From an uncultured Micavibrio sp. (lineage in GTDB: Bacteria > Pseudomonadota > Alphaproteobacteria > Micavibrionales > UBA2020), in assembly GCA_964534445.1 (NCBI GenBank), contig CAZHOE010000005.1:26969-90968 (forward strand): DNA of 64,000 nt. Reading direction: 5' to 3'. The translations under genes and the position numbers were made by a program. Below are positions 1 to 64,000 of this stretch, in pieces (the stretch's first letter is position 1; each line of letters begins with the position of its first letter). The notes beneath the pieces were generated by a model that did no database searches, had not been told where the DNA came from, and saw only the letters and a list, made by a program, of their open reading frames with translations.

Positions 1-77
1 ATAATATCGTGACGGGCATTCAAAAGATAAGCGGCACTCAAGCCCGAAATACCGGTGCCGATAATTGCGATACGCAT
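1..77 (-). CDS. FAD-dependent oxidoreductase (amine oxidase/COG2907-like), 5' part only, runs off window
   Basis: Reverse complement reads MRIAIIGTGISGLSAAYLLNARHDI, a Rossmann GxGxxG motif; not in the ORF track. Confidence 0.8.
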   Translation of the reverse strand, partial: MRIAIIGTGISGLSAAYLLNARHDI

Positions 78-170
78 TTTGTTGTTCCAAAAAGAGAATA
101 AAGCTTGCCACTATGTTTTAATTTTCCAATAAAACAGATTACGGCGCTATGGCGCAAAGATTACAAATTT

Positions 171-1544
171 TTAACAATGTTTTTTAAAAATAATCTGAAA
201 AATAAGCCCGGGCGCATTATCGGAAAGGACAATAGAAGCCCCGTGCAGGGAGATAATCGCTCCCACGAGGCTAAGCCCCAAGCCGTTGCCGGGGGCATGG
301 CGGCTGGCCTCCGCCCTGTAAAAACGATCAAAAACCTTTTCCCGTTCTTCCGGCGCAATCCCGATTCCACCATCGGCAACCGAGACCACCGTGCCGGTAT
401 CGTTCTGAGCCAAAAACACTGTAATCGCCCCACCCTGCGGGCTGTACTTGATGGCATTGTCGATAATATTGGCAAAAGCCTGAAACAAAAGGTCACGGTC
501 TCCAACGATGGACGCCGAAGAAAAATCACATATGACGTTAATATTCTTTTCTTCTGCGAGCGGTTCATACAATTCCACAACATCATGCAGCAGTTTTTGC
601 AAAGGCAAGGTAGAAAAATTATGCTTTTGCTTCCCCGTTTCAATGCGTGCGATGCGCAGCAGGGCATTAAAGGTCGATAATAAATGATCCGACTCTGCCA
701 ACAGCCTGTCACAGCGATCCGCAGCCTCGACATTCCCTGTAACCGCCGGATGCTTGCGCAGTGTTTCCAGACTGTTGCGCAGACGTGTCAGAGGGGTGCG
801 CAAATCATGTGCAATGTTGTCCGATACTTTTTGCACGCCTTCGACCAGAGTCTCGATCCTTTCCAGGAATCCGTTGAGGACAAGAGACATATTGCTCAGA
901 TCATCCCATTGTGAATCAATCTCGATACGCTGTGACAAATTACCCGTATCCATGATGCGCTTTGCGGTTTGTGCAATCCGGTTCGTGCGGCTGACAACGA
1001 ATGTGCTGATCATAAAGCTGGTCAAAATGACAATCATCATCAGCACGATGCTCAAAATACTGAGCCCCTGCATAAACCGGTAATTTGCCATCGAATCCGT
1101 TATATCCACGGCGACAAACAGGCGTCTGCCATCCTCAAACGTATGTATCTTGGCGGCATATTCCATCTCGGTGGCGGAGCTTTTGAAAAGCACCGTTCCC
1201 TCTGCCAGCAAGGAAACGTTATCCGGCAAAGCATCCAGATTGCCGGCCAAAATCTGCCCATCTCTATCGAGCAAGGCGAGTAATTTTCCGTCCGTTTGCT
1301 CTGTGACCTTCGCGGCAACGCTTTCGGCAGCGGCGGGCCCTGTGTATAAAGCTGCCAAGCTCTCTATGGCTGCATCAATGACTTTTTCCGTGCCGTATAC
1401 CAGATGTCCGCGCGAAAAGTAATGTCCGAAATAACCCAAAACGCCCACACTGATCCCCAGCAAGGCGGTAAAAAAAACCGCCATTTTAAAGCTGGAGCTG
1501 TGGTAATAACTGCGCGGTTTATTCTTCGATAATGTAGCCTGCAC
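171..1544 (-). CDS. Membrane sensor histidine kinase (HAMP-HisKA-HATPase)
   Basis: Two TM segments, H-box IAHDLRTPL, N-box NIIDNAIKY, G-boxes DGGIG and GNGLGLS. Confidence 0.95.
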   Translation of the reverse strand: MQATLSKNKPRSYYHSSSFKMAVFFTALLGISVGVLGYFGHYFSRGHLVYGTEKVIDAAIESLAALYTGPAAAESVAAKVTEQTDGKLLALLDRDGQILAGNLDALPDNVSLLAEGTVLFKSSATEMEYAAKIHTFEDGRRLFVAVDITDSMANYRFMQGLSILSIVLMMIVILTSFMISTFVVSRTNRIAQTAKRIMDTGNLSQRIEIDSQWDDLSNMSLVLNGFLERIETLVEGVQKVSDNIAHDLRTPLTRLRNSLETLRKHPAVTGNVEAADRCDRLLAESDHLLSTFNALLRIARIETGKQKHNFSTLPLQKLLHDVVELYEPLAEEKNINVICDFSSASIVGDRDLLFQAFANIIDNAIKYSPQGGAITVFLAQNDTGTVVSVADGGIGIAPEEREKVFDRFYRAEASRHAPGNGLGLSLVGAIISLHGASIVLSDNAPGLIFQIIFKKHC

Positions 1545-2193
1545 CGCGTATCGTCCTTATCATTTGCTGATCTGCGTTTTTGTTGATTTTACTGCGCAAC
1601 CTGCTGATATGCACGTCGATAACATTTGTTTGCGGATCAAAATGGTAATCCCAGACATTTTCCAGCAGCATAGTGCGTGTCACGACCTGCCCCTTGTGCC
1701 GCAGCAGATATTCCAGCAGGCGAAATTCGCGCGATTGCAAATCAACAAGCGCACCGGCGCGCAAAACACGGCGGCCCAGTAAATCCATCTCCAGATCACC
1801 CACGCGCAAAACGGTTTCCTGCTGATCGACATCTGCCGCACGGCGCTGCAAAGCCTCTACCCGTGCCAGAAGTTCCGAAAAGGCAAACGGCTTGACCAGA
1901 TAATCATCCCCGCCTGCCCGCAACCCTTTGACCCGGTCATCCACATCGCCCAGCGCGCTTAAAATCAAAACCGGCGTTTTATTACCCGCGCCGCGCATCG
2001 TTTTGATAATTGTCAGACCATCCAGTGACGGCAGCATGCGATCCATGATAATGACATCATAAAGCTCGGTCGTCGCAAGGAAAAGACCGTCCTTACCATC
2101 CGATGCCTTATCCGGACTATGGCCGTGCTCCATCAGGCCATTGACGATATAGGCCTGCACTTCGCTGTCATCTTCGACAATCAATATCCGCAT
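1519..2193 (-). CDS. OmpR/PhoB-family response regulator (CusR/CzcR-like)
   Basis: REC domain (VEDD, MDRMLP, KPF) plus winged helix (NVIDVHISRLR, TIRGAGY); overlaps kinase start. Confidence 0.95.
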   Translation of the reverse strand: MRILIVEDDSEVQAYIVNGLMEHGHSPDKASDGKDGLFLATTELYDVIIMDRMLPSLDGLTIIKTMRGAGNKTPVLILSALGDVDDRVKGLRAGGDDYLVKPFAFSELLARVEALQRRAADVDQQETVLRVGDLEMDLLGRRVLRAGALVDLQSREFRLLEYLLRHKGQVVTRTMLLENVWDYHFDPQTNVIDVHISRLRSKINKNADQQMIRTIRGAGYIIEE

Positions 2194-2373
2194 TTTGCAC
2201 CGCTTGACTGGTCTTTTACGGCATCATAGACGATATAAAGGAATATGAGAAACAATAAGATAAAAGGCAAGCATCGACAGGGGAGCATAAACAGCACCCC
2301 TTAAAAAATAAGATGCTCCGGAAGTTTATTCCGGACCATCTTTGGGTGGCAGCTTCTGCGTCAGGGTGTGCCG

Positions 2374-2733
2374 TTATGCGCTGCGGCGATATTCATAGCC
2401 GTAATGGCTGTATACCTTATCGCGGAAGGATGCATCGGCCATGTTCGGCCAGTGATCTTTATCAAAGCCGGGGGCATTTTCCAACTGCTCTTTTGTCGCA
2501 TTCAGCACCACGCATTCCTCATCGGTATCTACGCTGATCGCCTGCGGTGGAATGGCAAAAAGCTTGTCTCCAAGTCCCAAAAACCCGCCAAATGAAAGCA
2601 CATAATATTGCACCTGACCGGTTTGCGTATCAATCATGATATCCTTGATATCACCTAGGTCTTCGCCCAAAGTGTTTTTAATCTTGTCTCCTTCCAAGGA
2701 AGAGGCCGATAGAACAACGTTATTGATCTTCAT
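2374..2733 (-). CDS. PRC-barrel domain protein
   Basis: LGDIKDIMID...YYVLSFGGFLGLGDKLFAIP, APGFDKDHWP; AAGGAG RBS. Confidence 0.9.
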   Translation of the reverse strand: MKINNVVLSASSLEGDKIKNTLGEDLGDIKDIMIDTQTGQVQYYVLSFGGFLGLGDKLFAIPPQAISVDTDEECVVLNATKEQLENAPGFDKDHWPNMADASFRDKVYSHYGYEYRRSA

Positions 2734-2803
2734 AATAATTCTCCTTTATTTGTTGTCACTCTTAGCCAAAGAACATTTCGAAAAAAAGTTCCGCTCATAT
2801 GGA

Positions 2804-3331
2804 TTACCGTTTGGCGTACATGGCCTTGCTTTTGCTGATGGATTCTTGTTTCGGAATATCGGCTTCTTCCCCCAACCGGCGCGTCATCATATTTATCTTT
2901 TTTTCAAGTACTTCCTTTTTCCGCAGCCCCTTGTTTAGAACGTCTGCTTCTTCTTCGAAGCCCAGTTTTTTTGCCATCGAGGCCAGACAACCACAGCCCT
3001 CTATTTCATAGGCAATAATTTTTTCGGCAAAGGCCGAAATCGCCCGATCCTGTTCCGGACCTCTTTTTTTAATTTTGATAATAGGTTCCCCTTCAGAAAG
3101 AAGGGACTGTATTTCTGTGTTTTGTGCCGCGTTCTTATTGCCATATTTGATATTGGCAAGCGCACTTAAAAGACATTGCGCCTCTTCACGCTGCCGCACC
3201 AAAACCTGCGTAAGCTGCGGATTCGCGATTGCCTCGACAAGCTGCGGCAGAAAGGAAACAACTTCCCTTTCCGTATCGCGTATTTTGCCAAATTCATACA
3301 AAAAGGCGCTGTATAAATTGCCTGATTTCAT
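2804..3331 (-). CDS. Divergent DUF892/YciF ferritin-like protein
   Basis: Helical; LLSEGE...DRAISAFAEKIIAYEIEGCGCLASMAKKLG resembles YciF D-AAL-AAQKVEHYEIA-YG; several metal ligands altered. Confidence 0.7.
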   Translation of the reverse strand: MKSGNLYSAFLYEFGKIRDTEREVVSFLPQLVEAIANPQLTQVLVRQREEAQCLLSALANIKYGNKNAAQNTEIQSLLSEGEPIIKIKKRGPEQDRAISAFAEKIIAYEIEGCGCLASMAKKLGFEEEADVLNKGLRKKEVLEKKINMMTRRLGEEADIPKQESISKSKAMYAKR

Positions 3332-3360
3332 CAAAGTTCCATTCTTGTATGAAAGGCAGT

Positions 3361-3400
3361 AAAAAGCCGGAAGCAGGGCTTCCCCCCATTGCTTCCGGCT
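3361..3400 (-). terminator. Intrinsic terminator/hairpin after small hydrophilic gene
   Basis: AGCCGGAAGCA...TGCTTCCGGCT stem with A5 on + (U-tract on -). Confidence 0.7.
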
Positions 3401-3411
3401 CGCAGAAAATG

Positions 3412-3570
3412 TTAGTGCGTCTTATTTTTTTTGTTCTGGTCATTGCCATTTTGAACATTTTTATCTTTACCTTCTTCAGATTGGCGCTTGTCCGTACGCA
3501 GCGATTTATCCTGCTTGTTCGGGTTTGCATTTTTCTGGTTCTGCTGGTTGTTTTCATTTTGCTTATACAT
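3412..3570 (-). CDS. Small N/Q/K-rich hydrophilin-like protein (52 aa)
   Basis: MYKQNENNQQNQKNANPNKQDK...; AAGGAG RBS, upstream EcfG-type promoter, downstream terminator. Confidence 0.7.
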   Translation of the reverse strand: MYKQNENNQQNQKNANPNKQDKSLRTDKRQSEEGKDKNVQNGNDQNKKNKTH

Positions 3571-3624
3571 ACTTCTATACTCCTTGTTGTGGGTTAATGA
3601 TTTTTTACTCATCTCGTATGTGCA

Positions 3625-3649
3625 AACGGAGAGCTGTAAGGGTTGTTCC
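3625..3649 (-). promoter_or_regulatory. EcfG/SigT-type promoter
   Basis: Minus strand GGAAC-N16-CGTT, exact consensus. Confidence 0.75.
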
Positions 3650-3707
3650 CCTGTATCCCCCTTTTTGTATTTTTTACCGTTTTTCCTTACTTATTCTTGA
3701 GCGTCCG

Positions 3708-3745
3708 AAAAGAAAAACGCCTGTACCTTTACACCGGTACAGGCG
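3708..3745 (-). terminator. katG terminator
   Basis: CGCCTGTACC/GGTACAGGCG stem plus U-rich tail on -. Confidence 0.75.
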
Positions 3746-3781
3746 CTTTCTCGTTCCCTTGCCCGGAAGGCGCGGAAGTTT

Positions 3782-6094
<2,313 letters not shown>

Positions 6095-6247
6095 TCATAA
6101 ATAAAATCAGTTAAGGGTGGGCAATAGATAAGCAAAACATATTTTACGAAGAGACCCGGACCTTGGGATTTTCCTTATTGCGCACTATCCCCTTCCGCCT
6201 GTAAGATACGCCCTTGTCAATAAAGACCGCTAAAAAACGCAGACAGC

Positions 6248-7234
6248 ATGACCTTCACCATCGGCCATATTCAGGTATCGGATCCCGTTTTCCTCGCCCC
6301 CATGTCGGGCGTGACGGATTTGCCGTTTCGCCGCATGGTCAAAAGCTTCGGCGCGGGACTTGTGTTCTCCGAGATGATCGCGAGCCGTTCTGTCATTGAA
6401 GACTGGAAAAGCAATGTCAAAGTGTCTGTCGATTATGCGGAAGAATTTCCGATGGCCGTACAGATTGCCGGCTGCGAGCCGGACATCATGGCGGAAGCGG
6501 CCAAGATCAACGTCGACCGCGGCGCGGCGATCATCGACATCAACTTCGGCTGCCCTGTCAAAAAAATTGTGACCAGCTATGCGGGCTCCGCCCTGATGCG
6601 GGATGAAGATCTGGCCACACGCATCATGGCCGCCGTGGTGGAAGCCGTCGAGGTACCCGTGACCGTCAAGATGCGTCTGGGGTGGGATGAAACCAGCCTG
6701 AATGCGCCTGCCCTTGCGCGCGCGGCGCAAAATGTCGGCATTCGAATGGTGACCGTGCATGGCCGTACGCGCAACCAGCTCTATAACGGCGCCGCAGACT
6801 GGCACGCTATTCGCAGGGTACGCGAAGCGACCGATCTACCGCTCGTCGTCAATGGCGATATTCTCTCTCCCGCCGATGCGCGGCAGGCCATGGATATGTC
6901 GGGCGCGCAGGGCGTGATGATCGGGCGCGGCTGCTACGGCAAACCGTGGCTGCTACGCGAAACGGCGGCCCATCTGAAAGGTGCCACGCCCCCGCCCCCG
7001 CCGACACCCGCAGAGATGCTGGCTGTCATTGAAAAACATTATGCAGACATGCTTGTCTATTACGGCACAAAACAGGGCGTCCAAATCGCCCGCAAGCATC
7101 TTGGCTGGTATTTGCAGGATTTACCGGGCGGCGCTGCCATCCGCCCCGACATCAACCGCCTGCACGAGCCCGACAAGGTTCTGGAAAAACTCCACACCTT
7201 CTTCACCGCCCTGCCGGATAACGCTTTTGTTTAA
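6248..7234 (+). CDS. dusB: tRNA-dihydrouridine synthase B
   Basis: LAPMSGVTD, DINFGCP, HGRT, NGDI, MIGRG motifs. Confidence 0.93.
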   Translation: MTFTIGHIQVSDPVFLAPMSGVTDLPFRRMVKSFGAGLVFSEMIASRSVIEDWKSNVKVSVDYAEEFPMAVQIAGCEPDIMAEAAKINVDRGAAIIDINFGCPVKKIVTSYAGSALMRDEDLATRIMAAVVEAVEVPVTVKMRLGWDETSLNAPALARAAQNVGIRMVTVHGRTRNQLYNGAADWHAIRRVREATDLPLVVNGDILSPADARQAMDMSGAQGVMIGRGCYGKPWLLRETAAHLKGATPPPPPTPAEMLAVIEKHYADMLVYYGTKQGVQIARKHLGWYLQDLPGGAAIRPDINRLHEPDKVLEKLHTFFTALPDNAFV

Positions 7235-7290
7235 ACGTGGGTGGCTTTATGATCCTTCCCAGCTGACAACGACTTTCCGAGGACCTCGAC

Positions 7291-8049
7291 ATGGATAGCC
7301 TACTGACCCTTGCCGCCGATCCGACCATCTGGGCAGCGCTGGCGACGCTGATTGTGATGGAAATCGTTCTGGGGATCGATAACCTGATCTTTATTTCCAT
7401 TTTGTCCAACAAATTGCCGGAGCATATGCGTGCCAAGGCACGCCGCATCGGGATTTCGGCAGCACTGTTGCTGCGTCTGGTGTTGCTGGCCTCCGTGGCC
7501 TGGATCGTGCAGCTGACAGAGCCCGTTTTTGGCGCCTTTGGTCACAGCTTTTCATGGCGGGACATGATTTTGATCGCAGGTGGTCTGTTCCTTGTCTGGA
7601 AAGCGACCAAGGAAATTCACCACAACGTCGATCCCGATCCCGAAGACGATCTGTTCGAGAAAAAATCCGCGGCGCCAAGTTTTGCCGCTGCGATCGGGCA
7701 AATTCTGGTGCTGGATCTTGTTTTTTCCATCGACAGCATCATCACCGCCGTCGGGATGACGGAACACGTCCCCGTGATGGTCGTTGCCGTGATTGTGGCC
7801 GTATCGGTCATGCTGCTGGCCGCCAACCCGCTGGCGAACTTTATTCATGCAAACCCCACGGTTGTCATGTTGGCACTCGGCTTCCTTTTGATGATCGGCA
7901 TGACGCTGATTGCCGAAGGTTTTGGCGCGCATGTGCCGAAAGGCTATATCTATACGGCCATGGCGTTCTCTGCCGGTGTGGAGGTTTTGAACATCTTCGC
8001 CCGCCGCCGCAGCCGTAGAAAACGTGAAGAAAAAGCAGCACAAGGGTAA
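7291..8049 (+). CDS. TerC family membrane protein
   Basis: [27 protein letters not shown]. Confidence 0.93.
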
Positions 8050-8058
8050 ATCAAAATC

Positions 8059-9027
8059 ATGCTGGCCCTGCCGGATAAATGGTTATGGGACTTCTGGCTC
8101 GCCCGTGACGGCGAGACATGGCATATGTTTTTTCTGCAAGCGGACAAATCATTGGGCAATCCGGATTTGCGGCACTGGAATGTTTCCGTCGGACATGCAA
8201 CGTCGACAAACCTGACCGATTGGGATTATCTGGGTGCGTGTTTTGCGCCTGCGCCGTCGCCGGCATGGGATGATTACACCACATGGACGGGCAGCGTCCT
8301 GCAAGGGCCAGACGGCACATGGCATTTCTTTTATACCGGCACCAGCCATGCTGATCAGGGGCTCAAACAACGCCTTGGCCATGCAACCAGCACCGACCTG
8401 CACAACTGGCAGCGCGTCGGCGACGGCTTTATGCTGGATGTCGATACGCAGTTTTACGAAGAACACATGCCGAATGTCTGGCATGACCGTGCTTTTCGCG
8501 ATCCCTGGGTTATCCCCGATCCGGAGGGCGACGGCTGGTTAATGTTTTTTACCGCCCGTATCCCTGATTGTGCGGAGGCCAATAGCGCAGGGGCTATCGG
8601 CCTTGCGACATCTAAAGATCTTTATCATTGGCACATTGAACCACCCGTTTATGCCGGCGGCGATTTCGGCCAGCTGGAAGTGCCGCAGGTGCAAAAAATC
8701 GGCAACAAATGGTACTGCCTTTTCGCGACAACGGAAAATTTTTGGTCAAACCGCTACGCCGCGCATTACGGACGCCCCGGCGCCGGCGGCTCGCACTATC
8801 TGATCGCTGATCACCCCAAAGGCCCGTGGCATGTGGCAGAGGGAAAGTTTTTGGACGGCGATTCCCATTGCCCGCGCTATTCCGGCAAAATTGTAGATAC
8901 AGGCAAAGGGTATGTTTTTATGTCGTTTGAAAACAATGACGAAAACGGTCATTTTATCGGCGTCATCAATGATCCCCGCGCTGTAGAAACAGATGCGGCG
9001 GGCCGGATTATTTTTTCCGCGCCGTAA
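8059..9027 (+). CDS. Clan GH-J glycoside hydrolase (GH32/68-like beta-fructofuranosidase), no signal peptide
   Basis: WLWDFW nucleophile motif, WTGS, FRDP, LEVP acid/base. Confidence 0.85.
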   Translation: MLALPDKWLWDFWLARDGETWHMFFLQADKSLGNPDLRHWNVSVGHATSTNLTDWDYLGACFAPAPSPAWDDYTTWTGSVLQGPDGTWHFFYTGTSHADQGLKQRLGHATSTDLHNWQRVGDGFMLDVDTQFYEEHMPNVWHDRAFRDPWVIPDPEGDGWLMFFTARIPDCAEANSAGAIGLATSKDLYHWHIEPPVYAGGDFGQLEVPQVQKIGNKWYCLFATTENFWSNRYAAHYGRPGAGGSHYLIADHPKGPWHVAEGKFLDGDSHCPRYSGKIVDTGKGYVFMSFENNDENGHFIGVINDPRAVETDAAGRIIFSAP

Positions 9028-9814
9028 TAAAGATCACATCCTCGGAAAAGCTTAATCCCTCGGGATAAACCTTGGACGGAAAGGCGCGGTTCATCATCCA
9101 CAGCAAATCGCTATGCGCCCAGGGCGACATCTCGATCAGATGCTTGCCGTACATGAACTTTGCGGCAGAGGCCGTAAACCAGTGCTCCAGATATTTTTCG
9201 GTATTCTCCACCTCGCGGTCAACGGTATAGGTTTTCAGCCCCAGAATGTCCCAACCGTGACGGGACAGCAAATCACGCCATTCCATTTTGTTCAGATAAA
9301 AAAACGGGCTGTTGCCGGGGGTGATTTTAAACTCGTTGCGTACATAGCTGTCGATCATGGTCAGCAGTGACGGTAAAGACTCGCAGGTACTGAACATGAA
9401 AATACTGCCCGCATGGGTCAGATCATTGATATTTTTCATCATCCCTTCCTTGTTGCTGACCCAATGGATCGCCCAGTTGGAAATGACGGCATCAAACAAT
9501 GTGTTTTCGTTTTTCAGCTCCGGCAGTTTTTCTGCCGGAATTTTTTTATAGGTAATGCGCGGATCTGCATATTTCTTTTGCGCGACATCGAACATTTCCC
9601 AGTCAGGCTCGATGGCGACCAGCTTCTCGACGCCTTGAAACAAATCAAGACACTGCTTCGTACGCGCGCCGCTGCCCGAACCGATGTCCAGCAACGTGCG
9701 CAACTGGTTATACTGCGGCACTGTACCCGTAATGAGCTGACACAGCGCGACAAACTGCTGCTGCTGGAAATCGCTGGTTTTATCATAAAAACTGCCCAGA
9801 TTCTCCTTCATCAT
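9008..9814 (-). CDS. Class I SAM-dependent methyltransferase (Tam/BioC-like)
   Basis: LLDIGSGSG, FDAVISNWAIHWV. Confidence 0.88.
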   Translation of the reverse strand: MMKENLGSFYDKTSDFQQQQFVALCQLITGTVPQYNQLRTLLDIGSGSGARTKQCLDLFQGVEKLVAIEPDWEMFDVAQKKYADPRITYKKIPAEKLPELKNENTLFDAVISNWAIHWVSNKEGMMKNINDLTHAGSIFMFSTCESLPSLLTMIDSYVRNEFKITPGNSPFFYLNKMEWRDLLSRHGWDILGLKTYTVDREVENTEKYLEHWFTASAAKFMYGKHLIEMSPWAHSDLLWMMNRAFPSKVYPEGLSFSEDVIFITARKK

Positions 9815-9968
9815 GCCGGATCCCCTTTGGATTATATTATGTCTGGTATGCCTATTCTCGGATCTTAAACAATTTTTTTCAAGCACTTATCCTATGCTTG
9901 CGCTATGATGCTGGCTCATTCTAAAATCCGCCCTGCCCGCAACGCCAGATACGGAAAGCGCATTTTGT

Positions 9969-11813
9969 ATGTCTTACATCTACACAACACTCGCGGCCGT
10001 CACGCCCGCCTTTTGGATCTTTTGCATTCTAATGGCAATGATTGTGGCCTTCATCCAAGGCAGTCTGCGGCATGATTTTGTTGCAGCGCTGGCGCTGCTT
10101 GCCTGTGTGGCACTGGGGCTGGTTGTGCCCGAAGATGCTTTTGCAGGGTTCGGCCATCCCGCCGTCATTACCGTCGCCGCCATCCTGATCCTCAGCGGGA
10201 TGTTGCAGACCACCGGCGCGGCAGATCGTTTGGTGCGCTTTGCCATCCCCTCCAAGGCAGGGCCCTTTATGACGCAGGCACTGCTCGTCATCGTTGCCGC
10301 CTTGCTTTCGGCCTTTATGAACAACGTTGGCGCGCTTGCACTGCTAATGCCTGTTGCCCTGAATCTGGCAAACCGTCACGGTATCCCGCCCGGCAAACTT
10401 TTGATGCCTCTGTCGTTTGGTTCCATCCTTGGCGGTATGACAACATTGATCGGCACGCCGCCAAATTTGATTGTGGCAGGTTTCCGCGCCAAGGTCAGCG
10501 GCGAAGCCTTCAGCATGTTCGATTTCAGCCCCGTGGGCGTCGTTGTTGCCCTTGCCGGCGTTCTGTTTATTCTGCTGACCAGCCGTTTCTTGGTTCCCCT
10601 GCGTAGCCGCGCTGGGATTGAAGGGTTTGAAACCGGCGCCTATATTGCCGAAGCAAGGGTCACCGAAAAATCCAAACTGGCGGCAAAAAACATCCGCGAC
10701 ATAGAAATGGAAATTGATAAAGCGGGTCTTGATGTGCAGATCATCGGCCTTGTGCGTAACGAAAAACGTCTGTTCACCCCGCACCGTTTTCATCAGGTCA
10801 ATGCCGGCGATATTCTGATTGTAGAGGCGGGGCCGGAAGAGCTGACCGGATTGCTGGAGAGCTTCGGCCTGCAAATCATTGGCGATAAAAACCGCGAGGA
10901 TGTGGATAGCCAGGAGAATGTCGATGCGCCGCCCGCCCCTGCCAACATCTTACAATCAGATGATATTATTTTGATGGAAGTCGCCTTGTTGCCGGAATCT
11001 GCTTTGCAGAATCGCTCTGTTACGGATATTTACCTCAATCGCCGTTATGACATCAACCTGCTGGCCGTGTCCCGACAAGGGGAGCGCCGTCTGGCACGCC
11101 TAAAAAAAATGAAGCTGGCGGCCGGCGATGTGCTGCTGCTGCAAGGAGAGCGCGAGGCATTGGCTGAATTTTCCCAACAATACAGCTGTGTTCCGCTGGC
11201 CGACCGCCCCTTACGCCTGCCCTCACCGCAGCCGGCCATGCTGGCCGTACTGATCATGGTGGCAGCTGTACTGGGTACAGTAATTGGCGCGCCGGCTACG
11301 CTGTGTTTTGTGACGGCAGCCATTGCGGCGGCACTGTTAAAAATTATCCCTGCGCGCAGCTTTTATAATTCCGTCGACTGGTCGGTCATTGTCCTGCTAG
11401 GGGCCCTGATCCCCGTTGCGCATGCCTTTGAAAGCACGGGCGCCGCCGCGATGATGGCCGGATTTTTTCTGGACAACATCGCGCAAAATAGCGCGATCAT
11501 TACCCTGATCGTCCTGCTGGTCGTGACCATGACCCTATCGGATTTCATGAACAACGTTGCCACCGCCGCCATTATGTGCCCGATTGCGATCAGCGCGGCG
11601 CAAAGTTTGGGTGTGAATACGGATCCGTTCCTGATGGCAGTTGCGATCGGCGCCTCCTGCGCCTTCCTCACGCCGATCGGCCACCAGAACAATACGCTTA
11701 TCCTGGGGCCGGGCGGTTTTCGCTTCGGGGATTATTGGCGGCTGGGCTTGCCGCTGGAGGTGCTGGTTATTGCAGTCAGCATCCCCATGCTGCTCGTCGT
11801 CTGGCCGCTATAA
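9969..11813 (+). CDS. SLC13/CitMHS family permease with TrkA-C domains
   Basis: SAFMNN, GGMTTLIGTPPN, two TrkA-C repeats, FLTPIGHQNN. Confidence 0.92.
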   Translation: MSYIYTTLAAVTPAFWIFCILMAMIVAFIQGSLRHDFVAALALLACVALGLVVPEDAFAGFGHPAVITVAAILILSGMLQTTGAADRLVRFAIPSKAGPFMTQALLVIVAALLSAFMNNVGALALLMPVALNLANRHGIPPGKLLMPLSFGSILGGMTTLIGTPPNLIVAGFRAKVSGEAFSMFDFSPVGVVVALAGVLFILLTSRFLVPLRSRAGIEGFETGAYIAEARVTEKSKLAAKNIRDIEMEIDKAGLDVQIIGLVRNEKRLFTPHRFHQVNAGDILIVEAGPEELTGLLESFGLQIIGDKNREDVDSQENVDAPPAPANILQSDDIILMEVALLPESALQNRSVTDIYLNRRYDINLLAVSRQGERRLARLKKMKLAAGDVLLLQGEREALAEFSQQYSCVPLADRPLRLPSPQPAMLAVLIMVAAVLGTVIGAPATLCFVTAAIAAALLKIIPARSFYNSVDWSVIVLLGALIPVAHAFESTGAAAMMAGFFLDNIAQNSAIITLIVLLVVTMTLSDFMNNVATAAIMCPIAISAAQSLGVNTDPFLMAVAIGASCAFLTPIGHQNNTLILGPGGFRFGDYWRLGLPLEVLVIAVSIPMLLVVWPL

Positions 11814-11822
11814 TTTGGGATA

Positions 11823-12080
11823 TTATTCATCATAACGGTCTACAACGTAACCTGCGCCTGCACCGACTGCTGTGCCAATAGCAGCACCACAGCTGACGCA
11901 ACCGCCTGTCATGGCAGCGCCTGCTGTACCGACACCTGCACCGATTGCGGCGCCTGACAGTACACGCTGTTCCCGTTGGCTCATGCCGGAGCATGCGGTC
12001 ATTGAGACCAGCGCTAAAACGGCCAGCATGGTTTTAGCAGAATACATCATGTTCTTTTTGTAAATTGTTTCTTCTCGCAT
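11823..12080 (-). CDS. Glycine-zipper small lipoprotein (OsmB/YMGG-like)
   Basis: Lipobox MTAC, GAAIGAGVG...GAAIGTAVGAGAG; GGAGG RBS. Confidence 0.85.
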   Translation of the reverse strand: MREETIYKKNMMYSAKTMLAVLALVSMTACSGMSQREQRVLSGAAIGAGVGTAGAAMTGGCVSCGAAIGTAVGAGAGYVVDRYDE

Positions 12081-12107
12081 GATAACCTCCTTTTATATTT
12101 ACACACT

Positions 12108-12132
12108 AACGAGTGGGCTATTGTAAAGTTCT
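12108..12132 (-). promoter_or_regulatory. EcfG-type promoter
   Basis: AGAAC-N16-CGTT on -. Confidence 0.6.
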
Positions 12133-12133
12133 G

Positions 12134-12169
12134 AAAAAACTACCCGGCCTCTCTTCAGAAGCCGGGTAG
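12134..12169 (-). terminator. Terminator of EF-hand gene
   Basis: CTACCCGGC/GCCGGGTAG stem, U6 on -. Confidence 0.75.
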
Positions 12170-12199
12170 CCAACCATGGGGAAGCACGGTTAAGTCTGA

Positions 12200-12769
12200 T
12201 TACTCGTTCAGATTAACTTGGTTCGCGTTTTTCTGTGCGATGCTTTCAATGTATGCACCGCGCCATTCATTCAGTTCAATCATTTTGCTACGGTTGACAT
12301 CCATTTCAAGGAAGCTTTTTTCCACAAAATCACGCGGGGAAATGCCCTCCCCACTGGCATCGAAACGGCTCAGTTTTGTTTCATCCAATACGCGCTCGTA
12401 ACTGCGCACAATGCGGTCGGCCTGACCATCGTTATCAAAGTCATAGCTGACGATGGTTTCCGTTTCCATGGGCACAACAGTCATCACATTGCGGTGCTCA
12501 AACTCGACGTTATCAATCACTTCGTTGCCATCAGCATCAAAGAGCTTGAACAACATTTCACCAATTTCGAATGTCGACAGGATTCCATCCCGATTTAAAT
12601 CAAAATCCATGAAATTGATCAATCGCGTACCGGTTTTTGGCATAACCTGCTCGGTTTTCGTGACCGTTGTGGAACGCACCACAAGATCTTCCGCCTGTAC
12701 GGGGGAAGCCTGCAACATGAATGCCGTCACGGCCGCACTGGCCAAAAAGAACTTGAAGTTGTGTTTCAT
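12200..12769 (-). CDS. Secreted multi-EF-hand Ca-binding protein
   Basis: Signal peptide (VQA|ED); loops DLNRDGILSTFE, DADGNEVIDNVE, DFDNDGQAD, DVNRSKMIELNE. Confidence 0.8.
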   Translation of the reverse strand: MKHNFKFFLASAAVTAFMLQASPVQAEDLVVRSTTVTKTEQVMPKTGTRLINFMDFDLNRDGILSTFEIGEMLFKLFDADGNEVIDNVEFEHRNVMTVVPMETETIVSYDFDNDGQADRIVRSYERVLDETKLSRFDASGEGISPRDFVEKSFLEMDVNRSKMIELNEWRGAYIESIAQKNANQVNLNE

Positions 12770-12808
12770 CGTAAATCTCCTTGATTTTCATTTGTCTTAC
12801 GCTTCGCT

Positions 12809-12833
12809 AACGCACAGCAGAGTAAAAAGTGCC
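12809..12833 (-). promoter_or_regulatory. EcfG-type promoter
   Basis: GGCAC-N16-CGTT on -. Confidence 0.55.
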
Positions 12834-12886
12834 ATGGCGCGCACCTTATCGGGGAATACCTTATAAATACTCGGTATTTTCATACA

Positions 12887-12912
12887 GGAACAAAAATACA
12901 GGCGAAGGCGTA
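12887..12912 (+). promoter_or_regulatory. EcfG-type promoter
   Basis: GGAAC-N17-CGTA on +. Confidence 0.5.
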
Positions 12913-12985
12913 AGTCAGATAACGGCGGCCGAGAGAAGGAGCCGCTCTTTTCAGGATATTTAGAAAAAGTTGAAGGAGAACTGCA

Positions 12986-13831
12986 ATGACAAAGCATACA
13001 CAATTTATGGCAGCCGCATCGCTGATCGCCCTTTTGGCTGCAGCGCCTGGAATGTCGCAGGCAGCTGAAACCGATGCCAAAGTAACAATAGATACATCTG
13101 CCGATGTAAAAAACAATAATCCTGATACGCCCGAAGTGGATACGGTGACCGAGCAGGATGTCAAAAAAGGATGGAAAAATACCAAAGATGCCGTAAAGGA
13201 AACATATGAAGATATGAAAGCGGCGCTCTTGGATGATGAATCCCGACTTGGCACGGAAATTACATACGATAAACGCGCCACGGCAGAATCTATCATCGGT
13301 CAGCCGGTGATGAACGAGAAAAAGCAGAAAATCGCAACAGTCGAGGATATTATCCTTGATGAAAACGGCATTGCCCGCCTGGTCGTTGTGAAAGACAGCG
13401 GTCTTCTGGGCTTTGGCAGCAAACTTGCGGCTTTCGAGTACAGCACCGTTGTGAAAAACGATGGCAAGGCCGAAATGGTCACACCGCTGACGGAAAAGGA
13501 TATCGATAGCGCGGCAACGTTTACTTATGACGCTGACGATGCGGATGAGAAAACACGCTTGATCCCGAACGGTGGCATCAGTGTCGCCCATCTGCTGGAC
13601 GGCAACCTGCATGATTCCGCCGGCAAGAAAGTCGCCGCGATTGAAGACGTGACATTCAAAGCCGGTAAAGCCGACATGATCCTGACAGATCCGGGCATGG
13701 GTTCCAGAACCGTTGCTTTAGGCTTTAAAACGGCTTCCTTTAGCAAAGAGAATGACACCGTCAACCTGAATCTGGATGCGCAATCCAGCACTCGCTTCGA
13801 GCAATTGAAACAGTCCAAATCCAACGAATAA
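12986..13831 (+). CDS. Secreted tandem PRC-barrel domain protein
   Basis: Signal peptide; IIGQPVMNEKKQKIATVEDIILD...GLLGFG, second repeat LLDGNLHDSAGKKVAAIEDV; AAGGAG RBS. Confidence 0.82.
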   Translation: MTKHTQFMAAASLIALLAAAPGMSQAAETDAKVTIDTSADVKNNNPDTPEVDTVTEQDVKKGWKNTKDAVKETYEDMKAALLDDESRLGTEITYDKRATAESIIGQPVMNEKKQKIATVEDIILDENGIARLVVVKDSGLLGFGSKLAAFEYSTVVKNDGKAEMVTPLTEKDIDSAATFTYDADDADEKTRLIPNGGISVAHLLDGNLHDSAGKKVAAIEDVTFKAGKADMILTDPGMGSRTVALGFKTASFSKENDTVNLNLDAQSSTRFEQLKQSKSNE

Positions 13832-13946
13832 GGATTTTCAGGACTGGTTTTAAAAACTGCCCCCTGTTCGCATATCGAACTTAAAAAAGGGACAGGTAAA
13901 AGAAAGGGAGACGTGCAGGAATACTCTGACACCTGTGCAGATCCCG

Positions 13947-13989
13947 GGAAGGCCCTCTTGAGTTTCGTCGTGGGGGCCTTCCTTTTTTT
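13947..13989 (+). terminator. Intrinsic terminator
   Basis: GGAAGGCCCTC...GGGGGCCTTCC followed by T7. Confidence 0.75.
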
Positions 13990-14014
13990 GTGGAAAATTT
14001 CGACGATTGTGAGC

Positions 14015-14779
14015 CTAGGCCTTTTCGCCTGCTCCGGTACTGACCTCACCGCAAAACATATAGCCGACGCCGCGTACGGTTTTGATCAGCTGCGGATCGC
14101 GCGGATCATCCCCCAGTTTTTTGCGGATGCGTGCGATCTGAATATCAATCGCACGGTCATAGGCTTCGAATTCACCCTGTCGGGTCAGTTCAAATAAATG
14201 CTCGCGGCTCAGTACACGGTTCGGGGCTAAGACCAAGGCTTCCAGCAGACGGAATTCACCGCTGGTCAGGTCAGCCGTCTTGCCGACGGCATCAAACAGC
14301 TGATACTGGCGGCGATCCAGCACCCAACCCTGAAACGTGATACGCGGGGCTTTTTGCATACCTACTTCCGCTTTGTCGTTTGCGGCCGGCGTCTCGACGT
14401 TATTCGTCCGGCGCAGCACCGCCTTGATTCGGGCAGAGAGTTCGCGCATCTCGAAAGGTTTGGTCAGGTAATCATCTGCGCCCATTTCAAGGCCGACAAT
14501 GCGGTCTGCCGTTTCGTCCTTGCCGCTGACGACGATCACCGCCGCCTGACTTTTGCTGCGAATCTGCGTGAGCAGGCTCAGCCCGTCGTTATCGGGCAGG
14601 ATAAGGTCGAGCAAGATGATGTCCGGCGCTGCCGTTTCCAATTTGTCCAGCATTTCCGCGCCATTGCCCGCCGTCAGGATTTGATAGCCCTCCTGCTCCA
14701 GATAATGGCGAATCACGACCTGCAGGTCGCGATCGTCATCTACGCTTAAAACGGTCCCTTTATTTAACGGCACTATCAC
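14015..14779 (-). CDS. OmpR-family response regulator
   Basis: VDDD, LDLILP, GADDYLTKPF, DRAIDIQIARIRKK, TVRGVGY. Confidence 0.95.
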   Translation of the reverse strand: MIVPLNKGTVLSVDDDRDLQVVIRHYLEQEGYQILTAGNGAEMLDKLETAAPDIILLDLILPDNDGLSLLTQIRSKSQAAVIVVSGKDETADRIVGLEMGADDYLTKPFEMRELSARIKAVLRRTNNVETPAANDKAEVGMQKAPRITFQGWVLDRRQYQLFDAVGKTADLTSGEFRLLEALVLAPNRVLSREHLFELTRQGEFEAYDRAIDIQIARIRKKLGDDPRDPQLIKTVRGVGYMFCGEVSTGAGEKA

Positions 14780-14834
14780 ACCTTACGGAAAATAAAATCC
14801 TGATTTTGCTCATATTTTTCCAGATATACGCGAA

Positions 14835-14856
14835 TTGTTACAAAACAGAAACAAAA
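14835..14856. promoter_or_regulatory. Tandem-repeat box (candidate OmpR-family site), copy 1
   Basis: TTGTTACAAAACAGAAACAAAA; 20/22 identical to 18481-18502; GTTACAA/GAAACAA half-sites 11 bp apart. Confidence 0.6.
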
Positions 14857-14947
14857 AATTTCCATTCAGTAACAGCCCTGCCAAATGCCCGCTACAGGCC
14901 AGCCCTAGACTAGAGATGTAAGCAACAAAAACAAAGGAGCTTTTCTC

Positions 14948-15499
14948 ATGTTCAAACAGGAAGCACTGGTACACGAAATGGGTAACTTGCGCAAGTTCGC
15001 ACTGCGCCTGACCCGTAATGTGACCGAGGCGGAAGACCTCGTGCAGTCCACCCTCCTGCGCGCTATCGAGAAAAAGGACTACTTTCAGGACGGTACAAAT
15101 CTGTTCAGCTGGACTTCTAAAATCATGTTCAACCTTTTTGTAACAGGATACCGCCGCAAAAAAAAGTTCGAAAGCCAGTACGATCCCGAGCCCCATATCA
15201 TGAACTCGTCGGTGGAGGCACCACAGGAGATGTCGACAGACCTGATCCTGGTGCGTCAGGCGATGAAAAAGCTCAGCAAGGAACACCGCGAGATGCTGGT
15301 TCTGGTATGCATCAAGGGTATGCGCTACGAGGAAGTGGCAGAACATCTGGAGATCCCGGTCGGTACCGTGCGCTCCCGCCTGTCACGCGCCCGTCGCCAA
15401 TTGCAGGATCTGCTGGAAGCTTCGGAGCACTCGTCCGAGACGACACCCCCGGCAGCTCTGCGGAGCACGAACCACGCAGCGCGTATTATGGCTGCTTAA
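14948..15499 (+). CDS. ECF sigma factor (EcfG/SigT-like or related group)
   Basis: LRKFALRLTRN..EAEDLVQSTLLRA..FQDGTNLFSW, YEEVAEHLEIPVGTVRSRLSRAR; AAGGAG RBS. Confidence 0.92.
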   Translation: MFKQEALVHEMGNLRKFALRLTRNVTEAEDLVQSTLLRAIEKKDYFQDGTNLFSWTSKIMFNLFVTGYRRKKKFESQYDPEPHIMNSSVEAPQEMSTDLILVRQAMKKLSKEHREMLVLVCIKGMRYEEVAEHLEIPVGTVRSRLSRARRQLQDLLEASEHSSETTPPAALRSTNHAARIMAA

Positions 15500-15625
15500 G
15501 CGATAACACAACTTTAGCCCTGCTGCGGCTGGCAGAGAACGATCAGAACGCTTCAATGTCGGCCACAGCAAACACCCGGATGTGAATTTCTGACGATTCA
15601 CATCGACACCACCCGCCCTGACGTC

Positions 15626-15666
15626 GCAAGGCCCGGCTCCCCCGCCGGGCCTTGCTATTTCTTTTT
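15626..15666 (+). terminator. Terminator between sigma and hybrid kinase
   Basis: 12-bp perfect stem GCAAGGCCCGGC/GCCGGGCCTTGC, T-rich tail. Confidence 0.8.
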
Positions 15667-15686
15667 GTTATGTCTGTTTATGCGGG

Positions 15687-18065
15687 TCAGGCAACGCGCT
15701 TTTTGCGGGACAGGTATTCAACGATTTTCGATTTCAAATCAATCTCGACAATCGGCTTGGGCAGATACGAATCCATCCCCGCCTCGATGCATTTTTCCTT
15801 GTCACCGACCAGTGCATGCGCGGTCATGCCGATAATGGGCGTGCGCGGCAAGCTCTTTTCCTTCTCCATATACCGGATCTGCGCGGTGGCGGTAAAACCG
15901 TCCATTTCGGGCATTTGCACATCCATCAGAATCAAGTCGTAATTATTGTTCTTCCACATGTTCAAGGCTTCAAGACCGGTGCGTGCGACGTCATAATGAC
16001 AAGCCAGTCCATCCAGTAAATAGCTCAGCAGCACGATGTTACCTTCATAATCCTCGACCAGCAGGATGCGCTTTTGGCTGATTTCCTGCCCGCGAATATC
16101 CTCGCTGAGGCGGCGGGATAAACGCAGATCACTTTCATCGTCTTCCAGCTCTTCTTCGGTGCGCAGCGGAATAACCAACGTAAAGATTGACCCCTTGCCG
16201 AGCACACTTTCCATGGTGATATTCCCGCCCATCAGACGTGCCAGGCGCAAGGAGATCGGCAAGCCCAGCCCCGTCCCACCGTATTTGCGGGAAACGGAGG
16301 AATCCGCCTGTTTAAAGCGCTCGAAAATCATTTCGAAGTTTTGAGGATCGATGCCGATTCCTGTATCCCGCACATCGATGCGCAGAAAGGCATGATTGTT
16401 TTGCAAGGTCCGCAGCGCCGTGACCTCCACTTCACCTTTATCCGTGAATTTGATCGCATTGCCGATCAGGTTGATCAATACCTGTCGCAGGCGTGCGCGG
16501 TCACCCAAGCATTTCTGCTTGCGCACGTCTTCATAATCAAAGCGAAAATCAATCCCTTTTTCCTGCGCCTTGACGGACACAATGCTGACGACCTGTTCAA
16601 ACAGGCCTTGCAAGCCAAAGGATTTTTCCTCTATCTCCAGCTCTCCGCTTTCGATTTTGGAAAAGTCGAGAATATCGCTGATCAGCTCTTTCAATGACTG
16701 CGTGCTGGAGTTTAGCGTTTTGACCAGATGGCGCTGTTTATCATCCAGATTAACCTGATGGCTTTCAAAAATTTCGGCAATCCCGCTGATGGCCGTCAAC
16801 GGCGTGCGGATCTCGTGGCTCATATGCGCCAGAAAATCCGTCTTCGCACGGTTGGCTTTTTCCGCAGTCTCTTTTGCTTTTTGCAGTTTTTCCTCATAAG
16901 CCTTGATATGGCTGATGTCCGTATGCGCGCCCACCAGACGATAGGGCTTGCCGGTTTCATCATAGAGCGCCTTACCGCGCGCGTTCACCCAAACCCAGCG
17001 GCTGCTTTTGTGTTTCATGCGGAAGATGATGAGGTAATCCGGAATTTCGCCCGACAGATAGCGATCTATATGTCCCTGTACGCGCTCTTTATCTTCAGGA
17101 TGAATCAGGTCTTTGAACGATTGCATGGTAGAAGGAAACTTGCCGGGCTCGTACCCCAGCATCCCCCAGAACTGGCGGGAGTAAAACGCCGTGTCTTTGG
17201 CCAGATTCCATTCGAAAATACCATCGCTGGAACCTTCAATCGCGAGGCGGAACATTTCCTGCACACCGCCGCCGCGGCTGCCGGACGCTTCTTCATCACC
17301 CGCAGGTTTGCGCCGCCCCACAAGGACCAGCCCGATCATGAATACAAAAGCAATTGCCGCACAACCCGCCAGCAAAGAAAGACTGAAGTAATAGCGCTGC
17401 TTTTGCAAAAGCTTTGTGCGTTCTTGCAGGGTTTCCTGTTCGGTCAGCATAATCTCGCCCGTTACCCGCGCAATGTTTTCGCGAATGGTATCGATGCTCG
17501 CAATCGTCGGCTTGGGTTTCGGCGGCAGGGGTAACACGGTGTGTAGTGGCGGCTCGTCTGTCTTTTCTGCGGTTTCTTCTTTCGGTTTTTCCGCAACCGG
17601 CTTTTTCGCCGGCGGGGTAACACCTTCCGCTACGGCAAAGGCGGCCATTTCTGCCGCACGTTCATCGCGGAATATCTGCGTTGCTTCATCAAGGCGCCCG
17701 GAAAGATTCAAGAAATAATGCTGCAATTCGTTCAGACGGCTGATCTGCGCCGTGCTGTATTGCATCATCGTGTTCAGCTCGGCAATGCTGTTTGAAATGT
17801 GCGCCTTGCTGTCATCATAGACGGTGATGTATTTCTCATCCCCGCTCAGCACAAAGCGCTGCTGCGCACCTGCAAGGCGTTCGAATTCCGTCGCCAGACT
17901 TTGGGTTTTAGCGATGACCTGATGGGTGTGCTCTACCCATTCCATGGCACGATCAATCGATTGTGCGCCCGTGAACACGAACAACCCAAGCGTGCCGAAG
18001 CCCAGCATCAGCACCATAGAAAAGACAATGTACAGTCTGTAAGGCCTCAAGCTGGCAAACGTCAT
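15687..18065 (-). CDS. Hybrid sensor kinase CHASE3-PAS-HisKA-HATPase-REC
   Basis: WVEHTHQVI/QQRFVLSGDEKY CHASE3, PAS (IHPED), MSHEIRTPL, GGTGLGL, LMDVQMPEMDG. Confidence 0.93.
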   Translation of the reverse strand: MTFASLRPYRLYIVFSMVLMLGFGTLGLFVFTGAQSIDRAMEWVEHTHQVIAKTQSLATEFERLAGAQQRFVLSGDEKYITVYDDSKAHISNSIAELNTMMQYSTAQISRLNELQHYFLNLSGRLDEATQIFRDERAAEMAAFAVAEGVTPPAKKPVAEKPKEETAEKTDEPPLHTVLPLPPKPKPTIASIDTIRENIARVTGEIMLTEQETLQERTKLLQKQRYYFSLSLLAGCAAIAFVFMIGLVLVGRRKPAGDEEASGSRGGGVQEMFRLAIEGSSDGIFEWNLAKDTAFYSRQFWGMLGYEPGKFPSTMQSFKDLIHPEDKERVQGHIDRYLSGEIPDYLIIFRMKHKSSRWVWVNARGKALYDETGKPYRLVGAHTDISHIKAYEEKLQKAKETAEKANRAKTDFLAHMSHEIRTPLTAISGIAEIFESHQVNLDDKQRHLVKTLNSSTQSLKELISDILDFSKIESGELEIEEKSFGLQGLFEQVVSIVSVKAQEKGIDFRFDYEDVRKQKCLGDRARLRQVLINLIGNAIKFTDKGEVEVTALRTLQNNHAFLRIDVRDTGIGIDPQNFEMIFERFKQADSSVSRKYGGTGLGLPISLRLARLMGGNITMESVLGKGSIFTLVIPLRTEEELEDDESDLRLSRRLSEDIRGQEISQKRILLVEDYEGNIVLLSYLLDGLACHYDVARTGLEALNMWKNNNYDLILMDVQMPEMDGFTATAQIRYMEKEKSLPRTPIIGMTAHALVGDKEKCIEAGMDSYLPKPIVEIDLKSKIVEYLSRKKRVA

Positions 18066-18195
18066 AAAAAAGCCTGTCCGGAAATCGCGTTTCGTCGCAG
18101 GCTGATTTAAGCATATCCCGCGCCGGATGGCACGTAAAAAATCCGGCGCGAGGATATCTTTTATACATTTATATCAGCTGCTTATATGACTTTTC

Positions 18196-18372
18196 TTATA
18201 CGGGTGGCGCTTTACCGCGCAAAACGTGGAAAACAGCAGCCACGATAAACAGCACCAGAAAAACCATGAATAAAATACGAGCAATATCAACCGATACGGC
18301 TGCAATACCGCCAAATCCCAGAAAACCGGCAATCAGCGCCAGTATCAGGAAAGCAAGGGCTAATCTCAGCAT
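18196..18372 (-). CDS. DUF1328 (UPF0391/YtjA) small membrane protein
   Basis: [24 protein letters not shown]...IARILF; AAGGAG RBS. Confidence 0.92.
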
Positions 18373-18412
18373 GTTTCGTCTCCTTTGTTTGTTTTGTTTT
18401 CTTAAGAAAACC

Positions 18413-18438
18413 AACGAATGGAAAAAACATATGGTTCA
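18413..18438 (-). promoter_or_regulatory. EcfG-type promoter for DUF1328
   Basis: TGAAC-N17-CGTT on -. Confidence 0.6.
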
Positions 18439-18451
18439 GGCATTTCTTTAA

Positions 18452-18476
18452 GGAACTCCACTATGTGAACATCGTT
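18452..18476 (+). promoter_or_regulatory. EcfG-type promoter for anti-sigma-like ORF
   Basis: GGAAC-N16-CGTT, exact consensus. Confidence 0.75.
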
Positions 18477-18480
18477 GGAC

Positions 18481-18502
18481 TTGTTACAAAAGGGAAACAA
18501 AA
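18481..18502. promoter_or_regulatory. Tandem-repeat box, copy 2
   Basis: TTGTTACAAAAGGGAAACAAAA, overlapping the predicted TSS of the 18452 promoter. Confidence 0.6.
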
Positions 18503-18558
18503 TGACGCTCCAGAGGAATAAAAACACTTAAAATAACAAAAATGATAAAAATAATAAA

Positions 18559-18741
18559 ATGACATGTAGGATTACACACATGGATATCGAAGCACTGGTC
18601 GACAACGAACTCGACCCCCAAACAGCGGCGCGCGTCCGCTACGCCGTCGAACACGACGCGCAACTGCACCGTGCCTATAACAAGCTGGTGGCACAGAAAA
18701 AATTGTTGAACATGTGGTGGCACAGTCAGCAACACCATTGA
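18559..18741 (+). CDS. Small soluble protein resembling an anti-sigma N-terminal domain
   Basis: IEALVDNELDPQTAARVRYAVEHDAQLHRAY..L..QKKLL resembles the L-AYVDGEL----EVE--L N-terminus of RsiW/PrtR-like anti-sigmas; no TM; start uncertain. Confidence 0.6.
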   Translation: MTCRITHMDIEALVDNELDPQTAARVRYAVEHDAQLHRAYNKLVAQKKLLNMWWHSQQHH

Positions 18742-18836
18742 TTTTCATACAGTTATCCGCTTGTTAACCTTTATTCTTTAATATGAGGCTGTATTTTATA
18801 GCGCATATTTTCGATTTTCAGGGGCGATGGGCAGGC

Positions 18837-20081
18837 ATGGCGTCATTCAAAGAAGCACTTCAAGAGGCAGCGACCGCGCTTGCGGCTCAAACGCCTGAAA
18901 CCTTCAGCAAGTCCTTCACGCAAGCAGAACTTGTCAATAGCGGCATTGAGTCCGTATCGCGATTTGATCAGGACATTGCGCGGCTGAAAAAAGAAGCCGG
19001 CATTCTCATCGACGGGCCCGGCGGCACGGACGGCGGAAAAAAAATGGCTGATCTGTTTAACAGCTGGCGGGACGATCCTGTCAGCACCCCCGCGATCATC
19101 GCCTTTGCTGCCGAACATTTCGGTATATCGGCGGAGGATAAAAATCTGCGCGCCGCCCTGATGGCTGGTATCGCCGCGGAAGTACAGAATGACAATCCCT
19201 ATCACAGCAACCATCACTTCCGTGAAGTCACGGCAACAATGGTGCGCCTCTGCGCCACAAATAACGATCTGGCCACACAAAACAAAAACGTCGTATTCCT
19301 TGAAACAGACAATATTGCCAAATGCCTTCTCGCGGCGGCAGGGCACGACTTGATGCACGATGGTAAAACCAATTCCCTTTCCGGACCTGAAAGCCATGAA
19401 CAATACAGGCTGGAAAACAAGGCGATTGATGCCATCGAACCTTTCATGAAAATCGCCGGCATGAACGGACGCGACCGCGAAGATGTACGTGTCATGATCC
19501 GGATTACAGACATCAGCGCAAAACCCGGCACCGCCAGCCCGCATAAACACCTCAAGGAAACAGTGCAGTTTGCGCAAACGCAGTTCATCATGCCGCCGGA
19601 GCTGCTGCAACAACCGCCCGCGGAAACCATTTTGACAACGCCGCCGGACGTGGCTGCGGGCAAACTGCAATCCAGCTTTATTTCCCTGCCGCCCGATGCC
19701 GGCAAATCACCCGTGCCGGAACAATTTATCCTGCCCGCGGAGCTGTCCGATCTCGTACGCTCGCCCCAGTTGTTGACCATGGCCACGCTCATGAGCGATG
19801 CGGATCTCGGCCCATCAACCGCAACCAACTTTGATTATAGCCGCCGCATGACGACCTTACTCAGCAAAGAAAATCCTGCCTTGGCGGATTCAAACAAAAC
19901 GCTCGACGGTTTTTTGACCTATGTTGTGGGCGGCGAGTTAACGTCACAGGCAGGCCGCACCGCTTCAGGGGCTTCCTTGCAATCGATCATGCAAAAGGCC
20001 AAGCAGCCTGATCCGAATAGCGTTGAAAAAATTCAGCCGCAAGCGCCACAGAAAACAGCAAAAGCGCCGGTGGCGAAATAG
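18837..20081 (+). CDS. HD-superfamily protein with class I cyclic-nucleotide phosphodiesterase signature
   Basis: NPYHSNHH...HDLMHDGKTNSL...LENK...ITDI...DADL. Confidence 0.7.
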   Translation: MASFKEALQEAATALAAQTPETFSKSFTQAELVNSGIESVSRFDQDIARLKKEAGILIDGPGGTDGGKKMADLFNSWRDDPVSTPAIIAFAAEHFGISAEDKNLRAALMAGIAAEVQNDNPYHSNHHFREVTATMVRLCATNNDLATQNKNVVFLETDNIAKCLLAAAGHDLMHDGKTNSLSGPESHEQYRLENKAIDAIEPFMKIAGMNGRDREDVRVMIRITDISAKPGTASPHKHLKETVQFAQTQFIMPPELLQQPPAETILTTPPDVAAGKLQSSFISLPPDAGKSPVPEQFILPAELSDLVRSPQLLTMATLMSDADLGPSTATNFDYSRRMTTLLSKENPALADSNKTLDGFLTYVVGGELTSQAGRTASGASLQSIMQKAKQPDPNSVEKIQPQAPQKTAKAPVAK

Positions 20082-20225
20082 ATACATAACATCCCGAAAC
20101 ACTCTGTTGCGACGCAGCATTTATTGCAGCGCCGCAAGGGTTTTTTGCATTTTCGCCCCCTAGTGATTGCCCGACCGACATGCTAATCTTTTTGTCAATC
20201 GTTTCAACAATGGCAAGTGATACGC

Positions 20226-22319
20226 ATGGCTCTTTCAAAGATCACCGCTGACAACAGCCGCGCCGATCAACTGGGCGCGCGTTATGATGGCAAAGGTGTC
20301 AACTTTGCCCTTTTCTCCGCCCATGCGGAAAAAGTCGAGCTGTGCCTTTTCAGCGATGACGGCAAAACGGAACTGAAGCGTATCGAACTGCCCGCCAAAA
20401 CAGGCGATGTTTTCCACGGCTATATTCCCGACATGAAACCGGGACAGGTTTACGGCTATCGCGTGCATGGGCCGCATGATCCTGCACAGGGCCATTTTTT
20501 TAATCCCAACAAACTGATGCTGGATCCCTATGCCGAAGAACTGGTCGGCACGGTAGAATGGTCGGATGCGCTGACAGATCCTGCCCTGGACAGCGCGCCT
20601 TCTGTCATGAAGGCAAAGGTTATGCCGCCACTGCCCAAATCCGTCTCGCCTAAACCGCAACACCCGCGGAACAAAACGATTACCATGGAAATGCACCCCA
20701 AGGGTATGACCATGACCGATCCAAATGTGCCGGCGGATTTGCGCGGTACGTATGCAGGGATTGCTGCGCCGCAAACAATTCAATACCTCAAAGACCTTGG
20801 CATTACATCCATCGAGCTTTTACCGGTGATGTCCAAGCTGGCGGATGACCGTTTGGAAAATCTCGGCCTTGCAAATTATTGGGGCTATGACACCATCGCC
20901 CCCTTCGCCCCCGAAGCCAGTTATGCCCACGACAAAAACGATGTGCGCGGCGAGTTCCGTCGCATGGTCGACGCCCTGCACGATGCGGGGATCGAGGTTA
21001 TTCTGGATGTCGTTTTCAACCACACGGCCGAAGGACCTGTGGAAGCGCCGCCCCTGTCCTACCGCGGCATTGACAACGCCAGCTACTACCGCCTGCAGCC
21101 GCAAAACAAAGCAAAATACATCGACGAGACAGGCTGCGGCAATACACTGGATACCGCTCATCCCGCCGTGCAACGTTTAGTCATCGACAGCCTGAAGTAC
21201 TGGGTAGAGGTTTTGGGTGTGGACGGTTTCCGTTTTGACCTTGCCCCCGTGCTGGGACGCGATCCGCTGGCCTATGATCGTAATGCAAAACTTTTGCAGG
21301 ACATCACAAACGATCCCGTTCTGTCGAAAGTCAAACTGATTGCAGAGCCTTGGGATATCGGCCCCGGCGGCTATCAACTCGGCAACTTCCCCGCCGGCTG
21401 GCAGGAATGGAATGATAAATTCCGCGATACGGTGCGCAGATTCTGGCGCGGAGATGCGGGCGTCTCCAGTAGTGATTTTGCCACGCGCCTTGCCGGCTCC
21501 GCGCCTGAATTTGCCAAACAGGGACGCACACCATCGGCCTCCATCAACATGATCACCTGCCACGACGGCTTTACGCTGCACGATCTTGTCACTTATAACA
21601 GCAAGCGCAACAACAATAACGGCGAGCATAACCGCGACGGCAGCAATAACAACCACAGCAATAACTACGGCATGGAAGGCGAGACAGATAACGAAAGCAT
21701 CAACAAGTACCGCCAGCGCCAGAAACGCAATATGCTGACATCGCTCTTCATGGCACAGGGGGCGCCGATGATTCTGGCGGGCGACGAGCACGGCAACAGC
21801 CAGAAAGGCAATAACAACGCCTATTGTCAGGACAACGACACCGGCTGGATTAACAAGGATAAAGTCACACCCGAGGGCAAGGATCTACAGACTTTCACCA
21901 AGAACCTGATCGCGCTGCGCAAACAACACGAGGCACTGTGTGCCGACCGTTTTCTGCATGGTGAAAAAATGCCCGGTAATGATGCCAACATCTCCTGGCG
22001 GCGCAAAAACGGCCAAAACATGCGAAGTACAGATTGGCATCATGACAATGCCGATTGCTTCGGCATGATGTTGAACGAGGATGACATCAATACACCGAAT
22101 GCGCGCGATACAGGCAAGCGTTTGCTGACCGTATTTAATCGCAGTGCCCAGCCACAGGAAATTAACCTTCCTGACTGTGTCGGCGCGAAAGGCACGTGGC
22201 AGTGCCAGCTGGATACCGACAGCAACACGGGCACCCCTGCCGATACATCACGCAAACAAGATGGCGAGAAAGTCATGATCGCGCCGCATTCCGTCGCCGT
22301 TTTCACACGCCGGCCATAG
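20226..22319 (+). CDS. glgX: Glycogen debranching enzyme/isoamylase (GH13_11)
   Basis: GVNFALFSAHAE, NYWGY, DVVFNHTAEG, DGFRFDLA, IAEPWD, CHDGFTL, GNNNAYCQDN. Confidence 0.95.
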   Translation: MALSKITADNSRADQLGARYDGKGVNFALFSAHAEKVELCLFSDDGKTELKRIELPAKTGDVFHGYIPDMKPGQVYGYRVHGPHDPAQGHFFNPNKLMLDPYAEELVGTVEWSDALTDPALDSAPSVMKAKVMPPLPKSVSPKPQHPRNKTITMEMHPKGMTMTDPNVPADLRGTYAGIAAPQTIQYLKDLGITSIELLPVMSKLADDRLENLGLANYWGYDTIAPFAPEASYAHDKNDVRGEFRRMVDALHDAGIEVILDVVFNHTAEGPVEAPPLSYRGIDNASYYRLQPQNKAKYIDETGCGNTLDTAHPAVQRLVIDSLKYWVEVLGVDGFRFDLAPVLGRDPLAYDRNAKLLQDITNDPVLSKVKLIAEPWDIGPGGYQLGNFPAGWQEWNDKFRDTVRRFWRGDAGVSSSDFATRLAGSAPEFAKQGRTPSASINMITCHDGFTLHDLVTYNSKRNNNNGEHNRDGSNNNHSNNYGMEGETDNESINKYRQRQKRNMLTSLFMAQGAPMILAGDEHGNSQKGNNNAYCQDNDTGWINKDKVTPEGKDLQTFTKNLIALRKQHEALCADRFLHGEKMPGNDANISWRRKNGQNMRSTDWHHDNADCFGMMLNEDDINTPNARDTGKRLLTVFNRSAQPQEINLPDCVGAKGTWQCQLDTDSNTGTPADTSRKQDGEKVMIAPHSVAVFTRRP

Positions 22320-22323
22320 ACGC

Positions 22324-24603
22324 TTAATAATCCTTTTTCCAGTTCACGCCAACGCTATTGGCATCGTCGTTACCAACGCGTGTTTCGACCTGAATGCTCG
22401 GCGTCACATCAATTTCGACCTTGACGGAACTGCCTTGGGCATTTACGCCCTGATCGACAGAAATATACACACCTTCGGAAATTTGTTTACCGACGGAAAT
22501 GCTGGTATTGCCGCTGGCATCATCGCGGTTGACGCTCAGCATATCGATCCCCATTTTTTTGCGCAGCTTGGTCAGCGGGTCGACCCCTTTTTTGATCGTC
22601 CCCGTCATGACGCCGATAAATTCTGCCACCCGGATCATTTCCAGCGGCGAGAGCTCGTCTACCGACTTATTGAACAGTACTTTGGCCAGAATTTCATCCT
22701 GCGGCAAAGCGGGTGTCGAGGTCAGCGCCACATCCGGATTTTTCACCGTGCCGCCGACGGTGATATTCGCCGTGACCGTGCGCCCTTTGATATTCCCCTT
22801 GATATCCAGATCAGGGTTCGTCACATCGCCGCCGTTAAAATTGATATTTCCGGTCGTTAAGTTCAGACGGGCATTAAAAATTTCGTATTTCCCTTGCAAC
22901 AGCTTTAGGTAGCCGTTGACGACTGGTTCATTGACCGAACCTGTTATATGCAACTTGGTCGCCCATTCCGTCGTCAGGCCCTGCGCTTCCACAAAAATAT
23001 ACTTCGGGGCTTCGATTTTAACGTCGAGGGCAACATCGTAATTGCCGGTCGATACTTCTTTTTTCTCGCGGCGCGCTTTGCGCAGATGCGGCGGCACATT
23101 TACTTCCTTGATATTCAACATACTCGCCGTGCTGCTGCCGCCGAAGTTCGCAAGGTACACATCCACACGGTTCAGCAGAATATTGCCCGCGACCTGTGCG
23201 GATTTGGCATCACCCGTCACATGCACATCACCGCTGATACGCAAATCCGTGTTCCGCTGCGCCACAACCTGCGCTTTATCGAGGGTAGCATCCAGCCGAA
23301 AAACAGGATTTTGAATATTCTTTAGCGAAACATCCCCCGTTGCCGACAGACTGCCATTTTCCGGCGTTACAGCAGTAAGACGTGTCAGGCGCAAGGTATC
23401 GCGCGTGGCATCAATATACGCCGCCAACTTACTCAGTCTGGCACCGCTGGCAAGATTTTCGTAGCTGCCGTCTTTTAAATCCGCCGTACCCATCATTTGC
23501 GGCGCAGCGGGGGTGCCCGCCAGCGTAACATTGATCTCGACGCGTCCGGTCATGCGGTGGTCGTCCAGCCCCATCAACACTGTTATCGCGTTCAAATCCA
23601 GCACCGTCGAGAATTGGCCGGATAGTTTATCTTTCATCCGCAGTGCCGGCGGGTCAAACGACAGGGGCAATTGCGCCTGTCCTTTGACAAAAATGTTTTT
23701 CGGCCCTGACATATCCGTTTGCATGGACAAGACATCTTTTTCCTGCAACCAGTCAATTTTGCCTTTCAGCACATCGCCAAGACGCAAATCTGTCTGCCCT
23801 TGCCAGCGCTCTGCCCTGCCGCTGGCCGTGGTCTTGACGTCAATATCATAACCCGTCGGCAAGCCCATGAGACGCATCAAAACCCCGCCTGCCGCATCGC
23901 GCACATCCGCCGTCAGCTGCAGTGTGCCGGCCGTATCCGGCGCAAAGCGGACATTCACATAGGTGTCCGCTTTCTCTTTCTCCGTATAGGACTCCAGCAA
24001 AACGGCAATGTCGTTTTTATCCAGCGTGGAAGACAACTGCAAACGGCTTTGTAGCCGGAAAATTTCTTCACGCCCATAGACAGCGGGCCCTGTGCGCAGC
24101 TTTTCAATATCAAAGCGTTTTATATCCGCCAGAAAAGACGGCATACCCTGCCCCGATTTTGCCGCATCCTCCTTATCTGTTTCAGATACTTCGGGAAAGC
24201 GTTGCAGATCGACCATCTGCACCGTCAAGCTGTCAATCACCGGCGACAAGGTCATATACGTCAGCGGATTTATCTGCAAATCGATATTCTCAACTTTCAA
24301 GAACACGCCCTTAGGGTCTGCCAGTTCCACGGACGGCACGATAATGTGGTGCCAGCCGATACGCTCCAGCCGAACAGCCACCTGTATGTCATCTGTCGAG
24401 GCAAAATGGACAATGCTGCGCTCCAGAAAACGCATGCCTTTTTCCGTTTGCAGAAAAAACATCGCACCAGTAACTGTCATCAGCAACAGCATTACAACGG
24501 TCAGGAGCCAGGCGGATAGATGGCGCAACACGACCAATGCAGAACGCCAATAAGGTTTTCGCGGTTTTATTGCGCTTTCAGTCCGTCCCGCCACCGTCAT
24601 CAA
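22324..24603 (-). CDS. tamB: Translocation/assembly module TamB (short, 759 aa)
   Basis: N-terminal anchor, DUF490-like STPALPQDEIL, ends WKKDY; follows tamA. Confidence 0.85.
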   Translation of the reverse strand: MMTVAGRTESAIKPRKPYWRSALVVLRHLSAWLLTVVMLLLMTVTGAMFFLQTEKGMRFLERSIVHFASTDDIQVAVRLERIGWHHIIVPSVELADPKGVFLKVENIDLQINPLTYMTLSPVIDSLTVQMVDLQRFPEVSETDKEDAAKSGQGMPSFLADIKRFDIEKLRTGPAVYGREEIFRLQSRLQLSSTLDKNDIAVLLESYTEKEKADTYVNVRFAPDTAGTLQLTADVRDAAGGVLMRLMGLPTGYDIDVKTTASGRAERWQGQTDLRLGDVLKGKIDWLQEKDVLSMQTDMSGPKNIFVKGQAQLPLSFDPPALRMKDKLSGQFSTVLDLNAITVLMGLDDHRMTGRVEINVTLAGTPAAPQMMGTADLKDGSYENLASGARLSKLAAYIDATRDTLRLTRLTAVTPENGSLSATGDVSLKNIQNPVFRLDATLDKAQVVAQRNTDLRISGDVHVTGDAKSAQVAGNILLNRVDVYLANFGGSSTASMLNIKEVNVPPHLRKARREKKEVSTGNYDVALDVKIEAPKYIFVEAQGLTTEWATKLHITGSVNEPVVNGYLKLLQGKYEIFNARLNLTTGNINFNGGDVTNPDLDIKGNIKGRTVTANITVGGTVKNPDVALTSTPALPQDEILAKVLFNKSVDELSPLEMIRVAEFIGVMTGTIKKGVDPLTKLRKKMGIDMLSVNRDDASGNTSISVGKQISEGVYISVDQGVNAQGSSVKVEIDVTPSIQVETRVGNDDANSVGVNWKKDY

Positions 24604-26447
24604 AAGGCCTGCCCGAGGCTAAGATAGAGCTGGAACATATCATCCTTGTCGCGGCCGTTGATCGGCACACCGATATCCACGCGCAAGGGGCCAACCGCCG
24701 TGTAGTAGCGTGCCCCGACACCAGCGGCAAAAAGGAATTTTTCATTGCCGGATGCGCTGAGATCTTCCGTTACGCGTCCGCCTTCAATAAAGGTCACCAG
24801 ACCGACCGTATCCGTCACACGGAAGCGCATTTCGCTGCCGATCTCGATCTGATAGCGACCACCCGTCGGATCATCATTCGCATCCAGCGGGCTGACCAAT
24901 TGATAGCCGTAACCGCGCACCGATCCGCCGCCGCCGGAATAAAGGCGTTTATCCGCGGGAATATCCGATGTCCCCTGTCCGAAAATCGCCCCCAGTTTGG
25001 CACGGTTGGCGAAAACGATCTTGTCCTCCTCCGCCAGCGGCCAGTAATGGCTGGCGGAAAGCGTTGTCACGGTAAAGCTTTCCTTTGCTTCCTGCACGGA
25101 AAGATAGGGGGTCACATCCAGCGACACACGCGCACCGTTGGTCGGATCCAGCGTATCGTTTGAACTGTCATAGGCCAGTGTAGCGGGCACGGAAAGCAAC
25201 CAGAAGTCTTTTTCAGGCTGGTTGTTCTCATCAATCTGTGAAAACTCTGCCGTCAGGCCAAGCTTGCCGGAAAGCGTATCGCTGAAAGTTTGATCCAGAC
25301 GCGTAAAAGCGCTGTAGCTGGTCTTGTCGTAAGAATCCAGATTTTCCTGGTTAAACCCTAGACCGCTTTGCAGGCTGCGGTCGATTGTTCCGGTGAAATC
25401 GGGCTTGGTATAACGTAAACCCGCGCCATAGCGCATGACTCCGGCGTCGGCCTCCAGACGCAGCTTTTCTCCGCCACCGAAAAGATTACGGTGTTCCCAA
25501 AACACCTTGCTCGATACGCTCTGGCTGGTGGAATAGGCGACGCCAGCGCCGATGGTACGCGGCTTGCGCTCCGTAAAATTAATCGTAACGGGGACCTTGT
25601 CCGATCCTTCCTTGGCGGCCAGCACGACATCCACGCTGGAAAACAACCCTGTCTTCAGCATCTGCTGGCGGGTGGTGACGACTTTTTCGATATTGAAAAC
25701 CTCTGCCTCTTTGAAGTCGATACGGCGGCGGACAAAATCCTCGTTCACGCTGTCATGTCCGGCCGTACGGACATCGGAAAAGGTTGCTGCACGCCCCGGT
25801 ATGACGCGCAGCACTGCGCGCGCCTTTTGTGTCGCATGGTCAATCGTGACATCGCGCGATGCCACGCCGGGCAGCGGATAGCCTTTTGTCTTCAGCTTAT
25901 CAAGCACCTGCCGTTCAACATCCAGAATAACAGCCGGCGTTGCATGCTTGCCGACAACGCCCTGCAAAGGACCGTCCAGTTTAATACCTTTTGGCGCCGC
26001 AATCGTGCTGCCCGATTTATTCTCCCATTTGACTTTGAAGTCCTGCATCTCAAACACGGGGCCTGTCCGGATGTCCAGCACAACATCGTAATCATGGTGT
26101 TCTTCTTTGCCCGAGCGCGTTTCGGATTCCGCAAGCGCCGCATGTTTCGTGATTTTATAGCGGATATCCGCGCCATAATAGGCATGCGCCATCATTACAT
26201 CACGCAGGCGCTGCACGTCATCTTTCGCGCGGCGATCCAGTGCGTCATAGGACAAGGGCAGATTTTTTTCGAACTGGAAAAGGTAGGAGGCCTTTTCAAT
26301 TTCCGTGGCCAGCGCTTTATCCTCTATCCCCGCCATGCCGGGTTTATAACTGACCTCCGCATGCGCCGGAAATGGCAGGGTCACCAAGAGGCCGAGCCAC
26401 AACACAAAGGCCCCGAAAAGCCGGATATATTCTTTATGCGAAGACAT
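24600..26447 (-). CDS. tamA: Omp85-family TamA
   Basis: POTRA region, WEHRNLFG, YSGGGGSVRGY, GPLRVD, ends LGQAF. Confidence 0.92.
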   Translation of the reverse strand: MSSHKEYIRLFGAFVLWLGLLVTLPFPAHAEVSYKPGMAGIEDKALATEIEKASYLFQFEKNLPLSYDALDRRAKDDVQRLRDVMMAHAYYGADIRYKITKHAALAESETRSGKEEHHDYDVVLDIRTGPVFEMQDFKVKWENKSGSTIAAPKGIKLDGPLQGVVGKHATPAVILDVERQVLDKLKTKGYPLPGVASRDVTIDHATQKARAVLRVIPGRAATFSDVRTAGHDSVNEDFVRRRIDFKEAEVFNIEKVVTTRQQMLKTGLFSSVDVVLAAKEGSDKVPVTINFTERKPRTIGAGVAYSTSQSVSSKVFWEHRNLFGGGEKLRLEADAGVMRYGAGLRYTKPDFTGTIDRSLQSGLGFNQENLDSYDKTSYSAFTRLDQTFSDTLSGKLGLTAEFSQIDENNQPEKDFWLLSVPATLAYDSSNDTLDPTNGARVSLDVTPYLSVQEAKESFTVTTLSASHYWPLAEEDKIVFANRAKLGAIFGQGTSDIPADKRLYSGGGGSVRGYGYQLVSPLDANDDPTGGRYQIEIGSEMRFRVTDTVGLVTFIEGGRVTEDLSASGNEKFLFAAGVGARYYTAVGPLRVDIGVPINGRDKDDMFQLYLSLGQAF

Positions 26448-26566
26448 GTGCGCACCCTATCATATTTCGGCTTGAAAGGCAGGGAAAAACAGCTTTTTAA
26501 GGGCGTTTAAAACCGAAAAACACCTTGAAATCAATACATATACCGCTTATGTAGACAAGCGTCATC

Positions 26567-26621
26567 CGCAGCGGGACGGCCCTGTATACTGCGTTTCCTT
26601 TTTGTCAGGGACGACCCTGAC
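26567..26621 (+). ncRNA. Guanidine-II (mini-ykkC) riboswitch
   Basis: Two hairpins with ACGR loops (GGG-ACGG-CCC; GTCAGGG-ACGA-CCCTGAC) just 5' of the gdx RBS. Confidence 0.88.
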
Positions 26622-26644
26622 TCCTTTTGCCTACGGAGAACATC

Positions 26645-26965
26645 ATGGCATGGATTATCCTGATCATCGCCGGCCTGTTTGAAACCGCCTGGGCCGTCGG
26701 CCTGAAATACAGCGAGAGCTTTAGCAAACCGCTGCCCTCCGCGATTACCATCGTATGTATTGCCATCAGTATGGTCTTGCTGGGTTATTCCCTGCGCAGC
26801 CTGCCGCTCGGCACGGCTTATGCGATCTGGACGGGGATTGGCGCAGTAGGCGCGGTCATTGCAGGCATTTTTCTGTTTCATGAACCTGTCGCAGCCCCGC
26901 GGCTATTTTTTGCAGGGTTGATTGTGGTCGGCATTATCGGCCTCAAATACGCAACCCCCGCCTAA
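26645..26965 (+). CDS. sugE: SMR guanidinium exporter Gdx/SugE
   Basis: MAWIILIIAGLFETAWAVGLKYS, PLGTAYAIWTGIG; riboswitch upstream. Confidence 0.93.
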   Translation: MAWIILIIAGLFETAWAVGLKYSESFSKPLPSAITIVCIAISMVLLGYSLRSLPLGTAYAIWTGIGAVGAVIAGIFLFHEPVAAPRLFFAGLIVVGIIGLKYATPA

Positions 26966-27292
26966 AGTTCCACAAAAAATGAGCTGCGCTTAATCAAATG
27001 TCAACCTTAAGTTGTTTATAATGATGTGGACAACTTGAGGTTTTTGCCATGCCGAGAGCCGCACATGCTGTGCTGATGGGACTTGTCGTTATTTCCAGCC
27101 ACAATGCCGGCGCTCAGACGCGCGGCGTAAACGGAAAACTGCCGAACCGGCGCCGCCGGCGCGACGCGATGCGCCGCTGCAAGAGGCGCTCGGCCCGCAT
27201 GAAGCGGGATTGCCTTTTGAAATCGCAATACCCTGCCCACCGCCTTAACCGAGTTTTCACAATCACCACTGCACAGAGGGGGAATACGCACC

Positions 27293-27850
27293 ATGTCCAC
27301 ACCGACATCCACGACCGCATCACCTGATCCGCAAAAAAGGAATCGTCATGCGGCACCGCAGTCGGGCGGTTATGCCCTGATTGATACCTGCAAATTTAAA
27401 ATCCGTACGGTGCAGGAAGCGCGCAGTCTGGCGCATTTTGCCGCGGGCATTTTCAAAGACCCTGCCCGCATCGAGCCCGGTTTATACGAGCTGCTTCTCA
27501 ATGCCGTCGAGCACGGATGTCTTGAGATCGGCTATGCCTTAAAAACACGTCTGCTGGAATACGATACATGGGAAATGGAAATCATCCGCAAGCAATCCTT
27601 GCCACAAAACCGCGAAAAACATGTGGAAATCATCATTGCCCGACGCAGCGAAGGAATCTTTGTCGTTATCACCGACCCCGGCCCCGGCTTTGACTGGAAA
27701 TCGTGGCTCACCGTCGACCCGGCACGCAGCAGTAACAGTCACGGACGCGGTATTGCCCGCGCGCGCGACATGAGTTTCGACATCATCACTTTCAATGCCA
27801 AAGGAAACCAAGTCGCCGCCCATACGCGGGATTTACCGGAGAAAAAATAA
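27293..27850 (+). CDS. Stand-alone RsbW-like HATPase_c_2 (anti-sigma/Ser kinase-like) protein
   Basis: ELLLNAVEHG, DPGPGFDW, HGRGI, FNAKGN. Confidence 0.8.
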   Translation: MSTPTSTTASPDPQKRNRHAAPQSGGYALIDTCKFKIRTVQEARSLAHFAAGIFKDPARIEPGLYELLLNAVEHGCLEIGYALKTRLLEYDTWEMEIIRKQSLPQNREKHVEIIIARRSEGIFVVITDPGPGFDWKSWLTVDPARSSNSHGRGIARARDMSFDIITFNAKGNQVAAHTRDLPEKK

Positions 27851-27870
27851 TAACAGGATAAACGCGCCGC

Positions 27871-28401
27871 TTATTTATTCTTGGCGCGCGCAATACCGTC
27901 CAAAATGGCCTGTTTGGCTTCATCGACGCCTTGCCATTTCAGGTCTTTCACCCATTTGCCTTTTTCGAGATCTTTATAGTGTTCGAAAAAATGGGCGATC
28001 TGTTCGCAGAAAATATCCGGCAGATCTTTATAAGAGGTGACTTTGGAATAAAACGGATGCAGGTCGTCCACCGGTACGGCGATAATTTTTTCATCTGCGC
28101 CGTTCTGGTCTTCCATCCACAAAATACCGATCGGGCGGGAACGAATGACCGCGCCGGAAATCACCGGCAACTGACAGATCACCAGCACATCGCAAGGATC
28201 GCCGTCACCGGACAGGGTATGCGGAATAAAGCCGTAATTGGCAGGATATACCATGGAGGTATGCAAAAAACGGTCAACAAACATCGCGCCCGATGCCTTG
28301 TCAATTTCGTATTTAATCGGATTGCCGCCCTGCGGAATTTCGATGATGACGTTGACTTCGTCGGGCGGATGACGGCCGATGCTGATTTTGTCGATATTCA
28401 T
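27871..28401 (-). CDS. ppa: Inorganic pyrophosphatase
   Basis: KYEIDK, YPANYGFIPHT, DGDPCD, HFFEHYKDLE. Confidence 0.97.
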   Translation of the reverse strand: MNIDKISIGRHPPDEVNVIIEIPQGGNPIKYEIDKASGAMFVDRFLHTSMVYPANYGFIPHTLSGDGDPCDVLVICQLPVISGAVIRSRPIGILWMEDQNGADEKIIAVPVDDLHPFYSKVTSYKDLPDIFCEQIAHFFEHYKDLEKGKWVKDLKWQGVDEAKQAILDGIARAKNK

Positions 28402-28510
28402 AGACAGACCCTCTGGAATCGCCGCTTACCGGCTTTTATTTATTTCTATCAAAGAGATAAAGGCGCAACCCGCGGCTGCGCCTCTCTCCGGATTTAATAT
28501 GATCATACCC

Positions 28511-31500
28511 CTAGTTGACGACGTGTACAAGCTGACCAATGCGCTGGCTGGCCAGCACCAGCATTTCCAGCTCGACTTTGGGCTGCTCGCGCAATTCGTC
28601 CACCAGCTGGTTGATCTTGCTGACCATCTCCATATGTTTTTCAAACCAGATGCCGACGACTTTACGGTCGACCCGCGTTTTCTGGCTGACAGAGGAGAAA
28701 ATCGCGGCCGTAATAGCGGCCTGATGGATGAAGTAGTCATCCATCAACCCGCCCATCACGCGCGCCTGCCACGCGTTGATCGGCACGATCCCCGCCACCT
28801 GATTGCGTAGCCAGTCCAGCCCCAGATGTTCACCCACCACAAAATATGCGGCGGAAATTTCATCGACAGGGTCATGCGATTTGCGGCTGATGTTCACAAT
28901 ATCGCTGGCCGAGGACAAAAGCTTGATCACCACGATTTCATTGGCAATCGCGGCGGGCATGCCGGCTTCGATCAGTTTGCTTTCCGTCAACACAATCGAT
29001 GCTTTCACATCATCCGGTACCATTTTACGGATGGATTTGCGCAAGGCATCAATGCCCGGGCGGAAGGCTTCAACTTCCGCCTTCACATCCAGATTATCAC
29101 CGCCGAAACGCAGGAACCAAGTGACCGCACGTTTCACGACTTTGAAGACTTCATACAATGCCGAAAGCTGTACAGGCGCAGGCACGCGGTTATCCAGCGC
29201 CTCAATCTTCTCCCAAACGCTTGGCAGGCCATAAGCCGCCATAACGATGAGGAAGGCCTTGATGACTTCTTCCGCCCGCTCGCCCGTTTTGGCCATGCGG
29301 GAAGCCACGAAAACAGGCCCCATACGATTGACGAGTTCGTTTACAACCTGCGTTGCGATAATTTCGCGGCGCAGCTTGTGGGCGCGGATTTCAAGGTCAT
29401 ACTTATGCAGTGCTTTCGGGAAGTAGTCGAACAGCAGCTGTTCCATGACCGGCGCATCGGGAATATCCGATGCCAAAATCTGCGTATAAAGCGTCATCTT
29501 GGCATAGGACGTCAAAATCGCCATTTCGGGGCGCGTCAGACCCACCCCGTCGCGGGACAGACGTTTGAAGCTTTCCGCATCCGGCAGGCCTTCCAGCTGG
29601 CGTTTGATCAGCCCCGCTTTTTCGAGGTCACGCACAAGCTCGGCATGCAGGTTAATATCGTCTTTGGCATGCAGTTCCTGCAAGCTCAGCGACTGGGTTT
29701 GCTGATAGTTATCCCGCAATACCAGCGCTGCGACATCCTCCGTCATTTTTTCCAGCAATTTGTTACGCGCTACGAGCGACATTTTACGGCGCACCATAAC
29801 ATCACTGAGCAGAATTTTGATATTCACTTCGTGGTCGGAGCAATCCACGCCGGCAGAGTTGTCGATAAAGTCGGTGTTGATACGGCCGCCGTACTGTGCG
29901 TATTCAACACGCGCCAGCTGCGTCACGCCGAGGTTTGCCCCTTCGCCGATCACCTTGGCACGGATATCGCGGGCATCGACACGTAGCGCATCGTTGCTCT
30001 TGTCATCCGCATCCGCATGGCTCTGGCGGGAGGATTTGATAAACGTCCCGATCCCGCCGAACCAAAGAAGTTCGGCCTCGTAATGCAAGATCGCGCGGAT
30101 CAGTTCATCCGGCGGCAGCGTATCGCTTCCCAATCCCAGCAGTTTTTTGACCTGCGATGATACCTTGATGGATTTTGCCGAACGGTCGTAAACCGCACCA
30201 CCTGCGGACAGGACAGACGTATCATAGGTATCCCAGCCGCCGCGCGCCTTGAACATACGGCTGCGCTCCGCATAGCTTTTCGCCGTATCCGGATCCGGAT
30301 CACAGAAAATATGCACGTGGTTGAAGGCAAATTGCATCTTGATCTGTTTGGACAACAGCAGCGCGTTGCCAAAAACATCGCCGCCCATATCACCGACACC
30401 GACGACAGTAAAAGGCTCTTTTTGAATGTCCTTGCCCATTTCGCGGAAATGGCGTTTGACGGATTCCCACCCGCCGCGTGCGGTAATGCCCATTTTCTTG
30501 TGGTCATAGCCGGCCGAACCGCCCGACGCAAAAGCATCTTGCAGCCAAAAGCCCGCCTTCACGGACAAGTCATTGGCGATGTCGGAGAACGTTGCCGTTC
30601 CTTTATCCGCAGCCACAACCAGATAGGGATCGATACCGTCATAGCAGACAACATCTTGCGGCCGGACGATTTTTCCCTTTACGTTGTTATCGGTGATATC
30701 CAGCAAGGACTGGACAAACAGCTTGTAGCAATCAATCCCTTCTTGCTGGAAAGCCTCGCGCCCGCCGGTCATCGGCGGTTGTTTGACAATAAAACCGCCC
30801 TTCGCGCCGACAGGCACGATAACGGTATTTTTGACCATTTGCGATTTCATCAACCCCAGCACTTCCGTGCGGAAATCGTCATGGCGATCCGACCAGCGAA
30901 TGCCGCCACGGGCGATTTCGCCGCCGCGTAAATGCACCGCTTCCACCCGGCGGGAATAAACATAGATTTCCACATGCGGGCGCGGCAACGGCAGGCCATC
31001 GATTTTACCGCTGTCCAGCTTGACCGCCAGACAAGGCTTATGCGTCCCGTCCGCTGCCGTCTGGAAATAGTTGGTACGCAAGGTATTCTCGATCAGCATT
31101 TTAAAACTGCGGATGATGCGGTCCTGATCCAGCTTTTGCACATCCTGCAACAGATCCAGAATGCTTTGTGCCGCTTTTTTACGTTTACTACCCGCCTGTG
31201 CGCCGCCTTTCGGGTCGTGCATGGCTTTAAACAAATCCACCAGCGCGCAGGAAATGGCCGGATAAGCGTTCAGCACCTGCTCCATATACAAACGGCTGAA
31301 CGGGAAACGCGCCTGACGCATATAACCCGTAAAGGTGCGCAAGATCACGATTTCGCGCCAGGTCAGGTTGGCGCCGAGCGACAGGGCGTTCAGCCCGTCG
31401 TTCTCCGCAGCGTTGTCCCAGACCTTCAGGAAGGTTTCTTCAACGTTCTCTTTGACCTTTTCAAGATTGATATGCGGCGGCCCCTTGAGTTCGAAATCGT

Positions 31501-33358
31501 GAATCCAGATCGTTTGGGCAAAGCCGTGCGGCTTCACCTCATACGGCATTTCGGAGTAAGAGCGCAGCCCCATATTGCCCAGTACCGGCAAGATATCGGA
31601 CAACGGCACAGGCGTGCCGCGGTGATATACCTTCAGACGGAACTCGCCGGGCTCCATATCCTGCAGGCGATAGAAATCGAGACTGATGCTTTTATCTTCA
31701 TGCACCATCTCTTCCAGATGACGCACATCGTGTACGGCGTTATTGATTTGAATGGACTCATGATAAGACGTCGGAAAAGCACGGCCGTAAATAAAGGCCA
31801 GCTCCGCGCCTTTGGTTTTACCATGGGCAGAGACCAATACCTGTTTCAGGCGTTCATCCCATTCGCGGCCCAACTCGATAAGATGCGCTTCGATGGCGGC
31901 TTCGTCATAGCTTGCCGTCGCACCGTCTTCCAGCAATACGGTGAAAAGCACACGCGCCAGCGGACTGTCGTCGAGGTTTGTGAAATAATTGACCACGCGC
32001 CCCTTATAGCCGTTCTCGATAATACGCGCCGCCTGCAAACGGAACTGCGTATTATAACGGTCGCGCGGGACATAGACGAGGCAGGACATATACTGCTTCA
32101 TCGGATCCATATGCGTGAAAAGGGCGATACGCTGTTTGGCCTGCAGACGCAAAATCCCCATAGAAAGCTTTTGAACGTCTTCGGATGTTGCTTGAAAAAG
32201 CTCGTCGCGCGGCATTTTCTCCAGAATATGCTCCAGCGCCTTGAAGTCATGCGAGCCTTTGATAAAGCCGGCATCGCGGATGGTTTCGGCAACTTTCTGG
32301 CGCACGATCGGCACTTCCCCCGTGCGGCAGGAATAGGTACTGGAGGTAAAAAGGCCGACAAACAAATGCATGCCTTCCAGCGTGCCGTCCTTGCCAATGA
32401 TCTTGATGCCGATGGCGTCCATGGGCACGCGGCGATGCACGGCGGAATATTGCTCGATGAGTTTGCTCACCATGATCGGCCAGCGCGTTTGCGACAGCGC
32501 CGCCACTTTGGCATTACTGATGCCCTTGCCAAAACCCAGCATTTGGCCGCGCTTTAAAACCCCCAGATTGCTTTCCGGCAAAAATTCGGAGTGGGTATGC
32601 TTTTTGCGCGACGAGAAACGGTATTCGCGATAACCGAGGAAGGTGAAATTATTGGCACGCAGATACGCCAGAAAATCTTTGGCTTCTTCCACATCCGTCG
32701 CGTCATGCCCGCGGCCGAAGGTTGCGGGTTCGGCCAGAATATCATCGGCTTTTTTCAGCATTTTACGCCAGTCGCTGGTCGCACGGCGCACATCCAGCAA
32801 GGTTTCCTGCAAGGTATCGGCCAGCTTGACGCAGGCATCCGCCGTCAACGTTTGCTCCAGATGCAGATGCACAACCGATTCAGGATGATAACCTTCCGCC
32901 GCCGCCACGCTTTTTGCAGAAGTGACGGAGAGCAGCTTGCCCGCCGCATCGCGCTTCACATTCAAGATCGGATGCAGCAGAAGATCTATCGTCATACCCT
33001 GCCATATCAGTTCAGATGAAATGGAATCGATAATAAAGGGCATGTCATCATTGACGATCTGCACCACTGTGCAGCCTGTATGAAAACCGTCGCGTTTCTT
33101 GTCCGGGTTGAAGACGCGTAGCTCGACGGTTTGCGCTTTACGTTTGTGCGCGAGGCTCTGCATCGATTTGGCAAAAATGGCCAGATCCGCACGCGACCAG
33201 CCGGCCGAATCATCGGATGGAATTTGCGCGAGGAAAACATCCGCAAAACTGCCGCTGCCACCGCCCTTGTTCGCCGCTTTTTTCGGCGCGGCCTTGACCG
33301 TTTTGACAGTTGCGGTAGCGTTTGTTTTGGCGGGCGTTTTTTTGCGGGCTTTGGACAT
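28511..33358 (-). CDS. Large NAD-specific glutamate dehydrogenase (GdhB/GdhZ type)
   Basis: ~1615 aa; ARGGIRWSDR, KNTVIVPVGAKGGF, VAADKGTATFSD, DNSAGVDCSDHEVNIK. Confidence 0.96.
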   Translation of the reverse strand: MSKARKKTPAKTNATATVKTVKAAPKKAANKGGGSGSFADVFLAQIPSDDSAGWSRADLAIFAKSMQSLAHKRKAQTVELRVFNPDKKRDGFHTGCTVVQIVNDDMPFIIDSISSELIWQGMTIDLLLHPILNVKRDAAGKLLSVTSAKSVAAAEGYHPESVVHLHLEQTLTADACVKLADTLQETLLDVRRATSDWRKMLKKADDILAEPATFGRGHDATDVEEAKDFLAYLRANNFTFLGYREYRFSSRKKHTHSEFLPESNLGVLKRGQMLGFGKGISNAKVAALSQTRWPIMVSKLIEQYSAVHRRVPMDAIGIKIIGKDGTLEGMHLFVGLFTSSTYSCRTGEVPIVRQKVAETIRDAGFIKGSHDFKALEHILEKMPRDELFQATSEDVQKLSMGILRLQAKQRIALFTHMDPMKQYMSCLVYVPRDRYNTQFRLQAARIIENGYKGRVVNYFTNLDDSPLARVLFTVLLEDGATASYDEAAIEAHLIELGREWDERLKQVLVSAHGKTKGAELAFIYGRAFPTSYHESIQINNAVHDVRHLEEMVHEDKSISLDFYRLQDMEPGEFRLKVYHRGTPVPLSDILPVLGNMGLRSYSEMPYEVKPHGFAQTIWIHDFELKGPPHINLEKVKENVEETFLKVWDNAAENDGLNALSLGANLTWREIVILRTFTGYMRQARFPFSRLYMEQVLNAYPAISCALVDLFKAMHDPKGGAQAGSKRKKAAQSILDLLQDVQKLDQDRIIRSFKMLIENTLRTNYFQTAADGTHKPCLAVKLDSGKIDGLPLPRPHVEIYVYSRRVEAVHLRGGEIARGGIRWSDRHDDFRTEVLGLMKSQMVKNTVIVPVGAKGGFIVKQPPMTGGREAFQQEGIDCYKLFVQSLLDITDNNVKGKIVRPQDVVCYDGIDPYLVVAADKGTATFSDIANDLSVKAGFWLQDAFASGGSAGYDHKKMGITARGGWESVKRHFREMGKDIQKEPFTVVGVGDMGGDVFGNALLLSKQIKMQFAFNHVHIFCDPDPDTAKSYAERSRMFKARGGWDTYDTSVLSAGGAVYDRSAKSIKVSSQVKKLLGLGSDTLPPDELIRAILHYEAELLWFGGIGTFIKSSRQSHADADDKSNDALRVDARDIRAKVIGEGANLGVTQLARVEYAQYGGRINTDFIDNSAGVDCSDHEVNIKILLSDVMVRRKMSLVARNKLLEKMTEDVAALVLRDNYQQTQSLSLQELHAKDDINLHAELVRDLEKAGLIKRQLEGLPDAESFKRLSRDGVGLTRPEMAILTSYAKMTLYTQILASDIPDAPVMEQLLFDYFPKALHKYDLEIRAHKLRREIIATQVVNELVNRMGPVFVASRMAKTGERAEEVIKAFLIVMAAYGLPSVWEKIEALDNRVPAPVQLSALYEVFKVVKRAVTWFLRFGGDNLDVKAEVEAFRPGIDALRKSIRKMVPDDVKASIVLTESKLIEAGMPAAIANEIVVIKLLSSASDIVNISRKSHDPVDEISAAYFVVGEHLGLDWLRNQVAGIVPINAWQARVMGGLMDDYFIHQAAITAAIFSSVSQKTRVDRKVVGIWFEKHMEMVSKINQLVDELREQPKVELEMLVLASQRIGQLVHVVN

Positions 33359-33450
33359 GGTTTCCTGCTTTGCTTTATTTGAAAACGCGGAATGACTCCG
33401 CGTGCGGATCATAGCCTAAACCTGCCATAGACGCCACCGAAGCAGTGCAA

Positions 33451-33487
33451 CAAAAAACGCCCGGAAAGTTTTCCCGGGCGTTTTTTG
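33451..33487. terminator. Bidirectional-type terminator after ahpC
   Basis: CAAAAAACGCCCGG...CCGGGCGTTTTTTG. Confidence 0.8.
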
Positions 33488-33512
33488 CGTTTCTGTAAAA
33501 ACAGGCGGACGA

Positions 33513-34052
33513 TTAGGCCGCTTTCAGCGTTTCGTCGCCTTTGTTCCAGTTGCACTGGCACAGTTCATCCGTTTGCAGCGCATCGAGCATGCGCATGACT
33601 TCGTCAACGTTACGGCCGACTTTCAGGTCGTTCACGGAAACGTGGCGGATCATGCCTTCGGGATCCACGATAAAGGTTGCGCGGTTGCAAACGCCGGCAT
33701 CGTCGTTCAGGATGCCCAGCGCGGTGGACAGTTCGCGCTTGATGTCGGACAGCATGGGGAACGGCAGATCGTTCAGATCGGCATGGTTTTGGCGCCATGC
33801 CAGATGAACATAATCAGAGTCGGTGCTGAGACCCAGAACCTGCGTATCGCGGTCTGCGAAGTCGCGGTTCAATTTACCAAAAGCGGCAATTTCGGTCGGG
33901 CATACGAAAGTGAAATCTTTCGGCCAGGCGAAAAGAACCAGCCACTTGCCTTTGTAAGTGTTGTTGCTGATGGTTTCAAAAGCGGTTTTGGGGTCGGAAG
34001 AGACAACGCCCGTCAGGCTGAATTCGGGAAGTTTTTGACCGATGGTAAGCAT
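33513..34052 (-). CDS. ahpC: Peroxiredoxin AhpC
   Basis: PKDFTFVCPTE, GRNVDE, DELCQCNW. Confidence 0.93.
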   Translation of the reverse strand: MLTIGQKLPEFSLTGVVSSDPKTAFETISNNTYKGKWLVLFAWPKDFTFVCPTEIAAFGKLNRDFADRDTQVLGLSTDSDYVHLAWRQNHADLNDLPFPMLSDIKRELSTALGILNDDAGVCNRATFIVDPEGMIRHVSVNDLKVGRNVDEVMRMLDALQTDELCQCNWNKGDETLKAA

Positions 34053-34186
34053 AGGTTTGCACCCTTTCTTTATCTGGAAGGTTATTCGTTGCGACAGATC
34101 GCGTGACGCCCAAAAGATGATCTTTTACCTGTGTTTTGTCAAGATTTCCCCTTGGCCGGAAAAACAGGCCTTTTACCGAAAATCCA

Positions 34187-34216
34187 TTAAAAAAGCGGCC
34201 TTAGCCGCTTTTTTAA
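34187..34216. terminator. Terminator after TerD gene
   Basis: TTAAAAAAGCGGC-CTTA-GCCGCTTTTTTAA. Confidence 0.8.
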
Positions 34217-34282
34217 TCAGAAAAAAGTATGAATACCCACGGCACAATAGATTGCCGTTATCGGTAAACGGGGCGCTTTATG

Positions 34283-35011
34283 TCAGGGCGCCGCCACATT
34301 CACACCAAACTCGCGGGCGATCTTGTAAAGAGCACCGCTGGAACTCGTGCCCAGCGCGCGGAATTTCCACGTTGCGCCATCGCGTTCCAGCTCGCCAAAA
34401 ATGATCGCATTATCTTCAGAGGCATCTTCGGTCAGATCAAAATGCGCAACCTCGGTATCCGTGTCCTTGTTGAGGATACGGATATAGGCATTTTTGACGA
34501 TACCGAAAGTCTGCTGGCGTTCCTCCGCATTGTGGATCGTGACGGAAAAAGCGATTTTTTCCACATCAAAGCCCATAGCGTCGAGATCGATTTCAATGAC
34601 TTCGTCATCGCCCTCGGCATCACCTTCAGTACTGTCCCCTGTGTGCTTGATCGCGCCTTCGTCGGTTTCGAGGTTGTTGTAAAAAATGAAATCCGTGTCA
34701 CGGCGCACGCGGCCGTTCATGTTCAGAATAAAAGCGGAAAGGTCGATATCGACAGGAAAGCCTTCTTTCTCCGCCGGCGCCTCCCAGCCCACGCCGATCC
34801 GGACACGTTTCATAGAAGCGTCGAGACTCTCGAGCGAAACCTCGTCTCCCTTTTGCATCATGGATATCTGGCCGAAAGACTTTTTCAGAGCTCTTTCAGG
34901 TAAGGCCTCTTCCGAGGCCGGCGGCACTTCAGGTGTCGGCCGCGCCATATCTTCGGGCGCATCTGCATCCGGTATCGGCGGCGGGAAATTTTGATCGTTG
35001 TCAGATGTCAT
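34283..35011 (-). CDS. TerD family protein with Pro/acidic N-terminal extension
   Basis: GVGW, DIDLSAF, FIFYNN, HTGD..EG..EGDDE, WKFRALG. Confidence 0.92.
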   Translation of the reverse strand: MTSDNDQNFPPPIPDADAPEDMARPTPEVPPASEEALPERALKKSFGQISMMQKGDEVSLESLDASMKRVRIGVGWEAPAEKEGFPVDIDLSAFILNMNGRVRRDTDFIFYNNLETDEGAIKHTGDSTEGDAEGDDEVIEIDLDAMGFDVEKIAFSVTIHNAEERQQTFGIVKNAYIRILNKDTDTEVAHFDLTEDASEDNAIIFGELERDGATWKFRALGTSSSGALYKIAREFGVNVAAP

Positions 35012-35044
35012 CGGATAACCCTGATCCTTCCGTTATCTTGTCTG

Positions 35045-36025
35045 TCAAACCTTGGTGCCGAGGCGCAGCGCTTGCATAAGCTCTTGCATGTCTGCCGGCA
35101 GATCGGCACGTAATGATATTCTATTTTCGCTGATCGGGTGAATAAATTCAAGCTGCGCGGCATGCAGCGCCTGACGTGGAAAATTCAGCATGATCCGCGA
35201 CAGGTCCTCCGACACCTTGTGTTGTTTCAAAAAACGTGTCGGCGACGATTTCCCGTAAGTGGGGTCGCCGATCAACGGATAGCCGATATGCGCCATATGC
35301 ACGCGGATCTGGTGCGTGCGTCCCGTTTGCAGCCGACATTCGACCAGCCCCGCGAGAATACCGAAAGCCTCCAAGACCTGATATTCAGTAATCGCCTCTT
35401 TACCGCCACTTTCCAGAACTGCCATTTTTTTACGATTGCTGCGGCTGCGGCCGATTTGCGTTTCAATGACGCCGCGCGCCGGGGACGGTAAAGACCAGAC
35501 CAGCGCGTGATAAACCCTCTTCAGCGTACGGGTGGAGAGCTGTTCGGACAGCCCCTGGTGCGCCTTGTCGTTTTTGGCCGCTACCATCAGACCCGATGTT
35601 TCCTTGTCCAGCCTGTGTACAATCCCCGGGCGTTTCACCCCGCCGATCCCCGACAGATTATCACCGCAATGCGCCAAAAGAGCGTTCACCAGTGTCCCGT
35701 CGAGGTTTCCGGCCGCAGGGTGCACGACCATATCCGGCGCCTTGTTAATCACGATCAAGTCGTCGTCTTCGTACACAACATCCAGCGCGATATCCTGTGC
35801 CAGCGGCTGCGCGGCGACCGGCGGGGGAATGATGACAATAAACTCCTCCCCCGCGTGGACCTTACGTGAACTGTCGGTCACAGGGGAATCGCCTTGCCGG
35901 ACGTTTCCCTGCGCGATCAGCGCCTGCAGCCGCGCGCGGGACATATCGGCAATATGCCCGGCCAGCGTTTTATCGAGCCGCTGGCCGCTGTCCTGATCCA
36001 ATGCTTTGACCGTTATCGTTTCCAT
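35045..36025 (-). CDS. rluD: 23S rRNA pseudouridine synthase D
   Basis: S4 domain, VVHPAAG, GIVHRLDKETSG, TGRTHQIRVH, QALHA. Confidence 0.92.
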   Translation of the reverse strand: METITVKALDQDSGQRLDKTLAGHIADMSRARLQALIAQGNVRQGDSPVTDSSRKVHAGEEFIVIIPPPVAAQPLAQDIALDVVYEDDDLIVINKAPDMVVHPAAGNLDGTLVNALLAHCGDNLSGIGGVKRPGIVHRLDKETSGLMVAAKNDKAHQGLSEQLSTRTLKRVYHALVWSLPSPARGVIETQIGRSRSNRKKMAVLESGGKEAITEYQVLEAFGILAGLVECRLQTGRTHQIRVHMAHIGYPLIGDPTYGKSSPTRFLKQHKVSEDLSRIMLNFPRQALHAAQLEFIHPISENRISLRADLPADMQELMQALRLGTKV

Positions 36026-36059
36026 GCTATGAATATACGCGAAACAAAGGAGTAAAGCC

Positions 36060-36503
36060 ATGAAGGGATTGAAAAGCGCCGTTGCCATTATGTCCATTCT
36101 GATCGTTTTGGCGCTGTGCCTTCTCGGCTATGGCATATATAAGCGCTTTGGCGGCGGCACGACTCCGCAGGAGCTGGCAGAAGAAGGCCAGCGCGTTGTC
36201 GCCCAGCGTGAAGCCGCCGAACAGAACGCGCCCCCCACCTTAATGCTCAACGATATAGAAGTCGTCGTCGCCCCAGCGCCGCAAGGCCTTAAAAATATTA
36301 CCCTGCCGCCGCGCAGTACGATCCGCCAGATGATGCCGTATAAAAACGGTGTCGCCCTGCATGTGCGCACCACAAAAGGCGAATATATTTTCTACATCAA
36401 TACCGTCACCGCAAAAATGGAAGGCGCGCTGAAAATCAATTATGCCTCCATCAACAACTTGTCCACCAAACCGGCACAGCCGCCGCAGCAGCCGCGCAAG
36501 TAA
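36060..36503 (+). CDS. Hypothetical single-pass membrane protein
   Basis: MKGLKSAVAIMSILIVL.. TM; AGGAG RBS; divergent from rluD. Confidence 0.75.
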   Translation: MKGLKSAVAIMSILIVLALCLLGYGIYKRFGGGTTPQELAEEGQRVVAQREAAEQNAPPTLMLNDIEVVVAPAPQGLKNITLPPRSTIRQMMPYKNGVALHVRTTKGEYIFYINTVTAKMEGALKINYASINNLSTKPAQPPQQPRK

Positions 36504-36514
36504 TCAAAGCGCGC

Positions 36515-36853
36515 ATGGTTATGCTTCCCTTTGAACCGCACCCGGACGGCCTGCGCATTTATCTGCGCGTAACGCCGGGCGCCTCACGCGCGGCGATCGC
36601 CGGGCTTCAGCCCGATGCGGATGCCAAAATACGTTTAAAAGTAAGCGTCACGACCATTGCCGAGGGCGGAAAGGCGAATAAGGCCGTTATCGCCCTGCTC
36701 GCCAAAACATGGCGTCTGCCAAAATCTTCCTTCACATTGATATCGGGCGACACCCACAGACTAAAAACGATTTTGCTGTCCGGTGACGGTGATGTGCTTT
36801 TGCAAAACCTTACGGCGTGGCTGGCATCTGCGGGGCTTTCAGCGTCGACTTGA
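36515..36853 (+). CDS. DUF167/YggU family protein
   Basis: RVTPGASR, GKANKAVIALLAK, SGDTHRLK. Confidence 0.88.
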   Translation: MVMLPFEPHPDGLRIYLRVTPGASRAAIAGLQPDADAKIRLKVSVTTIAEGGKANKAVIALLAKTWRLPKSSFTLISGDTHRLKTILLSGDGDVLLQNLTAWLASAGLSAST

Positions 36854-37451
36854 TTTTTTCAAACACATCGCCCTTCGTCCATTCGCGCGGCCCCATAAAG
36901 ACTTCCAGCACCTTGCCGTCACGGTCGATCAGGTAACTGGCGGGCAGTGCCTCATAGGCCCATTTGCGGGAAATTTCGCGGTCGGTATCAATATAAAGAT
37001 CCATCTGTTCGACATTGCGCGCCTCCAGAAAGGCCGCAACCTCGGCAACCGGTTTGCGGTCCATCGAAATGGCCACAACCTTCAGCCCCGCATCACGTAA
37101 TTTCGCCTGCAGCAAATCCAGTGACGGCAGCTCCGCAATACACGGCGGACACCATGTGGCCCAGAGATTCACCAGTAGCACCTGCCCTTTGAAATCCGCC
37201 AGCGTGACGGCATTCCCGGCGGCATCGTAAAAGATCACAGGGGCAAGATCAGCCGATGCCGTGGCTTCTTTGCCGGCCGACGTCTGCACGGGCGGAATTT
37301 CCAGCGACGCTTCGGGCGCTTTTTTTGTCTCTATTTCCATATTTTTAGTGTCTGAAGGCTGTATATTCGCTAAAATAGTGTAAGATAACAAGGCCGCGCC
37401 GATCATGGCGCCAAGCATCAGCAAAATACGGGTTTTCGGTGTCAGCGGCAT
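36810..37451 (-). CDS. tlpA: TlpA-family thiol:disulfide oxidoreductase
   Basis: TM anchor, NLWATWCPPC. Confidence 0.88.
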   Translation of the reverse strand: MPLTPKTRILLMLGAMIGAALLSYTILANIQPSDTKNMEIETKKAPEASLEIPPVQTSAGKEATASADLAPVIFYDAAGNAVTLADFKGQVLLVNLWATWCPPCIAELPSLDLLQAKLRDAGLKVVAISMDRKPVAEVAAFLEARNVEQMDLYIDTDREISRKWAYEALPASYLIDRDGKVLEVFMGPREWTKGDVFEKIKSTLKAPQMPATP

Positions 37452-37513
37452 GGCTGCTTTCCACTTCCTGTTTTTTGAAAGAATAAACGTTGCGGCAGTA
37501 TAGAGAGCACTTC

Positions 37514-37723
37514 ATGAGATTAACAGTTTTTTCGGATCGCCCACGCCGCGCCCTGCAGCTTTTCTGCATAGTGTGCCTGCTCAGCCTGATGACGGCTCCC
37601 CTTGGGGGCTGCGGCATCAAACCGAGCCAAGTGGATCCGCCGCAGGGGGAGAAAAATGATGACTTCCCCCGCACCTATCCCAACCCCGATTACGACCCGG
37701 CACCTGAAAGGCTGATCCGCTGA
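37514..37723 (+). CDS. Small lipoprotein (LptM/LppL-like)
   Basis: Lipobox LGGCGIK; coupled to lysA by TGATG. Confidence 0.75.
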   Translation: MRLTVFSDRPRRALQLFCIVCLLSLMTAPLGGCGIKPSQVDPPQGEKNDDFPRTYPNPDYDPAPERLIR

Positions 37724-38988
37724 TGCAAACACCACACTACACGCGCAATACCCTCCAGATGGAAGGGGTCGCCCTTGAAAAGATCGCCGAAAAATACGGC
37801 ACGCCTGTTTACTGCTATTCTGCACAGCAGATCACGGATAACTACAACGCCTATCGCGATGCCTTTGCGCACGTCACGGATTTGAAAAACGTCACCATCT
37901 GTTATGCCTGCAAGGCCAATAGCAATGTGGCCGTGATGCGCCTGCTCGGCAAGCTGGGTGCCGGTGCGGATATCGTTTCGGGCGGGGAGCTTGCGCGCGC
38001 CCTCGCTGCCAAAATTCCGGCGAAGAAAATCGTTTTCTCCGGTGTCGGCAAATCGGCAGAGGAGCTGGAAACCGCGATTAAAAAAGGCCTCTTCCAGATC
38101 AACGTGGAATCGGAGAAAGAACTTGTCCTGATCGACAAGATTTCCACGAAGCTGAAAAAAGTCACCAGCGTTGCCATTCGCGTGAACCCGAACGTGGATG
38201 CCAAAACCCACGCCAAGATCACGACCGGTAAAAAAGAAAACAAATTCGGCATCGACATCGATAAAGCGCCGGCGCTGTATAAAAAAGCGCTGAAGATGAA
38301 AGGCGTCGCCGCCATCGGTGTGGCCGTGCATATCGGATCGCAACTGACAACCCTAGCCCCCTTCGAGCGCGCGTATCAGCGCGTTGCCGCGCTGGTCAAA
38401 ACCTTGCGCCAACAGGGCAATACCATTACCCGTGTCGATCTCGGTGGCGGGCTGGGCATTACGTACAAAGACGAAACACCGCCGGATCTGACCTTTTACG
38501 CCTTGATGGTGCGTGATGTCATTATGCCGCTCAACGTGCATATCGTGCTGGAGCCCGGCCGTTCCATCGTCGGCAATGCCGGCGTCTTGCTGACCCGTGT
38601 GCGCCATGTAAAGGAAGGACGCGATAAAAAATTCCTGATCCTTGACGCCGCGATGAACGATTTGATGCGCCCTGCACTCTATGACGCCTATCACGCCGTG
38701 CTGCCGCTCAGGAAAAAATCGGGTCTGGTCACCTATGATGTTGTCGGCCCCGTTTGCGAAACGGGTGATACCTTCCTGACCGGCGAAAAACTGCCGCCGA
38801 TGCAGGCAGGAGATCTCGCCGCTATCATGTCAAGCGGGGCTTATGGCGCGGTCATGTCATCGACCTATAACACCCGCCCGCTGGCGCCGGAGGTATTGGT
38901 ACACGGCAAGACATTCACGCTGATCCGCCGCGTGCAAACCGTCAAGGACCTTATCGCACAAGATATTGTGCCGGACTGGATGGATTGA
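37723..38988 (+). CDS. lysA: Diaminopimelate decarboxylase
   Basis: YACKANSN, HIGSQ, EPGR, GPVCETGD, GAYG. Confidence 0.96.
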   Translation: MQTPHYTRNTLQMEGVALEKIAEKYGTPVYCYSAQQITDNYNAYRDAFAHVTDLKNVTICYACKANSNVAVMRLLGKLGAGADIVSGGELARALAAKIPAKKIVFSGVGKSAEELETAIKKGLFQINVESEKELVLIDKISTKLKKVTSVAIRVNPNVDAKTHAKITTGKKENKFGIDIDKAPALYKKALKMKGVAAIGVAVHIGSQLTTLAPFERAYQRVAALVKTLRQQGNTITRVDLGGGLGITYKDETPPDLTFYALMVRDVIMPLNVHIVLEPGRSIVGNAGVLLTRVRHVKEGRDKKFLILDAAMNDLMRPALYDAYHAVLPLRKKSGLVTYDVVGPVCETGDTFLTGEKLPPMQAGDLAAIMSSGAYGAVMSSTYNTRPLAPEVLVHGKTFTLIRRVQTVKDLIAQDIVPDWMD

Positions 38989-41420
38989 TGCAAAAGCTGA
39001 AGCGACAACTGGCCTATTTCTGCACACTGGGGGGAAGCTTTTTCACCCTGCTGCTGGAGCGCCTGTGGAACAGCTTCTGGCCGCTGATCACGATCATTGC
39101 CTTTTACGCCGGTTTGTCGCTGACACAGGTCGTGCTGATGTTCGGCAATGCCGCACATATTGTTTTCCTCGGCATATTTACGGCAGCCGCCGTATTTGCG
39201 GGGCTTTACCTTGGCTCCCCCTTCCGACTGCCGCGCCGCAACGAGGTAGAGCGCCGCATCGAGCTGGAAAGCAGCCTGCGCCACCGCCCGCTGGACATGA
39301 TGCACGACCAGCCTATTAGCGGCACCAGCGCGGCCGCCGAAAAGCTGTTTAATCGCGAAAAAGAAGCGCGCAAAAAAGACTGGGATAAACTAAAAATATG
39401 GCGTCCCCGCTCCGATGCGCCGCTGCGCGACCGCTTTGCGCTGCGCCATGCGGCGCTGCTTTTTTTGATCATCGGCCTTGTGATGGCGCAGCAGGATATC
39501 TGGTATCGTCTGTCGCAGGGGCTGCGGCCGCATATTGCCATTACACTGCCGGGCGCGCCCGTTTCTCTTGATATCTGGGCGCAGCCGCCGGGGTATACGG
39601 GCAAAGCACCCGTTTTTCTGGCGACCGCACAGCTGGGCCGTACGACGGAAAGCGCGGCAAAAGTGCCCGTGGGCAGTTTGCTCAAAATCCGTATTGGCGG
39701 CACCGCCTCAACGCCCAAACTGACCTACGCGGGTCAAGAATATGCCTTTACGCAAGCCGCAGATAAAAGCTTTACGCTTGAAATTCCTCTCATGGAAAGC
39801 GGCACGGCAGATATCAAATTGGGCTGGTTCAGAAAGCTCGGCCAATGGCCGATCGAGATTACGCCGGATACGCCGCCTGCGGTTTCCCTGCTGCTGGTCA
39901 CGCCGACGGAGCGTGCGGGAACGAAAATCATTTTCGATGCGCGGGATGATTACGGCGTCAAAAGCCTGTCCGCCACCATCACGCCTGTCGCAGACACCGG
40001 ATCGGATCCGTGGCAGGAAACGCTCTATATGGATGTACCCTTCATCCGCAATGCGACAACGGATAACCAGAACCATACCCTCCAGCTGGCGCGCCATCCG
40101 ATGGCAGGGTCTGCCGTGCGCATGACCCTGACGGCGGAAGATGACGCCGGCAATATCAGCGTCAGCAAACCCGAATATTTCGTCCTGCCGGAACGCAAGT
40201 TTGAAAACCCGACCGCCGCGCGCTTGAATTTCGAGCGCAAGCGTCTCACCTATTTCAACAACGGCATTTCACGCAAGCTATCGGCACAAACACTGGCGGA
40301 CATCGCCAACCGCCCGCATTTCTTTGACGGCGATCACATCATCTTTTTAGGGCTGGTCATCGCCGTGAAACGTCTGGGGTATGACGGTGATCCGGAATCC
40401 GTGCATTCTGTCCGCGAGTTGTTGTGGGATCTGGCCTTGCGTGTCGAGGAAGGCGGGCTTGCGCAGGCACGCGACGAGCTGACCGAAGCCTTGCAAAAAA
40501 TGTCGCAAGCGCTGAATAATCCCGATGCAAGCGAAGAAGAACTGCAGCAGGTCATGCAGGAGGTCGCGGAAAAAATGCGTGCCTATATGCAGGCGCTGGC
40601 CAACCAGATGCGCCAGATGGCCGAGCAGCAAATGAAAGACGGCGAGCAGCTCTCCCCCGAACTGTCGCAACGCATTATGCAGCAAATGGATATGGACGCC
40701 CTGATGCAGCAGATGCAGAACATGACGGATGAAGACGCGCGCCGCCAAATGCAGGACCTGATGGAACAACTGCGCCGCGCGGTGGAAAATGCCACGCCCG
40801 AGGAAATCCTCGAAATGCAGCAGCGGCAGGCCAAAGCGACCAAAGCGATGAATGATTTACAAAAAGTCATTCACGCACAGCAAGAGCTGGTCGACCAGGC
40901 GAATAAATCAGACGGCGCCAAAGAAGACTTGCAGGAAATGGGGGACAAGGAAGGCAGTCTGCGCCAGCAGCTTGACCAGATCACGCAGGATCTGGGTCAG
41001 GGCATGCCCGTACCCGAAAGCCTTGGCGAAGCCGGTGATCTGATGGAACAGGCGCAGCAAGCCTTTGATGGAGGCAATCTGCAAGAGGGCGGCAAACTTG
41101 CCAAAGCCGCGCTGGATAAACTGCAGGAAGGCATGGATCAAGCCGTGCAATTCATGGCCGAGCAGATGAAGCAGATCATGATATCTTTCGGCGGCGGACG
41201 CGGACAGGGTCAGCAAGGACAGCAAGGCGAATGCTCGCCGGAAGAGCGTGACCCGCTCGGCAACTGTCCCGGTAAATCCGGCACAGGCACCGTTAAAATT
41301 CCGGATGAAAAGGAGCGCCGCCGTGTACAGGAGATCATCCGTGAATTGCGTGGCCGCTCCAACAACTGGGAACGCCCGCGGATCGAGCGCGAATACATCG
41401 ACCGCCTGCTGAATAATTAA
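38988..41420 (+). CDS. TIGR02302/DUF4175 family protein
   Basis: HRPL, WAQPPGYTGKAP, Q/M-rich coiled coil, RDPLG, EREYIDRLL; usual neighbour of lysA. Confidence 0.85.
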   Translation: MQKLKRQLAYFCTLGGSFFTLLLERLWNSFWPLITIIAFYAGLSLTQVVLMFGNAAHIVFLGIFTAAAVFAGLYLGSPFRLPRRNEVERRIELESSLRHRPLDMMHDQPISGTSAAAEKLFNREKEARKKDWDKLKIWRPRSDAPLRDRFALRHAALLFLIIGLVMAQQDIWYRLSQGLRPHIAITLPGAPVSLDIWAQPPGYTGKAPVFLATAQLGRTTESAAKVPVGSLLKIRIGGTASTPKLTYAGQEYAFTQAADKSFTLEIPLMESGTADIKLGWFRKLGQWPIEITPDTPPAVSLLLVTPTERAGTKIIFDARDDYGVKSLSATITPVADTGSDPWQETLYMDVPFIRNATTDNQNHTLQLARHPMAGSAVRMTLTAEDDAGNISVSKPEYFVLPERKFENPTAARLNFERKRLTYFNNGISRKLSAQTLADIANRPHFFDGDHIIFLGLVIAVKRLGYDGDPESVHSVRELLWDLALRVEEGGLAQARDELTEALQKMSQALNNPDASEEELQQVMQEVAEKMRAYMQALANQMRQMAEQQMKDGEQLSPELSQRIMQQMDMDALMQQMQNMTDEDARRQMQDLMEQLRRAVENATPEEILEMQQRQAKATKAMNDLQKVIHAQQELVDQANKSDGAKEDLQEMGDKEGSLRQQLDQITQDLGQGMPVPESLGEAGDLMEQAQQAFDGGNLQEGGKLAKAALDKLQEGMDQAVQFMAEQMKQIMISFGGGRGQGQQGQQGECSPEERDPLGNCPGKSGTGTVKIPDEKERRRVQEIIRELRGRSNNWERPRIEREYIDRLLNN

Positions 41421-41441
41421 TCCGACACAGAAAAAACTTTA

Positions 41442-41816
41442 TTAAGCCGCGAGGGTCGAGCCGATGCGGCGTGTGATTTCTTCCAGTGTGAAAGGTTTGC
41501 TGATGACTTCATGCGCAAGACAGTCAAGATTATGCGCCCGCTGGCGCTGGTTGGCGTAACCCGACATCATCAAAATACGCGTTTGCGGATAATCTTTGCT
41601 GACCTTCAGGGCAAGGGCGATTCCGTCCAGCTCCGGCATGACGATATCGGTCAGCAAAAGATCATAGCTGCGCTTGCCCAGTGCTTCCAGCGCGGCATTG
41701 CCGTCCGGCACGGCGGTGACGGCATAGCCCGCGTAATTAAGGGCACGCTCCACGAATTGACGCACGGCAGGCTCGTCATCTGCCACCAAAACCCATTTCG
41801 GCTGATCGTCTGTCAT
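41442..41816 (-). CDS. Single-domain response regulator (CpdR-like)
   Basis: DLLLTDIVMPELDGI, KPF, C-terminal AA. Confidence 0.88.
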   Translation of the reverse strand: MTDDQPKWVLVADDEPAVRQFVERALNYAGYAVTAVPDGNAALEALGKRSYDLLLTDIVMPELDGIALALKVSKDYPQTRILMMSGYANQRQRAHNLDCLAHEVISKPFTLEEITRRIGSTLAA

Positions 41817-41842
41817 GTCGCATTCCTTCTAAAAAAAATAAA

Positions 41843-42574
41843 TCAATGTTCCAATACCGTTACGTCCACAGTATTGCCGCCTTCCGGCACGTCGGCAAAA
41901 AACAATTTTAGCGGTACAGCCTCGCCCGGCGCAAGCATGCGCTGCGCATCCTTCGGCGGTTGTTCCCATTCCTTCAGGAAAGCGCCATAGGGGCCGCGCA
42001 GGATAATTTTGAGCGCCGGTTGCACAATCGCATGGTCGCTAATATTGGACAGCTTCAGACTCAGGGCCATTTGCTCCCCGCGCGCCGCCTTTTCCTTGCG
42101 CGCGGTCAACTCGGAGAAACTCAACCCCTCCCCGGGGGCCTGCAAGGTGGCGCCGACGGTATTATACAATAAAGCCATCGCCGGCACATGCTGCACAATT
42201 GCGTGCCGCGCCAAAAAGACGCCGTTCAGCGTCATGAACAAGAGCAGGAAAAAGACACTCGCCCCGAAAGCATTCGGGCCCAGACCGCCCGGCCTGTCAT
42301 CCATCACCGGCATCTCGAAATCCTGCGGCATCGGCGTCATGGCACGCGAAGAATCAAGATTGCCCGTATCATCCCCTGCTGCTTCTGCCGCGTTTTGCAG
42401 CATGCGCTCGAATGAAATTTCGGCCGCGGGTTCTTCGGTCACGCCCTCGACTTTTACTTGCGCTTCAAACCACGTATTGCCGCAGTCCGTGCAACGCACC
42501 ACACGCCCGCCGTGCGCCAGATAACGCTCATCCAGGCGGTAGGTCGATTGGCATTTTTCACAGGTCAGTAACAT
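41843..42574 (-). CDS. MJ0042 zinc-ribbon/DUF3426 membrane protein
   Basis: CEKCQSTY...VRCTDCGNTW, one TM; divergent from ftsE. Confidence 0.85.
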   Translation of the reverse strand: MLLTCEKCQSTYRLDERYLAHGGRVVRCTDCGNTWFEAQVKVEGVTEEPAAEISFERMLQNAAEAAGDDTGNLDSSRAMTPMPQDFEMPVMDDRPGGLGPNAFGASVFFLLLFMTLNGVFLARHAIVQHVPAMALLYNTVGATLQAPGEGLSFSELTARKEKAARGEQMALSLKLSNISDHAIVQPALKIILRGPYGAFLKEWEQPPKDAQRMLAPGEAVPLKLFFADVPEGGNTVDVTVLEH

Positions 42575-42762
42575 CGTGCCGCAGTTTCTTTTTTTTTCGA
42601 TAATCAATTTACAGATTGCACAAATAAAAGTAGCGTATCCATATGAATAAGGATAGCATGCAAAGTGTTAATTTTGCATTTTTTGTTTGAACGGGGCGGT
42701 GTGGATTTTTCGCGGTTTTTATGAAGACCGCGCACCGCCACCGGCAGCGAAGGGACGCGTTG

Positions 42763-43446
42763 ATGTCATTGATCGGTTTTTCAAATGTCGGGCTGCGATA
42801 CAGCACAGGGCCGGAAATCCTGAGCGACGTCAGCTTTACACTGGAAAAAGGATCATTCCATTTTCTGACCGGCGCCAGCGGCGCGGGCAAAACATCTTTG
42901 CTGAAAATGCTCTACGTCGGCACACGCCCGACGCGCGGCATCATCAACATGTTCGGGCAGGATATCACCGCGATGAAACGCGAAGACCTGCCCGCCGTAC
43001 GCCGTCAGGTCGGCACGGTATTTCAGGATTTTCGCCTTTTGATGCATCTCTCCGCCTATGACAATGTCGCCCTGCCGATGCGCATTGCGGGGGTGGATGA
43101 AGAACACACCCGCCGCAACGTGACCGAATTGCTGCGCTGGGTCGGCCTTGGTGACAAAATGGATGCCAAGCCCCCCACCCTGTCCGGCGGCGAACAACAG
43201 CGCGTGGCGATTGCCCGTGCCGTCATCGCCCGCCCCAAGCTGCTGGTGGCGGACGAGCCGACCGGCAATATCGACCCCGGCATCGGCATCAAGATTTTGT
43301 ATCTTTTCGAAGAGCTGAACAAGCATGGCACAACCATTGTGATCGCCACACACGATGCGGATATCATCCGCCGTTTCGGCCACCCCGAAATGCACCTTGA
43401 AAACGGACACCTGATCATGCCCCATTCCGGCGCAAAGGCGGCGTAA
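42763..43446 (+). CDS. ftsE: Cell division ATPase FtsE
   Basis: GASGAGKTS, VFQDFRLL, LSGGEQQR, ADEPTGN. Confidence 0.95.
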   Translation: MSLIGFSNVGLRYSTGPEILSDVSFTLEKGSFHFLTGASGAGKTSLLKMLYVGTRPTRGIINMFGQDITAMKREDLPAVRRQVGTVFQDFRLLMHLSAYDNVALPMRIAGVDEEHTRRNVTELLRWVGLGDKMDAKPPTLSGGEQQRVAIARAVIARPKLLVADEPTGNIDPGIGIKILYLFEELNKHGTTIVIATHDADIIRRFGHPEMHLENGHLIMPHSGAKAA

Positions 43447-43447
43447 C

Positions 43448-44371
43448 ATGGCAAAAAAGATTTTTCAAAAACATCACTATGATATCGCACTTGAAAGCGG
43501 CGTCGGCGCCAATCTGGTTTCCTGGGCGACGGGCTTGATGGTTTTTTTCATGACGCTGGCGCTGGCCGTCAACATCGGTCTTGCCAGTATTACCGATAAC
43601 TGGGTCGCGTCCCTCTCCGGCAGTGTCACAGTGGAACTGCAGCCCCCCATGCGGGCCGAGGACAAAGACAAAATCGATGAGGACGAGCAAAAAGCCTTCG
43701 ATGAAAAAGCGCAAAAAATCGCGGCGATGGGCACAAGCCATCCCGCCCTCGCCGGCGGCCGCGTGCTGGACCGCGCCGAGGTTTTAAAATTGATCGAGCC
43801 GTGGCTGGGTTCTGCCATGCCCTCCGATTTGCCGCTGCCCGCACTCATCGATTTAAAACTACTGCCCGATGCCGATATCGAGCAGTTGAAAAAAGATATT
43901 CTGGCGATTGCACCCAAAGCCACCGTCGATACGCATGACGATACGCTGAAAGATGTCAGCACGCTGGTGAATACCGCGCGGCTTTTTGTTCTGCTTTTGT
44001 CGGGCGTGATCATGCTGCTCGCCATCTTTGCCATTTCCGGCATGGTACGCGCCAAGCTTGCCATCCATCATCAGGAAGTGGAGACCCTGCACCTGATCGG
44101 CGCGAATGACGAATATATCGCCCGCCAGTTCCGTCACCACACACTGAAAGGCACACTGAAGGGCGCTGTTCTGGGCGTTCTTGCCATGCTGCTGACGCTT
44201 TTCGCCATCGGTCATATGACCCGCACGATCGACAGCAGCCTTCTGCCCAGTCTGGATGTGCTACCGGTGCAGTGGATTGTTTTGCTGTTTTCTCCCATTC
44301 TGGCGGGCGCGCTGATCGCCCATATGACGGCGCAAAAAACCGTCATGAACGCGCTGGCGAGACTGGACTGA
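43448..44371 (+). CDS. ftsX: Cell division permease FtsX
   Basis: Four TM, LIEPWLG, LHLIGANDEYIARQF; follows ftsE. Confidence 0.9.
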   Translation: MAKKIFQKHHYDIALESGVGANLVSWATGLMVFFMTLALAVNIGLASITDNWVASLSGSVTVELQPPMRAEDKDKIDEDEQKAFDEKAQKIAAMGTSHPALAGGRVLDRAEVLKLIEPWLGSAMPSDLPLPALIDLKLLPDADIEQLKKDILAIAPKATVDTHDDTLKDVSTLVNTARLFVLLLSGVIMLLAIFAISGMVRAKLAIHHQEVETLHLIGANDEYIARQFRHHTLKGTLKGAVLGVLAMLLTLFAIGHMTRTIDSSLLPSLDVLPVQWIVLLFSPILAGALIAHMTAQKTVMNALARLD

Positions 44372-45054
44372 TGCCTCATCGCTATAAAATGAAAAAACCG
44401 GCGCAGATTGCGCTTGCCGTGCTTTTTATGGCCGCACTCTGGCTGGGCGGGCTTTACAGCTTTACGCGTGACATTTTCCGTGATGCCACGGCCGCCACCT
44501 CCGCCAATAACCTGCCCGCGGGCGAGACGCTGGGCGATGCGGCAAAACTGGATGCGATAGTCGTGCTCACAGGCGGTAGCAACCGTCTGCAAACCGGCTT
44601 TGACTTGCTCGAACAAGGCCGCGGCGAAAGACTTTTCATCTCCGGCGTTTATCAGGGCGTGGAGGTCCGCGAGCTGATGGATCAATGGAAAAAAGGCGCC
44701 CATGAAGATCTGGACTGCTGCGTGACGCTCGGCTTTGATGCCGACGACACCCGCGGTAATGCACAGGAAACCGCCAGCTGGATGGAAGAACAAAAATACC
44801 GCTCCCTGTATCTGGTCACGGCACATTACCACATGAAACGCGCATTGCTGGAGTTCGAGCGCCTCGGCGCCGACTGGCAAATCCGCCCCTGGCCCGTGGC
44901 GCCCGAAGGCATGGATATGAACAACTGGTGGCGCGACGGGCGTTATCGCAGCCTGATCATCCGCGAATACAATAAGTATCTTGCCGCCCTTGTCCTGCCC
45001 AATCCGCCGCGCAGAAAAAGCGTGCAAAGAGATAAAACGGAAAGCGAAAAATAA
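44371..45054 (+). CDS. YdcF/ElyC (DUF218) family protein
   Basis: AIVVLTGG, TRGNAQET, LVTAHYHMKR, EYNKY. Confidence 0.9.
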   Translation: MPHRYKMKKPAQIALAVLFMAALWLGGLYSFTRDIFRDATAATSANNLPAGETLGDAAKLDAIVVLTGGSNRLQTGFDLLEQGRGERLFISGVYQGVEVRELMDQWKKGAHEDLDCCVTLGFDADDTRGNAQETASWMEEQKYRSLYLVTAHYHMKRALLEFERLGADWQIRPWPVAPEGMDMNNWWRDGRYRSLIIREYNKYLAALVLPNPPRRKSVQRDKTESEK

Positions 45055-45055
45055 C

Positions 45056-45844
45056 ATGAACGCGCTGCGCTCCATCCTTTTCAACCTGCTGTATATCTTC
45101 GGTTCGCTGTTCTGGAGCATCGTGCTGCTCTGGACGCTTTTCCTGCCGCCGCGACGCTGCACAGAAATCATCAGCAAGATTTACGGCGGTTATATCGCGT
45201 TGATTGAAAAATATGTCATGGGACTGACGCTGGAAATGCGCGGCCTTGAAAATCTGCCGACTGATAAGCCGTTCATCATCGCCGCCAAGCACCAATCCGC
45301 CTATGAAACGCTGAAGCTGCCCTTTATGGCGCAACTGAACTTCCCCGTCATCATTTTGAAAAAAGAGCTGACCTATCTGCCTCTCTGGGGGCTCTACCCC
45401 AGACGCATGGGGCTCGTTGCCATCGACCGCAGCGCGGGGCTTGCCGCAATGAAGGCGATCGCCGATGGATGTAAAAAAGCGATGCGCGATAAACGCAACG
45501 TTGTTATCTTCCCGCAAGGCACCCGCGTTGCGCCGGGCGCACCCGAATCCTATAAACCCGGCCTTGCAAAAATCTACAAAGACCTGCAAGTGCCGATCGT
45601 GCCCATGGCACTGAACACCGGCATATATTGGGGGCGCAATGCGTTTTTCAAAAAACCGGGCAAGATCATTTTCGAATTCCTGCCGCCTCTTGCCGAAGGA
45701 CAGCCGCCGCTGAAAGTCATGGCCGAACTGGAAGTCGCGCTGGAAGCTGCGAGCGATAAACTGGTACAGGAAGCCGGCGGGCCAAAGCTCGGCACCGTGC
45801 CGCCCCGCGAGAAAAAAGAAAAAGAGAAAACAAAAGCCGCTTAA
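45056..45844 (+). CDS. plsC: 1-acyl-sn-glycerol-3-phosphate acyltransferase
   Basis: KHQSAYET, IDR, IFPQGTR. Confidence 0.9.
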   Translation: MNALRSILFNLLYIFGSLFWSIVLLWTLFLPPRRCTEIISKIYGGYIALIEKYVMGLTLEMRGLENLPTDKPFIIAAKHQSAYETLKLPFMAQLNFPVIILKKELTYLPLWGLYPRRMGLVAIDRSAGLAAMKAIADGCKKAMRDKRNVVIFPQGTRVAPGAPESYKPGLAKIYKDLQVPIVPMALNTGIYWGRNAFFKKPGKIIFEFLPPLAEGQPPLKVMAELEVALEAASDKLVQEAGGPKLGTVPPREKKEKEKTKAA

Positions 45845-46941
45845 ACGAAGGCCTTCACGGCGGTCAGCAGCCGGGCATTGTCATCGGGCGTGCCGATCGT
45901 AATACGCAGGCATTTCGGCAGGTTATAGGCACCCATCTGGCGAATAAAAATACCCTGTGATTTCAGCGCGAGGCGTATATCTTCCGCCTTGTCGCCAAAT
46001 TCGATGAGCAGAAAATTCGTTACGCTCGGCCAGACTTTATAGCCAAGAGCGGAAAGCCCTTCCGTCAACTGTTTGCGCCCCGCATGCGTCATATCAATTG
46101 TTTTTTGAATAAACGCATCATCCGCAAGCGCGGCAATACCTGCGGCCTGCGCCGGCGCGCTGACGTTAAAGGCGCCGCGCACGCGGTTGATCACACCGGC
46201 AATATCCGCCGGACAATATCCCCAGCCCAGACGCAGGGCGGCAAGACCGTGGATTTTTGAAAAGGTACGCAGCATCACAGTGTTATTCCCCGCCGCAACA
46301 AGGCTGCTGCCGTCTTCGTAATCGGGCGCATCCACAAATTCGGCATAAGCGGCATCGACGACCAGCAAAACTTCAGACGGCAAACCATCGCGCAGTTTTT
46401 GCATCTCGGCGCGCGTCAGATAACTGCCCGTCGGGTTATTGGGATTGGCGACCAGCACAACGCGGGTTTTTGGCGTGACGGCGGCCAGCATGGCATCAAC
46501 ATCCGTGCGCATATCCTTTTCAGGCGCGGCCACAGGCGTAGCGCCAACGGATCTGGCGCTGATGGGATACATCAAAAAACCGTATTGGCTATACAGTACC
46601 TCGTCCCCGATCCCGGCATAGGAACGGACGATCAGGGAGATCAGCTCGTCCGACCCCGCGCCGCACACGATCTGTTCGGGATCAAACCCGTATTTCTGCC
46701 CCAGCGCCGCCCGCAGCGCCGCAGCGCCGCCATCGGGATAGCGGTGCAGATCATCGCCGGCTGCCAGATAGGCCGCACGCGCCGCCGCACTGCAACCCAG
46801 CACGTTTTCGTTGGACGCTAGGCGCACAGGACGATCAAAAGCATCCATGCGTCCCTCGCCGCCAACATAGGCTTTAATGTCCATAATCCCAGCCTTGGGC
46901 AGGGGCGACAACGGCACGTCTTCGGTTTTGGGCTGGGTCAT
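45841..46941 (-). CDS. hisC: Histidinol-phosphate/aromatic aminotransferase
   Basis: LASNEN, ANPNNPTG, DAAYAEF, RTFSKIHGLAALRLG. Confidence 0.92.
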   Translation of the reverse strand: MTQPKTEDVPLSPLPKAGIMDIKAYVGGEGRMDAFDRPVRLASNENVLGCSAAARAAYLAAGDDLHRYPDGGAAALRAALGQKYGFDPEQIVCGAGSDELISLIVRSYAGIGDEVLYSQYGFLMYPISARSVGATPVAAPEKDMRTDVDAMLAAVTPKTRVVLVANPNNPTGSYLTRAEMQKLRDGLPSEVLLVVDAAYAEFVDAPDYEDGSSLVAAGNNTVMLRTFSKIHGLAALRLGWGYCPADIAGVINRVRGAFNVSAPAQAAGIAALADDAFIQKTIDMTHAGRKQLTEGLSALGYKVWPSVTNFLLIEFGDKAEDIRLALKSQGIFIRQMGAYNLPKCLRITIGTPDDNARLLTAVKAFV

Positions 46942-47708
46942 AACTTGGAATCTCCTGCTATTCTGTTGTTCACTCTGGACAGGGGTTTGGGCGCTGTCAA
47001 GAAGCGGCGGCGGGCAACGGCTGCCTCTGCGGAAGGCGCCCCCACCAGCGTGCCGGCATAAAGCTGCTTTGCTGCCTCCACAATATTCACGCCGCCAAAG
47101 GCGTTGAAAAACCGCTGCCCGATTTTTTCCCAGACCGGCGCTGTCGCCAGCATCAGACGGGAGGAAGACGGCGGCATGAACAATCCGCGTTCCACCCGTT
47201 CGGGAATAAACATATAATCCTTCAGGATCTGGCGGATCTGCCCGACAGAATAGGGCGCGCCATGGCCAAAGGGCGTATGGTCAAACCGCGCCCAGACGCC
47301 CGTGCGGTTCGGCACGATCAGGACAAGGCTGCCCTGCCCCGTCATCACCCGCCAAGCTTCGCGCAATATGTAATCCATATTCTCATATCCTTGCAGACCG
47401 TGGATGATCAACAAGCGGTCAACCGAATTGGTTTCGATCGGTAGCTCCGCTTCATCACAAAGCGTCACCAGCCCCGGTTCATCCGGCGGCCAATAGACGG
47501 CACCTTGCTGGGCAGGCATGATCGCAATCGTGCGCTCTGCTTCTGTCATCAGCGGCTTCAGATAGGGCGTCGCATAACCGAAACCAAGCAGGCGTTGCCC
47601 TTTCACATCGGGCCAGAAGTGGCGAATATGCTGGCGCAGGAGCCGCTGCACAACACGCCCTTGAACGGTTTCATAAAATTCTTTTAAATCAATTGCTTTC
47701 GTGTGCAT
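46938..47708 (-). CDS. Class I SAM methyltransferase-like protein (YafS-like)
   Basis: GFGYATPYL, MPAQQG..WP, VPNRTGVWAR..TPFGHG. Confidence 0.85.
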   Translation of the reverse strand: MHTKAIDLKEFYETVQGRVVQRLLRQHIRHFWPDVKGQRLLGFGYATPYLKPLMTEAERTIAIMPAQQGAVYWPPDEPGLVTLCDEAELPIETNSVDRLLIIHGLQGYENMDYILREAWRVMTGQGSLVLIVPNRTGVWARFDHTPFGHGAPYSVGQIRQILKDYMFIPERVERGLFMPPSSSRLMLATAPVWEKIGQRFFNAFGGVNIVEAAKQLYAGTLVGAPSAEAAVARRRFLTAPKPLSRVNNRIAGDSKL

Positions 47709-47709
47709 G

Positions 47710-48153
47710 TCAAAGCAATTCCTGAAGTGCAGGAATCAAAGGAATATCTGCCGGCGGCATGGGATATTGGTTGAAGTCACGCGGATAAACCCATGCCATA
47801 CTTTGATGTTCATGCGCCGTCACCGATCCCCGCCACACTCGGCAAACATAGAGCGGCATGAAGAGATGAAAATCGTCATAACGATGCGATGCGAAGGTTA
47901 ATGGCGCCAGACAGCTTTCCGCCGTATCGATGCCAAGCTCTTCTTTTAATTCGCGGATCAGCGCAGCCTCGGGTGTTTCGCCCTTTTCTATCTTGCCCCC
48001 GGGAAATTCCCACATACCGGCAAGGTTTTTACCTTCCGGCCGCTGCGCGAGCAAAACACGACCATCACGATCCACCAAGGCCACCGCCACGACATACACA
48101 ATCTTGTCGGGCCGAGGGGGCGGCGGCGCGTCTATCGCATCAAAACAGCCCAT
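47710..48153 (-). CDS. mutT: 8-oxo-dGTP diphosphatase
   Basis: WEFPGGKIEKGETPEAALIRELKEELG Nudix box, MPPAD. Confidence 0.92.
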   Translation of the reverse strand: MGCFDAIDAPPPPRPDKIVYVVAVALVDRDGRVLLAQRPEGKNLAGMWEFPGGKIEKGETPEAALIRELKEELGIDTAESCLAPLTFASHRYDDFHLFMPLYVCRVWRGSVTAHEHQSMAWVYPRDFNQYPMPPADIPLIPALQELL

Positions 48154-48157
48154 ATTT

Positions 48158-48784
48158 TCAAGCGTTTGGTTTTGGTTGTTGCATTTTGGCTGCAGCAGGC
48201 GTCGGGGGGCCCCCGTTGCTCATGTAATCTTTCAGCAACAATGGATAAGCTTGCGCCAGCAAACGCGCATCCAGAATTGCACTATGCCCATTATCGTCAC
48301 GTTCTTTGCGGCTGATGCTGTAGCGGTCGAGCACTTTGTCGAGCGTTGCCGCTTTTTCTCCGAACATGTTTTCAGACCAGCGGCGCACGTTCACCCACTG
48401 GCTTTCAGGCACGGGAGGCTGTCCCGCGCGCTCGAATTCCATGTTCAGGAAAGCGATATCCAGCGTGTAATTGTCTTTGGTGCGGCAGGTAATCACAACC
48501 GTTGAATCACCAATAAAGCGGCGCAGTTCGGCGGCAATTTCCTTAAAGGTCGGCTGGTTTTCCACTTTGGCGTTATCGATGCCGTGCACCTTGACGACTT
48601 CCTCGGGAATATCACGCTCCGGGTTGACCAGCGAATAAAACTCGCGCCCTGTCGGACGATGCCCCGCAACCTCAACGGCAGCGATCTCGACAATGCGGTG
48701 ACCCTCTGCGGTAAAAAGTCCTGTGGTTTCGACATCCAGCACAATTTCGCGCGGGCCGCTCGTTTTATTAAATCGCTTCAACAT
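48158..48784 (-). CDS. Divergent DEDDh 3'-5' exonuclease (DnaQ paralog)
   Basis: ExoI LDVETTG, VHGI, ExoIII HSAILDA; ExoII atypical. Confidence 0.85.
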   Translation of the reverse strand: MLKRFNKTSGPREIVLDVETTGLFTAEGHRIVEIAAVEVAGHRPTGREFYSLVNPERDIPEEVVKVHGIDNAKVENQPTFKEIAAELRRFIGDSTVVITCRTKDNYTLDIAFLNMEFERAGQPPVPESQWVNVRRWSENMFGEKAATLDKVLDRYSISRKERDDNGHSAILDARLLAQAYPLLLKDYMSNGGPPTPAAAKMQQPKPNA

Positions 48785-48887
48785 CGTTTTTGCCCTATCT
48801 CTAAAATAAAAATTACCGTAACCGGCCCAGTATATACGAAAAAAGGGAAAGAGCGAATCCTCGCTCTTTCCCTTTGAAATGTATAGA

Positions 48888-49754
48888 TTATTTATCTTCC
48901 TTCTTCGGCATTTCGAGCGGCTTGCCGTTCTCGTCATAAATCACGATCTCGGCTTTCGCATGCAGGCTGTCGAGATGTTTTTGCAAGGCTTCCTGGCCCA
49001 ATGCATTGCGGATGCGACCTTCCAGTTCCCCTTCCAGCGGCGGCACTTTGCGCTCGCGCTTTTCTTCGACTTTGATCACGTGATAGCCGAACTGGGTTTT
49101 CACCGGCGTTTTGGTATAGGTGCCGGGCTTCAGGGAAAAGGCGGCCTTGCTGAACTCGGGCACCATATCACCTTCGGTAAAGAAACCGAGATCTCCGCCG
49201 TTTGGCGCCGTCGGACCGGAAGAGCGCTGCTGCGCCAGCTTGGCAAAATCCTTGCCGGCATCCAGATCCTTGATGACCTGCTCGGCTTCCGTTTCTGTCG
49301 GCACCAGAATGTGGCGGGCATGCACTTCCGTTTTACCGCCATAGGTTTTCTTGAACTTGGCATATTCGGCTTTAACGGCTTTATCTGTTAGCTTGCCTTG
49401 CAGCATTTTCTCTATATAAATCTGCTTGGCGAGCTGTGTTTCGATAACATCGAGGCGTTCTTTGTATTCTTTGCTCTCGTTGATTTTGGATTTAACGATT
49501 TCCGCATCGATCAGACGCTCGTCAATCATCTGGCTCAGAATCATTTTAATGAGCGCCGGCTTATCCATTTCCTTGACCGGTACGGGATAGTTATTGACGA
49601 TGTTCATCACTTCTTTTTTCAGAACCTTGTCACCGTTCACCGTCGCCAAGACGGCTTCTTCGGCAGCAAAGACATTGCCCGGCTGCAGGCTGACGGTCGC
49701 GCAGACCATCAACGTGGCCAGACCCAATGTTTGCATATTCCGGATAAAAGACAT
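48888..49754 (-). CDS. Periplasmic parvulin-type peptidyl-prolyl isomerase
   Basis: Signal peptide, HARHILV, GGDLGF, MVPEF, TQFGYHVI. Confidence 0.93.
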   Translation of the reverse strand: MSFIRNMQTLGLATLMVCATVSLQPGNVFAAEEAVLATVNGDKVLKKEVMNIVNNYPVPVKEMDKPALIKMILSQMIDERLIDAEIVKSKINESKEYKERLDVIETQLAKQIYIEKMLQGKLTDKAVKAEYAKFKKTYGGKTEVHARHILVPTETEAEQVIKDLDAGKDFAKLAQQRSSGPTAPNGGDLGFFTEGDMVPEFSKAAFSLKPGTYTKTPVKTQFGYHVIKVEEKRERKVPPLEGELEGRIRNALGQEALQKHLDSLHAKAEIVIYDENGKPLEMPKKEDK

Positions 49755-49948
49755 TCCATATTCTCCCAATAATAAAGGCACAAAGCTACGCCATATAAAG
49801 CGGTTTTCAATCATTTATCAAGGCGTTTTCCACCTGCGGGGACACAGGTACAAAGACACCCCATATATAAGACGAAAGGCCTGCGATTGTTGACTTGGCG
49901 GCTATTTCCGTTATATGTCATGTGTTCACGATCATAAGGATACAAAAT

Positions 49949-52642
49949 ATGTTTTCGGCACTTGCGCGCACGATGTTCGGCTCCCATTCAGAACGTGTAT
50001 TGAGAGGATATAAAAAACGCGTCGACCAGATCAATGCACTGGAGCCTGCCATGCAGGCGCTGAGCGATGCAGAGCTAACGGCACAAACCGCCAAGTTCAA
50101 AGAACGTCTGGAAGCCGGCGAAACGCTGGATCAAATCCTGCCCGAAGCTTTCGCGACCGTCCGTGAAGTATCCCGCCGCCGTGCGGGCATGCGTCCTTTT
50201 GATGTGCAATTGATGGGCGGTATCGCCCTGCATGAAGGATACATCCCTGAAATGCGCACCGGTGAAGGTAAAACGCTGGTGGCCACGCTACCCGTTTACC
50301 TGAATGCGCTGACCGGCAAAGGCGTGCATGTTGTCACCGTCAACGATTATCTGGCAGAACGCGACGCCGCATGGATGCAGCCGATTTACGCCGGTCTGGG
50401 TATGTCTGTCGGCGTGATCATCGCCAATCTCAGCGATGTGGAGCGCAAGGCCGCCTATAATTGCGATGTTACCTACGGCACCAATAACGAATTCGGCTTT
50501 GACTATCTGCGCGACAACATGAAATTCCGTCTGGAAGACATGGCGCAGCGTCCTTTCAACTACGCGATCATCGACGAAGTGGATTCCATTTTGATCGACG
50601 AGGCGCGCACACCCTTGATCATCTCCGGTCAGGCGGAAGATTCAGCCGAGCAGTACCGCACAGTCGATAAAGTCATCCCGCACCTCAACCCCGAAGATTA
50701 CGAGGTCGAGGAAAAAAACAAAAACATATCCCTGACCGATGACGGCAGCCTGCATGCCGAAGAAGTCATGAAGGAAATGGGCATCCTGACCGAAGGCGGG
50801 CTGTATGATGCCAATAACATCGCCCTTGTCCACCACCTGAATCAGGCACTGCGTGCGCACAAGATGTACAAGCGCGATGTGGATTACATCGTCAAAGACG
50901 ATGCCGTTGTGATCATCGACGAATTTACCGGCCGCATGATGGAAGGCCGCCGCTTCTCCGAAGGGCTGCATCAGGCACTGGAAGCCAAAGAAGGCGTGCG
51001 CGTCCAGCATGAAAACCATGTACTGGCCTCCATCACCTTCCAAAACTATTTCCGCATGTATCCGAAACTGGCCGGTATGACCGGTACGGCGATGACGGAA
51101 AAGGACGAGTTTGAAGCGATCTATAACCTGCGCGTTGTGGAATTGCCCACCAACTTGCCCGCCGTGCGTATCGACAACCATGACGAGGTTTACCGCACCA
51201 CGCAGGAAAAATTCGAAGCCATCGTACGCCTGATCGAAGATTGCCGCAGCAAGGAACAGCCTGTACTGGTCGGCACAACCTCCATCGATAAATCGGAGCA
51301 GCTGTCGAAATTTTTGAAAAAGCTGAATATCCCGCATAACGTACTGAACGCGCGCTATCACGAACAGGAAGCGCAGATCATCGCGCAGGCTGGCCGTCCC
51401 GGCGCCGTGACCATCGCCACCAACATGGCCGGCCGCGGGACGGACATTAAGCTGGGCGGCAATCTGGAAGCCCGCCTAGCCGAGGAAGTGCCCGAAGATG
51501 CCGATGAAGTCACGCGCGCGCGCCTGACCGAAAAAATCAAAAAAGAAATCGAAGAAGCGGGCGAACTGGTCAAACGCGCGGGCGGTCTGTATGTGATCGG
51601 CTCCGAGCGGCACGAATCCCGCCGCATTGACAACCAGCTGCGCGGCCGCTCCGGCCGTCAGGGGGACCCGGGTGCATCGAAATTCTTCATCTCGCTCGAA
51701 GACGACCTGATGCGTATTTTCGGCTCCGACAAAATGGACATGTTCTTGCAAAAGATGGGGCTGAAACCCGGCCAGCCGATTATCCACCCCTGGATCAACG
51801 CGGCCATCGAACGGGCGCAGAAGAAAGTGGAAGGCCAGCATTTTGACTTCCGCAAAAACATCCTGAAATTCGACAACGTCATGAACGACCAGCGCAAAGT
51901 CGTCTATGAACAGCGCCGCGAAATCATGCTAGCGAGCGATGTCTCCGAAGTGCTTGCCGATATGCGCCATGATGTCATCGACGAAATGCTGGATGCGGCT
52001 ATTCCCGTCGGCAGTTTCCCCGAACAATGGGATGCCGCGCTTTTAAGAACAGAGGCGCACCGTCTCCTTGGTATTCATCCGCCGGTCGAGGACTGGGCGA
52101 AAGAAGAAGGCATTGACGCCGAAACGGTTGGCGAGCGCCTGCGTCAGGAAGTTGAAAAGCGCCTGAAGGCCAAAGAAGAGCTGATCGATCCGCAAGACAT
52201 GCGCCGTCTGGAAAAAGGCATTCTATTGCAGATTCTCGACCAGACATGGAAAGAGCATTTGATGGAGCTGGATCACCTGCGCCAAGGAATTTTCCTGCGC
52301 GCCATCGGCCAGAAAGATCCGCTGAACGAATACAAATACGAAGCCTTTACCATGTTCCAGCAAATGCTGGCAAATGTTCGCGGAAAAGTCACCAGCGCGC
52401 TATGCCTGATCGAACTGCACCCCAGCGAGCCGCCGCCGATGCCCGTCATGAAGCAGCCCAAGCACACCATCCTCAGCCGTGGCATAGATCCGGCACAGGT
52501 GGCAGATACAACGCCGCAGCCCTTTATGGCGCCGGAGTTCGATCAGAATGACCCAGCCACATGGAGCAAAACGCCGCGCAATGCGCCTTGCCCCTGCGGA
52601 TCGGGCAAAAAATACAAATACTGCCACGGCCAGACGCAATAG
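49949..52642 (+). CDS. secA: Preprotein translocase SecA
   Basis: [30 protein letters not shown]-terminal [13 protein letters not shown]. Confidence 0.98.
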
Positions 52643-52664
52643 GAGATCCAAACAGATTCGCTCT

Positions 52665-52711
52665 AAAAAAGCCCGCATCAGTTCTATCTGACGGCGGGCT
52701 TTTCTTTTTTT
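52665..52711 (+). terminator. secA terminator
   Basis: AAAGCCCGC..GCGGGCTTT stem plus T-run. Confidence 0.8.
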
Positions 52712-52775
52712 TGAGTACGTCAAAAGCCTTTTGTTTAAAGGCTATTTGCACAGCCGTACCCTAAACTTGTGCCTG

Positions 52776-52792
52776 TTAACCTGCCGTTTACC
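52776..52792 (+). promoter_or_regulatory. CtrA-like binding site
   Basis: TTAA-N7-TTTAC, one mismatch to TTAA-N7-TTAAC. Confidence 0.4.
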
Positions 52793-52810
52793 ATTCCTTG
52801 GTACATTGAA

Positions 52811-52919
52811 GTCATCAAGATGATTTCGGACAAACGGTAACGGGATGTCCGGGTGTGTGATCTTCTCCAAAATGCTTGAAATTCAGGCCCGCTTCTAAAA
52901 AAAGCGGGCCCCTTTTTTT
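52811..52919 (+). ncRNA. Candidate small RNA
   Basis: Lies between the secA terminator and a second + strand terminator (GGCCCGCTT/AAGCGGGCC plus T7); contains CTTCTCC anti-SD-like tract; 5' end is a guess. Confidence 0.35.
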
Positions 52920-52935
52920 GTGCGTTCCGCTTGGC

Positions 52936-53829
52936 TTAAAGCTTGAAGGCGCGCGGGCCGGATTTGAGCTCCGCAACCGTCTCTTTGGGCAAAAGCGGGC
53001 TGACGCCCTTAACGGCATCGACAAGCGCGGGATGTTGTTTTTGCACCGCCTGTATCGCCACCGTTTGCGTATGGCGCAGACTTGCGTCAATCTCGCGGCC
53101 GATCTCGCCAAGACTTTTTTGGATCTGCCCCATTTTCTCGACAGCGTTATCCAGCTTCTCCATATTCGACCAGCTGGTAAAAATACCGGCAAATTCACTT
53201 AAGGCATCGACGAAGAGGTCAAAATTATTATCCGACTGCAAATCATCGGGTATGGATTTATCGAATCTTTCCTGTTCGCGCAGGTTCTTGTTCAAGTCGG
53301 TCAGCGCGGCAGAAGCGCCTTTCATGGCATCGACCGCCTCGCGCGTTTCAAGGTGCGACAGCATGCTAAAGCCAAAATTATTGCTCATCATATCGATGCC
53401 TTCCCAATCGCTGGCATCCTTGGATTCCTCAATCGCGTGGTCAACGGCGGCGACTGCGGTCATCAGTTTTTGTTTCGTTTCTTTCAGGTGATCGTAATTC
53501 GCGCGGAGCGTTGTGCCATCACTACCCATTTGCGCAAGCGCAAATTCACCGAACTGGCGGTAGGCGTCGCCCGCCTCTTCGCGCAGCGCAGCGTTTTTTT
53601 CTGCAATCTGGCCGTCGAGTTTGGCAACCTTGCGATTGACAGAGGCAATTTTGGTCGCCTTGGTGAAAGCATGGCTCAGCTTGCCCCACATGCCGTCCGG
53701 TTTATTGGCATGAAATTCCGCCACTTGCATGGCCATCGGCGCCCGCGCTCTGGCCAGTACTTCCTTTTCCTGCTCTAACGCGCCCGATTGAACTTCCCAT
53801 GCGCTCTGAATACGGTGGATTTCGGACAT
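52936..53829 (-). CDS. Hypothetical alpha-helical/coiled-coil protein
   Basis: 297-aa ORF filling the gap; helical heptads; basic Pro-containing C-tail. Confidence 0.75.
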   Translation of the reverse strand: MSEIHRIQSAWEVQSGALEQEKEVLARARAPMAMQVAEFHANKPDGMWGKLSHAFTKATKIASVNRKVAKLDGQIAEKNAALREEAGDAYRQFGEFALAQMGSDGTTLRANYDHLKETKQKLMTAVAAVDHAIEESKDASDWEGIDMMSNNFGFSMLSHLETREAVDAMKGASAALTDLNKNLREQERFDKSIPDDLQSDNNFDLFVDALSEFAGIFTSWSNMEKLDNAVEKMGQIQKSLGEIGREIDASLRHTQTVAIQAVQKQHPALVDAVKGVSPLLPKETVAELKSGPRAFKL

Positions 53830-53924
53830 GGCGGAGACTTTCACAACAGTTGAAACATGCCATATCATACCGCAACGGGCATTTTTATGTCAATAAAAGT
53901 GAGGCGCGGTATTGTTTTTAAAGG

Positions 53925-55406
53925 TTAATTTTCGGCCAAAACCTGCTTCACCGCTTTTTGCCAACCCTTGTACAGCTTGTCCCGGGTCTCTGGCGTCATG
54001 GCAGGGGTAAACGTGTGCTCGCAAGCCCAGGCCGCGGCAATGTCATCCACGGTTTTGAAAATCCCGACATGCAGCCCCGCCAGATAGGCCGCACCCAATG
54101 CCGTTGTCTCGATAATCTCCGGCCGTAGCACAGGCTTTGCCGTGATGTCTGCAATAAACTGGCACACCCAGTTATTTTTGACCATGCCGCCATCGACGCG
54201 GATTTCGGTGAAAGGTTTACCGGCGTCTTCCTGCATCGCCAGCATCAGGTCTTCTGTCTGGTAGGCCTGTGCCTCCAGCCCGGCGCGTACGATATGCGCC
54301 GCCGTTGCACCGCGCGTCAGCCCCGTAATCGCCGCCCGCGCATGCGGATTCCAATAGGGGGCGCCGAGCCCTGTGAAGGCGGGCACCAGATAAACACCGT
54401 TGTTGTGTTCGACAGATGTCGCAATCTCTTCCGTCTCCGCGGCCGATTTCAAAATGCCCAGCCCGTCGCGCAACCACTGGATCGCCGCACCGGCCACAAA
54501 AATCGAGCCTTCCAGCGCGTAGCAAATCTTGCCGTTCAGGCGGTAAGCCACCGTCGTCAACAAACGGTTTTTCGATTGCTTGAATGCTCCGCCGATATTC
54601 ATCAGCGCAAAGCAGCCTGTGCCGTAAGTGCTTTTGACCATCCCCTCTTTGAAGCAGGCCTGTCCGACCAGCGCGGCCTGCTGATCGCCCGCCATGCCTG
54701 TCACCGGTACCGGTGCTCCCAACAGCAGGGTGCGGCCAAATTCCGTGCTGTTGTCTTTGACTTCCGGCAACATGCTGCGCGGAATATCCAGCAGTGACAG
54801 CAGTTCATCATCCCATTCCTGCGTGACGATATTGTACATCAACGTGCGCGATGCATTGGTGATGTCGGTGGCATGCACCTGCCCCTCCGTCAAGCGCCAC
54901 AACAAAAAACTGTCGATGGTGCCAAAGGCAAGCTGCCCCGCTTCCGCCCTATCCCGCGCGCCTTCGACGTGGTCGAGAATCCATTTCACCTTGGTGCCGG
55001 AAAAATAGGCATCGAGCAGCAGGCCGGTTTTTTGTGCAAAAATGTCTTCATGCCCCGCATCCCGCAAGGCATCACAGGTATCGGCTGTGCGGCGGTCTTG
55101 CCAGACGATGGCGTTATAAAGAGTCTCGCCCGTTTCACGATCCCAGACAACGGTCGTTTCGCGCTGGTTGGTAATACCGATCGCAGCAACATCCGCAGGC
55201 GTAATGCCGACCTGATTCAAAACGGCGCGGCACACATATTGCGTATCTTCCCAGATGTCCTCTGCATTTTGTTCGACCCAGCCGTTTTCGGGATAGAACA
55301 GCGTCAGTTCTTTTTGACTGATACCGGTAATTTTGCCCTTTTCATCGAACAAAATCGCGCGTGTGCTGGTCGTGCCTTGGTCGATGGCCATGATATAGCG
55401 GGTCAT
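53925..55406 (-). CDS. glpK: Glycerol kinase
   Basis: DQGTTSTR, GITNQRET, WQDRRT, GDQQAAL, KSTYGTG. Confidence 0.97.
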   Translation of the reverse strand: MTRYIMAIDQGTTSTRAILFDEKGKITGISQKELTLFYPENGWVEQNAEDIWEDTQYVCRAVLNQVGITPADVAAIGITNQRETTVVWDRETGETLYNAIVWQDRRTADTCDALRDAGHEDIFAQKTGLLLDAYFSGTKVKWILDHVEGARDRAEAGQLAFGTIDSFLLWRLTEGQVHATDITNASRTLMYNIVTQEWDDELLSLLDIPRSMLPEVKDNSTEFGRTLLLGAPVPVTGMAGDQQAALVGQACFKEGMVKSTYGTGCFALMNIGGAFKQSKNRLLTTVAYRLNGKICYALEGSIFVAGAAIQWLRDGLGILKSAAETEEIATSVEHNNGVYLVPAFTGLGAPYWNPHARAAITGLTRGATAAHIVRAGLEAQAYQTEDLMLAMQEDAGKPFTEIRVDGGMVKNNWVCQFIADITAKPVLRPEIIETTALGAAYLAGLHVGIFKTVDDIAAAWACEHTFTPAMTPETRDKLYKGWQKAVKQVLAEN

Positions 55407-55409
55407 GCC

Positions 55410-56939
55410 TTACTTCTCCTTCGGGCGGGTATAAATTTTCTTCAGCAGCTTGGCGATATTCTTTTGCGTTTCTTCGCCGATATGCAGCCCCAGTTTGGAG
55501 CGGCGCCATAAAACGTCATCCAGCGTCATCGCCCATTCGATGGTGGCGAGATAGCGGATTTCCGCTTCATAGACCTGATCACCCAGATCCTGCCCCATAT
55601 CCGACAACCGCTTGCAACCACGCAACAACGTACGCACGCGCGAGCCGTAAGCACGGGCAAGGCGATGCGCCAGCGCTTCGGGCAGCCAGTTAAATTCGCG
55701 CTTGAGCGTTTTAAGGAAGGTATCAAAATTCAGCCCGGAGGCCTCCCCGCCCGGCAGGGTCGCTTCCGCCGTCCAGTTTCCGCCGCCGCGCCCCAGCACC
55801 GCGACAACTTTTTCGCCGACGTGTTCGGACAGTTTGCGGAAAGTTGTGATTTTACCGCCATAGATGGACAAAATCGGTGCGCCCTTGTGATGTTCCAGAT
55901 CCAGAATGTAATCGCGCGTGACGGCTTTCGCATCGCTTTCCCCGTCATCGAGCAACGGGCGTACGCCGCTGTAAGTCCATTCGACATCTTCCGGCTTTAT
56001 CTGATGGCGGAAATAGCCATTGACCGCATTGCACAGATATTCAACTTCACTGATATCAATCCGTACTTCCTCGATATCGCCGTGATATTCGACATCCGTC
56101 GTACCGATCAGGGAATATTTCTTCTCGTATGGAATAACAAAAACGATGCGCCCGTCTTCGTTTTGCAAAATATAGGCATGGTCGCCGTGGTGCAGCTTGG
56201 GCACAATGATATGACTGCCCTTGACCCAGCGCACTTTGTATTTGCCGATATCGCCCGCACCGCCCGCCAAAGCCAGCGCCTGACTCACCCAGGGGCCCGC
56301 CGCGTTGACCACCATATTGGCGTGTATTTTATAGGTTTCATCGGTGATATTGTCGTGCAGGGTGACTGTCCAGCCGTCATGTTTGCTATGCTTGGCCAGA
56401 TGCACGACTTCCGTGCGCGGCAAAATCGTCGCGCCGCGTTCCGACGCATCCAGCGCGGCCAGAATAACAAGGCGCGTATCTTCCACCCAGCAATCGGCAT
56501 AACTGAAACCGCGCTTGAACGATGCTTTCAGCGGTTGCCCCAGACGCGTGCCCGGCAGCGTCTTACCTTCGGATTTCGGCAAGCTGCGGCGGCCGCCCAG
56601 ATGGTCATACAAAAACAGCCCCATGCGGATCAGCCACCACGGGCGCAGTTTGTTATGATGCGGCAAAATAAATGTCAGCGGCCAGATGATGTGCGGCGCA
56701 GAGCGGAGCAGCACTTCGCGTTCCTTCAAGGCCTCGCGCACCAGACGGAATTCGTAATACTCCAGATAACGCAAGCCGCCGTGGATCAGTTTGGTACTGG
56801 CAGAGGACGTGGCGGAAGCCAGATCATTTTTTTCGCACAGCACGACAGACAGGCCGCGCCCGGCAAGGTCACGCGCAATACCGGCGCCGTTCACGCCGCC
56901 GCCGATGACCAATACGTCCGTTTCCCTGATCTTTGTCAC
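55410..56939 (-). CDS. glpD: Aerobic glycerol-3-phosphate dehydrogenase
   Basis: IGGGVNG, TSSASTKLIHGGLRYLE, GVRPL, GGKITT. Confidence 0.96.
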   Translation of the reverse strand: MTKIRETDVLVIGGGVNGAGIARDLAGRGLSVVLCEKNDLASATSSASTKLIHGGLRYLEYYEFRLVREALKEREVLLRSAPHIIWPLTFILPHHNKLRPWWLIRMGLFLYDHLGGRRSLPKSEGKTLPGTRLGQPLKASFKRGFSYADCWVEDTRLVILAALDASERGATILPRTEVVHLAKHSKHDGWTVTLHDNITDETYKIHANMVVNAAGPWVSQALALAGGAGDIGKYKVRWVKGSHIIVPKLHHGDHAYILQNEDGRIVFVIPYEKKYSLIGTTDVEYHGDIEEVRIDISEVEYLCNAVNGYFRHQIKPEDVEWTYSGVRPLLDDGESDAKAVTRDYILDLEHHKGAPILSIYGGKITTFRKLSEHVGEKVVAVLGRGGGNWTAEATLPGGEASGLNFDTFLKTLKREFNWLPEALAHRLARAYGSRVRTLLRGCKRLSDMGQDLGDQVYEAEIRYLATIEWAMTLDDVLWRRSKLGLHIGEETQKNIAKLLKKIYTRPKEK

Positions 56940-57115
56940 GCTGTCCCGATTGCCAGATCGCTAAAAAGTTTAACTAACTATCTGATATAAAAACGGAATA
57001 ACCTTGAATTGGCAATAGTTTTGTCAAAAGATCACGCAAAGATTAGTCAGAATCTGATTTTTTATCTGCCGCGTGGTGCAAGGCCGTTACAATTTTACCT
57101 TGCGACCCTAAAGCA

Positions 57116-57151
57116 CGAAGGGCTGAGAATAAAAATATTCTCAGTCCTTCG
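57116..57151. terminator. Hairpin downstream of leucine dehydrogenase
   Basis: CGAAGGGCTGAGAAT...ATTCTCAGTCCTTCG long stem; weak U-tract. Confidence 0.5.
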
Positions 57152-57189
57152 GACGCCTGTTTTTATATGTATTATTTTTTAAGTGGCTT

Positions 57190-58272
57190 TCAGGCCGCTT
57201 TGCACGCCTGTTTTTCCTTGAAGCGCGTCTCGGCGATGCGATCGGCAGCGGCCGCCATGGAGATATTCTCCTGCTCCGTCCGCTTGGCGATCATATCCAC
57301 CGTCCCCGCGATTTGCGCAACGTGTTCAAGCACCAGCGTGCGGTCGTATGCCTTGCCTGTGGTGCGTGCCAGATATTCGTAATAAACGCTGATGACACCA
57401 CCTGCGTTAATCACGTAATCCGGTGCGTAGAGAATTTTCATCTCGCGCAGCTTATCGCCATGGCGCACTTCTGCCAGCTGGTTATTGGCCGCACCTGCCA
57501 CCACCTGCACCTTCAAACGCGGCAAGGTTTCATCATTCAGGATGGCGCCCAGGGCACAAGGCACGAAAATATCGGCATCGACATCATAGATTTCATTCAG
57601 ACCAACAACCGTTGCACCGAATTCGTTTTTCGCCATATCCAGTTTTTCAACCTGAATATCCGTCACCGTCAGGATCGCGCCGTCTTTGTGCAGCAGTTTG
57701 CACAGGTTGTAGCCGACGTTGCCAAGACCTTGTACGGCCACCTTCACGCCGCGCAGATCGTTTTTACCCAGACGCAGACGCGCCGCCGCCTTCAGACCGG
57801 TATAAACACCCAGCGCTGTCGTCGGTGACGGATCGCCCATGCCCTCAATCCCTTCTTCCGAGGGGATACCGACAACGAATTCCGTTTCCATGTGAATGTT
57901 TTGCATGTCTTCGACAGTCGTGCCGACGTCTTCGGCAATAATGTATTGACCGGCGAAAGTATCCACCGCACGGCCCATGGCACGCATCAGTTCGGGTGTT
58001 TTGATCTTGCGGCTGTCGCCAATGATCACGGATTTACCGCCACCGAGCGGCAGGCCGCTGATGGCTGCTTTATACGTCATCCCGCGGGACAGGCGCAGTA
58101 CATCGTTCAGTGCCTGCTCGTCATTATCATATGCCCACATGCGGCAGCCGCCAAGTGCAGGCCCCAAATGCGTATTGTGCACAGCGATGATCGCGCGCAA
58201 GCCCGTCTGGGGACACTGGAAGAAAGACACCTGTTCGTGCTGATCAAATTCCTTATGGCTGAATACGGACAT
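57190..58272 (-). CDS. Leucine dehydrogenase (Glu/Leu/Phe/Val DH)
   Basis: GPALGGCRM, GMTYK, GGGKS, AEDVGT, GLGNVG, GAANNQ. Confidence 0.93.
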   Translation of the reverse strand: MSVFSHKEFDQHEQVSFFQCPQTGLRAIIAVHNTHLGPALGGCRMWAYDNDEQALNDVLRLSRGMTYKAAISGLPLGGGKSVIIGDSRKIKTPELMRAMGRAVDTFAGQYIIAEDVGTTVEDMQNIHMETEFVVGIPSEEGIEGMGDPSPTTALGVYTGLKAAARLRLGKNDLRGVKVAVQGLGNVGYNLCKLLHKDGAILTVTDIQVEKLDMAKNEFGATVVGLNEIYDVDADIFVPCALGAILNDETLPRLKVQVVAGAANNQLAEVRHGDKLREMKILYAPDYVINAGGVISVYYEYLARTTGKAYDRTLVLEHVAQIAGTVDMIAKRTEQENISMAAAADRIAETRFKEKQACKAA

Positions 58273-58553
58273 AACGTTTCTCCTTCTCACGCAAGAGGTT
58301 CTTATTTGTATGTTGTTATCCGATTTGACACATCCAAGGGGGGTTTGCAATAAACTTGCGCTGCAACATAATTTTGTTGCACTGCGTTTTTTTGCGGATT
58401 AAACGAATGTTTCACGCACATGAAAAAAAGCGATCTAAAATATCCAAAAATGCCGCATGTGTGCGGCGCACAAAACGGCGTTTTGCTTATCACCGAAAGC
58501 GCGATAAACCCCCGAGTCTAAAGGCGCATTGCGAATGATTATCAGTCTTGTTT

Positions 58554-59080
58554 TTAAGGGACGACGATTTGTTCAGATGTCAAATTCTGTGGCTTAAAGT
58601 CGCGCGGGCCGCCGGCTGAAACGGGGCGCGGGGCGAAGCGCCCCATGCTGATGAGGCGGTCGTACATCACAATCGCGCCCGCCACGCCCACATTGACGCA
58701 GAACTTCATGGGGATCTTGATGGCATGGTCGCAGCGCGCCAGCATTTCATCCGACACATTCCCCATTTCACGCCCCAGCACATAAACGGCGCGCGTCGGG
58801 TGGCGGAAACTCGGCAGTTCCACCGCATCGGGCAGTAACTCCACCGCCACCAGCGATGTGTTTTCCGGCAGCACCATGTCGTTCACCGATTTGAAGTTAT
58901 AAAACGGCAGATGCCCGAAAGCGCCGGAAGTATCGGAACCGCGCATACCGAGCACATCTACCTCCGGATCAATCGTATAAAAAAAATTCGCACCGAATGA
59001 ATGGGCGGAGCGCAGCAAATTGCCAACATTCATCGGTTTGGAGATTCCCTCCACCCCGATGCCAAAAAATCCTCTTGTCA

Positions 59081-59084
<4 letters not shown>
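58554..59084 (-). CDS. TrmH/SpoU RNA methyltransferase
   Basis: [27 protein letters not shown]. Confidence 0.9.
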
Positions 59085-61060
<1,976 letters not shown>

Positions 61061-61201
61061 ACGCGCATCGCTCCTTCAATGTTTGGCATCAAAAACAGGG
61101 CTCAAAAATATGTGGCCACATCATACATGCCGCCCCCCCGACAATCCATACGCAATATGCCGTTTTACGGCAAATAGAGCCTTTAAAATCAGCGCTTTTG
61201 C

Positions 61202-61230
61202 TTGCCTTTCGGCGCCCCGCCGCCCAAAAT
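61202..61230 (+). promoter_or_regulatory. Sigma70-like promoter for the DUF2282-sigF-nrsF operon
   Basis: TTGCCT-N17-CAAAAT. Confidence 0.4.
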
Positions 61231-61264
61231 ACGGCACGTTCATTCCAATAGCGGAGTTTAGACA

Positions 61265-61594
61265 ATGACCACCAAATCCATCCTGACCGCAACGGCGCTC
61301 GCGGGGATCCTGACACTTGCCGCGCAAACCACGCCGGCAGAGGCCGCCAAGCTGGAGAAATGCTACGGCGTGGCCAAGGCGGGCGAAAATGACTGCCACC
61401 ACCCCGCCCATAGCTGCGCGGGTCTTGGCACCATTGATGGTGATCCCGCCGAATACGTTATGATGCCGACCGGCCTTTGCGAAAAACTGGTCAACGGCAG
61501 CCTGACGGCAGGCGCGCCTGCCATGCAGCCGGAAGGAGAGCCCGGACATAGCGAAGGCCACAGCGGCCACGACCATAGTGACGCTGCCGAATAA
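61265..61594 (+). CDS. DUF2282 (BufA1-type bufferin precursor) with His-rich tail
   Basis: Signal peptide; EKCYGVAKAGENDC...SCAG...GLCEKLVNG; tail GHSEGHSGHDHS. Confidence 0.9.
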   Translation: MTTKSILTATALAGILTLAAQTTPAEAAKLEKCYGVAKAGENDCHHPAHSCAGLGTIDGDPAEYVMMPTGLCEKLVNGSLTAGAPAMQPEGEPGHSEGHSGHDHSDAAE

Positions 61595-61600
61595 ACGCTG

Positions 61601-62185
61601 ATGACCGATACCGCATCTCCCGCCGGCAAGACGCCTGCTGACATGCCCGATCTTGCGGCATTGATGCAGGCTGCGCAGAACGGGGATGCGGCGGCCTATG
61701 CCGCCTTGCTGACGACGATCAGCCCGATCCTGAAACGATTTTTGAAATCACGCCTGTTCAGCGATACGGCGCTGGATGATATTTTGCAGGAAATTCTGCT
61801 GGCCATTCATACCGCGCGCCATACCTATCGCCCCGAACAGCCCTTCGCGCATTGGATGTTCGGTATCGCCCGCCATAAATTGATTGATTATTTCCGCCGC
61901 CACGGCCGCAAACAAAGCCGCGAGGTTTCCGGAGACGATCTTGTAACCTTTATGGCCGATACGGCGAATACGCCCGAAGAGGCCTTGTCTTATAAAGACA
62001 TACGTCAGGCACTCCGCCGCCTGCCCGACAGGCAGCGCAAAGTGGTGACCTTGACGAAAATAGAAGGTTATTCAATGGCCGAAACGGCGGCTAAACTGGG
62101 GATGAGCGAAACAGCGGTCAAAGTCACCGCCCACCGCGCCTATAAAAAACTCAAGGAATGGTTGATTGCCGATGGATACGCCTGA
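61601..62185 (+). CDS. ECF sigma factor, SigF/ECF16-like
   Basis: QEILLAIHTARHTY, ARHKLID, AVKVTAHR; followed by NrsF. Confidence 0.9.
   Translation: MTDTASPAGKTPADMPDLAALMQAAQNGDAAAYAALLTTISPILKRFLKSRLFSDTALDDILQEILLAIHTARHTYRPEQPFAHWMFGIARHKLIDYFRRHGRKQSREVSGDDLVTFMADTANTPEEALSYKDIRQALRRLPDRQRKVVTLTKIEGYSMAETAAKLGMSETAVKVTAHRAYKKLKEWLIADGYA
61942..61968 (+). promoter_or_regulatory. SigF-type promoter inside the sigma CDS
   Basis: TGTAACC-N16-CGAA exact. Confidence 0.6.
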
Positions 62186-62804
62186 TGATCTGATTAAAAA
62201 TCTGACACGCGATTTGAAGCCTGTCACCCCCCTCGCGCCCGACTGGCAGCGCGCGGTCATCTTCGCCTCCATCGGGTTGACGTTGACCTTTGGCACTGCC
62301 GTGCTGCTCGGCCTGCGGGAAGATCTGGCTGCCCACCTGCAGCGTATGGAATTTCTGGCCGAAATCGCGGCACTGCTGCTGGCAGGTTTTTTATCGACCG
62401 GTGCAGCTGTTAAACTTGCCGTGCCCGATACACGCCTGCGCCTCCCTGTCAAATTGCCGCTGGCACTTGCGCATCTGGCCTGGTTCTGGCTGCTGACCAA
62501 AACCGCCTTTGAGCTGCCGGTATCCCATGACTCCGGCCACGGCGCATGCGCCGTTGATTTAACCCTGATGATGATCCTGCCGCTGGCCGCTGCCACAGGC
62601 GGGATTATGCGCGGTGCCCCCGTCTTCCGCAGTCTGGCGGGCTATGCGATGAGCCTATCGATGGTCTCTTTTGCCGCCGCCGCCATGCGTCTTTTATGCC
62701 CGAATGACGAAGCGGGGCATTTGCTTTTCTGGCATTTCCTGCCTGCGGTCGGTATTGCGGTGCTGGGTATTGCGATTGGTCTTTTTGCCTTCCGCCAAAA
62801 ATAA
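62172..62804 (+). CDS. nrsF: NrsF (DUF1109) membrane anti-sigma factor
   Basis: MDTPDDLIKNLTRDLKPV, six TM, conserved Cys (GAC, LCP), RGAP, WH. Confidence 0.88.
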   Translation: MDTPDDLIKNLTRDLKPVTPLAPDWQRAVIFASIGLTLTFGTAVLLGLREDLAAHLQRMEFLAEIAALLLAGFLSTGAAVKLAVPDTRLRLPVKLPLALAHLAWFWLLTKTAFELPVSHDSGHGACAVDLTLMMILPLAAATGGIMRGAPVFRSLAGYAMSLSMVSFAAAAMRLLCPNDEAGHLLFWHFLPAVGIAVLGIAIGLFAFRQK

Positions 62805-62815
62805 TCCGAATCCGC

Positions 62816-62842
62816 TGAAACCTTTTGAAGCCTGCCGGCGAA
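62816..62842 (+). promoter_or_regulatory. SigF-type promoter for the bufferin operon
   Basis: TGAAACC-N16-CGAA. Confidence 0.65.
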
Positions 62843-62863
62843 TAAGACGTCGGCAGGCTTTTT
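62828..62863 (+). terminator. Terminator of sigF-nrsF overlapping the downstream promoter
   Basis: AAGCCTGCCG/CGGCAGGCTT stem plus T-run. Confidence 0.6.
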
Positions 62864-62912
62864 CGTCTTGCCGTTCACAACAACCTGCACAAGCAAAAAA
62901 GGATACTCCTCC

Positions 62913-63179
62913 ATGAAAAAAACAACCATTCTGTCTGCTGCCGCCCTGTCCACCTTGCTGGCATTTGCCGCATCTCCCGCCGCAATGGCCGAAACCAAAA
63001 GCGAAAAATGTTACGGTGTTGTCAAAGCCGGTAAAAACGACTGCGGCGCCAATGGCCACAGCTGTGCCGGCCATGCCGCCAACGACGGGGATAAAAACGA
63101 ATGGGTACTGGTACCGCAAGGTCTTTGCGAAAAGCTCGTCGGCGGGTCGACCGAAAAACCGATGATGGATAAAAAATAA
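62913..63179 (+). CDS. DUF2282 (BufA1-type bufferin precursor), canonical
   Basis: Signal peptide; EKCYGVVKAGKNDCGANGHSCAG...EWVLVPQGLCEKLVGG. Confidence 0.93.
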   Translation: MKKTTILSAAALSTLLAFAASPAAMAETKSEKCYGVVKAGKNDCGANGHSCAGHAANDGDKNEWVLVPQGLCEKLVGGSTEKPMMDKK

Positions 63180-63186
63180 TCCCTCT

Positions 63187-63226
63187 GCCGCTGCCGCGTG
63201 CCTAATACGCGGCGGCGGCTCTTTTT
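63187..63226 (+). terminator. Hairpin/partial terminator after the precursor gene
   Basis: GCCGCTGCCGCGT/ACGCGGCGGCGGC stem plus T5. Confidence 0.6.
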
Positions 63227-63241
63227 ATGGAGGGTTTCATC

Positions 63242-63784
63242 ATGCAAAAATATTTCCGTCGTCTGCGCGATATCGCCGCCTACAAAATACGTTTTGCCGA
63301 AAGCTACGGCGCGCCGCTGGCGCTGCTGGCCACACGCATATATCTCGGCCTTGTATTCTGGCGATCCGGCATGACAAAAATCACAAATCTGGAGAGTACC
63401 AAAACGCTTTTTGAATACGAATACATCCCGCTCTGGCAGGAAAACAGCACCAAGAATATTCTGGGCTTTGAGATCACCTTTCCCGTGCCGGATGCCGGCT
63501 TTGCCGCCCTGAGTGCCACAGGAGCGGAACTGGTTTTTGGCGCACTGCTGATCCTCGGGCTGGGCGCACGTGCCGCAGCTCTTGGCCTTTTCATGATGGC
63601 GCTGACGATCGAAAGCTTTATTTACCCCAATACGGTCGAACATCATTACTGGATGCTGCTGACAGGGCTTGTCATGGCGCTCGGGGGCGGTAAACTATCG
63701 GCAGATTACGGGATCCGCAAAAAGCTTTTGCCGGATACCTTGCCAAACACCTGCAATGCGACAACCGGAACGGCCACCACATGA
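63242..63784 (+). CDS. DoxX family membrane protein (BufD-like)
   Basis: [40 protein letters not shown]. Confidence 0.9.
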
Positions 63785-64000
63785 CAACGGCAACCTACCA
63801 AAGCCTGAAAACAGCCAAAAGCGGCATCGGCCTGCGCCATCCGCATATGGGCGCTGTTTTGTCGCAAAAGCCCGATGTCGGATTTTTAGAGGCACATAGC
63901 GAAAACTATTTCCGCATCGGCGGTGTGCCGTTTGATAACCTGATGCGTTGCCGCGCAGATTACGCGATCAGCCTGCACGGCGTTGGCCTCTCGCTCGGCT
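63781..64000 (+). CDS. DUF692 multinuclear non-heme iron oxidative enzyme (BufB-like), partial
   Basis: [22 protein letters not shown]...[10 protein letters not shown]...[11 protein letters not shown]; runs off window. Confidence 0.9.

Follow-up and report, generated by a model that had tools for sequence, protein, structure and literature searches.

Organization of the Locus

The window analyzed is a stretch of 64,000 nucleotides from an uncultured Micavibrio sp. (assembly GCA_964534445.1, contig CAZHOE010000005.1, positions 26,969 to 90,968). The features considered here are the following, in window coordinates:

12887..13831, + strand: GGAAC-N17-CGTA (12887-12912), one base off CGTT, followed by a PRC-barrel ORF (12986-13831)
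14015..14779, - strand: OmpR/PhoB-family response regulator (254 aa), divergent from the sigma factor gene (Pfam Response_reg 1.1e-28, Trans_reg_C 6.6e-25)
14835..14856, + strand: copy 1 of a 22-bp box, the promoter-distal half-site pair (GTTACA, GAAACA), from direct reading and pattern search
14837..14911, + strand: full array of six half-sites with a -10-like TAGACT (14906-14911), from an alignment of 11 promoters
14948..15499, + strand: ECF sigma factor (183 aa), by reciprocal best hits an EcfG (ECF15) orthologue (Pfam regions 2 and 4; PhyR_sigma2 27 bits, equal to the cut-off)
15626..15655, + strand: terminator-like hairpin (12 pairs, 10 of them G-C) between the convergent sigma factor and kinase genes
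15687..18065, - strand: hybrid histidine kinase (792 aa) with CHASE3, PAS, HisKA, HATPase_c and REC domains and no Hpt (Pfam)
18196..18372, - strand: DUF1328 small membrane protein (58 aa; Pfam 7.8e-15), 130 nt upstream of the kinase gene and on the same strand
18413..18438, - strand: EcfG-type promoter-like TGAAC-N17-CGTT facing DUF1328, with counterparts in relatives
18452..18476, + strand: EcfG-type promoter-like GGAAC-N16-CGTT facing the small ORF, conserved in relatives
18481..18502, + strand: copy 2 of the box, one half-site pair only, at about +1 to +22 of the small-ORF promoter (direct reading, matrix)
18559..18741, + strand: small soluble protein (60 aa), three-helix and anti-sigma-domain-like, candidate anti-sigma factor of the EcfG orthologue (family alignment, AF2)

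The cluster was singled out by an earlier note on this DNA, which had called an OmpR-type regulator, an ECF sigma factor and a CHASE3 hybrid kinase, all borne out by Pfam, and had proposed that a 22-bp box in two copies links them to the small ORF. The box is there as described: copy 1 (TTGTTACAAAACAGAAACAAAA, 14835-14856) and copy 2 (TTGTTACAAAAGGGAAACAAAA, 18481-18502), both on the + strand and located by direct reading and pattern search, are identical at 20 of 22 positions, and both mismatches fall within the NN spacer. A pattern search allowing up to three mismatches returned 2 matches in the window and 0 in 100 dinucleotide shuffles, and these two copies are the only exact matches across the 2,640,989-base genome. 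When scored genome-wide with a weight matrix made from the copy-1 sites of 10 relatives, the window's own copy being excluded, copy 1 ranks first (34.6 bits) and copy 2 second (30.4 bits), the third-best site reaching 21.7 bits and the maxima across five shuffled genomes 16.6-22.4 bits. The placement of both copies was also read correctly in the note. Copy 1 lies between the regulator and sigma factor genes, starting 113 nt and ending 91 nt 5' of the sigma factor ATG (14948), with the TAGACT hexamer at 14906-14911, while copy 2 begins 5 nt past the CGTT of the small-ORF promoter, i.e., approximately at the expected transcription start.

An EcfG Orthologue in a Genome Where PhyR and NepR Were Not Found

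Reciprocal best hits identify the sigma factor of the window as an EcfG orthologue. It is the best match in its own genome to two phyR-linked EcfGs (84 and 87.5 bits, the next frames scoring 63 and 51), and its own best match is the phyR-linked sigma factor in four of five PhyR-bearing genomes, the phyR-linked protein of the fifth ranking second behind a paralogue. Identity to the phyR-linked EcfGs is only 32-42%. The top PDB chain is 5uxx_A, and its partner chain in that entry is named NepR.

EcfG, NepR, and PhyR are described, in an excerpt of PMC3892343, for essentially all free-living Alphaproteobacteria. PhyR (NF006623) was not found in the 99.9%-complete genome to which the window belongs (best score 36 bits against a cut-off of 240), and the same model, which is passed in 22 of 151 genomes of a class sample and in Caulobacter, found PhyR in none of 121 genomes from the order. 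For NepR, both the PF18557 profile (0 matches at E <= 1) and phmmer with two NepRs came back empty in the window's own genome, and neither HWE_HK nor HisKA_2 kinases were matched; the earlier note's failure to see PhyR, NepR, or HWE/HisKA2 kinases within the window thus extends to searches of the whole genome. Three PhyR_sigma2-like matches on contig C1, considered as a canonical locus, are plain ECF sigma factors without receiver domains. In the literature on Micavibrio-like predators nothing was found on ECF sigma factors or PhyR. The sigma subfamily may already stand in the published ECF classification. ECF246, a group with a two-component system and an anti-sigma factor, was weighed as its possible published home; the only other paper found to name ECF246 concerns Leptospira.

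An OmpR-Type Array in Front of the Sigma Factor Gene

Copy 1 is the distal part of a longer array. The six half-sites start at 14837, 14848, 14859, 14869, 14880, and 14891, with a spacing of 10-11 bp, and in the alignment of 11 promoters invariant columns recur every 11 bp (AC at 14840-41, AC at 14851-52, TTTC at 14859-62, AC at 14872-73, and AC at 14894-95), followed by invariant T, A, and T in the -10 hexamer. The layout is also present at 18 more distant loci, and a counterpart of copy 1 with at most four mismatches is found 90-140 nt 5' of the sigma factor ATG at 25 of 28 related loci across the order. A consensus scan of the array region called no -35-like hexamer, and no motif of the GGAAC-N16/17-CGTT type was found upstream of the sigma factor gene, which has the OmpR-type array only. 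The distal half-site, TTGTTACA, is identical to the OmpR repeat of E. coli, tTTGTTACAT (given in an excerpt of PMC5438342). The divergent regulator has the receiver and the winged-helix Trans_reg_C domain of the OmpR/PhoB family, both well above the Pfam cut-offs; its best NCBIfam model, the OmpR equivalog NF007005, scores 207.9 bits and does not reach the cut-off of 331. The regulator and sigma factor genes are divergent at 10 of 10 close and 18 of 18 distant loci. Judged by its anatomy and by its conservation together with the divergent regulator, copy 1 is real cis-DNA built as an OmpR-type site, as the earlier note had supposed.

In other families of the order a second full six-unit array fronts another small gene, an ORF of 83-92 aa unrelated to the small anti-sigma-like ORF. 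A whole array in front of a different gene is what is expected of a regulator-dependent promoter module. The 83-92-aa protein has no Pfam match at E <= 1, and a fold search gave generic alpha/beta matches only (Z 5.8 or less).

The proposal that kinase and regulator together provide the input to the sigma factor holds in part. The arrangement of regulator and array is conserved; the kinase is tied to them by gene order alone, being adjacent to the sigma factor gene at 9 of 10 close loci and within 600 nt of it at 14 of 18 distant loci. No stand-alone Hpt protein was found in the genome, where all five Hpt matches lie inside frames of 568-1409 aa, and the kinase itself carries no Hpt domain. 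It is conceivable that the array is bound by another regulator than the adjacent one, or that the CHASE3 kinase is not its sensor. The link between kinase and regulator through synteny, the missing Hpt domain, and the 4 of 18 distant loci at which the kinase is not beside the sigma factor gene would all agree with this, but direct repeats phased at 11 bp and matching the OmpR half-site are what winged-helix OmpR/PhoB proteins bind, and the regulator gene adjoins the array at every one of the 28 loci, so that this alternative seems quite unlikely.

EcfG-Type Promoter Motifs within the Cluster

The EcfG promoter motif is given as GGAAC-N16-CGTT in an excerpt of PMC3892343, and motifs of this type stand back to back between the DUF1328 gene and the small ORF. 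No terminator-like site was found in the gap between the DUF1328 and kinase genes. At one related locus (L046) the GGAAC-type promoter sits between the sigma factor gene and the small ORF. The PRC-barrel ORF behind GGAAC-N17-CGTA is possibly, judged by its motif, a further target of the sigma factor within the cluster. Elsewhere in the genome the motif precedes genes for CsbD, YflT, a 17-kDa glycine-zipper lipoprotein, an aldo/keto reductase, and an RpoH-like sigma factor. Enrichment of GGAAC/TGAAC-N16/17-CGTT before ORFs is weak genome-wide (20 of 87 sites, 14 of 45 for GGAAC alone, and 3-25% for eight control patterns), and as the filter was crude, requiring a Shine-Dalgarno sequence and an ORF within 110 nt, this result is not counted as support.

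These promoters could be read by another ECF sigma factor, the one in the window having a different regulon. The genome holds at least eight further ECF-like frames, including one at 61601-62185 of the window, and the weak enrichment points the same way. Against this, bona fide EcfGs match the sigma factor of the window clearly better than any other frame of the genome (84-87.5 bits, the others scoring 63 at most), and both conserved GGAAC-type promoters accompany this sigma factor across the order. We regard a different reader of these promoters as very unlikely.

A Candidate Anti-Sigma Factor of 60 Residues

The start of the small ORF is most likely at 18559, as relatives conserve the residues R-I-T that precede the second ATG. 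The AF2 model has three helices (pLDDT 91.7), and in a structural search of 48,161 chains the top five are all anti-sigma domains (RslA, RsiW, PupR, MucA, and RseA), with Z from 6.6 to 5.4, values below 8 being common for helical models. The chains, with Z, rmsd, and aligned residues, are 3hug_B (6.6, 3.9, 57), 5wuq_C (5.8, 2.4, 57), 5cam_A (5.6, 2.6, 50), 8z6g_A (5.4, 2.7, 52), and 1or7_F (5.4, 4.1, 51). With Foldseek, no PDB match reached E <= 0.001. Prediction of a complex between the small protein and the sigma factor scored 0.62 (runs of 0.62, 0.62, and 0.60), with the best of three controls at 0.05, contact agreement of at least 66% between runs, partner pLDDT of at least 78, and predicted contacts on sigma region 4, which spans residues 95-156. 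Among solved complexes 58 of 80 attain the mark applied, and among mismatched pairs 2 of 110, a rough calibration with our own alignments, and a pass could reflect likeness to solved sigma/anti-sigma complexes rather than binding by this copy; the modelling is taken as support and not as proof.

At the level of sequence families the protein is less easily placed. No curated cut-off was reached in Pfam or NCBIfam; for zf-HC2 the protein of the window scores 16.3 bits against a cut-off of 22.2, and 5 of 11 family members match weakly (best E 0.0012). No solved anti-sigma factor was matched when the family profile was searched against PDB sequences, and the matches that did appear, to an adhesin repeat and FieF, were taken as chance. 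NepR identity was ruled out (hhalign probability 0.2%, and no PF18557 or phmmer match). The family is one of small proteins: a representative library gave 520 matches at E <= 0.001, of which almost all among the 150 listed are 55-101 aa long, and a search for longer relatives returned one match, of 251 aa. The sigma factor is present in 52 of 53 genomes with the small protein, and the two genes lie within 7 kb of each other in 38 genomes, usually at 2.5-3.2 kb, and less than 600 bp apart, directly downstream, in three.

The fold matches, the conserved EcfG-type promoter, and the predicted complex argue for the anti-sigma-like role that the earlier note had given to this ORF. An alternative is that the protein is not the anti-sigma factor of the window's sigma factor, being instead a small protein that is induced by stress and does something else, or one that antagonizes a different ECF sigma factor. 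It would account for the lack of any curated family match or NepR similarity, for the middling Z of the fold matches, and for the 18 of 70 sigma-bearing genomes in which the small protein was undetected at E <= 1e-5. The co-occurrence and proximity of the two genes, the exclusive presence of anti-sigma domains among the top five structural matches, and a complex prediction that passed with clean controls speak against it, and we hold it to be rather improbable.

Copy 2 of the Box

Copy 2 has no counterpart at any of 12 related loci. The highest score among them, 10.9 bits against 30.4 here, comes from the closest relative, where a single half-site is kept on the opposite strand. Seven of eight same-genus genomes have exactly one box match, and the window's genome is the only one of 41 in the family with two zero-mismatch copies. 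Positions 18386-18691 recur unchanged in a contig of 306 nt from another study's run, so that copy 2 did not arise as an error in assembling this record; the matching contigs represent near-identical strains and are uninformative about evolution. The claim of a shared box thus fails on conservation. Repression of the antagonist by the regulator is unsupported as a design principle and, with copy 2 absent from the related loci, could at best be peculiar to this species.

It is possible, though doubtful, that copy 2 is young and has either no role or a role other than repression of the antagonist, the core of the system being regulator, sigma factor, regulon, and anti-sigma feedback. Copy 2 might for instance switch on transcription of the small ORF from a sigma-70-type promoter with TAAAAT (18555-18560), which lies about 74 nt after the start of copy 2, the equivalent distance at copy 1 being 71 nt; -10-like hexamers were indeed called at 18550-18560 by a consensus scan, though the stretch is simply A+T-rich. 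Alternatively, its target might be the divergent DUF1328-kinase transcript, copy 2 lying about 43-64 nt upstream of the DUF1328 -35. Besides its distribution among relatives, the absence of half-sites 3-6 from copy 2 favors such a view. On the other hand, the score of copy 2 is far above the maxima of the shuffled genomes, making it the second-best site in 2.64 Mb, and it lies in the same gene cluster as copy 1. Furthermore, all 20 specified bases match, and both changes are at two spacer positions that also vary among orthologues; for two random changes in 22 positions the chance of this is 1 in 231, which points to selection on the contact bases.

Proposed Mechanism

We put at roughly 60% the probability that the cluster is a general-stress module of the predatory Micavibrio-like order, in which EcfG is kept, the PhyR-NepR switch is absent, and control works as follows. 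The observations comprise the sequences and how far they are conserved, the orthology, and searches that found neither PhyR nor NepR; from here on we infer every binding event and every regulatory sign. The phosphorylated OmpR-type regulator would bind three tandem dimer sites, made up of the six GTTACA-like half-sites in 11-bp phase, of which copy 1 is the distal pair. The array would stand in for a -35 element and, with TAGACT as the -10, the regulator would turn on transcription of the sigma factor gene; the likely sensor is the CHASE3-PAS hybrid kinase encoded alongside. The sigma factor would then read GGAAC-N16/17-CGTT promoters, among them the two that stand back to back in the cluster, one of which would drive DUF1328, with transcription perhaps continuing into the kinase gene, and the other the 60-aa three-helix protein. 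By binding sigma region 4 the latter would provide negative feedback. In this species alone, where copy 2 lies on the start of the anti-sigma promoter, the phosphorylated regulator may in addition damp the antagonist.

It is tempting to go further and to propose that PhyR-NepR has been replaced throughout the order by a purely transcriptional cascade, in which the OmpR-type regulator both makes the EcfG sigma factor and frees it from a minimal antagonist, the means of release differing by lineage. In most families the second full array would then control an 83-92-aa protein acting as a new anti-anti-sigma factor, whereas the genus of the window would have lost that gene and this species would have gained a regulator site on the anti-sigma promoter. 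We offer this wider scheme as speculation and think it unlikely to be correct as a whole.

A deep lineage that keeps EcfG and swaps antagonist and input would serve to test, in nature, which components the general stress response can do without. The circuit is also compact, with a regulator, a sigma factor, a 60-aa candidate antagonist, and a well-defined 75-bp promoter module, and it may give a first handle on stress or prey sensing among Micavibrio-like predators.

Relation to Known Systems

The small protein resembles the class I anti-sigma domains (RslA, RsiW, MucA, RseA, and ChrR) in its three-helix fold and its predicted contacts with region 4. It differs from them in standing alone at about 60 aa, with neither a fourth helix nor a membrane or sensor part, and in a family alignment without the zinc ligands (H-x3-C-x2-C), in keeping with its score below the zf-HC2 cut-off.

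The OmpR sites of ompF and ompC are arranged as F1-F3 and C1-C3. The array has the half-site in common with the E. coli OmpR repeat, and its three tandem pairs abutting the core promoter are similar to that layout. In contrast, the regulator here falls outside the OmpR equivalog, the sensor does not resemble EnvZ, and the target is a sigma factor gene.

In the SigE-CseABC system of Streptomyces coelicolor (ECF39) an OmpR-family regulator and an adjacent kinase set the level of an ECF sigma factor by transcription, and the group is described as having no anti-sigma factor (both according to excerpts of PMC7826278 and PMC8999054). Likened to it by description, our cluster has two-component genes beside the sigma factor gene and a putative regulator site in the sigma factor promoter, as suggested by synteny at 28 of 28 loci and the conserved array. 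With ECF39 as precedent for two-component-driven transcription of an ECF sigma factor, the earlier note overstated its case in calling the circuit new. The systems differ in phylum, in ECF group, in the CHASE3 hybrid kinase found here, and in the candidate anti-sigma factor, which is conserved and sigma-linked.

EcfG-NepR-PhyR (ECF15) is itself set apart by the partner switch, of which none is evident here, no PhyR, NepR, HWE, or HisKA_2 kinase having been found; by an antagonist that is NepR-like, whereas the candidate here is anti-sigma-domain-like; and by the sigma factor gene, which here has the OmpR-type array in place of an EcfG-type promoter. The likenesses are a sigma factor orthologous to the phyR-linked EcfG by reciprocal best match, target-type GGAAC-N16/17-CGTT promoters in front of candidate targets that are typical stress genes (CsbD, DUF1328, and YflT), and a gene for a tiny soluble candidate antagonist behind an EcfG-type promoter. 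The system thus appears to be a variant of the EcfG stress response in which the sigma factor and its promoter type have been kept while the antagonist and the input have apparently been swapped.

Gene order and identity of the sigma factor

The cluster (window = G000:C5:26969-90968, source genome 2.64 Mb and 99.9% complete) comprises the following features.

Features of the cluster (window coordinates, strand; the four annotated genes assigned by domain search)
14015-14779, -, regulator with REC and Trans_reg_C domains
14835-14856, box copy 1
14906-14911, TAGACT
14948-15499, +, ECF sigma
15687-18065, -, CHASE3-PAS-HisKA-HATPase-REC hybrid kinase without Hpt
18196-18372, -, DUF1328 protein
18438-18413, -, TGAAC-N17-CGTT facing DUF1328
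18452-18476, +, GGAAC-N16-CGTT facing the small ORF
18481-18502, box copy 2
18559-18741, +, 60-aa small ORF without Pfam or NCBIfam family

The earlier note had read the kinase, regulator, sigma and small ORF as one circuit. The order regulator, sigma, kinase, DUF1328, small ORF is repeated in related loci (Micavibrio sp. or Alphaproteobacteria MAGs). Of 18 loci from other families of the Micavibrionales, all 18 have the regulator divergent from the sigma gene and 14 have the kinase within 600 nt of it.

Two EcfGs from phyR-nepR-ecfG loci elsewhere in the Alphaproteobacteria match the window sigma better than any other protein of its genome (84 and 87.5 bits; runners-up 63 and 51). In reverse, the phyR-linked sigma was its best match in four of five PhyR-bearing genomes and ranked second, behind a paralogue, in the fifth. 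The best PDB match is the sigma chain 5uxx_A, from an entry in which the partner chain bears the name NepR. Judged by these sequence relations, it is an EcfG without the usual partners. The absence of PhyR, NepR and HWE or HisKA_2 kinases, noted earlier for the window, holds genome-wide: the top PhyR score (NF006623) was 36 bits against a cut-off of 240, and NepR, HWE_HK and HisKA_2 gave no match. PhyR was found in none of 121 genomes of the order, 87 of them at least 90% complete. As a positive control NF006623 exceeded its cut-off in Caulobacter and in 22 of 151 genomes of the class (one per family), so that PhyR is also missing from many lineages of the class with small genomes. With profile A1 at E <= 1e-45, the sigma subfamily was seen in 70 of the 121 genomes and in all eight families of the order; outside the order, 150 families of the class reached 5e-38 at best.

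A second ECF sigma in the window (61601-62185, +, 194 aa) ranks second or fifth against the two reference EcfGs. Three more ECF genes (225, 155 and 187 aa), none with a receiver domain, are clustered at L004 (G000:C1:62000-76000) beside flagellin-like and flagellar hook-associated-like genes.

The box and the sigma-gene promoter

The 22-bp box reported in the earlier note as shared by two sites is real and exceeds chance: it was matched in 0 of 100 window shuffles, and the only two exact copies in the 2.64-Mb genome are both in the window. With a weight matrix built solely from the copy-1 sites of ten relatives, copy 1 (34.6 bits) and copy 2 (30.4 bits) rank first and second of all genome positions; the third-best site scores 21.7 bits, and five shuffled genomes peak at 16.6-22.4. 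The copies differ only at two spacer bases, at positions that also vary among orthologues, and the copy 2 region is identical in a contig from another study's run. The third-best site, inside the shuffled range, lies in the DUF1328 leader (18387-18408, -). Both sigma and DUF1328 have CA-rich AACAAA runs upstream of their Shine-Dalgarno sites.

Alignment of 11 regulator-sigma spacers gave invariant columns with an 11-bp period (AC, AC, TTTC, AC, then AC) and, downstream, an invariant T, A and T of the -10. In the window, half-sites start at 14837, 14848, 14859, 14869, 14880 and 14891, followed by TAGACT at 14906. Six phased direct repeats in place of a -35 are the layout used by OmpR/PhoB-type activators. 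At the distal half-site the sequence is the same as that of the OmpR repeat of E. coli, tTTGTTACAT (PMC5438342). In 25 of 28 loci the box (at most 4 mismatches) is kept 90-140 nt upstream of the sigma ATG, and copy 1 is part of a conserved promoter module. No GGAAC-type promoter was found in the sigma upstream region or the promoter alignment. The adjacent regulator itself would bind the array and activate the sigma gene.

The same loci (652,374 nt) hold 20 further box matches, several of them second arrays before 83-92-aa ORFs. Six of the 18 distant loci carry, 93-134 nt upstream of this conserved ORF, a second array with all six units.

Second array with 83-92-aa ORF (locus, coordinates, strand)
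L073, 1154-1510, -
L074, 9142-9494, +
L077, 10430-10802, +
L079, 1596-1966, -
L082, 8629-9003, +
L084, 9388-9797, +

In many lineages, then, two promoters seem to be dedicated to the regulator, and the second of them is not the same in all lineages. The 83-92-aa protein is present in 30 of the 121 genomes, 28 of which also have the sigma, and in none of nine genomes of the window's genus, its own included. It has no Pfam match and no telling fold match; its model is beta-beta-alpha-alpha-beta (pLDDT 84.7).

Box copy 2

The link between sigma and antagonist that the earlier note drew from the shared box is not conserved: in the copy-2 spacer of 12 related loci the best matrix score was 10.9 bits, in the closest relative, as a single half-site on the opposite strand. 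Among 41 family genomes, seven of eight from the same genus have one box match with at most 2 mismatches; two zero-mismatch copies occur only in the window's genome, and one other genome has two 2-mismatch matches. Copy 2, which comprises only the first half-site pair, is a trait of the window's species. Since it begins close to where transcription of the small ORF is predicted to start, repression by a regulator bound there is a fair guess. Alternatively, it could activate an A+T-rich sigma-70-like promoter of the small ORF, or act on the divergent DUF1328 promoter.

The small protein

The family (alignment A2) is kept as a 59-105-aa protein. When 1.84 billion representatives were scanned, 520 matched (E <= 0.001), and among the 150 listed all but one long repeat protein have 55-101 aa. 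The small protein occurs in 53 of the 121 genomes, 52 of which have the sigma; its gene lies within 7 kb of the sigma gene in 38 and within less than 600 bp in three. Fold and predicted complex suggest an anti-sigma-like protein. By sequence it is tied only weakly to anti-sigma factors: zf-HC2 matches 5 of the 11 members, with a best E of 0.0012. The AlphaFold model has three helices (pLDDT 91.7), and among 48,161 representative chains the five best matches were cytoplasmic anti-sigma domains in complex with ECF sigmas (Z 6.6 for RslA, 5.8 for RsiW, 5.6 for PupR and 5.4 for both MucA and RseA), although Z below 8 is common for helical models; RskA, ChrR and DdvA ranked lower. The complex with sigma scored 0.62 against 0.05 for the best of three controls, a mark that 58 of 80 solved complexes attain, as do 2 of 110 mismatched pairs; as our own alignments were used and like complexes have been solved, this shows likeness, not proof. 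Runs shared at least 66% of contacts, with partner pLDDT of at least 78, and the predicted contacts fall on sigma residues 95-156 (region 4). The model supports binding of the sigma, as the earlier note had supposed. The profile comparison gave no NepR likeness.

Candidate EcfG-type promoters

The TGAAC-N17-CGTT and GGAAC-N16-CGTT motifs stand back-to-back between DUF1328 and the small ORF, with counterparts in relatives; 10 of 11 loci covering this region have at least one EcfG-type motif. The divergent -35 elements are 13 nt apart in the window (18439-18451) versus 2-3 nt in close relatives (GTTCAGCGGAAC), and this spacer, like the A-rich leader holding copy 2, has been remodelled in the window's species. 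L046 (G023:C1:247864-250884) is a relative's second copy of the sigma, with a box of its own; the order there is box, sigma, GGAAC-N15-CGTT and, directly downstream, small ORF, all on the same strand, and no regulator gene lies beside it. As no terminator-like site was found in the 130 nt between DUF1328 and the kinase gene, the sigma may also raise the kinase level from the DUF1328 promoter.

Elsewhere in the genome the motif precedes genes for CsbD, YflT, a 17-kDa glycine-zipper lipoprotein, an aldo/keto reductase, an acylphosphatase and an RpoH-like sigma, all typical general-stress genes. Because genome-wide enrichment was weak in a crude test, these candidate targets are suggestive only.

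Further motifs were seen. GGAAC-N17-CGTA (12887-12912, +) lies about 75 nt upstream of a PRC-barrel ORF (281 aa; 12986-13831, +), which is inserted between the regulator and the EF-hand gene; in several close relatives these two are separated by only about 430 nt. Within 3415-3649 (-), GGAAC-N15-CGTT (3649-3625) lies 54 nt upstream of a 52-aa ORF, very hydrophilic, Q/N/K-rich and without Pfam family, possibly a small stress protein of the same regulon. At G000:C1:411333 and G000:C1:55600 (-), TGAAC-N17-CGTT lies 40-41 nt upstream of the start codons of two paralogous genes, whose products are large secreted proteins (620 and 590 aa) with near-identical N-termini.

Comparison with known systems

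The mechanism favoured here, in which the regulator, with the kinase as its likely sensor, would activate the sigma gene, the sigma would transcribe its own small antagonist, and in the window's species the regulator may also damp that antagonist, is given a probability of roughly 0.6. In the published ECF classification two-component systems accompany ECF15 and ECF246, which have anti-sigma factors, as well as ECF32, ECF234 and ECF39, which have none (PMC7826278); ECF39 is transcribed directly by its two-component system (PMC7826278, PMC8999054), so OmpR-type control of an ECF sigma is already known logic. Among the papers that the literature searches listed, none was relevant to an EcfG orthologue under an OmpR-type regulator that has an anti-sigma-domain antagonist but lacks PhyR. 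In contrast to the EcfG-NepR-PhyR system, no PhyR was found in the window's genome, and the putative antagonist is of the anti-sigma-domain type instead of the NepR type.
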